Part shown: piece by piece, positions 1-64,000 of the stretch
Position numbering within the stretch: the stretch's first letter is position 1
Layout of the letters: every line of letters starts with the position of its first letter
NCBI GenBank assembly: GCA_963823665.1
Contig: CAWGMQ010000011.1
Coordinates: 96,001 to 160,000, forward strand
Source: an uncultured Planctomycetota bacterium
GTDB lineage: Bacteria > Planctomycetota > Planctomycetia > Isosphaerales > Isosphaeraceae
Direction: 5' to 3'
DNA: 64,000 bases
Made by a program: the position numbers and the translations under genes
The notes under the pieces: generated by a model
Database searches by the model: none
What the model was told of the DNA's origin: nothing
The model's input: the letters and a program-made list of their open reading frames with translations, nothing else

Positions 1-1235
1 AGGCCAGCAACATGGCGGCTGCAAGATAGCGCAGCGCGTGAAGGCTGCCCAGGAGCTTGGCCACCGAGATCTCTGCGGGTTTGAGCGGGCTCATCAAGAG
101 CGCGTCCCACGTGCCGCGCTCGCGCTCGGAGGCGATCGAGACCGCCGCTCGCAGGCCGATGCCTAACTGCAAGAGCCAGCAGAAGAGCGTTCCCGTGAAA
201 CCGCCGAGGACCATCGACAGCGTGTCCGACGCCAGCGAGACCAGGTCGGAATCGGGCGCGAAGTAGCCTCCGTATACGATCATCCCGGCGAGGACCAAGC
301 TGCCGCCGCCGATCACAAAGGTCAGGATTGCGCCCACCCAGCGGCCGAACCGGCCGAGGCTGGCGACCCGTTCGATAAAGAGTTCTTTCCAGAGCATCGG
401 CCGCTCGCCTAGCGGCGGCGCTTTCCTGCGATGAGCGGCTTTTGCGCACGACCCCGACCGACAGGCAACTCGGACGAAGCCGCCAGACCGCGAGCGCAGT
501 GCCAAGTAGCCCCATGCCCGCCCAGCAGCCCGCGGTCTGGAGTGCTCGAATGGTGTCCCCTGCCCGGAGCAGACGGACCATGCTCGAATAGGGATTGAAC
601 CATTCGAGCACCTCGACGGCCCCTCGCGGCAGGCCGAGCCAGCCCAGGAGCGGGCTCACCATGAGCAAAACCATCAATATATATACTGTCATTTGTGCAT
701 CGCGGCCGCGGCGCGAGACCACGGATGCCCCCACTGCCAGGCCTCCAGCGCCCAATGCTACCCCGGCCAGGAGCACGATGAGCGCGGAGAGATGTCCGAG
801 GCCCAGGCCCGCCAGGGGCGCGAGGAACGCCACGACCGGCACGCCGGCCAGGACGACCATGCCGACTTGCGAAAGCTTGCCGAGCAAGCGGCCCTCGACG
901 ATCTCACGCGGGCTCGAGGCGGTGGTCAAGAGGAGCTGGAGGATGCCGCGCTCGCGTTCACCGGCCAGCGAGCCGGCAAGGAGCGCAGGAGCTTGCACGG
1001 CGGTGATCGTCAAGAGAGCGAGGACCGCACCGTACAGAGAGAAACCGAGCTCGAACCCGGGGGTAAAAGTGGCGTCGTATTTCGCGGATAGCCACCAGGC
1101 CCAGGTTACAAGGAAGAGCGCCAGCGCCAGCAGGGTGCCGACCAAAGCCCGAAACAATAACAGCCACCCACGCGCCAGCCCCCGGCGGCACTCGATGCCG
1201 GCCAGATTGCCGAACACGACTCTTGCGAGGTTCAA
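1..1235 (-). CDS. ABC-2 type transporter permease, duplicated membrane domain (runs off left edge)
   Basis: Manual translation from TTG at 1235, overlapping the upstream stop: MNLARVVFGNLAGIECRR... has two permease motifs (SLAGERERGILQLLLTT; SIASERERGTWDALLMSPL) and many hydrophobic helices. It is absent from the ORF track because there is no stop before the edge. Confidence 0.75.
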   Translation of the reverse strand, partial: MNLARVVFGNLAGIECRRGLARGWLLLFRALVGTLLALALFLVTWAWWLSAKYDATFTPGFELGFSLYGAVLALLTITAVQAPALLAGSLAGERERGILQLLLTTASSPREIVEGRLLGKLSQVGMVVLAGVPVVAFLAPLAGLGLGHLSALIVLLAGVALGAGGLAVGASVVSRRGRDAQMTVYILMVLLMVSPLLGWLGLPRGAVEVLEWFNPYSSMVRLLRAGDTIRALQTAGCWAGMGLLGTALAVWRLRPSCLSVGVVRKSRSSQESAAARRAADALERTLYRTGRQPRPVRPLGGRNPDLCDRRRQLGPRRDDRIRRLLRARFRPGLAGVGHAVDGPRRFHGNALLLALAVRHRPASGGLDRLRARARHVGRALDEPAQTRRDLGGQAPGQPSRAALSCSRHVAG

Positions 1236-2053
1236 ACTGTTGTTTCGCACTGCGGACTGGGCTCCGATAGCTCGAGTTGGGGTTTCTGCTTCAGGCATGC
1301 GGCACGCGCAGCGGGCCGGGTCAAATTCCACCACATCATCGCCGGATAGACACACGCCACGATTGCCGAGAAGATCATGAAGACCACGCCGAACATGAAC
1401 ATCCAGCGCATGATCAATACCAGGGAGAACGGAACAGCGCCTCCGCCGGCGGCCTTCATCTGGGCTTCCAGGGCGGTCAACGCCGGCTGGGTCTTTGCCA
1501 TCATCATGGGCACGATCACGACCATGGCCCCGACGACCATCGCGAACCAGCGCAGGATCTTGAGCTGGGCGACCCGGATTGCGAGCCGCCGGGCCCATTC
1601 CCTGAGCCCCATGAGCCCGGCGCCGGCGACGATCATGAGCACGTTCAGGATGACGGCCGTCGATACGTCGAGGATGTAGAAAACCGCGAGCCGGGGCTCG
1701 GTATAGGCGTTCATGTCCTGCAATTCTTCTAATGGGGTAAGGTCCGGCACGACCCTGGATTCAAGGGCAGCGCGTTCGTCCGCCAGCGTTTTCTTCTCTG
1801 CCTCGGTCTGGGCGGCCGCTTCCCGGGCCTTGAGCTCGGCAATCTTGGCGGCGCGGCCGGCCTTCTGCTGCGCCTCAATCTGCCTCATCGGCGCCGAGAA
1901 GAACTGGTTGACCGCCGGCGCGTAGGCATACATGAGCCCGTATCCGGCTGCCGTCAGCAGTAGGAGGATCCCGAACGTGATGTTCATCAACCCGAATGAG
2001 CGGGGCATCTGAGGGTTGGGTACGACCCACCTTCCCGCTTGCTCTTTCACCAT
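1232..2053 (-). CDS. Hypothetical membrane protein (about 4 TM helices plus a coiled segment)
   Basis: 273-aa ORF, GAGGAG upstream of the start, hydrophobic segments, translationally coupled to the permease. Confidence 0.7.
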   Translation of the reverse strand: MVKEQAGRWVVPNPQMPRSFGLMNITFGILLLLTAAGYGLMYAYAPAVNQFFSAPMRQIEAQQKAGRAAKIAELKAREAAAQTEAEKKTLADERAALESRVVPDLTPLEELQDMNAYTEPRLAVFYILDVSTAVILNVLMIVAGAGLMGLREWARRLAIRVAQLKILRWFAMVVGAMVVIVPMMMAKTQPALTALEAQMKAAGGGAVPFSLVLIMRWMFMFGVVFMIFSAIVACVYPAMMWWNLTRPAARAACLKQKPQLELSEPSPQCETTV

Positions 2054-2353
2054 GGACCACGGCTCCTCTAGTCCGGCAGGCCATGCCGCCGTTTTGGCAT
2101 TGATACGGCAGCACTGTCTGGAACGGCCAGTTTCGGATTCTTCTCCAGACGATCATCGAGCCAAGGAATCTTCGCCCCCGGCCAACGGTTATTGGCTCGC
2201 TCGCGGCGATGGAAGTCTTCGCCCTGCCCGCCGGCCGCGCGGACGACGGCTGCGAACATACATTATCCAATGCGCGACCCGGAGTTGCAATTTCTCCGAC
2301 TTGAACGCGTGGAGTCACGCAGCGATAATGGATGTTTGAACACACATGTCGAG

Positions 2354-5300
2354 ATGGTGCTCGATCATTCGCTTTTCAATACAGGCGCAATCCGATTGAA
2401 TGACGCTGACCGCCAAATCCTCTTCGGGCTGGTGGCGATCCGCCTGAAGCTGGTCACGCTTGCGCAGGTTTCGCGCGCGCTGGCGGACTGGACGGCCAGT
2501 GGCGAGCTTTCGCTTGCGCGCTTGCTGATCGAGCGACGCCAGCTCGATGAGGCCAGCGGCGCGCTCGTCGAATCGGCCGTCGAGCATCATGTGACGATGG
2601 CCGGTGGTGATGCGGCGTCGAGCCTGGAGTCGTTTTCGGGCAGCGACGACCTCGAGGCGCTGCGGCACGTACTCGAGCGCACGATCAAGCCGGGCCCAGC
2701 CCTGGAGAAAACGGTTGCGCGAGGCGGAGTGGCGCCGGTCTCTGCCCAGCCGGCGGGAAACGGACGGTCCAGGCCGCGAGAAGCGACCCACATAGATGTC
2801 GGTGCTCCCGATCAATCTCACGGCACGCTCATTTACGACGGCGTTTCCGGAGCCGGGGTGACGTTCGAGGTTCTCCGGCCGCTGGCGCGGGGCGGCCTGG
2901 GCGAGGTCTTCGTGGCCAAGGACGGCAGGCTCAACCGCGAAGTCGCCTTGAAGCTGATCGAGGAATCGCAGGCCGCCGACCCGCAGAGCCGGGCGCGATT
3001 CTTGCTCGAGGCCGAGATCACCGGGGGGCTCGAGCATCCCGGCATCGTGCCGGTGTATGCGCTGGGAGAAAACAGCGACGGCCGGCTCTTCTACGCCATG
3101 CGGCTGGTTCACGGTGAAACGCTCAAGGAGCGGATACGCCGGTTTCATCACGCGGGCTCGATCGGACGCCAGCCGGTTGCATTTCGGCAGTTGCTCAACC
3201 ATTTCGTGCGTATCTGCGACATCGTGGCCTACGCGCACAGCCGGGGCGTGCTGCATCGAGACTTGAAGCCTTCGAATGTGATGCTGGGGAAATTCGGCGA
3301 AACGCTGGTGGTGGACTGGGGCCTGGCCAAGCCGATCGATCCATCGGGAGAAAGCCAGCCGGACATGCTCGATGAAGTGAAGCTGCGGCCGATCTCCGGC
3401 AGCAGCGTGAAGGGAACAATGCACGGCGCGACCCTGGGGACACCCCAGTACATGAGCCCCGAACAGGCGCTCGGGCAGCTCGATCGGGTTGGCCGCGTGA
3501 GTGACGTTTACAGCCTGGGTGCGACCCTCTATTGCATCCTGACCGGGTTGCCTCCTCTGGGCGAAATCAACGATGTGGGCGCAGTGCTCTCCCGGGTGGC
3601 GCTCGGGGATATTGCCCCGCCACAGAGCCTGAAAGCCGACGTTCCGGCCACACTGGACGCGATCTGCCGCAAGGCGATGGCAGTACGGCCCGACGATCGG
3701 TATGCGTCGGTGCGCGCGCTCGAGGCCGACATCGAAAGCTGGCTCGCGGACGAGCCGGTCCAGGGAGTGATTGAGCCGCTGGGCCGCCGGCTCACAACGT
3801 GGGAGCGTAAGCACCGGACGTTTCTGCGCGTGAGCGCCCTGGCGCTCTTCGCCGTGGCATTCGTCTCGGTGCTGGCGGCGGTTTTTGTCAACGCCGCTCG
3901 CGAGCGGGCTGAAGAGGGGCGGCTCCATGCGGATCGATTGAGCCGGATTGCGGAGGCCCGCAAGCAGGAGGCCGATCGCCAGCGTGACGCCTTGCGGCAA
4001 CTCTCCACGCACCTGACGCTCGACCGGGGCCTTGGCCTGCTCGCGAGCAACGATCGCCGTGCCGGGCTCCTCTGGCTGGCCCGCAGTCTCGAGAGCGCAC
4101 AGGACCAGCACGACCCATTCGAGCCGGCGATTCGCGGTAACCTGGCCGCCTGGAGCCCGCTCGTCCACCGCCTCAGGGATTGCCTGGAGCACGAGGCGCC
4201 GCTCCGCGTCATCGCCTGGAGCCCGACCGGTCGAGCCATCGCCACGGGCGGTGGCGACGGGAGTGTACGGCTCTGGGATCCGACCGCGCGCTCGATGGAG
4301 TCGTCGTCGATCAAGCTCAAGCACGGCGGCCCGGTGCGAGCCGTGGCTTTCACGCGCGACGGCAAGACGCTGGCAACGGGCTCCGACGACCAGACCGCAC
4401 GGTTGTGGAACGCGGCGTCGGGCTTGCCGCGGGGAGAGCCGATGCGGCACCGAGGGCCGGTGGTTTCCGTCGCGTTCAGCTCGGATGAGAGCCGGCTTCT
4501 CACTGGAAGCGGAGACGGTTTGCTCCGGCTCTGGGACGCGGCAACCGGTGAGCCGCGCGGCAAGCCGTTCGAGCACGGCAAGCCGCTTGAGATCGTGACG
4601 ATTTCTCTCGATGGCAAGGCGATCGCGAGCCTGGACGAGACGGGCGGACTGATCCTCTGGGATGCGCTCACGGGCCAGGCGCGAGCGAGGCGTGAGGATC
4701 ACCCGGGCGAAATCGAAGTCGTCGCTTTCAGTCCCGACTCGTCGAAGCTGGCCTGCGGAGGGCGGGAAGGCCAGTTGTTTCTTCTGAGCGCCTCGGACGG
4801 TAGCGAGCTCTCCCGCTCGTCGAAAGGAGTGCCGGGCGAGCGGGTGCAGGCCATTGCGTTTGCCCACGACGGAACCAGAATTGCGACCGGCAACTACGAC
4901 ACGACGTGCTCGATCGCAAGCGTGCCGGAGCTCCGGCCGCTGGGCCCGAAAATGGAGCATCGGGGGCACGTCTGGGCTGTTGCGTTCAGCCCCGACGACT
5001 CGCTGCTGGCTGCCGCTGCGGACGACAATACGGCGCAGTTGTGGAACGTTCAGACGTTCGAGCGCGCCGGCGACGCGCTGCCCCACCAAAAACCGGTGCA
5101 TGCCGTCGAGTTCAGTCCGGACGGCCGTATGCTCGTCTCCGGCTGCGAAGACGGCATCGCCCGGGTCTGGCAACTGGGGCTCGACAGTGGAATCGGCCAG
5201 CCCATGAGGCATGGCGAAGGCGTGCGGAACATCGCGGCGCGGCCCGACGGCAAGGCCATCGCCACGGTGACCGGCGCTGGCGACGTCTGGCTGTGGGACG

Positions 5301-6349
5301 CCACTTCGACGCGCTCGATCGCGCATGCGCGGGGCCATCGTGCCGGCACGCGTTTCGAGCTTTTGTTCAATCCGGCCGGAACGATCCTCGTCACCGCGGG
5401 TGACGATGCGACGATAGGGCGCTGGAACGGAGCGACTCTCGAGCCGACCGGGCCTGTCATCAACATGACCGCGTGGGTTCGATGCGTGGCGATCAGCCCG
5501 GATGGCGGCTCGCTTGCCGCGGGCGACCAGGCGGGCAAGCTGGGATTCTGGGACATGCGCACCGGGCAGGCGCTCGCGCCCCTGGCGGCGCTTCACCAGA
5601 GCGTGACGGCCATGGCTTACAATCCGGATGGCACGCGACTGGCGGTCGGGGACGCCGGAGGCGAGGTACAGATCTGGGACACCACGCGGTTTCGACCGAT
5701 CGGCGAGCCGATGCGTCATCAGGGCGCGATTCGCCACATCGGGTTCAGCCCGGATGGATCGCGGCTGGCCACCGCCAGCTACGACAAGACCGGGCGGTTG
5801 TGGGACGCGGTCACCGGCGCACCGATCGGTTCCGTGCTCGCGCATCGCGCTTATGTCTGGTGCGTGCGATTCAGTCACGACGGCGAACGCGTCGTGACGG
5901 CCAGCTTCGACGGCACGGCCCAGATCTGGAATGGACGCACCGGGGCAGCGATGGGCGAGCCGCTTCATCACGGCGAGCTCGTCTACGACGCCGTCTGGAA
6001 CGACGATTCGTCGCGCGTGCTCACGTTTGGGAGATCGGAGTCGGCCCGGTTGTGGGATGCGGCCAGCTCCCGTGTGGTGGGCGAGCCGCTATCGCACGCG
6101 GGGCGGATTGATGGCGCCCTCTTCCTGCCCGGTAGACCAGTCATCGCCACGTGCTCGCGCGATGGGACCGCCAGGCTATGGTCGGTGCCCGCCATCAGCA
6201 CGACGCCCGCCGAGCAACTGGCCCTGGAAGCGACCGTGATCACCGGAATGGAGCTTCGTGCCGACAATCTGCCGCGGCTGCTCGACGTCTCGACCTGGCG
6301 ATCGCGGCGCACCGCGCTCGAAGAGCTGCGAGCGAGCGAGGGGCGCTGA
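2354..6349 (+). CDS. Hanks-type Ser/Thr protein kinase with TM helix and WD40 beta-propellers
   Basis: ARGGLGEV, VALK, HRDLKPSN, DWGLAK, GTPQYMSPEQ, DVYSLG motifs; more than 12 WD40 repeats; start uncertain (ORF opens at 2192). Confidence 0.92.
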   Translation: MVLDHSLFNTGAIRLNDADRQILFGLVAIRLKLVTLAQVSRALADWTASGELSLARLLIERRQLDEASGALVESAVEHHVTMAGGDAASSLESFSGSDDLEALRHVLERTIKPGPALEKTVARGGVAPVSAQPAGNGRSRPREATHIDVGAPDQSHGTLIYDGVSGAGVTFEVLRPLARGGLGEVFVAKDGRLNREVALKLIEESQAADPQSRARFLLEAEITGGLEHPGIVPVYALGENSDGRLFYAMRLVHGETLKERIRRFHHAGSIGRQPVAFRQLLNHFVRICDIVAYAHSRGVLHRDLKPSNVMLGKFGETLVVDWGLAKPIDPSGESQPDMLDEVKLRPISGSSVKGTMHGATLGTPQYMSPEQALGQLDRVGRVSDVYSLGATLYCILTGLPPLGEINDVGAVLSRVALGDIAPPQSLKADVPATLDAICRKAMAVRPDDRYASVRALEADIESWLADEPVQGVIEPLGRRLTTWERKHRTFLRVSALALFAVAFVSVLAAVFVNAARERAEEGRLHADRLSRIAEARKQEADRQRDALRQLSTHLTLDRGLGLLASNDRRAGLLWLARSLESAQDQHDPFEPAIRGNLAAWSPLVHRLRDCLEHEAPLRVIAWSPTGRAIATGGGDGSVRLWDPTARSMESSSIKLKHGGPVRAVAFTRDGKTLATGSDDQTARLWNAASGLPRGEPMRHRGPVVSVAFSSDESRLLTGSGDGLLRLWDAATGEPRGKPFEHGKPLEIVTISLDGKAIASLDETGGLILWDALTGQARARREDHPGEIEVVAFSPDSSKLACGGREGQLFLLSASDGSELSRSSKGVPGERVQAIAFAHDGTRIATGNYDTTCSIASVPELRPLGPKMEHRGHVWAVAFSPDDSLLAAAADDNTAQLWNVQTFERAGDALPHQKPVHAVEFSPDGRMLVSGCEDGIARVWQLGLDSGIGQPMRHGEGVRNIAARPDGKAIATVTGAGDVWLWDATSTRSIAHARGHRAGTRFELLFNPAGTILVTAGDDATIGRWNGATLEPTGPVINMTAWVRCVAISPDGGSLAAGDQAGKLGFWDMRTGQALAPLAALHQSVTAMAYNPDGTRLAVGDAGGEVQIWDTTRFRPIGEPMRHQGAIRHIGFSPDGSRLATASYDKTGRLWDAVTGAPIGSVLAHRAYVWCVRFSHDGERVVTASFDGTAQIWNGRTGAAMGEPLHHGELVYDAVWNDDSSRVLTFGRSESARLWDAASSRVVGEPLSHAGRIDGALFLPGRPVIATCSRDGTARLWSVPAISTTPAEQLALEATVITGMELRADNLPRLLDVSTWRSRRTALEELRASEGR

Positions 6350-6400
6350 GTAGTCCCGACCGTGATCGAACGGGAAAATCGTCTCGGATATCCAAAAAAA

Positions 6401-6430
6401 GTGTATAAGCGGCTTGTTCCCGCGACACTA
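6401..6430 (+). promoter_or_regulatory. Possible autoregulatory ECF promoter (GTGTAT...GACACT)
   Basis: AT-rich patch just upstream of the ECF gene; assignment is inference only. Confidence 0.25.
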
Positions 6431-6460
6431 AGAGGCATGCGATGGGATGAGGAACAAGGA

Positions 6461-8932
6461 ATGGCTGATCTTGCCCCCGCCACAATGGCCCCGTCGCTCG
6501 ACGTGCTCTTTCGCGAAGGTGCTCTGGGCAGCCTTAGCGATGGGCAACTTCTCGAGCGGTTTATGGTGTCGGGTTCCGCGGCCGGGAGTGTATTCGACGT
6601 TCTTGTCGCACGACACGGGCCGATGGTGCTTGGCGTGTGCCGGCGGATCTTGCGCGACGCCCACGCGGCGGAGGACGCGTTCCAGGTCACGTTCCTGGTT
6701 CTGGCGCGGCGGGCCGGCGCGATCCGGCAGCGCGAATCGCTGGGTCCGTGGCTCCACGGTGTGGCGAGGCGCGCCGCCTTGCGAGCCAGGGCAGCGGCCA
6801 GTCTGCGGCGCGAGCGCGAAGCCCGCGCCGCGATTCTCCACGACACGGTAGAGTGCGAGTGCGACCACGATGACCCAGGCGCCGCGCTCCACGCCGAAAT
6901 CGAGCGTCTGCCTGAGAAATACCGAGCGCCGATCGTACTGTGCTACATTCAGGGTCGAACGATTGGTGAGGCCTCGCGCGAGCTCGGCTGGCCGGTCGGC
7001 ACCGTCGGCGGCCGCCTGGCCCGTGCCCGTGATCGGCTGCGCGCGAGTCTCCAGAGGCAGGGGCTGTGCGCGCCGGTCGTCTTGAGCACAGTACTTTCGC
7101 CTGATCCCGGCCTGGCGCCGGCTGTTTCTCAGTCCCTGGCGCGCGCAACCCGCGATGCCGCGCTCGAGCTTGCCGCAAAACGAGGCACAACGACCGCACT
7201 ATACGCGGCGGCGGCAGGTCTGGTGGAGGAAACCATGCGAAGGGCCCTCGTTACGCGGCTCGTGATCGCCGCGCTCGGTTCTGGATTGGCCGGAGCCGTC
7301 GTGGTCGGGGCTTCCTTTCTGGGCGTGATTGCCGGCTCACCCGAGCTCTCGCAGTCGCGCGATCCGCGAGGGCCCGCGAAAACGCCGCCAGCGCCGGCTC
7401 GGCCGCGGCAATCTTCGCTCGTCGAGACGCTCAAGGATGCATCAAGCCTCGCCGACGGCGTGACGGACCCGGAAGAAAGCCTGAACGCGCACATGGCGCT
7501 GGCCTGGGCTCAGATCAAGAGCGGCGACCACCCAGGCGCGCGGGCGACGCTGGATCGTGCGGAGAAGATAACGACCGCGCTCGCCGCCGACGCGCGTTGT
7601 ATCGCGCGAGTTCGCATCGCCCACGCCCTCGGCGAATGTGGCGGCAAAGCTCGCGGGCTTGCGCTGCTTGCACAAACACGGGTCGAAGCCGAGGGCGTCG
7701 AAGCGCCGGGCCGGCCCTGGCCATTGAAATCAATCGCTCTCGCGCAATGCGACCTTGGCGACCGCGACGCCGCTCGAGCGACCATTCGGGCGCTCGACCT
7801 GGCGCTCTTGAGCGCCGAAGAACGGCGACGGGGAATCTGGAAATCCACACTTTCCACGCTCGCGGAAGCGCAGCTTTCCGTCGGAGACGTCGAAGCTGCG
7901 TTCAAGACATGCATGCCCAGTGTCGCCGGCGAAGGCGACAAAGCAGACGAATCGGGCAGGCTCCAGCAACAAGCGTGGATGTTGACGGAGCTCGCGTATC
8001 AGGCCGCTGACGGCAACCACAACAGGCGATCCGGTCTCGATCCGCCCAGAGTGCTGACCGCGGAGGAGCGGGCGAGCTGCCTGGCGGTTGTGCGCCGTGT
8101 CGTGGCCACTGTGGAATCGTTGCCTGAGCCAGATAGCCACCGCGCGTCACTGGTCGCCGCACTGGGTGAGCTCGGCGCCTTCGACGAAGCGATTCAGCTC
8201 GCCCGCCGAATCGACCAGAAACAAATTCACGATCCCAATCAGATCGACGCGATCTGGGCGCTCTGGCGGGTGGGTCTCGCTCAGGCAAAAGCAGGTCTAT
8301 TTGATGCAGCGCGGGCCACCTTGCGTGAAGCGGAACGCGTTGAAGTTCCACCGAAGGCCGACGCGGCGGGTAAACGATCTCGTCTGGCTAACGGTTTTCT
8401 TGCGGCGCGTGACTACGACGAGGTCATGAAAATCGCCGAGACACTCGAGCCCGGCGGGCGGGCGTCGATCCTGTCGCAGGTGGCCCGGCGCAGAAAGCTC
8501 GCCGGCGATCGCGACGGCGCCGAACAACTCTTCCGCCGCGCGATCCTGGATGCCGGTCGCTTCCGGCACATTCCTCCAAAGACCGAGCCGGAGAAACCGG
8601 GCCCTGCGCCGGCGACCCGTCCAAAGGCTCGGGAGGAAGATGGCCCGACCGATGCGAAAGCGCAGCATGAAATTGAATTCCTGTCTCTGCTCGCACAAAT
8701 CCAGGCCCGGGCCGGCGACTGGGACGCGTCTGTGAGGACCTTTGCCTCGATGTCGCCGGAGAGCCATCGCAAGCGGCTGACGGCGCTGTGGATCTCGATC
8801 ATCCGCACTCGTTCCGGCGATGCTTCCGGCGCACTGGCCTGGGCCCGGTCGCTTTCCTCACCGTCGCTGCGCGCGTGGGCCCTCCGCGGGCTGGCGGTGG
8901 GAATTTTCGGTGGTGAATCATCCGTTGAGTAG
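6461..8932 (+). CDS. ECF sigma-70 factor with C-terminal TM helix and TPR-like extension (planctomycete ECF57-like)
   Basis: SDGQLLERF, HGPMVLGVCRRIL..AEDAFQVTFLVL (region 2); LPEKYRAPIVLC..EASRELGWPVGTV (region 4); RBS before ATG 6461. Confidence 0.9.
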   Translation: MADLAPATMAPSLDVLFREGALGSLSDGQLLERFMVSGSAAGSVFDVLVARHGPMVLGVCRRILRDAHAAEDAFQVTFLVLARRAGAIRQRESLGPWLHGVARRAALRARAAASLRREREARAAILHDTVECECDHDDPGAALHAEIERLPEKYRAPIVLCYIQGRTIGEASRELGWPVGTVGGRLARARDRLRASLQRQGLCAPVVLSTVLSPDPGLAPAVSQSLARATRDAALELAAKRGTTTALYAAAAGLVEETMRRALVTRLVIAALGSGLAGAVVVGASFLGVIAGSPELSQSRDPRGPAKTPPAPARPRQSSLVETLKDASSLADGVTDPEESLNAHMALAWAQIKSGDHPGARATLDRAEKITTALAADARCIARVRIAHALGECGGKARGLALLAQTRVEAEGVEAPGRPWPLKSIALAQCDLGDRDAARATIRALDLALLSAEERRRGIWKSTLSTLAEAQLSVGDVEAAFKTCMPSVAGEGDKADESGRLQQQAWMLTELAYQAADGNHNRRSGLDPPRVLTAEERASCLAVVRRVVATVESLPEPDSHRASLVAALGELGAFDEAIQLARRIDQKQIHDPNQIDAIWALWRVGLAQAKAGLFDAARATLREAERVEVPPKADAAGKRSRLANGFLAARDYDEVMKIAETLEPGGRASILSQVARRRKLAGDRDGAEQLFRRAILDAGRFRHIPPKTEPEKPGPAPATRPKAREEDGPTDAKAQHEIEFLSLLAQIQARAGDWDASVRTFASMSPESHRKRLTALWISIIRTRSGDASGALAWARSLSSPSLRAWALRGLAVGIFGGESSVE

Positions 8933-8989
8933 GAACGGACCGATGATGACGAGCGCGCCGGAGTTTCGACTGGCCTGTCGATGATCCGA

Positions 8990-11152
8990 TCAGCCCTTCT
9001 TGTCCTTGGGAGCCTTGCTCCGCGCGGCGAGCTCGCGCTCGACGTCGATCAAGAGCGGTGTGCCCTCGAGATTCGCGTCGCGAGCCACGGTTGAAAGGGC
9101 CGCGGGCAAGCGGGGGTCATCGAGCGCGACGAGCGCTTCCAGAGCGGCGGTGCGCACGCCCGGTGACGCGTCGGCATCGGCCAGCAGTGCGGCGAGGCGA
9201 TCGCGGATCGGTTCGGACTTGAGCTCGGGTCGAGCGAGCAGCTTGGCGGCGGCCTGTGTGGCGGCGATCACGCGCTCCTCGCTGCGCGAGCCGATTGCTT
9301 CTTGCACGACCGGCAATGCCTCGGGGGAGGCCAGGTATCCCAGGCCGACCAGAGCTGAAGGCGCGAGTGGATCGCCCGGAACGCGCGCCAGCTCGAGCAG
9401 CTTGGGCGTGATATCTGCTTGGCCCAGCCGTGCCAGTGCGCGGACGACCGCGGCGTTCCAGGCCAGGTCGTTCGAGGTTTGCCAGATGCGCCTGAGCTCG
9501 GGGACGGCGCGGGGATCGGCAACGGCGCCCAGGGCCTCGACGGCCTGGTCGCGGAGGTTGATTTGCGATAAGTGCTCGATCGCCTGGGAATATCCGTCGC
9601 GGAAGCCGTGGCGGCCGAGGAACGCGATCAACTCGAGCTTGCGGGCGAGGTCGGCTTCCTCGTCGAGATGCGGCCACAGGGCACTTGCGGCCTCATCGCT
9701 GTCGATCCGGCGCAATGCCTCGGTCGCGTAGTAGCGAATCTGCGGCTGGCGGGGGTCGAGCAGGGTCGAAACCGCCGAAACCACGCGCGGGTCGGCAACA
9801 ACGGCGCAGGCGTAAGCAAAAGCGAGCGATTCCGATATGTTGAGCGGGTGGTTCCAGGCTTTCAGGAGCTCCGGAGTCGCGAGCGGGGCGGGCAGAGTGG
9901 CGAGGAGGTAGATTTCCTGCTCGACCCCAAGGCCGGCGGCCCCCTTGGCGGCCAGCCGCGCCGTGATGAGCCGCGCGGCGCCTTGCGGATCGATCTTCAC
10001 GAGAGCACGTCCGGCGGCCTCCTGCAATTCGGGCGGCGAGTCGAGCGGCATGGTTTCGAACGCCCGGGTGACCGCGTCTTTCTGATCCGCGGGCGCGAGG
10101 CTGGCAATCGCCCGCAGGCGTGCGCCTGTTTCCAGAAGGGTCGTCGGCGTGCGTGCAGTTTTGAGCCAGGCCAGTGCGACCGGGTCTCGCCCGGCACTTT
10201 CGCCGCAGGCGCCGAGGGCGTCGATGAGCGCGACGCGCACGGCGACGTCGGGCCCGGCGGTCTCAAGAGCCGTAACGATTGCCTTGGCCACCTCGGATCG
10301 GCCGGGCCCCTGCCCTGTGCGATCGGCACTGAGCATGGCGGCGAGAGTGCGAGCGGCGACTTCTCGGGTCGAGACCATGGTGCTTTTCAGAAGAGGAAGG
10401 ATTGTCTCGGTGACCCCCGGCGCCCGGGCGGCCAGAAGCGCGCGGCGGGAGAGCGCCAGGAGCAGCGGCGAAACGGCGCGCCCCGATGCCTTCTTGACCG
10501 CATCGCGCAAGAGCTCGACGCGCGCGAGCCGGTCTCGCAGGCGGGTCATCGCAATCAAGGCGTCGACGGCCGGGAGCAGTGGGTCGTCCTTGCCTTCGAG
10601 ACGCGGAATCGACTGACCGAGCGTCGGCGCATTACAGCAATTGAAGTAGTTCTGGCCCTGGCGCCCGAGAAGAACGAGCATGAGCTGGCCGCGAGGCAAG
10701 CGCTCGGACCCACCCGCGAACCGATAAATGCCCAGATCTTGACCGGTGAGCAGCAGCGCTTCACGCGCAAAAATACCCTTCAACACGCGAACCGGCTCGA
10801 ACCGGTATTGCTCGGTGACCTGCACGTCGCGTCCCCCGTGCACGATCTTCGTCTCGGTGACGTCGACGAGCCGCACCGCCAGGATCAATTCGGCCTGAGC
10901 CACGGCGGGCTCGAGTTCGAGCACATCGGGCCGGTTGACCTGCGGAGGGGCCGGCCGCGGTATCGGAGAAACGATCTCGGTCAGCCTGCTCTTGGCCGGG
11001 ACGCGAGGCCCGACTTGTGCCTGAGCGCGCATCGGCATGCAGAGGAGCACAAAGACCGAGGCAGTCGTGGCTGCGCTTACAAGAGCGAGCTTCGCGACGA
11101 GCGGCAACGCGCTGCGATCTTTGCCTGCCATCGTGTAGGACCGGGAGCGCAT
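8990..11152 (-). CDS. Secreted HEAT-repeat protein
   Basis: Signal-like N-terminus, repeated HEAT/PBS-lyase motifs (AVEALGAVADPRAVPEL), AAAGGAG RBS. Confidence 0.8.
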   Translation of the reverse strand: MRSRSYTMAGKDRSALPLVAKLALVSAATTASVFVLLCMPMRAQAQVGPRVPAKSRLTEIVSPIPRPAPPQVNRPDVLELEPAVAQAELILAVRLVDVTETKIVHGGRDVQVTEQYRFEPVRVLKGIFAREALLLTGQDLGIYRFAGGSERLPRGQLMLVLLGRQGQNYFNCCNAPTLGQSIPRLEGKDDPLLPAVDALIAMTRLRDRLARVELLRDAVKKASGRAVSPLLLALSRRALLAARAPGVTETILPLLKSTMVSTREVAARTLAAMLSADRTGQGPGRSEVAKAIVTALETAGPDVAVRVALIDALGACGESAGRDPVALAWLKTARTPTTLLETGARLRAIASLAPADQKDAVTRAFETMPLDSPPELQEAAGRALVKIDPQGAARLITARLAAKGAAGLGVEQEIYLLATLPAPLATPELLKAWNHPLNISESLAFAYACAVVADPRVVSAVSTLLDPRQPQIRYYATEALRRIDSDEAASALWPHLDEEADLARKLELIAFLGRHGFRDGYSQAIEHLSQINLRDQAVEALGAVADPRAVPELRRIWQTSNDLAWNAAVVRALARLGQADITPKLLELARVPGDPLAPSALVGLGYLASPEALPVVQEAIGSRSEERVIAATQAAAKLLARPELKSEPIRDRLAALLADADASPGVRTAALEALVALDDPRLPAALSTVARDANLEGTPLLIDVERELAARSKAPKDKKG

Positions 11153-11243
11153 AACGGGTCACTCCTTTGATGAACCGGGGATCGAATGAGATCTCGTAAG
11201 TAGTATAGGCGTAAACCACGCTGACAGCGCGCGGGTTTCGATG

Positions 11244-11266
11244 CTTGTTACAAAACTTGTTACAAA
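11244..11266. promoter_or_regulatory. Direct repeat CTTGTTACAAA x2, candidate regulator site upstream of the HEAT gene
   Basis: 11-bp perfect repeat with 12-bp period; TATACT -10-like box on the minus strand at 11202-11207. Confidence 0.45.
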
Positions 11267-14214
11267 TGCGGGTCCCGAGCCGAAGATCGGTTCTTGCTGT
11301 TGCTGGCAGGGCGCGCATCCGGCATGTGAATGATCACCGCCGGTGAGGGCCAGCGGCGTCTTTCCTTGACAACAGCGTCCGGAGGCTACGCAGCAGACGC
11401 TTGACGCGCGAGAACCGGCGCGCACGGCTACATTCGAGCCGGAAGCTCGCGACCAGCGGATGGACGTCGTGGTCAAAAAGCGCTTTCTCGAAAACTCGCT
11501 CGGCCTGGCGGGCGAATCCGCGATCAATGTATGCCTTGACGACTTGTTCAAAAGGCCAGGCCGGGATGGCTGATGGCGCGTGACAAAGCCTCAAGAGTGC
11601 GGTCTGAGCGGTGAACAGCTCTTCGCGGGCAAGAGCCAAGAGCACTTCGCGAGCGTCACTGAATGCGCCGGGGTGCTGCATCTTGAGTGATGCGAGGGCA
11701 TCTGCGGCGGCCAGTTCGTTATTTTCGAGCTCAAGATCGAAGAGCTTGAGCGCGGGGTAGGCGTAGTCGGGAGCCTTCGAAGTGCGCGGCGGAAATCAAC
11801 TCGCGCACCAGGCACGTCGCCAGACTTCATCCGGGCGTGGCCGCGGTAGGCCGCTGCGGTCGGATCCTCGGGTGCGAGTCGAACCATCGCCTCGGCGGCC
11901 TCGAGGTAATCAACTGGCGTGCCGTGATTGCAGGTCCAGACTGCCAGGTGATGCCAGCCCCAGTAGTAGTCAGGGTCTTCCGCAAGGACGTCTTGCATTC
12001 GTGCCATTGCCCAGGCCACTTCGCCTCGCTCCGCGAGAATCCAGGCCGCGCGGCCGCGCAGACGAAGAGGTGCTTGCTCGCGGCAGATCGCCGGACGGCA
12101 CGCATCTTCGGCTTCGTCCCACCGCCCGGCCTGGGCCAGGGTCTCTGCTTTCAAATCGTATGCCTCCCATCGGTGCGGCTCGAGTGCGATCGTGCGGTCA
12201 AGCGCGGCGAGGCGCTCGGCGCGGTCGGCAGGCTCGCAGAGCGTGTTTGCCAGTCGGAGAAACACGGCGGGGTCGCCCGCGCGAGTTTCCGCGAACACCC
12301 GCGCCAGCTCGACGGGAGCGGAGGGCCGGCCCATCTCGTGCGCCCAGGCGTGCAGCGTGTCCCACGCCCAGTCATCATCGGGCTCGAGCTTGAGCGCCTG
12401 AACCAGGCGCTCGATCGCGTATTCTTTCTCGCCCGAGAGCCAGAGTGCTTCGGCCAGGCATCGGTGGTTGGCGGCGTCGAGAGGCGAATGGCCGATTGCC
12501 TGTTCGAGGACGGAGCGTGCCTCCTGGAGGCGATCCTCGTTCTTGAGGGCTGTGTACAACTGGCGGGACGCCTGGCACCAGCCGGGGCTGATGCGCAGCG
12601 CTCGCCTGATCGCTTCGATTTCGAGGGGGCGTTCCTGGCGGCAGCGACGAACCGTCGCTAGGTCGAGCCAGATTCTCGGCAGCAGCGGGAAGAGCCCGGC
12701 GGCGCGCTCGGCGAGCTCGACAGCCTCATCGAGGCATTTCCGGCGTGAAAGCTCGGCGATCAAGGCCGACCAGGTATGCCACAGGTCGGGTCGGACTTCG
12801 AGCGCCAGTCGAAGAGTGGTCAACAAGTCGTCGCCCTCGAGCACCTCACGCGCACAATTAGCGAAGGCGAGCAGGCCCTCGCCAAAAATCACCTGCTCGG
12901 TGAGCTGGCGGTCGATGAACCGAACGGCTTCAACGCGGGCGGCGCGATTATCGCAGCATTCGATCAGGCCGGAGATCGCGTATTCGTCGTCGGCCGAGCG
13001 TGCGATCGCTTCTCTGAAAGCTTGGCGCGCCAGCTCGCGATGTCCGGCCCGTCGCAGGAGGTCGCCGCGGATGTGGGCTTCGGTTGCGCTTGTCGGATCG
13101 AGCTCGGAAGCGAATTTCATGGCTCTCAGGGCTTCATCGTGGCGCCCCTGCCGTGAAAGGATGATGGCGAGCTCGCGCTGGCCCCAGGCATCGGCGGGCT
13201 GCATCTCGAGAAGATTGCGGACGGCAAGCTCGGCGACGGCGGGTTCCTCGGTGCGCAACCATTCGATGCGGGTTTGATGCAATGGGAGGTTGTGGGGAAA
13301 CCGCTCGCAAGCCAGGGCCAGATGATCGAGGGCGGCAACCCGGCTGGTCGTCTCGGCGAGCAGCCGAGCGGCGGCGCGGTTGGCGTCGACCGCCCAGGGC
13401 TCGGTTTCGAGCACGTGCTGCCATAGCTCGAGTGCGCCGGGCAGGTCGCCGCGCATGGACGCGAGCTGCGCCTCGGTGCGCACCCAATCGCCGGGCCGGC
13501 AGTGGCCCTCAGCCCCGTCTAGAAGCTCGCCGGCCTTCTGGAACTCGCCGTTGCCCGCGTAGGACCGGGCAAGGAAGAGAAGCAGGTCGCCGTCACCGGG
13601 GCGCGCACGCACGGCTTCCTCGAGCACACCGAAGGCCTCGGGACGCCGCTCGAGCTCGGAAAGTGCCCAGAACAGGGTGCGAGCGGGCGAGGCCGAGCGC
13701 GCGATGAATCGACGAAATCGACCCTCCAGGAAGCGCAGCGTTTCTTGCTCCCGATGCAAGTGTCGTGCTGCAATCCAGTAGCTGCGTGCCAGCGCCTCGT
13801 CCTTGTCGTCGAGGCAGGCGGCGAAACGGTAGAGCTCGAGTGCTTCGTTCCAGTGACGCTGGCCCCACCGGGCTTCGGCCAGGACCCAGATGCTGATTGC
13901 GTCGAACGGGCGCACCCGCAGCACATGCTCGATGAGCGACTCTGTTGCCGAAAGCTCGCGAGCGTCGACCTGGAGCTCGCGGGCATACTCCCGGCGCAAG
14001 ATCGGGTCGGCGCCCGATTTGCTGCAGAGCTCGCGATAGCAGGCCAAACGGGCGTCGCGACGACCTGAGACGCGCAGGAGTGCCAGTTGAGCAAGTCGAA
14101 GGTTCGTGTCATCGGGATAGAGCTCGAGCAGCTCCTCCACCGCGCGGAGCATTCCGGCGGAGTCTGCGTCATAATGCGCCAGGGCCTGACGCGCCTTGAG
14201 CTCGAGGCGATGGC

Positions 14215-15779
14215 CTTTGTCCTTACCATCATTTTCTGGTGGTCATAGGTGCGATTCCCCGGCCTTTTCCCGGCTTTTCTCGCTTCGCACCTGGTAATAT
14301 CAAGCCAAGCCACACGCTGAGGTGGGGGGGAGGGATCGCGTTTCAACCGCCGGAGCCTCGGATGGACGCCTTTCTTTCAGATGCGCAGACTTGGGCCATG
14401 ACCCAATTCGCCACCACTGATCTTCATGACGAACGCCGTACCAAACGACTCGTTCTGTTGGCAACGCAGATCGCCGCAGATCCGTCCGGGAGTTTTCCTC
14501 AGCAAACCGAATCCTGGAATGATCTGAGGGCCGCATACAATTTCTTCGATTGTGAGGACGTCACCTTTCAAGCGATCGCCAGTCACCATTGGGAGCTTAC
14601 CAAGAAGACAGCAGGTGAGCGTCAATTGATCATCGCAGACACGACCGAAATCGATTACGGGCCGTGCCGACAGGTCACAGGTCTTTCGCCGGTTGGTTCG
14701 GGTATCGGACAAGGCTTTCACCTTCACTCGGGTTTGATGGTTTCCCCCGAAGACGACCGGGTTCACGGCTTGGCCGGACAACTGATCTATCATCGTCAGC
14801 GCGTTCGTAAGGGGGAGACGCGGACCGAACGGTTGCAGCGTGACGATCGCGAATCACAGATCTGGGGTGATCTTGTCATCCAAATGGGATCCCCGCCGTC
14901 GGGAACCTCCTGGATTCACGTAGTTGATCGTGGCGCCGACGACTTTGAGTTTTTCTATCACTGCCAGCAGACAGAAACCGAATGGGTGGCGCGAGCCAAG
15001 AGCCTGATCCGGATCATTATCACGCCGGAGAGCGGGGAAACGCCGCTGAAAGCCTACTTAGGGACCCTGCCGCGGGCTGGATGTTACACGCTCAATCTGC
15101 GGGCTCGCCCCAAAGCACCGGCTCGGACGGCCAAGCTGGTGGTCGCCATCGGGGCCTTACGGATGCCGACGCCGAAACTCAAAAGCCCATTTCTGAAGCA
15201 GGTCAAGCCCGCGGCGATCCCCATGTGGGTCGTCTGGGTGCGCGAGGTAGATGCTCCCGACGGAGTGGAGGCGATCGAGTGGGTGCTTTACACTTCTTTG
15301 CTGGTGGAGGATTTTGAAGATGCTATGGCGATCGTGGGGTACTACGGGAAGAGGTGGCTAATCGAGGAGTGGCACAAGGTCCTGAAAACAGGCTTTCAAG
15401 TAGAACGTCGCCAGCTCAAGACGTGCGATCGTCTCGAAGCCATGATGGGATTGATGTCTGTGGAAGCACTGCGGTTGTTCCAGTTGAAGGGAATGGCGCG
15501 GACAGCTCCCGAGCAGCCTGCGACCGAGGTGGTACCGCCCAAATACGTGATGATGCTGAAGGTGGTGCGCAGATTGGCGCCCACGACAATATTAACTGCG
15601 GGAGGATTTTTTCGGGAGTTGGCCAAGCTGGGAGGGTTCCTGGGCCGCCGCCACGATGGGGAGCCAGGTTGGATGACGATCTGGCGGGGTTGGGACAAGC
15701 TGCAGATCATGATCCGGGGCGCCGAGGCTATCATCGACGTATCTTCATCGGTATGATGAAGATGATGGTAAGGACAAAG
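14215..15779 (+). mobile_element. IS4-family (IS50/Tn5-like) insertion sequence, 1565 bp
   Basis: 18-bp perfect terminal inverted repeats CTTTGTCCTTACCATCAT (14215-14232, 15762-15779); 8-bp target duplication GCGATGGC (14207-14214, 15780-15787). Confidence 0.95.
14362..15756 (+). CDS. tnp: IS4-family DDE transposase
   Basis: N-terminal DLHDERRTKRL DNA-binding motif, DTTE, DRGAD, Y..RW.IEEWHKVLK (YREK), C-terminal LGGFLGRRHDGEPGW. Confidence 0.95.
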   Translation: MDAFLSDAQTWAMTQFATTDLHDERRTKRLVLLATQIAADPSGSFPQQTESWNDLRAAYNFFDCEDVTFQAIASHHWELTKKTAGERQLIIADTTEIDYGPCRQVTGLSPVGSGIGQGFHLHSGLMVSPEDDRVHGLAGQLIYHRQRVRKGETRTERLQRDDRESQIWGDLVIQMGSPPSGTSWIHVVDRGADDFEFFYHCQQTETEWVARAKSLIRIIITPESGETPLKAYLGTLPRAGCYTLNLRARPKAPARTAKLVVAIGALRMPTPKLKSPFLKQVKPAAIPMWVVWVREVDAPDGVEAIEWVLYTSLLVEDFEDAMAIVGYYGKRWLIEEWHKVLKTGFQVERRQLKTCDRLEAMMGLMSVEALRLFQLKGMARTAPEQPATEVVPPKYVMMLKVVRRLAPTTILTAGGFFRELAKLGGFLGRRHDGEPGWMTIWRGWDKLQIMIRGAEAIIDVSSSV

Positions 15780-17661
15780 GCGATGGCCCGGGGCGGCGTT
15801 TTCCAGTGATCTGTGTTCTTGTGCGGCCCCTTCTCGATCGTGTTTTTCGAGCGCGATCTGCAATCGATGGAGCTTGTCGTAAAGAGGAGCAGCGGGAAAC
15901 TCGAGCCCGTCGAGCAGTTGAGCGCGATCGCGCGGCACGAGGGCCATCCCGCGCGGGCCGACCGAGCGGTAGCGAGCCAGGAATGGCTCGACGAGCACTT
16001 CCCGGTCGGCGGGGAGTGTCGGGTCGCGGATGAACAGGGTTCCGCGCTTCTCGTCGTAGCCAATCACCGCCTGGAGATGGGCACTCTGGGTTTCAACCGT
16101 CGCCAGTGTGAATGGAACTTCTCGGTCCAAGAGCGCGACGGCTGTTTCCCAGGTGAGGGTGAACTCGCATGTGACGAATCCGTTCCGCTCGGCCCATGCG
16201 CGTTCGCGGTGATTGGGCGTGCCGTCGTAGCAGATCGCATCGGCGACCTCGAGATGATCGGCCTCTTTCCCCCAGTATCGCCCGGTGGCTGCCAGAGTCG
16301 CGGGAGCACAGGTTTGATGATGCTGACGCACGAAGTCGACATCCAGAAGTGCTCGCCGCCTCCCGATTTCGGGGTTCTCGAGCCGGGCGGCGATGGCGAG
16401 GAAGAATGGGTCGCCACTCTCCTTCGCCAGTGCTGCGGCGGTCGAGATTTCTCCGCAGCCGTAGGCGGCGTCACTGCGCCGGCCGAGCAGCCAGCTCCGC
16501 AGGCGGCGCTCGATCAGCGGGGCGCTTGACGCGAAGCGCTCCCAGGTCCGGCGAGCATCCGCATGGCGGCCGAGATCGTCCTCGAGCGTGCCTTGCTGGG
16601 CCAGGAGCAGCGCGCTTTCGATTCGCTCTGATGCGGCGGCCAGGAGCTCAATTGCCTCCGGCTGTCTGTCGAGAAGCTCGAGCAAATGCGCGACCGATTG
16701 GATTCCGGACCGGCACCACGGCTCAATTTCGAGCGATTGTCGCGCCGCGGCCAGGGCGTCGTCATAGCGGTCTTCAAGCTCATAGAGGTCGGCGCGCGCG
16801 ACCAGGAGCCAGGCGCGGCGGGCGCGAGCTGCTCAGCGCGGGCAAGCCATAGCTCGGCGGCGTCGAAATCACGCAGGCGCGCCAACGTAACCGCGTGGGT
16901 TCCCAGCCAGTCGGACCGGATCAGATCCGGAGCTTCGTCGAGCGAACCGACATCCTTCAAGAATCGCCAAGCTCTGAGAGGACCGCGCTGCGCGAGGAAA
17001 TTCCACGCGTGGCAGCAGCATGCGGACGGATCGGTTGGATCGGTGCGCCAAGCGCGATAATGAAGGGCCATACCGAGCCGTGGCGCTCCCAGATGGGGCG
17101 CCAACCGACCCGCGAGCAGCAGCTCGTCCCGACCGCGCCATTGCGAAAGCTCTCCAAACCGGCTCGCGGCCTCGAACGCGCGAAAGCAAGAACCGTCCTC
17201 GTAGAGCGCGCGGATGCGAGCCAGGTCGTCGGCTGGAACCGATGGCAGGCGCTGCTGCGCGAGCATCAACATCGGCGCGCCCTCGCACAGAAAGTCGACA
17301 ATCTCAAACGAAGGCCGGGGCGGGGCTCCGCGAATTCCAATCCTATTATCAGTTGGCACCATTTGGTCACAACGGCCTGGTGGTGAATTATTGACATCTC
17401 AATCGGACCAGACGAGAATGTGTGCTATCGTGCTCGCACGCAAGCGAATCGATGCGACGTTCCACGAGCACGGGGCGCAACCGTAGGCGCGACGTGCCTT
17501 GGCCGGTAAATGAGTGGCTGACGCGTTCTTGGCAATCGCGGGGTCTTAAGCGAAGTGCGCCGATTCGGCAGGCTCCGGATCAAGGTACTGGCTTTGCCGA
17601 GAAAAATGCTTCAAAATGGGCAGATCGCGAAAGGCACGTAATCTCTCGAAGGGCGCGCTCC

Positions 17662-20600
17662 ATGTTGAGATTCACTGACGAACGGTCGACGTTTTGGCGG
17701 CGATGGTTAGCCGGCGTCGTGACGGGTGGAAGCCGGGACAATGTCGCAAATGGAGCACGTCGGAAACGATGTCGCAGAAGCCCCTTAGTGGAATTCGTGG
17801 AGGATCGGGTTCTGTTGAGCGCGTTGGATTTGAGATCGGCGAAGGGCATCGCGGATGCTGAGGTGTTCCAGGCCGAGAAGAGTGCCGTGCTGGTTACGGG
17901 CGTATCCGGAGGCGGTGTCAAGGGGGGGCAAGCCTATTTGAGCGCGACGCTGACTTCGCAAGGAGTTCCGCTGGCTGGAAGAACTGTCTACTTCCAGGTG
18001 AGAGGGGTTCCCGCGGGTAAGGCGATCACCGATGGTGCGGGTGTCGCAATGCGTTACCTGGCCAATCTGAGAAATGTGCCTGTTGGATTTTACGCGCGCG
18101 GCATTGGTGCTGGCTTCGCGGGCAACTCCACCTATAAATCCACAATCTCGCACGGACCGCTGCTTGTCAGCCGCTTGCCGGGAACCATCAGCGGTGTTTC
18201 GGCGAGCGGCGTTTACGGCGGCGTTGCCACAATCGGTGCGACAATGACGTCCCGAGGCGCGGCCGTTGTGGGACAGACAGTTCAGTTCCAGGTCATGGGC
18301 CACGTCGTCGGAACGGCGGTGACCGACAGCCAGGGAATTGCCACACTCGGCGGCGTGAGTTTGGCGGGTTTCAGGGCGGGCGCCACCGCGAACGCGGTCT
18401 CGGCCAGCTTCGTCGGCTCGTTCGCGTTCACGAGCAGCAGTGCGCTGGGCCTTCTCGTCGTTTCGCCGGTTCAACTGGGAGTGAGCGGAATCACGGCCAA
18501 CAACAAAGTCTACGACGGCACGACTCAAGCTTCGCTCAACACGGGAACCGCCGTGCTCGTGGGCGTGATGGCCGGCGATGTCGTGACCCTCGATTCGAGC
18601 GGAGCGACGGGCACGTTCGCGACGAAAGACGTTGGGACCGCAATCCCCGTGACGGTGAGCGGCCTGTCGCTTGCGGGGCCCCAGGCGGGGAACTACGTGG
18701 TGGGGCCGGCGACGACACAGGCAAACATCACGGCGGCACCGCTGACAGTGACCGGCATCACGGCTGAAAACAAGCCATACGACGGCACGACGACCGCCAC
18801 GCTCAACACCGGCGATGCCGCGCTTGTGGGCGTGTTGCGCGGCGACGATGTGACTCTGAACACAAGCCTGGCGGTGGGCTCGTTTGTCTCGCCCGACATC
18901 GGGACTGGCAAGACGGTGCTGATCTCCGGGTTGACGATCTCCGGCGCCCAGGCGGGCGATTACGACCTGATAGAGCCGACGGCGACGGCGGACATCACGG
19001 CCGGTATCGTGACGGTCACCGGAATCACGGCGAACAACAAGATGTACGACGGCACCGCCCTCGCGACGATCAACACCAGCGACGCAACGCTGGACGGTGT
19101 AGCACTGGGCGACGATGTCACGCTGGTCACGACGGGAGCGACGGGCACGTTTACGAGTGCGGACGTCGGTACCGGGATCACCGTGACCATAAGCGGCCTG
19201 TCGCTCACCGGGCCCGATGCGAGCAAGTACACGCTCGTCGGGCCGACGACGACGGCCAACATCACTGCGGTGGCGCTCAACGTGACTGGGATCACGGCGG
19301 AGAACAAGCCGTACGACGGCACGACCGCGGCCATGCTCTCTACGAGCGGTGCGACGCTCGAGGGCGTGTTGCGGACTGACACCGTCACGCTGGTCACGAC
19401 GGGAGCGTCAGGTGCGTTTGCCACGCCCGATGCCGGGATGGGGATCACCGTGACCGTGAGCGGGCTGTCGCTTGCTGGAGCCGATGCAGAGAATTACACA
19501 CTGAACGAGCCGACGACGACGGCGAACATCACTCCCGCGCCGGTGGATGTGAACGGTATCACGGCGGACAACAGGCCGTACGACGGCATGACCGATGCGA
19601 CGCTCGTTACCAGCGGGGCCGTGCTGGTGGGCGTAGTACGGGGTGATAGCGTGACGCTCGATACGAGCGGAGTGACGGGGATGTTTGCGACGCCCGATGT
19701 CGGGACGGAGATCACCGTGACCGTGAGCGGCCTATCGCTTGCTGGAGCCGATGCGGGGAATTACGCCCTGAACGAGCCGACGACGACGGCGAACATCACG
19801 CCGCGAGCGCTCGACGTGACGGGCATCACGGCGGACAACAGGCCGTATGACAGCATGACCGATGCGACGCTCGTTACCAGCGGGGCGACGCTCGAGGGCG
19901 TGGCGGGGAGTGACACCGTGACGCTGGTCACAACCGGAGCGATGGGGATGTTCGCGACGCCGGATGTGGGGACGGGAATCACCGTGATCGTGAGCGGTTT
20001 GTCGATCACTGGAGCCGACGTGCCGAACTACTCCTTGAACGAGCCGACGACGACGGCGAACATCACGCCGGCGCAGCTCGACGTGACGGGCATCACGGCG
20101 GACAACAGGCCGTACGACGGCATGACCGATGCGACGCTCCATACCAGCGCGGCGACGCTCGAGGGCGTGAAGGGGAGTGACACCGTGACGCTCGACACAA
20201 ACGGAGTGTTGGGGACATTTGTCACCAAGGATGCCGGGGTCGGAATTACCGTGAACGTGAGCGGGCTGTCGATCAGCGGTGCCGACGCAGAGAATTACAT
20301 CCTGGTCGAGCCGATGACCACAGCCGACATCACACCCTTGCAGCTCATGGTGACCGGCATCACCGCCAAGGACAGGACGTACGACGGCATGACCGATGCC
20401 ACTCTCGAAACCAGCGGCGCCACGCTCGGGGGGGTGATAGACAGCGATGACGTGACGCTGGACACAAGCGGAGCGATGGGGACATTTGCCACGAAGGATG
20501 TCGGGATGGGGATCACCGTGACGATCGGCGGGTTGTCGCTAACCGGTGCCGACGCGGGAAACTACTCCTTGGTCGAGCCGACGACCACGGCCGACATCTC

Positions 20601-20871
20601 GGCGGTGATGCTCACGGTGACCGGAATCACGGCGGAAGACAAAGTGTACGACGGCACAACCACTGCGACTCTCGACACGAGCGGTGCCATGCTGATGGGT
20701 GTGATAGGCAGTGACGACGTGACTTTGGATGCGAGCGGTGCCGTTGGCACATTCGCAAACGCGGGCCCGGGAACGGGCATCCAGGTGACGATCAGCGGCC
20801 TGGTCATCACCGGAGCGGATTCGGTGAACTACATCTTGGTGCAGCCGATGACGATGGCGAACATCACCTGA
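17662..20871 (+). CDS. Secreted surface protein with Ig-like domains and nine YDG repeats
   Basis: VEFVEDRVLLS planctomycete export-type motif; nine about 89-aa units with (N/D)(K/R)xYD(G/S); start uncertain. Confidence 0.85.
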   Translation: MLRFTDERSTFWRRWLAGVVTGGSRDNVANGARRKRCRRSPLVEFVEDRVLLSALDLRSAKGIADAEVFQAEKSAVLVTGVSGGGVKGGQAYLSATLTSQGVPLAGRTVYFQVRGVPAGKAITDGAGVAMRYLANLRNVPVGFYARGIGAGFAGNSTYKSTISHGPLLVSRLPGTISGVSASGVYGGVATIGATMTSRGAAVVGQTVQFQVMGHVVGTAVTDSQGIATLGGVSLAGFRAGATANAVSASFVGSFAFTSSSALGLLVVSPVQLGVSGITANNKVYDGTTQASLNTGTAVLVGVMAGDVVTLDSSGATGTFATKDVGTAIPVTVSGLSLAGPQAGNYVVGPATTQANITAAPLTVTGITAENKPYDGTTTATLNTGDAALVGVLRGDDVTLNTSLAVGSFVSPDIGTGKTVLISGLTISGAQAGDYDLIEPTATADITAGIVTVTGITANNKMYDGTALATINTSDATLDGVALGDDVTLVTTGATGTFTSADVGTGITVTISGLSLTGPDASKYTLVGPTTTANITAVALNVTGITAENKPYDGTTAAMLSTSGATLEGVLRTDTVTLVTTGASGAFATPDAGMGITVTVSGLSLAGADAENYTLNEPTTTANITPAPVDVNGITADNRPYDGMTDATLVTSGAVLVGVVRGDSVTLDTSGVTGMFATPDVGTEITVTVSGLSLAGADAGNYALNEPTTTANITPRALDVTGITADNRPYDSMTDATLVTSGATLEGVAGSDTVTLVTTGAMGMFATPDVGTGITVIVSGLSITGADVPNYSLNEPTTTANITPAQLDVTGITADNRPYDGMTDATLHTSAATLEGVKGSDTVTLDTNGVLGTFVTKDAGVGITVNVSGLSISGADAENYILVEPMTTADITPLQLMVTGITAKDRTYDGMTDATLETSGATLGGVIDSDDVTLDTSGAMGTFATKDVGMGITVTIGGLSLTGADAGNYSLVEPTTTADISAVMLTVTGITAEDKVYDGTTTATLDTSGAMLMGVIGSDDVTLDASGAVGTFANAGPGTGIQVTISGLVITGADSVNYILVQPMTMANIT
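18475..20868 (+). repeat. Nine intragenic tandem repeats of about 267 bp (YDG domains)
   Basis: Recurring ATCACGGCGGACAACAGGCCGTACGACGGC-like units; units 5-7 are closest to each other. Confidence 0.9.
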
Positions 20872-21026
20872 TCGCGTCGCGCGATGAACTCGCCTTGACC
20901 GTCCGTCGTTCTTAGCCCATAACATGCTCGCTTCCCCTCATCGCGATCATTTCTCGTCTGCGCTTCCCGGGGAAAAGTACTGATCAAATCGATGGTCCAC
21001 CGTGCCTCAAGGATGGGGGAAGGTGC

Positions 21027-21758
21027 ATGTTCGGCAGAAAGAAAACGAACCGGTCGCTGATCAAGCGGCTGTTCTACTACCTCGTGGTGCTGGCCAGCGG
21101 AAGCGGGATTGGCGGGTGGGCCCTCAAGGACCATCCCGCGGTGCAGGCGCTCGTGACTCTGGTGACCGGCGATGCGAGCAAGAATAACCCGAGCGACGTC
21201 GAGAAAGCGCTGGTCGGCGACGTGGCGAACTTGCTCCAGAAGGGGCCGGACTTCACCCAGCCGGGTGTCTATCAAGTCACGATCAACAAGGTCGAGCTGG
21301 CCCAGGCGCTCTTCAAGCCCGGGCATACGGTGGATATCCAGGCGAAGGTGACCCGGCGCGACGCGAGCGGGCAGGATGCTCTGGTGTGGGATTCGCGGAA
21401 CTACGGAGAGCGCCTGGCGGTAGTGGGCAAGGACTCGCTCACCGCAGGCTGGCCCAACCGGCCCTTTCACTTGGATTGGAGCCCCGGCCAGGTTGTCTAC
21501 CTCGAAGTCTACGACCGCAAGAACCCGTTCTTCGCCGCACCCAAGCGGTTCACCCTGTCTTCCAGCAACGGCGCGGCCGATTTTCCGCTCAAATCCGGCG
21601 ACTTTCAGCTTGATTGCCATCAAAGAGTCGACCCGCCTCTCGACCCCCGTCTCACGCATGTCGTGCTCAAAAGCCAGCTCGTCGGCGACCCGAAAAACAC
21701 GGGCAAGGCCCCGTCGCAAGTTGCCGACGATTCTGATCGCCCCATCGTGATCAAGTAA
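21027..21758 (+). CDS. Membrane-anchored hypothetical protein, possibly C2-like beta-sandwich
   Basis: N-terminal basic stretch plus TM helix; YQVTINKVEL...VYLEVYDRK. Confidence 0.65.
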   Translation: MFGRKKTNRSLIKRLFYYLVVLASGSGIGGWALKDHPAVQALVTLVTGDASKNNPSDVEKALVGDVANLLQKGPDFTQPGVYQVTINKVELAQALFKPGHTVDIQAKVTRRDASGQDALVWDSRNYGERLAVVGKDSLTAGWPNRPFHLDWSPGQVVYLEVYDRKNPFFAAPKRFTLSSSNGAADFPLKSGDFQLDCHQRVDPPLDPRLTHVVLKSQLVGDPKNTGKAPSQVADDSDRPIVIK

Positions 21759-21794
21759 CTCACTCTCGAAGGCTAAACGCCAGGAGGCCGCGGC

Positions 21795-22043
21795 GTGACC
21801 ACCCGGCTCTCGTTCGACCGTTTCGAAGGCAAGGGAAAACAGCAGATCGCCGTTCTCGTGGCCGATGACGGCACGACCGTGAACATTCCCAAGCCGTTCC
21901 TTCCCCCCGGCGCGGCGCCCGGCGACGTGCTCACGCTGTCACTCGATCTCGATCCGGGCGCCACGGCCAAGCTCAAGAAAGAGACAAAGAGCGTGCAGGA
22001 CGATCTGGCGACACGCGACCCGGGTGGAGATATCAAGCTGTGA
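21795..22043 (+). CDS. DUF3006 family protein
   Basis: DRFEG...AVL...LPPGAAPGDVL...D..AT pattern. Confidence 0.8.
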   Translation: MTTRLSFDRFEGKGKQQIAVLVADDGTTVNIPKPFLPPGAAPGDVLTLSLDLDPGATAKLKKETKSVQDDLATRDPGGDIKL

Positions 22044-23002
22044 CGATTCCAAAAGCCCTTCGCCTCCTTGCGGTCTTCCTCGCAGCCGCACTGTTCGCGA
22101 CGCGCGAGCAGCCGGTCCAGGCCCAGCTCTTCACTCGCCCGGCCGCCAGGCCGCTCACGATCGAAGTGCTCGACATTGGCCAGGGCGATTCGATCCTGAT
22201 CCGCTCGCCCGAGGGCAAGACGGCGTTGATTGACGCCGGTCCCACCCGGCAAGGTGCCCTGACTGCCCTCAAGCGCGCGGGAATCACATCCCTCGACATG
22301 GTGGCGATCAGTCATCATCACAGCGATCACTACGGGGGCATGGACGAAGTGGTCAAGGCGATGAAGCCCCGCTACTTCGTGGCGAGCCGTTCCGGGCATA
22401 CAACGTCGCTCTATTTGAAACTGCTCAAGACCGTGCAGGCACAAGGGATCACGGTCGTGCAGCCGTCGACGAAGCCGCGCAAGATTGAACTGGGCTCCGC
22501 GGAGCTGACGATCTTTCCGCAGCCGCCCGAAGACCGAAAGGAGGAGAACAACAACTCCATCGGCCTGCGGCTCGGGTACGGGTCGTTCTCGATGCTCTTC
22601 ACCGGTGACAGCGAAGAGACGGAGCGCGCATGGTGGCTGCGCAACGATCCGAGCCTGGCGCGCAACTGCACGATTATCAAGCTCGCGCACCACGGCAGCC
22701 GGAACGGAACCGACGCGCGCTGGCTCACCCTCGTGCATCCCGAGCTTGCCGTGGCCAGCATGGGGCGAGACAACGAATTCGGGCACCCTCACTCGGAAAC
22801 GGTGAGCCTCATGAGGCGCAGCGGTATCCCGCTCTTGCGCACCGATCAGCTCGGCACGATCGCGATCACCAGTGACGGGCGAAGCTGGCAGGTTGTCCGG
22901 CCGAGTATCGCCCGGTCCGGCCACCCCACCCAGGGCGACGTCGATCGCGTTGCCGCGGCGACCCCGGACGATTCGCCCAAACGGATGACGCGCACGCGTT
23001 GA
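22040..23002 (+). CDS. Secreted ComEC/Rec2-like metallo-beta-lactamase-fold hydrolase
   Basis: LDIGQGDS, LIDAG, SHHHSDHYGG, NNNS, FTGD, HHGS, FGHPH, RTDQLG; GTGA overlap with DUF3006. Confidence 0.9.
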   Translation: MTIPKALRLLAVFLAAALFATREQPVQAQLFTRPAARPLTIEVLDIGQGDSILIRSPEGKTALIDAGPTRQGALTALKRAGITSLDMVAISHHHSDHYGGMDEVVKAMKPRYFVASRSGHTTSLYLKLLKTVQAQGITVVQPSTKPRKIELGSAELTIFPQPPEDRKEENNNSIGLRLGYGSFSMLFTGDSEETERAWWLRNDPSLARNCTIIKLAHHGSRNGTDARWLTLVHPELAVASMGRDNEFGHPHSETVSLMRRSGIPLLRTDQLGTIAITSDGRSWQVVRPSIARSGHPTQGDVDRVAAATPDDSPKRMTRTR

Positions 23003-23119
23003 GCGCCGTTGCGACCGCGCAAGGGGCAGGCGCCCGCCGGGACTGAATCGGCGAACGCCTTCCCATGACCGCGCCCGGAGGCGCGGATTCTCGCTGTCGA
23101 ATCGGGGCGCCAGCGTGCG

Positions 23120-23296
23120 TCAACGTTTGCTGCTGCCGGCCTTTTGCGTTTGCTTCGCGAACGCTTGGGGCTTCTCGTCGAACTTGCGCTTGCATTCGTT
23201 ACTGCAGAAATAGTACGTGTTGCCCTGGAAGTCGCTCTGGCCGGCGGCGTCATCAGGCTCAACGTCCATACCGCACACGGGGTCTTTCGTGCTCAT
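23120..23296 (-). CDS. YHS-domain small metal-binding protein (58 aa)
   Basis: Manual translation MSTKDPVCGMDVEPDDAAGQSDFQGNTYYFCSNECKRKFDEKPQAF...; GGAGG RBS; below the ORF-track cutoff. Confidence 0.9.
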   Translation of the reverse strand: MSTKDPVCGMDVEPDDAAGQSDFQGNTYYFCSNECKRKFDEKPQAFAKQTQKAGSSKR

Positions 23297-23767
23297 CGTA
23301 TTCCTCCTGGGTGCAAGAACGGGGTGTCGTCAGTTTGACGTCCGACTGGGATTCAGAAGGAAGCAATCGACGTGCCGGAGTTCCCTTCGCTCGGCATTGT
23401 CACCCCCCCGCTCACCACCAGTTTCGTTTTGTATATTCGACGCGCGTCCTTTCCCTGCAAGGCTTAAGGGAACGGTACCAGCACGCCGGTCGCTCTCGGT
23501 TTCCGACGGCGGAATAACCTCGCACCGCGAACACCGGATGAACATTAAATCGGCCTCAACTACAGTGACGATGGGAAAAAGACAGCTCGCGACGTGGTAA
23601 TGGATGAGATGAGTTTCGCCATGAATAATATGCGACAGGTTTTCGCCATTCGCCATTTCTCAATGGCACCTGTCAATTCTTGTGTTATCGCAAATCCAAT
23701 CGCGATCGGTGATTAACGTCTGAAGAATCTCGCAAAGTTGAGCCGGTTCAAAACGCTTTGAAAGCAC

Positions 23768-23945
23768 TCCTCCCGCCCTTATGGGGGAGCTGCCGCCGCA
23801 GGCGGCGGTGAGGGGCCCAGCCCACGGAAGACCGCGAACCCCAACTAGCGCGAATCTCGTTGAAAATGGCCCGGAAAGCCAGACACCCAGCGATGAAAGC
23901 CCCTCACCCTGACGACCCCAGCCCAACAGTGCCGGCGCGAGGGTC
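23768..23945. repeat. REP-like palindromic element pair
   Basis: CTCC..CCC...GGGGGAG-CTGCCGCCGCAGGCGGCGG-TGAGGGG hairpins, with the complementary CCCCTCACC about 90 bp downstream. Confidence 0.4.
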
Positions 23946-24137
23946 CTTCTTTCAGTCTCCGCCCACGCCTGACTTCGTTTTGTAGATTTGTCGCGCGTCC
24001 TTACGCCACAAGGGTTACGGGAACGGGTGTGCTCACTCTTGACCGCGAGCCACGGGTCAAACTCGAACCCATTCCTCGCCCGCAACGCGCCAGCCCAACG
24101 GTACGTGGTTCTCTCCGGTGCGTGCATTCCGCCAATG

Positions 24138-24243
24138 GCAACGCCTAGGGTTTCGATGCATCGCCCTGTGTGTCCAATGCACCGCCTTGGGTTTCCGACG
24201 CACCGCCTTGGGTTTCCGGCAACGCCTTGGGTTTCCGAGGCAC
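24138..24243. repeat. Degenerate tandem repeat of about 21 bp, about 5 units (GCACCGCCTTGGGTTTCCGAC)
   Basis: Read directly from the sequence; no unique spacers. Confidence 0.75.
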
Positions 24244-24269
24244 TCTCCCCCGGTTACCTGGTCCCCCAT

Positions 24270-24830
24270 CTACAATATGCGGTGACAATATGGATTCGTG
24301 GCGCCGGCGACCTGAACATTCCCACAAAGTTTCCGGTTTCCAACGATCAGATCAATTAGCGAACAAAATTCATTCTGTTTGCGCGGTTTGTCCCCATCCC
24401 AGCGCTTCCCCTCAACCAGCGCCCGCCTCCGGTGCTCCGCCTCGAATTCGGTGTCATCCCACAGCCGGTCGATCACAGCCACCCAAGGCGCCACTTCGTG
24501 TGTGGTCGGCAGCCGGCGTTCACCGATCAGGGATCGTGAGGACGAACCCGGCGTCGCCAAAGGTTCTCAGGCAAAGCGCCGCGATCGCTGGCCAGGACGG
24601 AATGCCATTCGCCATCGCCTCGATCGGCACGCGGCCGAGCGACTCCCGCCAGAGGGATGCCATCAGCACCACCCGGCTCAGCAGTCCCCGTGGCCCTGGC
24701 CTTGAGCATCAATGTGCGGCTGACCGGATGCCCGCCATAGGTCAGCAGAATCTCCGGCCGGAATCGATCGAGCACCGTAGTGGCCAGGTCGATGAACATG
24801 GCGCCCTCACGCGGGTTGGGTGCCTTAGCG
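24270..24830 (-). pseudogene. Glycosyltransferase (GT4-like) remnant with internal deletion
   Basis: VLDRFRPEILLTYGGH in one frame, then VLASDRGALPE and WVAVIDRLWDD..EHRRRAL; the middle of the gene is missing. Confidence 0.6.
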
Positions 24831-24907
24831 GCGCGACTGGACGATGTGGGCAGCAGTGTGGAGAATGGTTGGAGAGTCTTCAAGGGGTACCGGAGTTGAT
24901 CCGACCA

Positions 24908-25366
24908 ATGGCAACAGCAGCCAAGACTGAATGCGAGAACGGCGATCCGGCGTTGTTACGTGCGGAGTGGCTCGACCGTCTCGCTAAACTGACGAGCTTG
25001 GTTAAAGGCTGGGCAACTGAGCTCGACTGGTCGACGCGCGAGATTTCGAAGAAGATCAAGGACTCTCGCCTCGGCGCTTACGAAGCCCCGGCGTTACTCA
25101 TGCAGAGAGAAACGATTCGCGTACTGCTGGATCCAATCGCGCGATTCACTCCAGGCGCCGACGGTGTCGTCGACCTCTACCTGATGCCGGCGTACGACGA
25201 CATCGCGAGCCTGTACTTGATGAACGGCGACTGGCAATTACACTACATGTTTGCTGTCGCCAAGTCCGCCGCGACAATCAGGCATGCCGAATCGAGCCCG
25301 CTGTCGAAGGAGGCACTCGAGCGGGTCCTCGCAGAGATGACCGCAAATGCCGCAGAGCCGCTTTGA
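24908..25366 (+). CDS. Hypothetical protein (gene A of two-gene module, copy 1)
   Basis: 152 aa; strong paralog at 46792-47160 (LDP..RF.PG.DGVVDLYL.PAYDDIASLY). Confidence 0.8.
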   Translation: MATAAKTECENGDPALLRAEWLDRLAKLTSLVKGWATELDWSTREISKKIKDSRLGAYEAPALLMQRETIRVLLDPIARFTPGADGVVDLYLMPAYDDIASLYLMNGDWQLHYMFAVAKSAATIRHAESSPLSKEALERVLAEMTANAAEPL

Positions 25367-25801
25367 CTGGCAAGAACGAATCAAGGCTGTCGAACGCGAG
25401 TACTCGGCCACACGTATCGCAGTTGACCGACTCACCGTCGATGTCAGTAAAGAGCCTGGGATTCTGGGCGCAAGGGACCCAGGCCGCCTGATCTTCTGTC
25501 GGCGAGCGAAAATCTCGACGGAACGTATGTGATGCGCATGTTCGCTGAACTCGAGAGCTGCATTCGGTCGTTCTGGAGCGTCATCAAGCGCACGCACCCC
25601 CAGACGAAAACCCTGCTCGATAGCATAGGCGCCAGGTATCGGATTCCCCAAGACACGATCTTCGATGCCCAGAACGTCAGGGAGTATCGCAACACGCTTG
25701 TGCATAATCGCGACGGAACAACCGACATCGTGTCGGTCGGGCGATCAAGGCAGTCGCTTGCGAAGTACGTTTCCTTCTTGCCCGATAAATGGGGAAAATA
25801 A
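25347..25801 (+). CDS. HEPN-like protein (gene B, copy 1), one frameshift near 25480
   Basis: Joined frames give MPQSRFDWQERIKAVEREY...SENLDGTYVMRMFAELESCIRSFW...REYRNTLVH; R-x4-H motif; overlaps gene A. Confidence 0.65.
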
Positions 25802-25817
25802 GGAGGAGCCAGCGGGA

Positions 25818-26731
25818 GCCAGCACCGTGAGCATCGCAGTGCAAGGCGCACAAGCGAACTCGTTCGACCTGCCGCTTGTTTGGGGGACCCGGACACCGAC
25901 CCTCTTCAGTCGGTCCCGCGGAAAGCCACACGCACGTGACTCGCACCGGCTCCCGTCCTGCGATCGCTGGATTGCTCGCGGCCGACGCCGCACACAGCTC
26001 GCGCTTTGCCAACCACGGTCAGCAACCGGGTGCCCTCGGCTACGCCGCCGGCGTTTGCAAGCGTCGGTTTCTGCGAACCGGTCGATATCGACGGTCATGC
26101 TTCGTCGCTTGCCGCGCCGGCGAAGAAAACGACGCAGGCTGGCCTCGAATCCAATCGAATTCCGCGTACGCCGCTGCGACCGGCGCTAGCGAGCGAGCGA
26201 GCCGCTTACCTACAGAAACGCGACCTGCGCGGCCGCCTTGCCCTGACACCAGCGCCGTGAGCAACGCGGTGCAGCGTTCACAAGCGAACTCGCTCGACCT
26301 GCCGCTTGCTTGAACATGCGCCCGAAGTCGCGCACCTTCCTCACCCAATTCGATCGATCCACCCCCAGCCGGCCAGCGTCGGCCATGTGCATCGCCAGGT
26401 CGTTGTCGTCGGGCTCCGCCAGCTCGCCGGTAACATCGTCACGTCGCGGAAAGAGCTTGCGCCAGCGCAGTGCGACGTCGGCGTCGGACCACTGTTCGAC
26501 TCTGTCGGGCCGATTGCGAAGCACGAGATGCAGGTGGTTGATCATAATGGCATAACCGCACGCCTCAACGCCGAAGCGGGTTACGGCGGGATCGACGAGA
26601 TGTGCGCGGGGCATCGTCATGGGTCGAGGCCCGTGGATGATCGACGGAGGTTAGCTAAATTGCTGGGGCTGTGTCAAGAATGTAATGCATGTCCTTTTTT
26701 CTCCCTTTTCAAGAATGCAATGCATGTCCTT
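25818..26731 (-). mobile_element. Internally deleted HUH/Y1 (REP-associated tyrosine transposase-like) element, copy 1, with an extra 3' fragment
   Basis: ORF 26210-26620: MPRAHLVD...YAIMINHLHLVLRNRPD..WSDADVALRW (HUH motif) fused to the C-terminus; about 60 bp of the 3' coding end repeated at 25818-25880. Confidence 0.75.
26674..26731. repeat. 23-bp direct repeat TCAAGAATG(T/C)AATGCATGTCCTT at the element 5' end
   Basis: Copies at 26674-26696 and 26709-26731, one mismatch. Confidence 0.75.
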
Positions 26732-27054
26732 CCGTCTCTTTTATTCTCATCAGCATCAGGAAGGCGGGCATGGCATTTGGTGCTTTCGTTAGATATATTG
26801 AGTTGAGGCAGTTATAACTGCTGGAGTTAATGCGTTGATCGCGCCTGTTCATCGAACCGACTCACGTTGTGGGCCGCGAGAACGCCGGCTGGCTGAAACC
26901 GTTCGACGAGGAAAACGCGGCGGCTGCGGCGCACGCGTCAACAAGAATACACGTTAAAGCCACCGGGGCCCAACCCTGTTTTGGGGTCCGGGCGATGGTT
27001 TGGCGTCATAGCTATCTGTCTGGGCGTAGTTCTAGCAATTCCCGTCCGAGGGTG

Positions 27055-27639
27055 ATGCAGGTGACCGCGACTTCCCTCAGCTTGCTGGAGCGGCTCAAGG
27101 AGGCCCAGCCGGAAGCCACGGACTGGAATCGGCTGCAAGGCACCTACTTGCCCCTGATTCAGAGGTGGCTCGGTCGCGTTCCCGGTCTTGGAGACGAGTG
27201 TGCCGACCTGGCTCAAGAAGTTCTCATCGTTGTGGTTCGCGCGGTGCCGGGATTTGATCGGCGGCGCGAGGGGTCGTTCCGGGCCTGGCTGAGGCAGGTA
27301 ACCGTGAACTAGATCCGGAACTACCGCAGGAAGCGCAAGCGCCGGCCTGCCGTGGGGCTCGATCCGGCCGACGGGTTTCTCGAGCGCCTCTCGAACGTGG
27401 CCGGCGATCTCGCCCGCGAGTGGGATCGGGATCACGACAAACATGTCGTTGAAAAGCTCCTGGCTGTCGTGCAACCCGACTTCAGCCCCACGACCTGGGC
27501 GGCGTTCCAGCGGTTCGGCGTCGATGGGGTTCCAGCCAGTCGTGTGGCCGAGGAATTGGGCGTTTCCGAGAACGCGGTCATTCTTGCCAAAGCTCGCGTT
27601 CTCAAGCGATTGAGGGAAGAGGCTGGCGACCTTTTGTGA
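27055..27639 (+). pseudogene. ECF sigma factor of the kinase-associated type, with in-frame TAG at 27310-27312
   Basis: TSLSLLERL, DLAQEV, GSFRAWLRQVTVN*IRNY, VAEELGVSENAVILAKARVLKRLREE; same frame on both sides of the stop. Confidence 0.85.
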
Positions 27640-27726
27640 CAAATTCCCGTTTTTGCGACAGGTTCGACGTGAAACCGGCCTTTTGCTGCAAACAGAGTCA
27701 CCAGACCAGTCGCCGGAGACAGCCCG

Positions 27727-30700
27727 ATGGAGACGAATTCAGGCCCGCATCCCAGTGACGATACCTTGTGTGAATACGGAATGGGGAAGCTCGACGACCG
27801 TTCCGCCGAGGCGATCGATGGGCATCTGGAACATTGCGCGGCTTGCAAGAAGCGAGTCGCCGAACTTTCGGCTGACAGCTTCCTGGACCGCGTAAGGCAA
27901 GCACGGAGGCATTCCGACAATCCGACGCCCGGCCGACCGGATCTGGCGGGGAAGAATCGCTGCGACAGCACGAGCCATGGGGCGGCCGGGGACATCCCGT
28001 TTTCGCGCGGAATTCCCGAAAACCCGGATTCCGAGATTGAGCGCGAATTCAGCGGGTCGCGGGCGAGCATGGCAACCTCGAGCGTACTTGCACGGATTGC
28101 CGCAACAGCCGGGCAGGTGCCGCATGTTCTGTTGCGCGACAGTGGGCTGTTGGGGGGCCCGGGCCCAATCGTGAAACCGTTGTCGAACGAGATGCCCGAG
28201 CGCTCCGAGGGTCGCGACCGCTACCAGTTATTTGGCGAGATTGCGCGCGGCGGGATGGGGGCCGTCCTCAAGGGACGTGATACTGATCTCGGCCGCGATC
28301 TGGCGGTCAAAGTTCTGCTCGAGACGCATCGGGACAAGCCGGAGCTGATCCGGCGCTTCGTCGAGGAGGCGCAGATCGGTGGCCAGTTGCAGCATCCTGG
28401 GATTGTACCGATTTACGAGCTGGGGACTTTTGCCGATAACCGACCCTTTTTTGCGATGAAGCTGGTCAAAGGCCGGACGCTGTCGAGCTTGCTCGATGAA
28501 CGTTCTGATCCGCCCCGCGACCTACCAAGTATTTTGCCGATCTTCGCAGCCGTGTGTCAGACGGTGGCGTATGCGCATGCGCGGGGCGTGATTCATCGCG
28601 ACCTGAAGCCGTCGAACATCATGGTCGGATCGTTCGGTGAGGTGCAGGTGATGGATTGGGGCCTGGCCAAGGTGCTGCCGCAGGGGGGCGCGGTCGATGA
28701 TGCATCGGCGGGCAAGACCGGGGTTGGAGAAACGGTGATCGCCACGGCCCGGAGCGGAGGCGATGTGGACTCCGATCTCTCGCGGGCCGGCAGCGTCATG
28801 GGCACTCCCTCGTACATGGCGCCTGAGCAAGCCCGGGGTTAGATCGATCGCCTTGACGAGCGGTGCGATGTCTTTGCGCTGGGGTCGATCCTGTGCGAAG
28901 TCCTGACGGGCCAGCCGGCGTTCACGGGGCGATCCCCTGGCGAGATCCAGCGCAAAGCCTCGCGCGGCGAGCTGAAAGACGCGATCGCGCACCTGGATGC
29001 GAGCGCCGTCGACGCGGAGCTGATCTCGCTTGCAAAGGATTGTCTGGCGGCCGAGCTGGAAGACCGCCCGCGGCACGCAAGCGAGGTGGCGGGGCGAGTC
29101 AGCGGCTACCAGACGGGCGTGCAGGAGCGGTTGCGACTGGCTGAGATCGGACGAGCCGAAGAGAAGGGCCGCGCTGAGGAGGCGACGAAGCGAGCCCGCG
29201 TGGAACGTGATCGCCTGCGGCTGACCGTGGCGCTGGCGGCGTCGGTGCTCGGGCTGGCAATGCTGGGAGGGGGCGGAGCGTTTTTGGTCATCCAGCAGCG
29301 CCAGGAACGGCTTTCCGTGGTGAAGGCGAACGTGGCGCGGATTCGAGTGTATCGGGATGAGGCTGAAGCGGCGGGGGGCGACCCGGCCGGCTGGCAAAAG
29401 GCACTTGCGGCGGCGGACGCGGCGGTGAACTCGATGCGCGACCTGGCCGGTTCGCCGGATGGCCAGGAACTGACGGCGCTTTACATGGAGATCGCCGAGA
29501 AAAAGGCGCAGGCGGAACGGGATCGGAAGCTTGTCGAGGAGTTGGCGAACCTGCGGATGATCGTGGACAACATCCCATTTGCAATGGGGATCAATCACGC
29601 GTCGGATCTGGCATCTCGGTTCGCATCGGCTTTAAGACGGTATGGGCTCGATCTGGAGAGAACATCGATCCCGGATGCGGTGGCGCGGTTAAGTGCGCGC
29701 CCGAATGCGATCGTCAAAGACGTGGTTGGCTTCCTCGACCACTTGCTCATGAACGGTGACCTCGCCGCTGGAGAGAATCAGAACGAAGAAGCGCCTCAAT
29801 TTGGAAAAGGTTCTCGAACTGGTTGGGGGCTTGGACGCCGACCCCGAACGAAACCGGCTGCGAGTTCTCCTTGAGCAGGCCGATCCCAAATCAGAGGCCC
29901 AGGCCCTCGCTGCGATGGGACGACAAACGAACCTGGTTGAGTCCGGCCCCGCGACAGCGTTACTCCTGGCACGGTTATTATCGCGGGCGGACGACTCGGA
30001 GAACGCCATCGCCGTGCTGCGTGCGGCCGTTATCAGATATCCGGGCGACCTGTGGACCGACCTCGAGCTCGCGTCGCAGCCCAGGCACTGCGGCCCGCCT
30101 CAAACCGTTGAGTCGATCCGCTTTTACACGGCTGCGCGCCGTCGAGCCGGAGATGGGCCGGGACCTCGCCGAGATCCTTCACCGTGAGAAACGAGACGAC
30201 GAGGCCGAGGCGACTCTCAATGCGATCGCCCGACTCGATCCGGAGCCGACGCACTGCCTGTTTCAGCTCTACTTGTTGCTGAAGTTCAGCGGCAAGAAGG
30301 AAAAGGCACGGTCCGTCCTCGACCGCATGATTGCTCCGATTCGAGAAAGGATCACGCGGGAAGGCAGCGATGCACTGACTCACCGGAAAATTGCTCTGCT
30401 GCTGTTTCTAGGCGACGACAAGCCTGGCGCCGTGGCGGAGTATCGTGAGGCTGCGCGGGCCGATCCAACGGACGCCGAGTGCCGGCGCCAGCTGGGTAGG
30501 CGACTTCGAATGCAAGGCGACTTGCCTGGGGCAATCGCGGCATACCGCGATTCGATCCGAATCGACCCGATGCGCGTGGGCGCGCATTACTCTCTCGCCG
30601 AACTTTTGGAGGATAGTGGCGACGAGCTCGGGGAGATTGCAGAGCTACTGGAAGCCGTTCGAGCCGAGGGCCATGACTCAGGTCCCTATTCGCCATCAAG

Positions 30701-31680
30701 GGTCAGCCAATACGGAAGCGATGTCACGTTCGACGACCACGAGATCGACACGCTCGCCGACGGTCTCGCGGACATGCATTTCATGACCCGCACCGCAGGC
30801 CCGCATGTTGGTTACAAACTCGGTAGCGTCCACAGGTTGGCGGGGGACAAGCCGGGCGCTATCACGAAGTACCGCGAGGCGATCGCCGCCGATCCCAATT
30901 CGGAAATTGAAGCTCGATTTGGGCTAGTTGTGACGCTTGGCGAATCGGGCGATTTTTCGGGAGCGATCGCCTCGTTCCGCGAGGCGATTGATCGCGAGCA
31001 CCTCGGGCAAGCCGGCCGCTTCTGTCTGCTTCGGGCAATCCTCATGGCCGAACGGCCCGACGAGGCAGTCGTCGCTCTCCGCCGGGTCAGGGAGCAGGCC
31101 GGTGACGACCGGACGATCAAGCAATCGATAGACGTGGGGATCCGCGAATTCGAAGAGCTCGCTAAATCCGGGCGCGAGTTCCGCGAATTCTTCATCTTTC
31201 CCCAGATCCAAAGGCTACTTTGGCCAGCCAATGCCACGAGCGCGGGTACTTCGCGGCCGCAGCAGCACTCTGGTCCGCGGGTTTCGCGGCGGACACGAAG
31301 CTGGCCGAGGACATGACAGCTCAGAACCGCTACAATGCAGCATGCGCCGCGGCGCTGGTGGCGGCCGGCAAAGGGATCGAAAAGCCGCCGCTGGATGAGC
31401 CGGCACGGACCCGCTGGCGAACGCAAGCCCTCGATTGGCTCAAGGCCGACCTCGCGTACTGGGCCAAGCAAGCCGAACGCGGTGAGATTCAAGCCAAGGC
31501 CCGCGTTCGGAAGACCCTCGAACACTGGATGCAAGATTCTGATCTCGCCGGCATCCGCGAAGAACAGGCAGTGAAGCAGCTCGCCGCAGATGAGCAGAAG
31601 ACCTGTCGAACGCTTTGGACGGAGGTAGATCACCTACTGACGAAGACCAGGCCGTGGTTCCGCGGCCGACCCTTTGAATT
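27727..31680 (+). pseudogene. Ser/Thr kinase with N-terminal zinc-finger anti-sigma-like domain and TPR region; in-frame TAG at 28840 and frameshifts
   Basis: HLEHCAAC; ARGGMGAV, HRDLKPSN, DWGLAK, APEQARG*IDRLDERCDVFALG; TPRs and RYNAACAAAL C-terminus; frameshifts near 29800, 30135, 31200; 3' end approximate. Confidence 0.85.
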
Positions 31681-31850
31681 GAGTATTCTGATGATGCCAC
31701 AATCAGCGCGCTGTGCCACAGCTCATTTCGCCGCCTTGCGCCGCGGCCGCGACGATTTCAGATTAATTTCGATTTTCGCGACGGGTTCGCTGCGATTCGG
31801 GCCTTTCATTGAGAGATATCGTCACTGGACCCATCGCCGGAGACAGTCCC

Positions 31851-34800
31851 ATGGATACCAATTCAAGCCCGCACCCGAGCGACCGGACGCTGAAATCGTA
31901 CAGTCTGGGCAAGCTTGACGACGTATCGGCCCAGGCGGTCAACAAACACCTGGAGCGGTGCGCCCCTTGTCGAACTCGGGCCGCCGAGGCATCGCCCGAC
32001 AGCTTCCTGGAGCGGGTTCGCGAAGCGCAGGTGCACGCAGGCGTTTCGACCTCTGAAAAGTCGGCACCGGGGGTGCAGCGAGAGAAGGGCACGAAGGTTC
32101 TGGCTCCGCCACCGGCCGCCACGCTTCCGCCTGGGCTGGCCGACCACGCGGAATACGAGATCAAGGGTGAGCTCGGCCGCGGCGGAATGGGCGTGGTGTA
32201 CCTGGCCCACAATACCATGATGGGTCGGGACGAGGTGCTCAAGGTGATGGGAAGGCACATCATGGAGCGGCCCGGCGTGCTCGATCGGTTCCTCCGCGAG
32301 ATTCGGGCCGTGGCCAAGCTTCGTCACCCCAATATCGTTACGGCGTACCACGCCACGATGCTTGGCGAAAGCACCGTCTTTGCGATGGAGTACGTCGAGG
32401 GCTACGACCTCGCGCAGCTTGTGAAGAGCCAGGGGCATTTGCCGGTGGCACTTGCCTGCAACTTTGTTTATCAGGCGGCTCTTGGGCTGCAACACGCCCA
32501 CGAGGAAGGGCTTGTGCACCGAGACATCAAGCCGGGCAACCTGATGCTCTCGCGTAAAGGAAAGAAGCCGACGATCAAGGTGCTGGATTTCGGGCTGGCC
32601 AAGGCGACCCGTGAAGAGAAGGTTGAAGGCGAGTTGACTTCGGAGGGACAGGCACTCGGCACGCCGGATTTCATGGCCCCCGAACAGATCATGGACGCCA
32701 TGAGCGCCGATATCAGGGCCGATATCTATAGCCTGGGTGGGACGCTGTATTACCTGCTGTCGGGCCGCCCGCCATTTCAGGCGAATTCGATGTACGACAT
32801 GTACCAAGCTCATATATCCCAGGATGCCAGCCCACTCAACCTTGTTCGCCCCGAGGTGCAGGCGGAGCTGGCGGCGTTGGTCGCCAAGATGATGGCCAAA
32901 GACCCGGCCAGGCGGTTTCAGACGCCGGGTGAGGTCGCGAAGGCTTTGCTGCCATTCTTCAAGGCTGGCAGCGCGAGGCCGATCTTCGAAACATCTCAAG
33001 TCAGCCAGACTCACGGAATTGTGCCGAGCGCCGAATTGGTCTCCACGCCATACCAACCTGCGTCGAGTGTGCGACGGCCGGTCGTTCGGGCCGAGAGAGC
33101 AACCGAGCACTGTTTAGCCGAGCCTCGATGAGAGCGCGCGGATCAGCTTCCTGTAGCCGGCAGTCCTTCCTATCCAACGGCCCCCGGCACGAATGCAAGC
33201 CGCCACCGACCGCGCTGGTCTTGGCCCGTTGTCGCCGCCCCGGCGGGGTTGGTGGCAATCCTGTTCGGAATCATCATTGCCATCATCATTGAGCGAAACC
33301 GCGTTACGGTCGTTGTGCAGAGGGACGATTCTCTAGCCAAGCCTGCGGTCGATCCTGGGAACGCGCCCATCAGTGCCGCGAAGAGGCCGGTTGTCAAAGC
33401 GCCGACGGACCAATTACAGTCGGCGGAACCGCGGTGGGAACCCCTGTTCAACGGCAGAGACCTCACGGGCTGGGTTTTCGACGGCGGAGAGAAGACGGGA
33501 TGGGAGTGGAAGAATGGGGAACTGGTGATGCACGCCGTCGAAAAAGACAATCTCGACCACCTGGGTTATCTCCTGAGCGAGCAGGAGTACACGGACTTTC
33601 GCTTGCGCTTTGAATTTCAGCCAAGTAGCCGCGCCGAAAGCGGCGTTGCATTTCGCGCGGTGCCGCACGAGACCGCACGCAATCTTAAAGTGACCCACCA
33701 TCATGACATGCCTTTTCACTTAACCGTATGGATTGGACAGGCCGGTACCCGAGATTTGACGGGCGCGGTGTGGTGTTCTCCCTTTGGCGACCTGACTGAA
33801 CAGTGGCTGCCGAACCACCGGGCGCAGTTGAAGCCGTCGGGTGAGTGGAATGCGATGGTGATTGAAATCCGAGGTCAATCCCTTCGGGTCGCCGTCAACG
33901 GCGATGAGAACCAGAACATCCCGCTCAACCGAGACCGGCCCATGAAAATCCCTCCTCCGGGGTTAGGTCGATTCGAGGGACGCGTGGGCTTTCTCAATCG
34001 AACCGGCGAGGTGCGGTTTCGAAATGTTGAAATTACGGAACTGGGTACAGCAGCAACGAAGGTTGTGCGGGCGAAGAATCCGCCGGCTAGGCCGCGCGAA
34101 GTTTTCAAGAACAGTGTCGGGATCGAATTGAGACTCATTCCGAATGGTGAATTCCTGATGGGCTCTCCCAGGGATGACAAGGATGCCGGCGACTCGGAAA
34201 AACCGCCACACCCGGTGAGGATCACTCGGAGCTTTTACCTGGGCGTCACCGAGGTAACGCGCGGCCAGTTCAGCCGGTTTGTCGATGCGACCGGCTACCA
34301 GACTGACGCGGAGAAAGACGGCAAAGGGGGCGGGGGCTGGAACCATGAGACAAAGAAGCTCGAGGCTAATGCGCGATTCACGTGGCGGAACGCCGGGTTT
34401 GAACAAACGAACGAGCATCCAGCGGTAAACCTGAGCTGGAACGATGCGCAAGCTTATATCGCCTGGCTCAGCCGTAAGGAAGGCAAGCGCTATCGTCTGC
34501 CGACCGAGGCGGAATGGGAGTATTCCTGCCGCGCTGGGACGAAGAGCCGGTACGCATGCGGCGCCGACCCGGAGGGCCTGGCGGCCGTTGGAAACGTTGC
34601 CGATCGAGCCGCCAGGGCTATATTTCCCGATTTCTGGTGGGCGATCGCCGCGTCCGATGGCTTCGCCCACACGGCACCGGTCGGTGGATTTCGACAAAAC
34701 AGTTTTGGATTACATGACATGCATGGCAACGTCTGGGAATGGTGCTCCGACGGGTACGACCCCAATTATTACAAAAGGTCGCCCAGAGATGATCCGCAAG

Positions 34801-36573
34801 GCGACCCGGGTGCCTCACGCCGCGTGATCCGCGGTGGGGGTTGGTTCAACCGACCCAGTACCTGCCGATCGGCGGAACGCGGGCCCTGGTTCGCGCCGAG
34901 CGACCGGAGCTTCGACGTCGGCTTTCGTTTGGCGATGGACGCGCCCGACGATGAAAGCGTGTCCGCGGACGCGGGCTCGCGCCGGAGCTCGCTCAATTCG
35001 GATAACGGAAATAATCAGGACCCGCCCCCTCCAGTGTCCGACGACGTAGATCGTCGAGCAGCAACGGCGGCATTGTCACTGCGCGGCACTGTGAAGATCC
35101 GCGTGAACGGCCAGGAGCAGCGAATCGAGCCAGGCAAGTCGCTGCCCAAGGACGCTCTCGAGCTGACGCACGTCCAGCTTGGCGACCAACCCGAGTTAAC
35201 CGACGCCGGGCTCGTGCCCTTTGCGGGGCTAACGAATCTCGTTGACCTCCGCCTGAGTAAGTCCCCGAAAATCACGGATGTCGGCTTCGCGCATTTGCGG
35301 AATCTGCCACGGCTCACGGGACTTTCTCTTGACGGCACCGGCATTACCGACGAAGGCCTGGCGAATTTGAAAGATCTGACGACGCTAAGCGCGCTCAATC
35401 TCGGGAACACAGCCGTTACTGATCGAGGGCTCGCGCATCTGGAGGGTCTCACGCGGCTTGTCTTCTTGAGCCTGGAAGGCTTGCGCGTGTCAGGCGCCGG
35501 ACTGATGCACCTGCGACGTCTGGAGCAGCTCGATACCCTCTGGCTGATGCGAACTTCCCTGACTGACGCCGGACTTGAGAACGTACGATCCTTGACGAAG
35601 CTGCGGCATCTGGCGCTCTGGGGCACTCAGGTGACGGACCTGGGGCTGGTGCACCTCCGGAGTCTGTCGCTGCTTGAGGGGCTCATGCTGGGCGGGACCC
35701 ACGTGAGCGAGAATGGATTGGCGAGTCTTGGCAGTCTCAGTCAACTCAAGCACCTCTGGCTCGACGGGACGCGAGTGACGGATTCCGGGCTCGCGCAACT
35801 GGAGGGCCTGACCGGGCTCAAAGAACTCGATCTGAACGGAACGGGCGTGACCGACGTTGGGCTCGGGCGCCTTCAGAAGCTACCGCAACTGGAGTTGCTG
35901 CGTTTGAACGGCACCCGCGTGAGCGACGCCGGTCTGGCGCTGATTGGTCCATTGCCAAAGCTCAGGAGTCTGTGGCTGGACGGAACTCGCGTGAGCGATG
36001 CCGGGCTCAAGCACTTGAAGGATGCGACCCAGCTCAAAGAGCTCCGGCTGAACAGGACCAGCTTGACGAACGATGGAATCATGCAGTTGCAACACTTGAC
36101 CCAACTCGAGGAGATCCAGTCCCAAGGTACGAATGTCACGGTGACGGGTGCGGGCGAGGCTCAGGAAAAAGATTCCAGCGTGCCGGATCGTGACCGATCC
36201 TGCTGGAACGACAGATCTCGAAAAACTGCAGGGGAGCTGGGTCGAGAATTCCTGCGAAGATTCTGGGCAGGAAATCGGGGTTGGCCGTCAACGCCAGGCC
36301 TGGGTCATGAATTTCAACGGAAATCGGTACAACCTTACGGATGATGCCGGTGTGGTCCAGGATTCACCCTTCGCCCTCATGCCGGGATTAGTGCCCAGGG
36401 CCATAGACATTCATCGCTTCGAAGGCAAAGGTCCAACGATCCAGGGTATCTATGTGCTTGATGGCGACACTCTGAGAACGTGCTGGACGAGTCCAGGTTT
36501 CGCGCGGCCGACCGAGTTCAGCACGAAGCAAGGGACTGGCTTCCTCTTGCAGACCTGGCAACGATCTCGCTAA
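31851..36573 (+). CDS. Multidomain Ser/Thr kinase: Zn-finger, kinase, DUF1080, FGE-sulfatase, LRR, TIGR03067-like (frameshifted)
   Basis: HLERCAPC; GRGGMGVV, HRDIKPGN, DFGLAK; LFNGRDLTGW; RLPTEAEWEY..MHGNVWEW; about 14 LRRs; LQGSW..GIYVLDGDTL; breaks near 33130-33250 and 36160. Confidence 0.85.
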
Positions 36574-36739
36574 GTCGCGACACGTTGGGTCACAGGCATC
36601 GACTCGCTGTCATGAGAGGGCCACGCGGTGTCCGCCTCTCTCCTGTTCGCTCAACTCCGACATTGGTCTGGGCGATTGGGTCTCTACGACTCGGATGGGT
36701 TTCACGTAACCACGCTGGAATGGGTAAGACCCGGGATCG

Positions 36740-37522
36740 AGACTCCTTTTTCGCCAGGGACCCAGACACCCACCCTCTGCAGTCGGTCCCGCGGAAAGCC
36801 ACACGCACGTGACTCGCACCGGTTCGCGTCCCGCGATCGCTGGGTACCTCGCGGCCGACGCCGCGCACAGCACGCGCTTTGTCACGCACGGTTAGCAACC
36901 AGGTGCGCTCGGCTACGTTGCCGGCGTTTGCACGCGTCAATTGCTGCGAACCGCTTGATATTGACGGCCATGCTTCGTCGCTTGCCGCGCCGGCGAAGGA
37001 GACGACGCAGGCTGGCCTCGAATCCAATCGAATTCCGGGTCAGCCGCTGCGACCAGCGCTAGCGAGCGAGCGAGCGAGTCGCTTACCTACAGAAACGCGA
37101 CTTGCACGGCCGCCTTGCCCTGAAACCAGCGCCGCGAGCAACGCGGTGCAGCGCACACAAGCAAACTCGCTCGACCTGCCGCTTGCTTGAACATGCGACC
37201 GCTGCGCACCGTGTGCACCCAATTCGATTGATCCACCCCCAGCCGGTCCAGGATGGGAGCCAGGTCTTCAGAGATTGCCCCACGCTTGTCCCGCCCCCCC
37301 GGCCCGTTCAATCGAGCAGCATGACGTACTTCTGGTCTCGATCGGCAGAAACCCTTGATCCGATGCCCGCGGAGGGAGCGGCAGTGTTGACACCGCTTGG
37401 AGCGGCACGGTTGATACCGCGGCAGAACAGCCAGCAGGTGCCCGACACCCCGCGGCATCGACATGGTCGCTCGCGACTGGTCCGCGCGGCGAAACCATTT
37501 CTGAAGGTGCAGCGGCGAGCTT
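36740..37522 (-). mobile_element. Degenerate HUH/Y1 (RAYT-like) element, copy 2
   Basis: C-terminal DKRGAISEDLAPILDRLGVD..NWV..GRMFKQAAGR..QGKAAVQVAFL matches copy 1; shares about 330 bp of downstream non-coding DNA with copy 1. Confidence 0.75.
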
Positions 37523-37774
37523 GGAAGCAACGACGGTTTGCTTGGAGCAAACCAGAAGTTCAGACGGCCGTCGCCGCGACTGCTTCGGCAGGAGCCCGGT
37601 GGCGACATTTGGATGAGGGATGCCGTCTCCACATCAGATCGGTGCGTGTCTGCCTCCCTTCCAAGGAAGAAATCGACACCTCCTACACCACGGAATCGTC
37701 AAGCAGGGCAACATGAACCTTGGCACCCTGGAATTCAAGTTGTTGAAGAAGTAAGATCCAATCCGAAAACCGGC

Positions 37775-37822
37775 GGGGACTGTCCGAGTTTCGCAAGTTC
37801 CGCCGAGCAAAATGAGATTGTT
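37775..37822. repeat. Degenerate planctomycete REP-like element (GGGGACTGTCC...GCAAAATG)
   Basis: Resembles intergenic GGGACTGTCCC-type palindromes; single degenerate copy, recognised from memory. Confidence 0.35.
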
Positions 37823-37853
37823 CGCGTCTCATAGACGGTACCCGGAGTGAGTC

Positions 37854-40181
37854 ATGGGCAGACCGCGTTCATGCGCAAGCGTTTGGACCAGGCTCATCGC
37901 GTTCGCGTCGATCATCACTTGCGTTTTCGGTTTGGCCGAAACGACGCTGGCGGGCGGACAATATGTGCAAGTCAGTTACGCCGCGTCAGCCGAAGCGGAC
38001 GAACTGCAAGTCGCCGTCACTTATACCATGTGGATTCCCGACGGTGTCCCGCGCCTGCGCGGCGTGATTGTTCACCAGCACGGCGCCGGAACCACAGCCT
38101 CGAAGGAAGGTTCTACTGCCGCCTATGACCTGCACTGGCAGGCGCTGGCGAAGAAATGGGACTGCGCGCTCCTGGGCCCATCGTATCACGTGCTCCACCA
38201 ACTAAATGACCTCTCCCCCCGCAGCTCGCAACTTTGGTTCGATCCGCGCAGAGGCTCGGAAAAGGCCTTTCTCAAGGCACTCCGCGATCTGGGCGCCAAG
38301 TCTGGTCATCCCGAATTGGAGACCATTCCTTGGGCCCTCTGGGGACATTCGGGAGGCGGGATCTGGGCGGATGTGATGAATACGATGCATCCGGATCGCA
38401 TCGTGGCGATGTGGCTCCGCTCCGGATCAGTGGCGCAGTTCCGAACGCATGATGAGTTCCCGCAGCCGCAAGTCCCGGCCGCCGCTTATGCAATCCCCAT
38501 CATGCTTAACCCCGGCGTGAAGGAAAAGGCGACCTTCAAGCCCAACCCGAAAGGCAAAGAGAAGGGGCCGTGGTACGGCAATCTCGCCACCTTTCACGAA
38601 TATCGAGCCGCGGACGCCCTCGTCGGCTTCGCGCCGGACCCGCGCACCGACCACGAATGCGGCGACTCGCGTTACCTGGCTATCTTGTACCTTGATGCGT
38701 GCTTGGCGATGCGCTTGCCGGACAAGGGAAGCAAAACGCAAACCCTTAAACCGATGGATACGAGCAAAGCGTGGCTGGCGCCACTTACGGGCAACGAGGC
38801 GGTGCCATGCGCGGCATTCAAGGGCGATCTCAAGGAATCCGTTTGGCTGCCCAATCAAGCGGTGGCGAAGGCGTGGATGGAATACGTCAAAACCGGCGCC
38901 GTCAGCGACACGACTCCTCCGCCGGCGCCCGCCGACGTAAAAGTCTGGCCCAAAGGCGCAAAGGGAGAGGAAGGTGCGGAAATCGTCTGGACGGCCGAGG
39001 CCGATTTCGAGAGCGGTATCGGCGGCTTCATCGTGTTGCGGGACGGGCAAGAATTGGCGAAGCTGCCGGAGACGCCGGTCGGCAGATTCGGGCGGCCTTT
39101 GTTTCAATCCATGACGTATCACGACACGCCGGCGCAGCCACTTCCGGAAACCCGATACTTCGACGCAACCTTCAAACCCGTCGCCAAGCACAGCTACCAA
39201 ATCATCACGGTGAACAGCGTCGGCTTGAAGTCGGAGCCGTCGATCAAGGCCGAGGCGTATCCGCGGGCCAACACCTCCACGTGGTATCGAGTGGATCCGA
39301 ACTGGCCCGAAACTCGCGACAAGCTCGGTTGGGGGCCGATGTCCGGCGTGGCGGTGGACGGTCAAGACAATGTGTGGGTGCTTGCCAGATCGAATCCGCC
39401 CGTTCGCGTCTACAAGCCGAACGGAACATTCACACGAGCGTGGGGAACCGGGTTGCTCGACACGCCGCATCAATTGAAGCTGGACCACCAGGGCAATGTT
39501 TGGCTGGTCGATTCGGGCAACCATGTCGTGCTTCGGTGCACCGATGAAGGAAAAGTGATCCGCACTCTCGGCACGCGCGGTGAGGCGGGTAGCGACGAGC
39601 GCCATTTCAACCGGCCCGCTGACGTGGCCATCACACCCGAGGGTGATGTCTTCGTCGCGGACGGCTACGGCAACTCCCGCGTGGTCCATTTCGACAAAAA
39701 CGGCAAATTCGTCAACTCATGGGGCAGACTTGGCACGGAACCGGGCGAATTCAGCCTGCCGCACGCCATCGCCCTGGATTCCAAAGGTCGGCTCTATGTG
39801 GCCGACCGTAACAATGTTCGAATCCAGGTTTTTGACCAGGACGGAAGTTTCCTTGACCAATGGCGGAACATCGTCGTACCGTGCGCTTTCTGGATGACCA
39901 AGGACGACGAACTCTGGGTATGCGGTTCCTCCCCCATGCCCTGGCGCGAGGATGACAAAGTCCTGGGTTATCCTCCCGTTAACCAACTTTTCATGAAATT
40001 CAATACGTCGGGCAAATTACTCCAACTCTGGTCTGTTCCGCTAGGGGAAGACGGCAAGGAGCGGCCGGGCGATTTGAATTGGGCGCACGGCCTCGCTCTG
40101 GACTCCAAAGGAAATATCTACGCGGTGGACATCAAGGGCAAGCGGGCCCAGAAATTCGTGCCGCAGGACTTCCGTCCGTAG
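37854..40181 (+). CDS. Secreted alpha/beta-hydrolase-like protein fused to an NHL-repeat (PAL-like) beta-propeller
   Basis: Signal peptide; WGHSGGG nucleophile elbow; FNRPADVA..VFVADGYGNSRV, FSLPHAIA..LYVADRNN.RIQVF. Confidence 0.85.
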   Translation: MGRPRSCASVWTRLIAFASIITCVFGLAETTLAGGQYVQVSYAASAEADELQVAVTYTMWIPDGVPRLRGVIVHQHGAGTTASKEGSTAAYDLHWQALAKKWDCALLGPSYHVLHQLNDLSPRSSQLWFDPRRGSEKAFLKALRDLGAKSGHPELETIPWALWGHSGGGIWADVMNTMHPDRIVAMWLRSGSVAQFRTHDEFPQPQVPAAAYAIPIMLNPGVKEKATFKPNPKGKEKGPWYGNLATFHEYRAADALVGFAPDPRTDHECGDSRYLAILYLDACLAMRLPDKGSKTQTLKPMDTSKAWLAPLTGNEAVPCAAFKGDLKESVWLPNQAVAKAWMEYVKTGAVSDTTPPPAPADVKVWPKGAKGEEGAEIVWTAEADFESGIGGFIVLRDGQELAKLPETPVGRFGRPLFQSMTYHDTPAQPLPETRYFDATFKPVAKHSYQIITVNSVGLKSEPSIKAEAYPRANTSTWYRVDPNWPETRDKLGWGPMSGVAVDGQDNVWVLARSNPPVRVYKPNGTFTRAWGTGLLDTPHQLKLDHQGNVWLVDSGNHVVLRCTDEGKVIRTLGTRGEAGSDERHFNRPADVAITPEGDVFVADGYGNSRVVHFDKNGKFVNSWGRLGTEPGEFSLPHAIALDSKGRLYVADRNNVRIQVFDQDGSFLDQWRNIVVPCAFWMTKDDELWVCGSSPMPWREDDKVLGYPPVNQLFMKFNTSGKLLQLWSVPLGEDGKERPGDLNWAHGLALDSKGNIYAVDIKGKRAQKFVPQDFRP

Positions 40182-40366
40182 ATGCAACAGGCAGGCACTG
40201 GTAGCGATCAAGGGGGGAAGTAAAGAAATGGGGACGACGGCGGGACGAGCACCGGACGTTCCACTCCTCGCTCCTCGGTAAGATCGACGAATGGCACGTA
40301 GATTTTTCTAAATTACTTGATCATATCGAGTTAAATCTCCTTTCGGGGCTTGGTCAGGCGGTCGAC

Positions 40367-40443
40367 GCCCCGCGGCATCGACATGGTCGCTCGCGACTGG
40401 TCAGCGCGGCGAAACCATTTCTGAAGGTGCAGCCGGCGAGCTT
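40367..40443 (-). mobile_element. About 75-bp 5'-end fragment of the Y1 element
   Basis: Near-identical to about 37447-37522 (CCCCGCGGCATCGACATGGTCGCTCGCGACTGGTC...GGCGAGCTT). Confidence 0.75.
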
Positions 40444-40564
40444 TCGGCCTGCCCGCTTCCGGGCACACCTTAGCTGTGCGCCGTGTGAAGTTTTTGATCT
40501 ACAGTGGGTGCAATTCCCACCCGGCAACTGGGTCGCTCCAGCCGGTGGTCCGTGGAGATCGCTC

Positions 40565-40705
40565 ATGGTCGAGGAGTTGATCATCGCGCGTGTGGACGGA
40601 CTCCCGCTCAACCGGTTTGCGGAAATGCTCGCAGAGAGCGAGGCTTCGGGGTATCGGTTCCTGCGCCGGGTGGTTACTGGAATCGGGCGGCTGAACGGGC
40701 GGTGA
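40565..40705 (+). pseudogene. Truncated N-terminus of a GNAT-like acetyltransferase
   Basis: MLAESEASGYRFLRRVV motif; ends at the convergent gene. Confidence 0.45.
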
Positions 40706-40710
40706 GACAA

Positions 40711-41887
40711 TCACAGGTAAGAGAGCCAGGTGTCGTTTCGCCGCGCTTTGAGCTGCGCGAACGAGCGGCAAGGGAAGTAGAGCACAACGACGACCGCCGC
40801 GGTGACGAGGTAGAGCAATCCAAGGCTCCAATCGTAGCCGTCCGGCGGTCGGCCCGGCCGCATCGGGTGGTTACCGAAGAGCCAGCCGGTCGCAGCAGGC
40901 GAACGCACAAGCGAGATACCGAGAGCCATCGCATGAGCGAGTGGGATATGCAGCAGATAGAAGAACAACGGTACGCGCCCGAATACGGTCAACCACCGTG
41001 CGACGCGGCCATTCGCTCGTTCAAGTAAGGGCAGAACAGCGATGGTCGGCCCGAGCGTCATGAGCAGAAAGAGGAGTGATGCAGGATATTTCGTGGCCGT
41101 CAGGAACGTGATCCAGAGCGGAACCTGCGCATTCGAGCTCGGACCACGAGCCAGGTAGACGGTCACGCACTGCGCGATGGCAAAGGCCGCGATTGCCGCG
41201 CCGCCGATCGCGTAGCATGCCCGCTCGCGCCGCTCCGCGCTCATTCGAAACACGGCGCCGAAAGCGTGGCCGGCTGCCATGACGCCGATCCAGGGAATGA
41301 TGGAGTAGAGCACCCAGAAATTAGGTTGGCTGCGGCCGATCGCGATGCCGCCGCCGAAATAGAGGATGCGCCAAAACGGGCCGAGCTTCCCTTGCAACAG
41401 CGATTCGTGAGACCCTTGGAACTGAAGCGCGATGAGGTTGTGACCAGCGATGATGACCAAACCCAAGACCGCATTTGCGATCTTGGGCAACCGCACGAGC
41501 ACAGCCATCACGATCATGCACCAGCCAAGCATCCAGATGACGCCGGCGAGCATGTAGTTTGCGAATTCCACGTTGAATGTCCACGCCAGCCGCAAGTATG
41601 TGAGCTCGAGCAGCACGAGCCACGCGCCGCGGACGACAAGCCAGCGGCTGAGCGCGGCCCGGTCTTTCACGCGCTCGCCGTGCAGAAATATCGAGACACC
41701 GGCGAGAAACACGAACGCCGGCGCGCAGAAATTCGTGATCCATCTCGTCAAGAAGATGCCGGTAGCGGATCCGCCGGCGGGAATGCCGGAATAAACTCGT
41801 ACGTGATCGAGTGCCATGAGCACCATCACGGCGCCGCGTACGACGTCGATCGATCGAATGCGGCTCGTTCTGATTGATGGTTGTCAT
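40711..41887 (-). CDS. DUF1624 / heparan-alpha-glucosaminide N-acetyltransferase-like membrane protein
   Basis: RIRSIDVVRGAVMVLMALDHVR, RWITNFCAPAFVFLAG, KYPASLLFLLMTLG, FGRVPLFFYLLH; apparent frameshift just after ATG 41887. Confidence 0.85.
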
Positions 41888-41995
41888 GCGGCGAGATTAC
41901 CATCGCGCTCGGCACCGTACAACGATTTGTCGGCGAGCGGACTTCAATCGCGTGTGCCCGCCATCTGCAATACGCGGCTCCGATAATCCTCGGTA

Positions 41996-42283
41996 CGAAG
42001 CTGATTCGTCATGCGTGCGCGGCTGCGGATGCTCGTCGGCAAAATGATGCAGAAGTACGATCGCCTGCAACGCTGGGTCGGTATTGACGACGTCTTGCAG
42101 AGCGCCATCGTGCGGCTACTGCGCGCGCTGGGCTCGACGCCGGTCACGTCCGTGCAGGACTTCTTTTCGCTGGCGGCGCTTCAGATCCGCCGCGAGCTGA
42201 TCGACTTATGCCGGCATTATTTCGGCCCGCACGGCGCGGGGGCGAACCATGAAAGCGCGGGTCGACGGTTCGCCGGACGCTGA
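41996..42283 (+). pseudogene. ECF sigma factor fragment (region 2 only)
   Basis: RLRMLVGKMM..RLQRW..DDVLQSAIVRLLRAL..DFFSLAALQIRRELIDL.RHY; no region 4; lies upstream of a kinase. Confidence 0.7.
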
Positions 42284-42630
42284 CTGGCGGCCACTCGTTG
42301 AACCGGTTGGCGCCGATGAGAATCAACAAGAACTGGCCTTCTGATTGACCTGGCTCGCGTAAACGCCGCTGAAAGAGAACGTCGGGGCGGCTGGGACAAG
42401 CCGGGGTGCAGGGAACCGCGAAGGCTTTCCAAGGTCGGTGAGGGTTGTACAATACGAGTCAGGATGGCGAACCTCCAGGTCAGGATCGGGTCAAGCCAAC
42501 CCCATTCTATGCTGGAGGGACCGCGCCGGAACTCTGTTCAGCCGTGCCCTCGATCATCAAGCGCTTTTCGCCAGAGCTCCGGTTGGAGGTTCTGGCGACG
42601 CGGACGGTTGTTAGAGCGGGAGACTGCGGC

Positions 42631-45600
42631 ATGTCAAACGGCGACCAGCCTGACGCGGGTTCATCGGCCGGAGAACTTCCCGACGACCCAATGGCGCGGC
42701 CGGGAATCCCAAAGTCCCGAATCGCTCGAGGCCATCCACGAAAGTGCGACGATCCACCAGCCCATCCACGAAGATGCGACGATCCTCGGCGGGCCGGGCA
42801 TCCAGGCCGCTCTGGCGGACCAATCGGCTGCGGGTGGCGGCTCCGGTTCGATCACCGACCCGTCCGAGTTTCGCCGGGCGGTGCTCGAGATCGGCTTGGC
42901 CACTGAGGAGGAGCTCGATGGCCTGACCGCTCTGAGTTCCGGCATCCGCGGGAGTCCTCGGTCTGGCCCGAGCTCTCCAGAAGGCCGGCAAGCTGACGGC
43001 CTACCAGGCCGCCGCCCTGTATCAGCGCAAGAGCCGCGGCCTGCTCATCGGCAACTACCTGATCCTCGACAAGCTGGGCGTCGGCGGCATGGGCGTGGTC
43101 TTCAAGGCTCGACATCGGCGGCTGGGACACGTGGTGGCCTTGAAGATCCTCCCCCCCTCGTTCGCCCGCGATCGCACCGCCCTTGCGCGGTTCAAGCGGG
43201 AAGTCGAGGCGGCTGGCAAGCTCAATCACCCCAACATCGTCGCCGCGCTGGACGCCGACGAGGATCGGGGCGTCCATTTCCTGGTGATGGAATACGTCGA
43301 GGGCCGCGACCTGGACCGCGTCGTCCGCGAGCGGGGACCGTTGCGGGTCGTCGACGCGATCGAGTACCTGATCCAGGCGGCGCGCGGGCTGGCCGCCGCC
43401 CATGCCGAGGGGATCGTCCACCGCGACATCAAGCCGTCGAACCTGATGCTCGACACCCAGGGGACCGTCCGCGTGCTCGACCTGGGCCTGGCGCGGATCG
43501 TCGACGCCTCGAACCCGTTTGGTCAGGCGGCGGGCGGTCGTTTGACCGAGAGCGGGATGTACATGGGGACGATCGACTACATGGCCCCCGAGCAGGCGGA
43601 GGACTCGCGGCGGGCCGATCAGCGCGCGGACATCTACAGCCTGGGCTGCACGTTGTATTACCTGATGACGGGCCGCGAACCGTTCGCGGGCGAGACGGTG
43701 CTGAAACGGCTGATGGCGCACCAGGAGCGGCCGGCGCCGCCGTTGCGGGGAGCTCGTCCCGATGCGCCGGCGGCTCTGGAGGACGCGTTTCAGCAAATGA
43801 TGGCCAAGCGGCCGGCGGATCGCCCGGAGTCGATGACGGCGGTGATCGCGCTCTTGGAATCCTGCAAGGCCGCGGCTGCGGGCCGCACGCTCCCGCCGCG
43901 CGCCAAGTCGCGTCCGGAACTGAAGGTCTTCGACGAGGCGGCGATCAAGCAGGCCGCGTCGAGGAAGACGGACCGGGACTCGTCGATCTTCGCCCTGCGC
44001 GACGAGTCTGAGGGGGTGCCGACGGGCTCTGAGCTGAGCCTCGAAGACCTCTTCAGGGACGTACGCTCGGCCGTTCCGGCAGCCGCGCCAAGTCCCCCCA
44101 CGATCAAGCGGGTCGTCAAGCGCCAGGGCCATCTGCCTCCGCAGCGCCGGACTCGCAAAACCCACACACCCCGCAACCGATGGCGTACGCCCGTGCTGGT
44201 GGCGCTCGGTTCCGTCGTTGCGATCGCGACGGTCATCGTCGCTACGCGAATGGTGCCCGACGGTTCGAACGCCCAAGACCAACCTCGCGGACTGTCCGAA
44301 CTCGTCCCGACGACCGTGCCCGTGCCCGTGACGGAGACTCCAGCCGTCGGGACCGTCCCGCGCGATTCTTCCGTGTCCACCCCGAAGACCAAGACTTCGC
44401 TGAAGACCCCTTCGGAATTCACGACGATCTTTGATGGATCCAGCGGCAAGGGATGGATTCTTTGCGACGGGAGTCCCTTGCCCAGGGCCAACGTTCAGGA
44501 CGGGGCGCTCAATCCCCACGGCACGAGAAGCGAGCTGTTCGTCTACCAGACGCCGCTCGAGGACTTCATGCTCGAGTTCGATTTTAAGTTGACCGAGAAA
44601 GGCGACGCGGGCGTGTTCCTCCGGGTCAGCGACTTGAACGCCCCGGCGGAAACGGGCCTGAAGATCGCCCTGGGTGATAGCCCGAGGGCGGGTGCGGAGA
44701 ATTCCGCGGCGCTTTACCAGCTTGTCGCACCCAGGCGGGGGGCGAGCCCGGAATCCGAGGGCGGGTGGAACCGCGTGAGGATCGCGGCGAAGGGGCCGCG
44801 CGTCGCGGTGTCGCTGGGCGGGATCGAGGTCACGACGATCGACCTCGATCGGTGGACGACCCCGGGCAAGCGTCCGGATGGCTCGGTCCACAAGCTCCAG
44901 GACCTCGCGTTCGGTAAGCTGCCCCGCGCTGGGTATCTCGGCTTTCAGGGGCTTTACAGCAACTGCTGGTTCAAGAACGTCGCGGTCTCCGACGTCCTCG
45001 CTTTCCTCTCGACTGGTGCGGGCCGTGCCTTCCTACGTCCAGGCGGGTCAGTTCACGGGACACAAGGTGGCCCAGGGGGGGATCGCTGACGTCGCCCTCG
45101 CCCCGGACGGGCGCGTCCTCTCCGGCGGCTCCGATGGGATGGCTCGGCTCTGGGAGCTCGAGACCGGCCGCGAGCTCCACGCGTTCCCTTGCAATAGCAT
45201 GGTCTGGAGTGCGGCTTTTTCCCCGGACGGCCATCACGCCTTGACAGCCAGCCACGATCAAGGAGTGCGATACTGGGACCTGGACCGGGGCCGGCTCATC
45301 TTCGCCAGAAAAGACGTCCACACGAACCATGTGAAGGCGGTCGCTTTCTTTCCCGACGGCCTCAGGGCCTTGTCGGCCGGCGATGATGATGTCGTGATGC
45401 TCTGGGACCTCAAGCAACGCCGGCCGGTGGGGCCCGTCGGGAAGCACGGAGGTGACATCGAATGCCTGGCCATATCTCCGGACGGCCGCCTGGCGCTCTC
45501 CGGGGGGCAGGACAAGGTCGTGAAGGTCTGGGATTTCGGCTCCGGGCGGGAGCAGCCTGCCCTGACAGTTCATAAGCACGTGATCATTTGCGTCGCGTTC

Positions 45601-46461
45601 TCCCCGGACGGCCGCAAGGCTCTGACGTCCAGTCTGGATAAAGCCGTGATCCTCTGGGACGTCGCGAGCTGGAAGGAGATCGCCCGTGCGGAGCTGCCGG
45701 GCGGCGGGATTGTCACGTCCGCCAAGTTTCTGTCTGACGGCCGGAGCGTCCTGACGTGCAGCGACACGGGAAAGCTCGTGCTCTGGGACATCGAGTCCGG
45801 TGTCGCGATCCGTCAGGCGCAAGGACCATCCGGGCACCGACGCCTCGCCGCGTGGCCGGATGGCAGCCTTGTTCTGACCGGCGATAGCGACGGGATCGTG
45901 CGGATCTGGTCGCCCTCACCCTTGCGGCTGCCCGGCGCGCCGGCGGCCAACCTGCTCAAGAACGGCAGCTTCGAGCTGGGGCCTGACGTTCAGGACGTAC
46001 CGCTCGTAGCGGGATCGACTGCGATCCCGAGTTGGACGGTGACGCGCGAACCGATCGATTGCATCCAGAACGCGTTGCGTGCCGGCGAAGGCAAGCGATG
46101 CCTTGACTTGAACGGCTCCCCCGGCGTTGGGGGTATCCGGCAATCGTTCCTCACCACCAAGGGGCAGCGATACCGTGTGACGTTCTTGATGGCGGGAAGT
46201 ATTGCCGGGGGATCTACGGGAAATCGGGAAATCAAGAGGTTGGGCGTGAGCGCGGCGGGCAAGTTGGGGGAGTTCTCCTTTGACACGACCGGCAAGACTC
46301 CTGACAAGATGGGGTGGACGACCAAGACCTGGGAGTTTCTGGCCGTGGAGGGGGAAACATCCCTCGAGTTCTACAGCCTTGACAGGAAAAACCCCTTGTT
46401 CGGGGCGGCGCTCGATGACGTTCGCGTCGTGGCCCAGGCCGGGAACAATTCCTCACAATGA
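42631..46461 (+). CDS. Multidomain Ser/Thr kinase: kinase, TM, DUF1080, WD40, DUF642/choice-of-anchor C-like (frameshifted)
   Basis: LGVGGMGVV, HRDIKPSN, DLGLAR, GTIDYMAPEQ; about 7 WD40 repeats; NLLKNGSFE..LDLNG..FGAALDDV; frameshifts near 42715, 42960, 45010. Confidence 0.85.
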
Positions 46462-46509
46462 CCGACCTCGGGGCGGTGTCGCCCCCTCGTCGGCGCGCGA
46501 ATTCGGCTC

Positions 46510-46802
46510 GCTCGGACGTCTCCTTCGGCGTCCCTGACGTGATTGCCGGTCAGCAATCGCCAGTAAGAAAAAATCGCCCGTTCGAACAGTGAGAACATGC
46601 GGATCAGATAAGTGGCATCAAGGTTCCGGTCAACCGCATAGATATCTGCAACCGCCAAGTCGTCCCAGCCCCTTTCTTCTGTGACGTCGTGGATCTCGTT
46701 GGGCGTCGCACCCAGCAACCAGTCCACCGCGACCCGAACTGCATGATACTCCCGCTCCGCGGCCTTGATTCGGCTTGCCCAATCGAAACGATTATGCGGC
46801 AT
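46510..46802 (-). pseudogene. Gene B copy 2 (HEPN-like), truncated before the R-x4-H motif
   Basis: MPHNRFDWASRIKAAEREY...RNLDATYLIRMFSLFERAIFSYW aligns with 25347-25801. Confidence 0.65.
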
Positions 46803-47165
46803 GAGCGGCGATCTCGTTCAGGACTCGATTCAAGGACGCCTCATCTAGCATCATCGCTTCGGCGTTCTTGATCCTGGCCACCGCGGCAGTGGAACGGAAC
46901 GCATAGTGCAGCCTCCACGCACCGTCGACGAAGTAGAGGCTGGCAATGTCGTCGTAGGCCGGTAACAGGTAAAGGTCGACAACTCCGTCGGTCCCAGGGG
47001 CGAACCGTCCGACCGGGTCGAGAATCACCTCGACCGTCTCCCGCTGCAAGAGCATGGCTGGAGCCTTGTACTGGCCTAAAACCGAATCCTTCATTGACTT
47101 CTCGATGACGCGGGTTCTCCAACCAGAGCCTTCCGTCCATCGCCTCTAGCAAATTATTGGGCATC
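46792..47165 (-). pseudogene. Gene A copy 2, N-terminus damaged
   Basis: W..SGWRTRVIEKSMKDSVLGQYKAPAMLLQRETVEVILDPVGRFAPGTDGVVDLYLLPAYDDIASLY matches 24908-25366. Confidence 0.75.
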
Positions 47166-47350
47166 GCTTTCACAGCTCGCATCGCGAAAGTATACTAACC
47201 GCCGGAATCATCCGGGTCAGATTCTGTCAGGAATGCCGATACGGGCCGGCCATGCCGGGAAGCCCGGCACCCGCTCGGTCCGCTCCGCCTTTCTGCCGGG
47301 TCTGCCGGCCACTCTTCACACATCGATCACACTTCCGAGGAGTGACATCC

Positions 47351-50207
47351 ATGAGGTCGCTACGAGATCTACGTCCGGTCCGTCCTCGCCCTGCGAAAGC
47401 ACGGAGCTTCAAGTCCCCGGTAGAGCGACTCGAATCCCGCGAGCTGCTCAGTTCCATGCCGGTGGCCCAGCCGATGCACACGATCGTGCCCTTCGCCGGT
47501 CCGGGCGGCCCGCCGTCCGGGAGCTTCACGCCCGCCCAGATCCAGCAGGCGTATCAATTCAACCAGGTCAGCTACAACGGGTCGGACGAGACGATCGCCA
47601 TCGTCGACGCCTACAACGACCCGGACATTCAGTCGAACCTCAACACGTTCGATAGCGAGTTCGGCCTTGGCGTCCACCACGATCAGCGTGGTCAACCAGA
47701 CCGGCGGCAGCAAGCTCCCCTCGGCCGACCCGACGGGCGGCTGGGAGGTGGAGGAATCGCTCGACGTCGAATGGGCGCATGCCATGGCGCCCGGGGCGAC
47801 CATCATGCTGGTGGAAGCCAGCTCCTCCAGCCTTTCCAACCTGCTGACGGCCGTGAGCTATGCATCGCAGCATGCGAACGTCGTGTCGATGAGCTGGGGC
47901 AGCAGCGAGTTCTCAGGCGAGACGGCGTACGACAGTTACTTTGACGCGCCCGGCGTCGCCTTCGTGGTGGCCTCGGGGGATACCGGCGCACCGGCCGAAT
48001 GGCCGGCGGCCTCGCCGAACGTCCTGGGCGTCGGCGGCACGTCGCTCGTGCTCAGCAGCAGCGGCGGTTGGGGCAGCGAGACCGGCTGGAGCGGCAGCAC
48101 TGGCGGCCCCAGCCCCTACGAGCCGCAGCCGTCCTACCAGGCCGGCGTGGTGACACAGACCTCGTCGGCGCGGGCCACCCCGGACGTCGCCTACGATGCC
48201 TCGTCGACCGGCACTTATGCCGTGTACGACTCGTATCCCGACGAAAACGAGACCCTCGACTGGGTGGCGGTCTACGGCACCAGCGCCGTGCGCCGCAGTG
48301 GTCGGCGATCCTGGCGATCGCCGATCAGGGTCGGGCCGCCAACGGCCTGCTCGGCCCTCAACACCTCCGGCGCCCAGCAGGTCATGGACATCCTGTACCA
48401 GAACCCGGGCGACTTCCACGACATCACCAGCGGGACCAGTACCGGCGATCCGAATTACTCCGCCGGGCCGGGCTACGACTATGTGACCGGGCTGGGCACC
48501 CCGATGGTCAACCTGATCGTCGGCTCGCTCGACGGCAGCACCAGCACGACCCCACCCGACACGATGGTCGTCTCTGCGCCGAGCAGTGCCACAGCGGGCG
48601 ACTCGTTCACCTATACCGTCACCGCCCATAACCCCACCACCGGAAGCGTGGACACCAGCTTCACGGGGACGATCCGCTTCACCAGCACCGACAGCAAGAT
48701 CCAGGGGTTGCCAAGCACTTACACGTTTACCACGACCAACGATGGAGTGGCCAGCTTCACCGTCACGCTCGAGACCGCCGGCTCACAGACGATCACCGAG
48801 ACGAGCGCGTCGGGGTCGGTCAATTCGACGATCGTGGTCAGCCCCACCACGGCGAGCCGGTTCGTGATCTCCGGCCTCTCGACCGCCACGGTGGGGACGG
48901 CCGAGAGCTTCACCGTGACAGCCGAGGACGCCTACGGCAACGTGGCCACCGGCTATACCGGCACGGTGGAGTTCACCAGCTCCGACACCGCGGCGACCCT
49001 GCCGGGCAACACCCCGTTCACCTTGGCCAATGCGGGCCAGCAGACGTTCTCCGTCACCTTCGGGACGGCCGGGACGCAGTCATTGACCATCACCGACACC
49101 GAAAACGCGAGCTTGACAGCCACCCAGTCGGGGATCAGTGTCTCCCCGGCGGCGCCGTCGGGTCTGGCCGCGACCGCGGTCTCGTCGTCGCAGATCAACC
49201 TCACGTGGGGCGCCGCGGCCGGGGCCACCGCCTACGAGATCGAGCGCAGCCTCAGTGCCGCCTCCGGTTTCGCGGAGGTCGGGACGGCGACCACGACGAG
49301 CTACTCCGACACGGGCCTGACGGCGGGGACGACGTACTACTACCAGGTGATCGCCACCGGCGGGGGCAACTCCTCGGCGGCCAGCAACACCGCCAGCGCC
49401 ACCACAACCGGCACGGCGCCGCCGCCCTCCACCGAATCAATCTGGGGCACTTCGTACCGCCCCACGGTGAATTACTGACTATGACGGCGAACGGGGCAAA
49501 CGTTCGAGCTGGGCGTGCAGTTCGAGTCGAACGTCGCCGGCCTCGTGACCGGCGTTTTGTTCTACAAGCAGCGCGGGACGACCGGCACGAATGTCGCCCA
49601 CCTGTGGTCCTCGAACGGGACCCTGCTGGCGTCGGCGACCTTCACCAACGAGACGAGCTCGGGCTGGCAGGAGGTTAGCTTCTCCAGTCCCGTGGCGATT
49701 CTGGCCAACACGATCTATATCGTCTCGTACGACACCGGCAGTCCCCTGTTCTACTACGACTCGGAGTACTTCGCCAACGGCGGGGTGACCAACGGCAACC
49801 TGACGGCGCCGCAGTCGAGCACGATCAACGGCGGGGTCCTCGACAACGGGGTGTACAATTACGGCGGGGAGTTCCCGCTCGCCAGCCAGTACTACGCGAA
49901 CTTCTGGGTCGATGTCGCGTTCTCGCCGTCGGCGGGCTCGAGTGCGAGCGCCAAGACGGCGGCCGGCGCCGCCAGGACGAGCGGATCGGCCACGGTGGCG
50001 ATCGGACAGTCGGGCTACACCATCACCACGGCGGGATCGGCTACGCCCGCCGGGCCGATGGGCGCCGTGCCGGGATCCCAGGGAACCTCGTCATCGACGG
50101 CACGGCGACCGTCCGTCAGCTACGCCGTGGTGAGCTACCGCCCCGTGGTCAGGCAGGCGCGGGCAGTGGTCCTCTGGGGTCAGAAGGCGACTTCGTTACT
50201 GAGCTGA
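47351..50207 (+). CDS. Secreted S53 (sedolisin/kumamolisin-like) peptidase with Ig-like, fn3 and DUF4082-like domains (frameshifted)
   Basis: VERLESRELLS; EESLDVEWAHAMAPGA, SGD, GGTSL, PDVA, GTS; fn3; ELGVQFES..GWQEVSFSSPV..WVDV; frameshifts near 47670, 48290, 49480. Confidence 0.85.
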
Positions 50208-50437
50208 TGCCGACCGAAGGAGACGAAGCGAGGTGGGATTCCGGGGACACCACAAGTAATTGTCCTTCGTCAATCGCGGAAGTCGTTGAGCGGGAACCGG
50301 GACCGATCGGAGCACCTGCGATCGTGTCGCCGTCGCTGACGCCAGTAGAGCAGACAGGCTATTCATTTGAGCAGAGACACGGCTTGGCGTTCTACGCCCC
50401 GGGTGGTTCGGCTAGAATTCGCGCCATGGAGGTCACC

Positions 50438-50986
50438 ATGCAGATTGCCCTCTCGCCCGACGCCGTTGCCGTGCTGCGCTTCGAAATCAAGGGATATCGG
50501 TCCAAGGTGCCGGGGAGCCGGCTGCCGGCCTACCGTGAGCTGGCTGCCGCGGGAATCATGGAGCCGGTACCCGGCTCGGACACCGACTACCGGTTCGCCG
50601 AAGACGGCATGAAGCATCGTGAGGAGATTCTCGAGCGGGAAGCGGCGCGGATCGAGCGCGATCGGTACGAACCGCCGGATGCCGATCTGTCGGAGGCGGC
50701 CAGAGAACGATTGCGCCTCTACTTGGCGGGCGATCGCAGGGTGACCGATGGGAATCGCCCGGCCTACCGGGAACTGGTCGCGGCGAGGATCATGATCCCT
50801 CTCCATTCGTTCGTCGCGGGGTGGGAGGCGGCGTATCGGCTTACCTACTGGGGCTATGAACGGAGGTTCGAGCTTGCGGGAGAGGAACACGACGATGATG
50901 TTGGGAGACCTGGCACCGGCCAGCCCTACTGCAAACACTGCCAATCCCCAATCGCTGTGTCCTGGTCCCAATCAACGCCGCCGTGA
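50438..50986 (+). CDS. Hypothetical protein with internal duplication
   Basis: GGAGG RBS; RLPAYRELAAAGIMEP...YRF and NRPAYRELVAARIMIP...YRL. Confidence 0.65.
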   Translation: MQIALSPDAVAVLRFEIKGYRSKVPGSRLPAYRELAAAGIMEPVPGSDTDYRFAEDGMKHREEILEREAARIERDRYEPPDADLSEAARERLRLYLAGDRRVTDGNRPAYRELVAARIMIPLHSFVAGWEAAYRLTYWGYERRFELAGEEHDDDVGRPGTGQPYCKHCQSPIAVSWSQSTPP

Positions 50987-51012
50987 TGTCTTGTTTCCCC
51001 GATCACAGATCC

Positions 51013-51042
51013 TTGCAATCCATTTTGAGTCACGTCTATAAT
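51013..51042 (+). promoter_or_regulatory. Sigma70-type promoter TTGCAA-N18-TATAAT
   Basis: -35 at 51013-51018, consensus -10 at 51037-51042. Confidence 0.55.
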
Positions 51043-51092
51043 AGCGGATGAGGTGCGCCTCTCAAGACGGGCGGTGCACCCAAGTCACGAAG

Positions 51093-51135
51093 GCCCTATC
51101 GCTCGGCACCCCGGGCGATAGGGCTTTTTTGTTTT
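51093..51135 (+). terminator. Intrinsic terminator, 14-bp stem followed by a U-tract
   Basis: GCCCTATCGCTCGG-CACC-CCGGGCGATAGGGC then TTTTTTGTTTT. Confidence 0.85.
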
Positions 51136-51166
51136 CCTCGCAGGCACGTGCCGATCGGAACCTCCA

Positions 51167-52858
51167 GTGTCGACTCTCAAAACCATCGTTCGCCGGTGCT
51201 GCGCCATCTCGCCATCGCTCCCCCAGTTCGCCTCGGCCCGGCCTCGCCCCGTAACGAGGCGGCTGACGTTAGAACACCTCGAGAGCCGGGTCGTGCCCTC
51301 AACGATTCTCGTCACGAGCTTGCTAGACTCGGGTCGCGGCTCGCTCCGGGCCGCGATCATCAAGGCCAACCAGGACCCGAGCCATTCGGGAAGTCACACG
51401 CATTCGGATACAATCAAGTTCGCGCACTCGGTGAGGGGGACGATCCTTTTGGAGAGTGCACTGCCGGTCCTGTTGACCGATACGGTGATCTCCGGGCCAG
51501 GCCCCGCATTGCTGACGGTGGCCCGAGATTCCAGGTCTTTCCAATCGTTCCGCATCTTTACCGTAGGCAAAGGTGCCAGGACTGCGATTTCCGGACTGAC
51601 CATCGCGGGCGGAAGCACCGCCGCCGGAGGTGGGATCAATAACGCCGGATCGCTCTCACTGAATAATATGTGGATCATGGGCAACTTGACCTCCGGCGGC
51701 CTCGTGATTACCCAGGGAGCTACTCTTGGGGGTGGGATCGACAACACCGGCACGCTGTCAGTCACCGACTGCCGATTCACAGACAACACGGCAGAGGGCA
51801 ACGCCAACGTGGCCTATGGCGGTGCGATCGCGAACTCAGGCAGGCTCTCGATCATCGGGGCCACGTTCAGCGGCAACGTGGCCCAGAGTGGTTCAAATTA
51901 CGACGGTTTCGGCGGTGGAATCTACAATTCAGGCACGCTTTCGGTCATGGGGTCGACGTTCAGCGGCAACTCGGCCACGAGCGGTCAAGACGGTTATGGC
52001 GGTGCGATCAACAACCTCGGCACGCTCTCTGTCACCAACTCCACGTTCAACACCAACTCGGCGACGGGTGTTCTCGGCAGTTTCGGCGGCGCCATCGCCG
52101 ACTCGGGCGTCATTTCGCTCACCTACATCACGGCAGACGATAATTCGGCCACCACCGGCGGTGGCGTCGCGATCGTCTCCGGGGCTCAATCCATGGGCAA
52201 CTCGATTGACAGCATCTTTCAGAATTCGCAGGGCGGAAACGTCGCCGTCGTCGCGGGCAGCTTCACCTCCTTGGGCTACAACTTGTTCTCTGACAATCCC
52301 GGGATCAGCCACGTACCCACTGACCGGGTCAACATCAACCCGCTGTTGGGTCCGCTTGCGAACAACGGTGGTGATACCGAGACCCAGGCCCTGCTTTCCG
52401 GAAGCCCCGCGATCAGAGGGGGGATTTCAGTTGCCGGCATCACAACCGATCAGCGGGGAGACCCCCGGCCAGCGAGTGGTTCAACCGACCAGGGCGCTTT
52501 CCAGGTGCAACCCACTCTCTTCGTGAAGAGCATCCGGGAGTATAATTTCCCTGACCGTCCCGCCGTCTTTGTGCTGGCCTTCAACATGCTGCTCAATGCC
52601 TCCCGGGCTCAGTCCCTTGGCAACTACAGCATTGTTACGGAAGGCGGGAACGCACACCGGGTCGGAATCCGTTCCGCTCATTACAGTGCCTTTACCCAGT
52701 CCGTGACCGTGCGAGCAAGAATTCACCACCCCCCGAGTGAGATTTGGATAGTCACCGTGACCGGCACGCCACCGCACGGACTGACCAACACAAAGGGCGA
52801 CTATCTCGATGGCGCCGGGGACGGCCGACCAGGTACCAACTTCGTGGTGGGACTCTGA
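51167..52858 (+). CDS. Secreted beta-helix protein (GGAI/polymorphic-membrane-type repeats, choice-of-anchor Q-like)
   Basis: LEHLESRVVPS; GSLRAAI..AN; repeated FSGN.A..GGAI.N; LGPLANNGGDT.T.ALL.GSPAI; DQRG. Confidence 0.85.
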   Translation: MSTLKTIVRRCCAISPSLPQFASARPRPVTRRLTLEHLESRVVPSTILVTSLLDSGRGSLRAAIIKANQDPSHSGSHTHSDTIKFAHSVRGTILLESALPVLLTDTVISGPGPALLTVARDSRSFQSFRIFTVGKGARTAISGLTIAGGSTAAGGGINNAGSLSLNNMWIMGNLTSGGLVITQGATLGGGIDNTGTLSVTDCRFTDNTAEGNANVAYGGAIANSGRLSIIGATFSGNVAQSGSNYDGFGGGIYNSGTLSVMGSTFSGNSATSGQDGYGGAINNLGTLSVTNSTFNTNSATGVLGSFGGAIADSGVISLTYITADDNSATTGGGVAIVSGAQSMGNSIDSIFQNSQGGNVAVVAGSFTSLGYNLFSDNPGISHVPTDRVNINPLLGPLANNGGDTETQALLSGSPAIRGGISVAGITTDQRGDPRPASGSTDQGAFQVQPTLFVKSIREYNFPDRPAVFVLAFNMLLNASRAQSLGNYSIVTEGGNAHRVGIRSAHYSAFTQSVTVRARIHHPPSEIWIVTVTGTPPHGLTNTKGDYLDGAGDGRPGTNFVVGL

Positions 52859-53138
52859 AAGGACGCAATAGCGCCGTAACATCGTCTATCTTACTACTGT
52901 TCGGCATACCGCGCGGCAGTCAGCAAGTAGCGTTCCCGGAACTCAAACCATTTCCTCGATCTCGCTTGTTTCGTGTCGGCGGCCGCCGGCGTATAGTAGT
53001 GCCGGGTCGATTTGAGAGCCGAATCAGAAGTCGTTCCGCGATTTCGGGAGAATGCGATTGAGTCGAGGGTGCCGCAAGCGCGGCCCGGCAGGAGACTCGC
53101 CTTCCCGGAATCACCACGGGTCATTCGGGACTTCGCTC

Positions 53139-54665
53139 ATGCAAATCTGTTGTGTTTTTCGTGGCGTCCGACCGGGCTTTCCGATCGCGCTCGCGTTCAT
53201 CTGTTCAATCTTCTGCGTGCCGCCGGCGCGAGCTCAGAACGAGAAGCTCGGCCAATTTGAAGCGACCGGCGGCGTCGGGCGGATCGAGGTTCCCGGGAAG
53301 GTCGAATTCGACGCCGGGAAGGGAACGTACCGCGTGACCGGCAGCGGCGCGAACATGTGGTCCGCCGTCGATGCGTTTCAGTTTGTCTGGAAAAAAGTCT
53401 CGGGCGATCTGGAGCTTTCCGCCGCGATCGAATGGCTCGGCGAAGGGAAGAACGCTCACCGCAAGGCCGGGGCCTTGGTGCGGCAGGACCTACAAGCCGA
53501 TTCGCCCTACGTGGACGCTGTCGTGCACGGCGACGGGCTGATCTCGCTCCAGTTTCGCCGCGAGCGCGGCGGGCCAACGAGCGAGGTCAAAACCACGTTC
53601 AAGCCGCCCGCGGCGCTGAAGCTCGAGCGTAAGGGAAACGTTTTCAACCTTTCGGTGGCACCCAAGGGAGAGAGCTTTCACCCGGCGGGCTCGATCACCC
53701 TCGAGCTGCGCGGGGAGGTCTACGCCGGACTGGCCGTATGCTCTCACGAGGTGGACACTGCGGAAACCGCTATCTTCAGCGAGGTCCAGTTCAAGACCGA
53801 GCCGGCTGCCCCCGCGCAAACCCGCGTGCGCGAATCGACGCTGGAAACCGTGGCGATCGCGAGCGGCGTGCGCAGCATCATCTACCGGGCCAAGGAGCAT
53901 TTTGAAGCACCGAACTGGTCGCGCGACGGCAAGACGTTTTTCTATAACCGCGCGGGCAAGATCTACACGTTGCCTGTCTCGGGCGGCACGCCTGCGCTTC
54001 TGGATACCGGCGGTGCCGACCGCTGCAACAACGATCATGGGCTCTCGCCCGACGGCCGATGGCTGGCGATCAGCTACACCGACCCGGAGCTGCGGCAATC
54101 GGTCATCTCGGTTTTGTCGAGCCAGGGTGGAACACCCAAGCGGGTCACTCCCCTGGGACCCTCTTACTGGCATGGCTGGTCGCCCGACGGGCAAACTCTG
54201 GCGTATTGCGCCCAACGCAACGGCGAGTTCGACATTTACACCATCGCCGAACCCGCCGGCGAAGAGAAACGGCTCACAACAGCCAAAGGCCTGGATGACG
54301 GCCCCGACTATACGCCCGATGGCAAGCAGATCTATTTCAACTCGGAACGAACGGGTGTGATGAAAATATGGCGAATGAATTCCGACGGCACGAATCAGGA
54401 ACAAGTGACGTCAGACGAAGAATTCGCCGACTGGTTTCCCCATCCTTCACCGGACGGAAAGTGGCTGGTTCTTCTGTCGTACGAGAAGGATGTCACCGGT
54501 CATCCGGCCGACAAGGACGTTGTGCTGCGGATCATGCCGCTTTCGGGCGGAAAAGTGCGCGTGCTGGCGACCCTGTTCGGTGGCCAGGGGACGATCAATG
54601 TTCCCTCGTGGTCGCCGGACAGCAAGCACGTGGCGTTTGTGAGTTACCGGATGGTGGGGCGCTAA
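53139..54665 (+). CDS. TolB-like PD40 beta-propeller protein with N-terminal lectin-like domain
   Basis: [54 protein letters not shown]. Confidence 0.85.
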
Positions 54666-54669
54666 GGGT

Positions 54670-56106
54670 TCAGCATAGCAGGCGTGTGAGGACCTGGGCC
54701 GGATGCACGTCCGTCAGTCGCTCGTCGCGGCCCTGGTGCGCGAACGTGAGGCGGTGGAAATCGAGGCCGAGGAGGTGCAGGATCGTGGCGTGCAAGTCGG
54801 AGACGTGGCAGCGATCGGTGACGGCGTGATAGCCGAAGTCGTCGGTGGCGCCGTAGGTCTGCCCACCCTTGATTCCGCCGCCGGCGAGCCACACGGAGAA
54901 GCCGTAGGGGTGGTGATCGCGGCCGTCCTTGCCCTGGGCGCCGGGGGTTCGGCCGAACTCGCCGCCCCAGACGACAAGCGTTTGTTCGAGAAGTCCGCGC
55001 TGTTTCAAGTCTGTCAGCAGCCCGGCAACGGGCAGATCGGTTTGTTCGCAGCACGAGCGCGTGCCCGCTGCGTTGTTGGCGTGTGTGTCCCACGGCTGGC
55101 CGGCCATGAAAAGCTGGACGAACCGAACACCGCGCTCGACCAGCCGCCTGGCCATAAGGCAACGTGATCCATAAGACTTCGTGACCGGACTGTCCAGGCC
55201 GTAGAGCGCCTGCGTCGCCCGTGATTCCTGCGACAGGTCGAGCGCATCGGTGGCCGAGAGCTGCATGCGGGCTGCCAGCTCGAAGCTGGCGATCCGAGCG
55301 TCGAGGTCGAGCTCTTCGGGGTGGCGCGACTTGTGCTCGGCGTTGAGCTGCGAGAGCAACTCGAGCCGGCCGCGCTCGACATCGGGAGGGCGAGGCGTGC
55401 GCGGCTTGAGGTTCAAGACCGGCAATCCTTCGGCGCGGAACGGCGTGCCCTGGTAAACCGGCGGCAGCCAGCCGCTTGACCAGTTGCGGATGCCGTCGAC
55501 CGGAAGGCCCTTTGAATCGGGCAGAACGACGTAGGCGGGAAGATCCTGGTTCTCGGTGCCCAGGCCGTAGGCAACCCAGGCCGGCAAGCCTGGCCGGCCG
55601 GCGATCGTCAAGCCGGTGTGCATCGCCCAGATCGCTTGCTCGTGGTTGCGATGCATCGTGAACATCGAGCGGACGACGGCGATCTGGTCGGCATGTCGGG
55701 CGATGTGCGGGACCGTTTCCGAGAATTCGAGCCCCGAGCCGCCGTGCCTGGCAAATCGATACGGGCTCTTGAGCAGGTTGCCGGTGAGCTTCTCGTCGTC
55801 GGCAACTTCCTTCGGCGGCGGCTGGCCGTCGTGCTTGGCGAGCATCGGCTTGGGGTCGAGCAGATCGACATGGCTGGGGCCACCGTGCATGAAGAGCTGG
55901 ATGACGGATTTGGCCCGCGCGGGCAGGTGCGGAGGGCGCGGCAGAACGTCATACACCGCGCGAACCGACGAAGGCGACTCAGCCCGCAGCCGTTCCTCAC
56001 CCAGGAGTGCAGCCAGGACCATCCCGCCGAAGCCGCCACCCAGGCGCGACAATGCTTCGCGGCGGGTCGGGCAGTGCGTTGCTAACTGTTGCGCTTGCTC
56101 GGTCAT
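54670..56106 (-). CDS. DUF1501 domain protein (Tat-type signal)
   Basis: TRREAL, AKSVIQLFMHGGPSHVDLLDPKP, ARRLVERGVRFVQ, GEFGRTP, GRDHHP. Confidence 0.92.
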   Translation of the reverse strand: MTEQAQQLATHCPTRREALSRLGGGFGGMVLAALLGEERLRAESPSSVRAVYDVLPRPPHLPARAKSVIQLFMHGGPSHVDLLDPKPMLAKHDGQPPPKEVADDEKLTGNLLKSPYRFARHGGSGLEFSETVPHIARHADQIAVVRSMFTMHRNHEQAIWAMHTGLTIAGRPGLPAWVAYGLGTENQDLPAYVVLPDSKGLPVDGIRNWSSGWLPPVYQGTPFRAEGLPVLNLKPRTPRPPDVERGRLELLSQLNAEHKSRHPEELDLDARIASFELAARMQLSATDALDLSQESRATQALYGLDSPVTKSYGSRCLMARRLVERGVRFVQLFMAGQPWDTHANNAAGTRSCCEQTDLPVAGLLTDLKQRGLLEQTLVVWGGEFGRTPGAQGKDGRDHHPYGFSVWLAGGGIKGGQTYGATDDFGYHAVTDRCHVSDLHATILHLLGLDFHRLTFAHQGRDERLTDVHPAQVLTRLLC

Positions 56107-56135
56107 CGGAGCACCCCGGTTCGGTTCACTACCGA

Positions 56136-58736
56136 TCAATCCACGTAAGCAAATTCGTTCGAGCTCAGGAGCATGTGGCAGAGATCCTCGAGTGCGCGCT
56201 GCCGGGCGCGCTCGAGATCCAGCGTCGCAGCACCAGGAGATCGAGCGTGGCGGCTCGACTGGACGGCGAGAAAGTTTTCGAGCGCGGCGCGCTCAGCCTC
56301 GGAAGATTGGCGGCCCAGTGCGAGCTGGACGGCTCGGCCGGACGGGTCGGAGCGCGTCTCGCGCTCGAGCCGCGTTGCGAACGCCCGTGCGATCGATGTC
56401 AACGTATCGCAGTTGAGCAGGTTGAGCGCCTGAGAGGCAATGGTCGAAACACCCCGGCGGGTGCAGTTCGTTTCCATGACCGGCTGGTCGAACGACTGGA
56501 GGAGCGTGAGCGGTTGCGAACGTCGGACTTTCATGTAGATCGACCGGCGATGGCCGGACGGGTGATCGGGCGCGACGACTTCACCGTCGGGCCGGACCAC
56601 GAAGGGCACGGGGGGGCCGAATAACCGCGTGTTCAGAAGGCCGGAGACCGCGAGCATCGCATCGCGGAGGGGCTCGCCCTCGAGCCGTCGCATCCGCTGA
56701 CGCCAGAGCAAGCGCACGGCGGGATCGACCTGCTTCGCCCTGGCGTGGGCCGGCGAATTTGGGTCGACTCGGCTCGATTGACGATAGGCTGTCGAGGTCA
56801 AGATGAGCCGGTGCATCGCCTTGATGCTCCAGCCGCGCGCGACGAACTCGCACGCCAGCCAGTCGAGCAGTTCGGGATGAGAGGGGGCTGCACCGGCGAT
56901 CCCGAAGTTGTCGGGTGTGGCGACCAACCCCTCACCGAAGTGCAGCAACCAGATCCGGTTGACCATCACGCGCGAAGTCAGGGGATGGCCGGGCTGCGTG
57001 AGCCATTTTGCGAAGGCGAGCCGGCGGCCGCTGGTCTTTGCGTTCTTCGCGGGGCTCGACCAGGCAAACGGCTGCGGTGCGGCGATCGCTTGAAGCGTGC
57101 CTGGGCCGACTTCGCGGCCGGGCGTGGTGTAGTCGCCGCGCTTGAGGATCGGTGTCGTCGGCTCACCTGGCAGGTCGTAGAAGGCGCGGATCTCGGGAAA
57201 TGTGCGCCGCCCGGCTTGGGCTTCGGCGATTTTGGAAGTGATCGTAGCGGCCTGAGTCTTGTAGTCGGGATAGAGTGTGGAGAGTGCGGCGGAAAGCCTG
57301 GGCTCGGCGGGTTTGAGGCGATCGGCGAACTTGGCGTTCAGGTACTTCTGGACCTCCGTCTGCTTGGCGGGGTCGGTCGCGAGGGCTTTGCGAGTGTCTT
57401 CGCGAATCGGCTCGGGAAGCTGCGCCAGACGGTCGGTGAGCAGTCGTCCGGAGAACGTCTCCTTGAGGGATTGAGCCTTCTTCGCCAGCTCGGCGACCGA
57501 TGAGTCGATCCGGGCGTTGTGCGCTTTGGCTTCGGCTTCTTGTGCCGCCGTGGCTTCGAACAGCTTGCGCTCGACCTGCGGCACCCACTGCGCGGGGCGA
57601 TAGCCGCTCATGAAGATCGCCTGAACCCGGTAGTACTCTTCCTGAGGAATCGGGTCGTACTTATGCGAGTGGCATTTGGCGCACTGAAGCGTGAGCCCGA
57701 GCGTGGACGACGCGACGATTTTCAGCGTGTCTTCGAGCGTCTGGTAGTAGTATCCAGGGGCGTTCTTGATTTGCTTGAAGTCGGGGCGGCTGGTGTCCGA
57801 AGCGCAGCGAAGGTAGCCGGTGGCAACGAGCGCCTCGACTTGATCGGGATTGAGCTGCTTCTCGGCGCGGAAGACGGACGGATAGTCAATGACTTCGTCG
57901 CCCGCGATCTGAAGTTCGAGGAAGCGGTCGTAGGGCAGATCGGCATTGAACGCGCGGATCACGAAATCACGATATCGCCACGCGCACGATCGCTCGTAGT
58001 CGGCGTCGAGGATTCCTTCGGAATCGGCGTAACCGGCCAGGTCGAGCCAGTGTCGTCCCCATCGCTCGCCGTAATGCGGCGAAGCCAGGAGCGCATCAAT
58101 GAGCCGCTCCCACGCGTCCGGGCGATTGTCGCTCAGGAAGGCTTCGGTTTGCTCGGGTGACGGAGGTAGCCCCCAGAGGTCGAAATACGCTCGGCGCACG
58201 AGCGCGGGCCGGTCCGCCTCGGGCGAGAAAGATAAGCCGTTCGTTTCCAGCCGCGCGAGTAGAAAGCGGTCGACAGCGTTCCGGGCTTGCCCGGGATTGT
58301 GCACGCTCGGGACGGGCGGGCGCGCGGGGGGCTGGAAGGCCCAGAAGCTCGATGCGGCAGAATTCGTCGCGCCGCTCTGGCCGGGAGCACCGGCGTCGAT
58401 CCACCGCCTGACGATGGCGATCTCATCCCCGGTCAGCTTCGGATTCTTGCCGGGGGGCATGTTCCCGGACACCACTTGCTCGATGACAAGGCTTTCGCCG
58501 CTCTTGCCGGGAACGATCGCTTTGCCCGTATCGCCGCCCTGAGTCATCGACGCGACCGTGCGAAGATCGAGCCCACCCTTACGCGCTTCGGCACCGTGGC
58601 ACTTGATGCAATGGTCTCGCAAGATCGGCGCGACGTCTTTACCGAACTGCGGCGCCTGTGCCCGAGCGATCGTGAGGCTCGGCGACGCGAGCCAAACGCA
58701 CGCGACGGCGCAGATGCAATGGCGCAGCCCGGCCAT
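56136..58736 (-). CDS. Planctomycete cytochrome c plus DUF1549/DUF1553 (PSD1) protein
   Basis: CIKCH and CAKCHSHKYDP heme motifs; YGERWGRHWLDLAGYADS; VNRIW; PSHPELLDWLA; start uncertain. Confidence 0.92.
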   Translation of the reverse strand: MAGLRHCICAVACVWLASPSLTIARAQAPQFGKDVAPILRDHCIKCHGAEARKGGLDLRTVASMTQGGDTGKAIVPGKSGESLVIEQVVSGNMPPGKNPKLTGDEIAIVRRWIDAGAPGQSGATNSAASSFWAFQPPARPPVPSVHNPGQARNAVDRFLLARLETNGLSFSPEADRPALVRRAYFDLWGLPPSPEQTEAFLSDNRPDAWERLIDALLASPHYGERWGRHWLDLAGYADSEGILDADYERSCAWRYRDFVIRAFNADLPYDRFLELQIAGDEVIDYPSVFRAEKQLNPDQVEALVATGYLRCASDTSRPDFKQIKNAPGYYYQTLEDTLKIVASSTLGLTLQCAKCHSHKYDPIPQEEYYRVQAIFMSGYRPAQWVPQVERKLFEATAAQEAEAKAHNARIDSSVAELAKKAQSLKETFSGRLLTDRLAQLPEPIREDTRKALATDPAKQTEVQKYLNAKFADRLKPAEPRLSAALSTLYPDYKTQAATITSKIAEAQAGRRTFPEIRAFYDLPGEPTTPILKRGDYTTPGREVGPGTLQAIAAPQPFAWSSPAKNAKTSGRRLAFAKWLTQPGHPLTSRVMVNRIWLLHFGEGLVATPDNFGIAGAAPSHPELLDWLACEFVARGWSIKAMHRLILTSTAYRQSSRVDPNSPAHARAKQVDPAVRLLWRQRMRRLEGEPLRDAMLAVSGLLNTRLFGPPVPFVVRPDGEVVAPDHPSGHRRSIYMKVRRSQPLTLLQSFDQPVMETNCTRRGVSTIASQALNLLNCDTLTSIARAFATRLERETRSDPSGRAVQLALGRQSSEAERAALENFLAVQSSRHARSPGAATLDLERARQRALEDLCHMLLSSNEFAYVD

Positions 58737-58840
58737 CCGCTGTTTGTTGCACTTTCGTTCAACAATTCTCATGCGATCGATGTTATCACGGGCGGGATTC
58801 GCGGGGTAGCGGGATTGGCGGGGACGGCAGCGCAAGAGGT

Positions 58841-60745
58841 CTATCTTGCGGCCGCCGCAGGGACGTTAACCTGGCCGTCAAACGGCTCGGACACGGGAAG
58901 CACGAAGGTGTAATCGTGGACAAGCAGCCCCGTGGTGCCGACCATGAAGTCGCGGTTCTCGGCGACCGTCAAGTTAAAGACCATCTGGGTTGCGTCGCGC
59001 TCGATCGAGTCGACGGTGGCGAGACCGCCCACTGTGCGGAGGCGATCGCCCGCCTTCAGGTCGCGCGCCATGGTCCAGCCCTTGCCGGCCTTCCAGAAGC
59101 GGTGGATGCCGGTGGCGACGATGGTTTCGCTGCCGATCGCGAGGCGGAAGGTTTCCGCGGGGCCGGTCTTGTGGGTGACCAGCACGGGCTGATAAGACAG
59201 CGCGCCGGTCGTTGTGTGTTGTGACAGGACGCGGTCACCGACGGCGATCGATTCGATCTTGCGCGGGCCGATCAGGGTCTGCACCAAGGTGCCCGCGGCG
59301 AAGCAGGAAGGGCTGAAGATGATGGCAGGGAGATTCACGGCAAGATCCGGGAGCTCCACATCACTGACGTAGGTCGGCTTGGTTTCGGCATACCGATCGT
59401 CGTAGACGTAGCCAAGCTGGTCCGTCCACCACTTTTGCCAGAGCTGCGGATCCGCCGGCATTTTCTGGGCCGTGAGCGTTTCCAGAAGCGCCAGCAGCCG
59501 GCCGTTGATTTCGTTGATCTGCGCGTTCGCTTCTTCGATCGCTTGGATATCGTCCTCGATTGTCCGTTCGACGAGGAGGTTGGCTCGCCCGGTCGCTGCG
59601 AGGCCATCGGCCACCATGAAGCCCCATTGAGAGGCCAGCAACCGGTTGGTGAGAACAACCTGTTCGACGACAGCGGGCATCGCCATCATATTGGCGTGTA
59701 CTTTGCCAGAGCCGGCAGTCATGTTCAGGTCGGGCGAGCGATAGAGCCTCTGGAGGTCGAATTGTTCGCCGTCGACCAACAAGGCGGACGTCGAGCCCGG
59801 CCCCGTACCTCTCTTGAGCTCGTACTTAAACGGCTTGTGGAGCCGGTTGATCATCCAGCCGATTGTGTCGCGCGGATCACGGAACGTAACCGCCCGGGCC
59901 GCGCGGCTGCGAACTTCGCTCGACGGCTTGTCGATGGCGAGCACGAGCAGGCAGAACGATGCCCCGGGGCCTTCAATCTGCGAGAAAAGCTCAACCGCGA
60001 CGAGCTGCGCTTTCTCGCTGCCATTGGCGAAGACCTTCCAGATCATCGGAACTGCGCGGGGATCCGTCACCTGATAGAGTTCTTTCTCCGCCTTCAAGCG
60101 CCGCGTCTCGATGGTGCTTTCCACCGCTTCGCGCAGTTTTTCGAGGCGCGGCTTCCACTCTTTATCGGAGCGTTTCTGGCGATCGGCTTCGAGCTTCTGA
60201 GCTGCGAGCTGATCGGGCTTCATCCAGTGGTCGTGAACCCTCTTGAACCCAAGGCGGATCCATGCGACATCTCGCGACGGATCGAGGCGGGTCACCGCGA
60301 AGTAGTGGGCGCGAGATTCGTCCTTCAGGCCGTTGTCGATGCACCAGGCGGCGAGGCGCAACTGGGCATCGACGTTTTTCTGGGGTGTGCGGACGCGGCG
60401 ATCGAGGTATTCGCGGAAGATGGTTTGGGATTTCGAGTCGCTCTCGATCTCTCGCTCGACCTGGTCGGGCTTCACCCATCGTCCCTGGACGGCCACGAGG
60501 CCGAGCAAGCCGCGAGCGAGCAGATTGGCCGGGGCGAGGGAAACCGCGAGGTTCAAATGTTTGACACGCTCGGCCGTCATGCCGTGAGCTTCGCACCAGA
60601 GGGCGAGCTGAACGTGAGCGGCGGGGTTCTTGGCGGCCTTGGCGGCGGCGGCCTCGTAGGCGGCGCGATCCGTTGCGCTGGCGGTCTCGGTGGGTTTGCC
60701 ACCATCCCCCAGCATGACACAACAGAGCAGGATTACTTGAATCAT
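58841..60745 (-). CDS. Secreted TPR/HEAT protein with C-terminal Hint domain, paralog 1
   Basis: Signal-like MIQVILLCCVMLG; Hint at 59305-58913 CFAAGTLV...TGIH...VFNLTV...LLVHD. Confidence 0.88.
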   Translation of the reverse strand: MIQVILLCCVMLGDGGKPTETASATDRAAYEAAAAKAAKNPAAHVQLALWCEAHGMTAERVKHLNLAVSLAPANLLARGLLGLVAVQGRWVKPDQVEREIESDSKSQTIFREYLDRRVRTPQKNVDAQLRLAAWCIDNGLKDESRAHYFAVTRLDPSRDVAWIRLGFKRVHDHWMKPDQLAAQKLEADRQKRSDKEWKPRLEKLREAVESTIETRRLKAEKELYQVTDPRAVPMIWKVFANGSEKAQLVAVELFSQIEGPGASFCLLVLAIDKPSSEVRSRAARAVTFRDPRDTIGWMINRLHKPFKYELKRGTGPGSTSALLVDGEQFDLQRLYRSPDLNMTAGSGKVHANMMAMPAVVEQVVLTNRLLASQWGFMVADGLAATGRANLLVERTIEDDIQAIEEANAQINEINGRLLALLETLTAQKMPADPQLWQKWWTDQLGYVYDDRYAETKPTYVSDVELPDLAVNLPAIIFSPSCFAAGTLVQTLIGPRKIESIAVGDRVLSQHTTTGALSYQPVLVTHKTGPAETFRLAIGSETIVATGIHRFWKAGKGWTMARDLKAGDRLRTVGGLATVDSIERDATQMVFNLTVAENRDFMVGTTGLLVHDYTFVLPVSEPFDGQVNVPAAAAR

Positions 60746-60800
60746 GGATTCAGCTCCCGGGGAAGTTCCTGTTTGTCAACTGGGTGCGCCGGCGATCGTG

Positions 60801-62717
60801 TCAGCGGGGCACCGTCTGCGCCGCTGTGGCTGGGTGGTCGAACGGCTGGGAAACCGGCAGGACGAAACTGACGTCGTGAACCAGGCAACCGGCGTTTCCT
60901 ATCAGGAAGTCGCGATTCTCGGCCACGTTCAGGTTATACACACTCTGGGTGGCGTCGGGCTCGATCGATTGAACGGTTGTGGTGCCGGCGATTGCACGAA
61001 GACGATCACCTGGCTTCAAGTCGCGCGCCATGATCCATCCCTTGCCGGCCTTCCAGAATCGATGGATTCCCGTGGTGACGATAATCTCGCCGTCAATCGC
61101 GAGCCGGAACGTTTCCGCGCCGTTTCGTACGGTGGTATTGAGAACGGGCTGGAAAGAGAGGGCTCCGGTCGATGTGTCCTGAGAGAGCACGCGGTCGCCG
61201 ATGCTGAGCGACTCAATTTTCTTCAGACCGCCCGAGGTGTGCACCAAGGTGCCCGCTGCGAAGCAGGACATCTTGTAGTAGGACACCATCGGCAGAATAA
61301 CGGACACATCAGGGGCTTCCACCGTGTCGGTGTACAGGGGCTTGTTCTGATCCGACGGGTCGTTGTATGAGAGGCCGAGCTGCTCACCCCACCACTGTCG
61401 CCATGCCCCGGGAAGTTCTCCAAGCTTTTCGCCAGTCAGAGATTCGAGAAGAGCGAACGCGCGGCCGTTGGTCTCGTTGATTTGCGCGTTGGCGTCATCG
61501 ATCGTCCGGACGTCTTCTTCAAGCGATTGCCGGATGGTGTCATTTCGCGCCTGGCTTTGCGCAATCGCATCGGCGATCAGATTGGGCCATAGCGCTCTCA
61601 GCATGCGGTCCATGGGGATCGCCGCGCGCATCTGGCGCGCCGATTCCGCGGCCATGTTGTGCGATATCATGGCCGACATCAGCGGCACGAAGTTGAAATT
61701 CACGTCGGAGTAACGATAAAACCGCCTGCGGTCGAATTTCTCGCCGTCGACCAGCAGAGTGGCCGTCGAGCCACCACCGGCTCCTTCAATGACCTCGTAC
61801 TTGTAGGGTTTGCGGAGCAGGCTCGTGAGCCAGCCGATGACTTCGCGAGGATCGCGATACTTGAGCGCTCGGCCGGCGTGCGAACGCACTTCGCTCGAGG
61901 GACTATTGATCGCCAGTGCGAGGATGCAATACGACGCCCCTGGCCCGTCGATCTGCGAGAAAAGCTCGATCGCGACAAGCTGCATTTTCTCATTTCCGCC
62001 GCCGAAGACTTTCCAGATCGATGGGACAGCGCGGGGGTCGGTGATCTGGTAGAGTTCCTTCTCGGCTTTCAATCGCCGCGATTCCGTCGGGCTTGCAAGC
62101 GCGTCTCGAAGCTTTTCGAGCCGCGGCTTCCACAGTGAGTCGGCGCGTTTCTGGTGTTCGGCTTCGAGCTTCTGGGTGGCCAGGTCCTCAGGCTTCGACC
62201 AGCGGTCGTGTTGCTTTTTGTAGCCCAATTTCACCCAGGCGATATCTCGTGATGGGTCGAGACGAGTGACCAGGTGGTAGTGGGCAATGGCCTCGTCCTT
62301 GAGTCCGTTCTCAAGGCACCAGGCGGCGAGTCGCAACTGGGCGTCGACGTTTTTTTGAGGTGTGTGCACGCGGCGATCGAGGTACTCGCGGTAGAGGGCG
62401 TCGAACTTCGGGTCGGCGTGGATTTCCTTCTCGACCTGGTCGGGTTTGGCCCATTTGCCCTGGAAGGCCATCAGGCCCAAGAGGGCACGGGCGAGCGCAT
62501 TTGAAGGGTCGAGAGACGACGCGATGGTCAGGTGCTTGATTCGCTCGGAGGAGAGGCCGTGGGTTTCGCACCAGAGTGCCAACTTGACGTGTGCGGCCGC
62601 GCTCTTGCCGGCTTTGGCGGCGGCGGCTTCGTAGGCGGCTCGATCGCTGGGGCTCGGGTCGGCGGGTTTGTTGCCGTCAGTGAGGATGGCACAGCAGAGC
62701 AGGATGACGTGGACCAT
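60801..62717 (-). CDS. Secreted TPR/HEAT protein with C-terminal Hint domain, paralog 2
   Basis: MVHVILLCCAILT; Hint at 61265-60873 CFAAGTLV...TGIH...VYNLNV...CLVHD. Confidence 0.88.
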   Translation of the reverse strand: MVHVILLCCAILTDGNKPADPSPSDRAAYEAAAAKAGKSAAAHVKLALWCETHGLSSERIKHLTIASSLDPSNALARALLGLMAFQGKWAKPDQVEKEIHADPKFDALYREYLDRRVHTPQKNVDAQLRLAAWCLENGLKDEAIAHYHLVTRLDPSRDIAWVKLGYKKQHDRWSKPEDLATQKLEAEHQKRADSLWKPRLEKLRDALASPTESRRLKAEKELYQITDPRAVPSIWKVFGGGNEKMQLVAIELFSQIDGPGASYCILALAINSPSSEVRSHAGRALKYRDPREVIGWLTSLLRKPYKYEVIEGAGGGSTATLLVDGEKFDRRRFYRYSDVNFNFVPLMSAMISHNMAAESARQMRAAIPMDRMLRALWPNLIADAIAQSQARNDTIRQSLEEDVRTIDDANAQINETNGRAFALLESLTGEKLGELPGAWRQWWGEQLGLSYNDPSDQNKPLYTDTVEAPDVSVILPMVSYYKMSCFAAGTLVHTSGGLKKIESLSIGDRVLSQDTSTGALSFQPVLNTTVRNGAETFRLAIDGEIIVTTGIHRFWKAGKGWIMARDLKPGDRLRAIAGTTTVQSIEPDATQSVYNLNVAENRDFLIGNAGCLVHDVSFVLPVSQPFDHPATAAQTVPR

Positions 62718-62774
62718 GAGTTTCTCACTTCGGGTTCTGAGGGTGACCCTGACGCGAACACGCCCGCGATTAGA

Positions 62775-64000
62775 TCACTTGGGCGCCGCCTGCGCCGGGC
62801 TGGTCAGGCGGTCGAACGGATCGGACACCGGTAAAACGAAGCTGAAGTCGTGGACCAGCAGGCCGGCCGTGCCGACCAGGTAGTCGCGGTTTTCCGCGAC
62901 CGTCAAGTTGTAGACCATTTGTGTCGGGCCGGGCTCGATCGATTCGATCGTGGTGGCGCCGCCCAACATGCGGAGGCGGTCACCGGCTTTCAGGTCGCGG
63001 GCCATGGTCCAGCCGTTGCCGGCTTTCCAGAAGCGGTGGATACCGGTGGCGACGATGGTTTCGCTGTCCTGCGTGATTCGCAATGTAGCGGATGGACCAT
63101 TCACGTGAGTGGCCAGAACCGGTTGGAACGACAGTGCGCCGGTGGATGTCTGCTGGGACAGGATGCGGTCGCCCACGGTCACCGATTCAATCTTTTGAGG
63201 GCCGGTGAGCGTTTGGACCAACGTTCCGGCAGCGAAGCAGGCACCATGCGGCCGCGCGGGTGCACCCGGCACGAAGCCCGTCACCACGGAGACCTGGATG
63301 TTGGGCGTGTCAACCGAATCGACAAAGGTCGGTTTCGCACTGGAGTAGCGATCGTCATAAACATAACCGAGCTGTTCCGCCCACCACCGCCGCCATGCCT
63401 GGGGGTCGGCGCCCAATTTCTGCCCGGTCAGCGATTCAAGGACAGGCAACAATCGCTCGTTGAATTGATCGATTTGAGTGTTGGCGGCCTGGATCATCCG
63501 GATGTCGTCCTCGAGCGTCTTCTGCACAGCGGCTGTCGCTTGAAGCGATTGTTGCATTGCAGCGGCGATCGACATCTCCCGTTCCCATGCGAGATTCAAA
63601 TTGAACTGAGCACTGGCTGTCAGTGCCTGCGGGGCCCTGGCCGAGGACGTCGGCACGACCATGCCGCCGGCCATCGGGGCAGCCGTCGGCATGGAAGCCA
63701 CGGGCGGCGACATGCGCGTCTCGACGGTGGGAAACCAATAGAAACGCTGAAGGTCGAACTGCTCGCCGTCGACGACGAGTGAGCCGGTCGAGCCAGAGCC
63801 AGTTCCCGGGTTGATCTTGTACTTGTACGGCTTGTGAACCATGTTGATCAGCCGGCCGATCACGTCGCGCGGGTCGCGCCCGAGGAGTGCCTGCGCGGCA
63901 CGTTCGCGCACGTCGGCTGAAGGTGAATCGAGAGCAAGCAGTGCAATACCGCTCGAGGCGGTCGGCCCCTCGATCTGGCTGAACAGCTCGACCGCGACGA
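62775..64000 (-). CDS. HEAT protein with C-terminal Hint domain, paralog 3 (5' end beyond the window)
   Basis: Frame is open to the edge (VAVELFSQIEGP); Hint at 63239-62847 CFAAGTLV...TGIH...LLVHD. Confidence 0.88.
   Translation of the reverse strand, partial: VAVELFSQIEGPTASSGIALLALDSPSADVRERAAQALLGRDPRDVIGRLINMVHKPYKYKINPGTGSGSTGSLVVDGEQFDLQRFYWFPTVETRMSPPVASMPTAAPMAGGMVVPTSSARAPQALTASAQFNLNLAWEREMSIAAAMQQSLQATAAVQKTLEDDIRMIQAANTQIDQFNERLLPVLESLTGQKLGADPQAWRRWWAEQLGYVYDDRYSSAKPTFVDSVDTPNIQVSVVTGFVPGAPARPHGACFAAGTLVQTLTGPQKIESVTVGDRILSQQTSTGALSFQPVLATHVNGPSATLRITQDSETIVATGIHRFWKAGNGWTMARDLKAGDRLRMLGGATTIESIEPGPTQMVYNLTVAENRDYLVGTAGLLVHDFSFVLPVSDPFDRLTSPAQAAPK

Follow-up and report, generated by a model that had tools for sequence, protein, structure and literature searches.

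Known Hint systems and the window family

The closest described relatives of the Hint domains studied here are type A BIL or PT-HINT domains (PF07591), including the Clostridium thermocellum BIL (PDB 2LWY), which have Cys1, a block-B TxxH, an F:4 Asn, a variable +1 position, no endonuclease, and an exported host protein. Our family has all of these features, and 2LWY is its best PDB sequence match (E 5.7e-24) and, for a predicted structure, its closest fold (Z 20.7, rmsd 1.3, 132 aligned). Unlike type A BILs, the family ends in His-Asp and never in His-Asn, its host architecture is fixed class-wide, and its Hint is C-terminal in the protein and is followed by a conserved 24-residue tail, not by a toxin. 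Neither a toxin domain after the Hint, where a median of 24 residues follow the Asp, nor an adjacent immunity gene of a polymorphic toxin system was found. The database label is "polymorphic toxin-type HINT," yet the family is toxin-free and carries a fixed Asn-to-Asp change and a dedicated tail.

Hedgehog Hog (PDB 1AT0, 6TYY) and Hint/ARR proteins have a similar layout, with a signal peptide, an N-terminal payload, a C-terminal Hint, and a conserved region after it, and Hog also shares the N-side catalytic residues and the common fold (Z 17.6). The Hedgehog-specific catalytic residues are D46 and C143, the latter equivalent to intein Cys+1 (PMC12054796), and the Hedgehog sterol-recognition region (SRR) is a two-helix region of ~97 residues (PMC7906309). 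Our family, in contrast, has a non-helical tail a quarter of SRR length, and the Hedgehog-like chemistry put forward in an earlier note on this DNA is not supported in the strict sense: the D46-loop Asp, the +1 Cys, and a helical hydrophobic post-Hint region are all missing.

The Carboxydothermus RNR intein is an example of inteins that end in Asp or Gln. As in our family, their G:7 residue is not Asn (PMC4031507), but they are single inteins in housekeeping hosts with a +1 nucleophile, whereas here the Asp is fixed family-wide and the +1 nucleophile is lacking. Class 1 intein traits were not found, as the +1 position is Cys or Thr in 0/402 distinct family Hints and Ser in only 11, and the Hint-less relatives described below have no tail and so are unlike a spliced product. 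Type C BILs are marked by an upstream PPS-1 domain and type C motifs. Type B and type C BILs and Vint domains cleave mainly on the N-side, as proposed here, and have been proposed to ligate outside molecules, but they are other sequence families, whereas our Hints have a recognizable block G and a type A-derived fold. Hint_2 (PF13403) scored 24.7-26.7 bits in the window proteins, below its cut-off of 28.4, and matched over its N-terminal 32 positions only. Tetrahymena BUBL BIL2 (PDB 6Y75, 6TMM) is close in fold (Z 18.7) and shows that Lys can supply the amine that resolves a BIL thioester; it differs in having ubiquitin-like flanks, a terminal Asn, and a cytoplasmic eukaryotic setting.

The window genes and their Hint residues

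The window, by which we mean the whole 64,000-nucleotide stretch of DNA that was analyzed, contains the final three genes of a nine-copy tandem array that extends beyond it, and the array genes directly adjoin one another. Their features are as follows.

58841..60745, minus strand: family gene, last array copy, 634 aa, with leader, TPR-like repeats, HEAT region, variable segments, Hint, and tail
58913..59305, minus strand: PT-HINT of the 634-aa gene by Pfam profile, Cys1 to terminal His-Asp, aa 481-611
58844..58912, minus strand: 23-residue tail behind the Asp of the 634-aa gene; PFD at 58877-58885
60801..62717, minus strand: family gene, 638 aa, the copy used for the structure model
62679..62717, minus strand: short hydrophobic leader of the 638-aa gene, a probable export signal (its first 12 residues average 2.86 in hydropathy)
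61518..61697, minus strand: hypervariable segment of the 638-aa gene, aa 341-400, from pair identity among array copies
61434..61589, minus strand: 52-residue helix of the 638-aa gene, aa 377-428, a possible coiled-coil stalk
60873..61265, minus strand: PT-HINT of the 638-aa gene, Cys485 to His614-Asp615
60804..60872, minus strand: 23-residue tail of the 638-aa gene, confident in the model and helix-free; PFD at 60837-60845
62775..63998, minus strand: family gene truncated by the window edge (>63998..62775), 654 aa in full on the contig
62847..63239, minus strand: PT-HINT of the edge-cut gene, Cys1 to terminal His-Asp
62778..62846, minus strand: 23-residue tail of the edge-cut gene; PFD at 62811-62819

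PT-HINT matches the three window ORFs at 55.6, 65.8, and 59.7 bits (Pfam cut-off 27.7), and an NCBIfam search returned no family above cut-off. Three DNA contig sets overlap parts of the stretch with no indels listed, no RNA run is listed as containing it, and a promoter and terminator scan gave no signal exceeding chance.

Each window Hint starts with Cys1 in CFAAG (codons at 59303-59305, 61263-61265, and 63237-63239), carries TGIH, and has Arg at the block-F His position, and each has a His-Asp end with Y, V, or F as the next residue in a 23-residue tail that contains PFD. Among the 402 distinct family Hints, Cys1 is present in 396, the block-B Thr/Ser in 397, the block-B His in 394, and the F:4 Asn in 395. 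The conservation of Cys1 and the block-B His that the earlier note read from the three copies extends to the family, and the N-side catalytic set, as judged from these sequences, is under strong selection, which supports that note's interpretation in part. The residue at -1 is Ser or Ala in 319/344.

The terminal residue is Asp in 400/402, Gly in 2, and Asn in none. His-Asp also ends 16/16 aligned paralog Hints of the source genome, and we therefore exclude chance as the origin of the window pattern. The alignment of homologs at this end bears out the His-Asp end that had been noted in the window, and the same is true of the tail, so that lack of tail conservation, which the earlier note would have taken as a refutation, is not seen: the terminal Asp and PFD are each kept in 343-344/344 members of an Isosphaeraceae-rich set, in which Arg also occupies B:11 in 345/350. 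The replacement of the block-F His, however, is true of the window and not of the family, where F:13 is His in 82/402 and Arg in 175/402. On a 121-row tree, F:13 and +1 vary freely, with 52 and 43 changes, and the penultimate His (389/402) has been exchanged in separate branches for Tyr, Arg, Phe, or Gly without loss of the Asp. These His losses and the labile F:13 and +1 positions indicate that the C-side helpers are relaxed. Cys1 itself is lost in 6/402, several of which also lack the block-B His, and these copies retain the Asp and tail. Copies of this kind, without Cys1, arose in at least three lineages and are the sole copy read in three genomes.

The tail is Pro-rich and mildly polar (median hydropathy -0.20), and in the full-length model it has pLDDT values of 92 and 85 over residues 611-630. 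The tail covaries with block B (pair 67-135 ranks 1-2 and persists without the Ser-B7 subgroup), and the +1 position covaries with positions 45, 47, and 49, although tail-Hint covariation is confounded by shared descent. Together, one full-length model and this covariation suggest that the tail lies against the active-site face.

Host protein, Hint-less relatives, and distribution

The family layout consists of a hydrophobic leader, a TPR/HEAT body with hypervariable segments, a C-terminal PT-HINT, and the short tail. Among eight intact array copies, mean pair identity is 13-24% over aa 341-400 versus 60-80% elsewhere, and within the 52-residue helix Asn410 and Asn417 are near-invariant and in heptad register. 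Six homologs are fusions in which an ECF sigma factor and a single hydrophobic segment come first, which agrees with a location outside the cytoplasm. The mature protein probably forms oligomers in the envelope or at the surface and has a variable tip. A fold search with the N-part, taken within the full-length model, gave generic helical-repeat matches only (Z up to 9.2), and in a protein atlas we found only unnamed or PT-HINT-labelled planctomycete clusters. A lipoprotein signal was considered and rejected because the Cys-Cys of the leader is absent from distant members.

A sister subfamily lacks the Hint. It is matched at E<1e-30 in 33/121 genomes of the taxonomic family, and 0/30 loci read contain a Hint. 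These proteins stop where Cys1 would start, with an Asp-x end in 31/31 that is unlike the His/Ser-rich ends preceding Cys1, and none of the 31 has the tail motif. They form a separate clade that may or may not have originated by loss of the Hint (support 78; AU p 0.81 for the alternative).

The family spans Planctomycetia. By profile match it occurs in 105/121 genomes of one taxonomic family, with up to 24 copies per genome, and at least 10 further families of the class also carry it; cultured carriers include Singulisphaera, Paludisphaera, and Aquisphaera. The oxidosqualene-cyclase cut-off was passed by 9/300 genomes, all in one taxonomic family, and our protein family was not found in that sterol-cyclase lineage (121 genomes searched, 30 loci read). 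The sterol acceptor suggested in the earlier note is thus rejected as a general explanation.

Triterpene cyclase presence or absence in carriers was scored with PF13249. A squalene-hopene cyclase match was found in 72/72 Isosphaeraceae-family genomes sampled. Among carriers outside Isosphaeraceae, a degenerate Hint or tail (Cys1 missing, or the PG motif missing from the tail) was seen in 9/17 cyclase-less genomes versus 2/27 with a cyclase. Eight of the nine degenerate cyclase-less carriers lie in one taxonomic family, so this represents only ~3-4 degeneration events. As an observation in its own right, the enrichment of degenerate Hints in carriers without a triterpene cyclase runs against a purely hydrolytic fate of the Hint thioester. 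The other 8/17 cyclase-less carriers keep intact-looking Hints, and a hopanoid acceptor, which the earlier note had also raised, is therefore not obligatory, even though the enrichment speaks in its favor.

How the Hint may act

We give about an even chance to N-terminal self-cleavage by hydrolysis, which would free a defined C-terminal strand. An exported protein would then carry a type A BIL (PT-HINT) turned into a one-sided, removable C-terminal module. To judge from which residues are conserved and from the chemistry of other Hints, Cys1, aided by the block-B Thr/Ser and His, would convert the preceding peptide bond to a thioester. The Asn-to-Asp swap would stop or greatly slow C-side cleavage so that the 24-residue tail is retained, and the tail may fold back onto block B and the loop at 45-49 and serve as a timing control or folding aid, while the terminal Asp may double as a base for water. 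Hydrolysis of the thioester would free the N-part with an exact C-terminal beta-strand and a small last residue. The Hint-less subfamily, which would be this freed product encoded directly, favors simple release with the C-terminus left free. The hydrolysis reading is weakened because the near-invariant Asp and invariant PFD, which may be the mark of an acceptor site, exceed the requirements of an off-switch. The retention of Asp and tail in Cys1-less copies also indicates that they do not depend on N-side chemistry; their role could be structural or lie on the C-side. The Hint-less proteins, as a separate clade with an Asp-x end unlike the ends before Cys1, could instead be unanchored partners of anchored subunits. 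If hydrolysis is correct, the family is a natural one-sided self-cleaving module that shows a Hint shift from splicing to processing and is a candidate cleavable tag.

A tentative and distinctly less probable alternative is self-ligation, in which the thioester is resolved by an outside nucleophile recruited and activated by the tail and Asp, much as the earlier note proposed but with no sterol. The acceptor could be an amine (a partner or target Lys, peptidoglycan diaminopimelate, an amino-lipid, or an amino-hopanoid) or a hydroxyl (a hopanepolyol or glycan). Hedgehog and ARR proteins likewise have a C-terminal Hint followed by a conserved region (PMC2362128), the tail covaries with the active-site loops, and the Asp is near-invariant. 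Tetrahymena BIL2 is a precedent for Lys isopeptides made by a Hint (PMC8616854), and the ubiquity of squalene-hopene cyclase in Isosphaeraceae and the concentration of degenerate copies in cyclase-less carriers also fit. Both Hedgehog-specific catalytic residues are, however, absent, with Asp at position 45 or 46 in 0/402 (both positions were checked because the register, from HMMER ranges versus 1AT0/6TYY, is accurate to one residue). In favor of ligation, His is the commonest residue at these positions (204/402 and 191/402), and Hedgehog D46H remains active. The short, Pro-rich, helix-free tail is unlike the SRR, the family was not found in the sterol-cyclase lineage, and the intact cyclase-less carriers and few degeneration events also argue against ligation. 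So do the absence of any class-wide conserved acceptor Lys in the N-part and of conserved partner genes (none apart from local synteny and generic kinases), as well as the persistence of Hint-less relatives without means of adduction. Hedgehog-like lipid attachment in particular is possible but poorly supported.

In a broader version that we regard as rather unlikely, the Asp-ended Hint and folded-back tail would ligate the protein class-wide to the envelope, with peptidoglycan, a neighboring subunit, or an amino- or polyhydroxy-hopanoid as the acceptor, making it a built-in sortase or a bacterial counterpart of Hedgehog processing with other catalytic residues. Hint-less paralogs would be unanchored subunits, and the tandem arrays would diversify an exposed tip. 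If ligation is correct, it is a new covalent anchoring route in the unusual planctomycete envelope.

It is improbable, in our judgment, that the Asp is instead a working C-terminal residue that cyclizes as an anhydride and cuts off the tail, followed by splicing or acylation of an outside amine. In the splicing route the new amine, held by the docked tail, would attack the Cys1 thioester, as in type A BIL aminolysis, and join the N-part to the tail. The earlier note's description of these Hints as splicing-incompetent is not established, since splicing without a +1 nucleophile has been reported for type A BILs, and there are inteins that cleave at Asp or Gln or dispense with His F:13 and G:6 (PMC4031507). 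The penultimate His is still common, F:13 His survives in a minority, the Asp persists in Cys1-less copies, and Arg at B:11 assists cyclization in Ssp DnaE (PMC4031507). None of the 402 Hints has reverted to the more efficient Asn, however, and the penultimate His has been lost repeatedly. Moreover, the Hint-less relatives match a cleaved and not a spliced product, tail-Hint covariation suggests that the tail is a lasting part of the domain, and type A BILs are said not to ligate (PMC7765530).

Finally, we consider it very unlikely that the Hint and its tail serve chiefly for binding or structure and undergo cleavage in the cell seldom, if at all. The copies that lack Cys1 but have an intact Asp and tail, and the family-specific conserved surface-type residues Trp71, Trp77, Met79, and Arg/Lys81, would suit this view, but Cys1 and the block-B His are present in 98% of the 402 Hints and tend to vanish together, the -1 residue shows a strong Ser/Ala preference, and the Hint-less subfamily ends at the junction.

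Genes and residues of the Hint family

By ORF reading, three minus-strand genes lie head-to-tail and close the end of the window, and each encodes a PT-HINT domain above the Pfam cut-off behind an N-terminal part with TPR_14/HEAT_2-like profile signals. The residues reported in the earlier note are all in place: the CFAAG and TGIH motifs, an Arg where block F would have its His, and a terminal His-Asp that precedes Y, V or F and a PFD-bearing tail of 23 residues. The window corresponds to G000:C11:96001-160000, and its genes are three of nine tandem copies (C11:154868-172518; one copy in two frames). The source genome has 20 PT-HINT matches (19 above cut-off), and among its 16 aligned family Hints all end in His-Asp and 14 have Cys1.

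Array neighbours, split genes and pseudo-Hints
Window 51167-52858 (+): repeat-rich putative surface protein, 563 aa, no Pfam match at E≤1e-5
Window 53052-54665 (+): TolB-like PD40-repeat protein
Window 54670-58835 (-): an 899-aa DUF1549/DUF1553/PSCyt1 protein with a DUF1501 protein, a pairing typical of planctomycetes, immediately downstream of the array
G000:C11:166753-168619, C6:1203307-1205222, C7:368923-370820, C7:882242-884109: genes split over frames (several family genes and a squalene-hopene cyclase-like gene)
L057:8964-10028, L058:11096-12640 (source genome); L225, L226, L248, P0246, P0256 (elsewhere): pseudo-Hint copies

Since the same frame splits occur in many related assemblies, long-read errors are likely, and pseudogenes are also possible. 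In the pseudo-Hints, Cys1 is replaced by Ser or Gly and the block-B His is mostly gone too, with the Asp and tail retained.

The family profile matches 105 of the 121 genomes in the window's family, although some few of those hits could be ordinary Hints. The relatives that bear names belong to Isosphaeraceae, among them Singulisphaera, Paludisphaera and Aquisphaera; ten further families of the class also have full-length relatives (30 genomes, chosen for strong profile scores). At E≤1e-5 a search with the Hint region matched 455 proteins, of which 120 were examined, and from a profile search the best 150 matches were examined. We pooled 410 distinct Hints in one ORF with the family N-part and dropped eight not alignable through block G, seven being family genes truncated or frameshifted there and one unrelated. 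The 402 kept are mostly Isosphaeraceae-type sequences, and related rows are not independent; they have Cys1 in 396, Thr/Ser at B:7 in 397, His at B:10 in 394, Asn at F:4 in 395, His at G:6 in 389, and at G:7 Asp in 400, Gly in two and Asn in none. Residues at +1 include Asn (177), Phe (103), Tyr (52), Val (32) and Ser (11), and Thr never occurs there. Control Hints without the family N-part comprise 41 His-Asn ends, 22 incomplete domains and 24 His/Tyr-Asp fragments that bear the family tail and short upstream frames. Conservation of the tail, which the first reading had seen in the three window domains, extends to the homologs in two forms, both with Pro at +6, which is followed by PFD in Isosphaeraceae (Phe 343/344, Asp 344/344) and by hydrophobic-PG-hydrophobic elsewhere.

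Every member has a short hydrophobic leader at its start, and in six (P0180, P0185, P0217, P0225, P0234, P0268) the whole family protein, Hint included, is fused behind an ECF sigma factor plus a single hydrophobic segment. From these leaders and fusions, the Hint most likely acts outside the cytoplasm, and the fused proteins could conceivably be self-cleaving extracytoplasmic sensors.

Tail placement and comparison with Hedgehog

An AlphaFold2 model of a 638-aa copy (mean pLDDT 88.8, pTM 0.67) has two TPR-like repeats and then a HEAT-like region. A variable segment is flanked by a beta-hairpin and a 52-residue helix, and after this region come another strand and, beyond a linker of low confidence at 475-484, the Hint with its tail. 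Among the eight intact array copies, body and Hint are 55-84% alike per 20-residue block, and residues 341-400 and 461-480 are 13-24% alike. The tail is non-helical and confidently placed (pLDDT 92 for 611-620, 85 for 621-630). Mean-field covariation on 448 Hints (effective 292) recovered plausible Hint contacts and ranked highly the tail-Hint pairs 67-135, 65-137/138, 90-143 and +1 with 45/47/49. The 67-135 and +1 pairs persist in Isosphaeraceae-type rows alone and without the Ser-B:7 subgroup; 65-137/138 and 90-143 are then weaker. Model and covariation suggest that the tail folds back onto the active-site face of the Hint.

By sequence and fold the closest structure is the type A bacterial intein-like domain (BIL) 2LWY (Z 20.7, rmsd 1.3), and Hedgehog 1AT0 matches the fold at Z 17.6. 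The description "Hedgehog-like" suits the layout but not the catalytic set. In the relevant passages of PMC12054796, PMC9163320 and PMC7906309, Hedgehog requires D46, C143 (the intein Cys+1 equivalent) and the sterol-recognition region, whereas in the family neither position 45 nor 46 is ever Asp; it has no +1 Cys (0/402) and, compared with that region, a tail of median 24 residues with 16% Pro in the first 14 and a median hydropathy of -0.20 (404 tails). His is frequent at both positions, and the same passages describe Hedgehog D46H as active, so His may serve as base, but in one window protein neither position is His.

Hint-less relatives and candidate reactions

Hint-less proteins
G000:C8:1754947-1760208 (L059, L316): four tandem paralogs without a Hint
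L317-L345: further loci with the same body and a conserved Asp-x C-terminus
G000:C11:675137-675751 (L062:8646-10064): shorter Hint-less TPR/HEAT protein

Close relatives of the C8 paralogs occur at E<1e-30 in 33 of the 121 genomes of the window's family, and none of the 30 loci read has a Hint. All 31 complete C-termini finish with a predicted beta-strand where the Cys1 junction would lie, with penultimate Asp in each (DT 10, DS 8, DH 6, DG 4, other 3) and the tail motif in none. In a tree of 13 of the 26 rows they group as a separate clade (SH-aLRT 100), whose placement the tree does not fix. These proteins look like the product of cleavage encoded directly by a gene, rather than like a spliced product, and show that the body is maintainable with a free, exactly placed C-terminus. 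As the best reading, at about an even chance, we favour one-sided self-cleavage by hydrolysis, which would free a defined C-terminal strand and leave the Asp and tail as permanent parts of a removable module. A separate Hint-less TPR/HEAT protein of 400-500 aa, kin of the N-part, apparently occurs in nearly all of the class, judging from weak matches.

Ligation to an outside amine or hydroxyl is a possible but distinctly less probable outcome. Ligation of a bacterial Hint to an outside molecule has already been proposed for other BIL types. Tetrahymena BIL2 offers a Lys precedent (PMC8616854). For the lipid acceptor guessed earlier, nine of the 300 class genomes have oxidosqualene cyclase above cut-off, and all nine belong to a single family, presumably Gemmataceae (PMC12673574). 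There the full-length family profile gave nothing stronger than 3.9e-30 (66 genomes); the Hint profile matched 41 of 121 genomes, and the best 30 Hint loci lack the family N-part and have His-Asn ends where readable. These searches thus did not find the family in the sterol-making lineage, and the probability of a sterol acceptor is negligible. Squalene-hopene-type cyclase occurs in 241 of 300 class genomes and 72 of 72 in the window's family, being present in frameshifted pieces in the window's genome. We read Hints, mostly the best copy alone, in 44 carriers outside Isosphaeraceae. Seventeen have no cyclase match at E≤1e-28 (8 intact-looking Hints, 3 without Cys1, 6 with a tail without PG), and 27 have one (2 degenerate, with a His-Gly end). 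Eight of the nine degenerate cyclase-less cases fall within one family, so the nine amount to about three or four events. This distribution is a lead for a hopanoid acceptor, which by sequence is not obligatory because eight cyclase-less carriers have intact-looking Hints.

Asp-side cleavage or aminolytic splicing we regard as unlikely. The domains had been called splicing-incompetent, yet this does not follow by rule. According to the review PMC4031507, aminolysis allows type A BILs to splice even where a +1 nucleophile is missing, inteins that end in Asp or Gln are able to cleave, and certain inteins do without His F:13 and G:6. PMC7765530 denies ligation by type A BILs, and PMC5874633 takes a middle line. 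The evolutionary pattern nevertheless points away from C-side chemistry since, in a FastTree tree (121 of 317 rows), terminal Asp never returns to Asn, different branches have replaced the G:6 His by Tyr, Arg, Phe or Gly, and F:13 and +1 change freely. Against this pattern, terminal Asp is also retained where Cys1 is missing, in copies of three or more lineages, and this would suit a structural role or an Asp-side reaction as well. A non-catalytic Hint module seems very improbable.

Other Hint proteins

We found no description of an Asp-ended planctomycete Hint family in the literature searched, and supplements (e.g., of PMC3482391 and PMC2362128) may list these proteins. Passages of PMC3482391 treat HINT solely as a pre-toxin peptidase, and PMC2362128 does not name planctomycete genera. 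Some proteins carry three to five tandem His-Asn Hints with very short linkers, e.g., HNKG and then the next Cys (L079, L088; P0122, P0134, P0138). Serpins were also seen whose reactive-centre-loop region is interrupted by an ordinary PT-HINT of the His-Asn kind, with Phe, Ile or Tyr at +1.

Serpins with PT-HINT
L295:823-2976 (-), genome G561
L296:355-2628 (+), genome G480
L297:799-3048 (-), genome G588
L301:880-3387 (-), genome G540

Their order is Serpin PF00079 (~305 bits; the match stops at position 330-331 of the 370-position profile), PT-HINT, serpin C-terminal motif and dockerin-like repeats, and such serpins are possibly self-cleaving or self-splicing.
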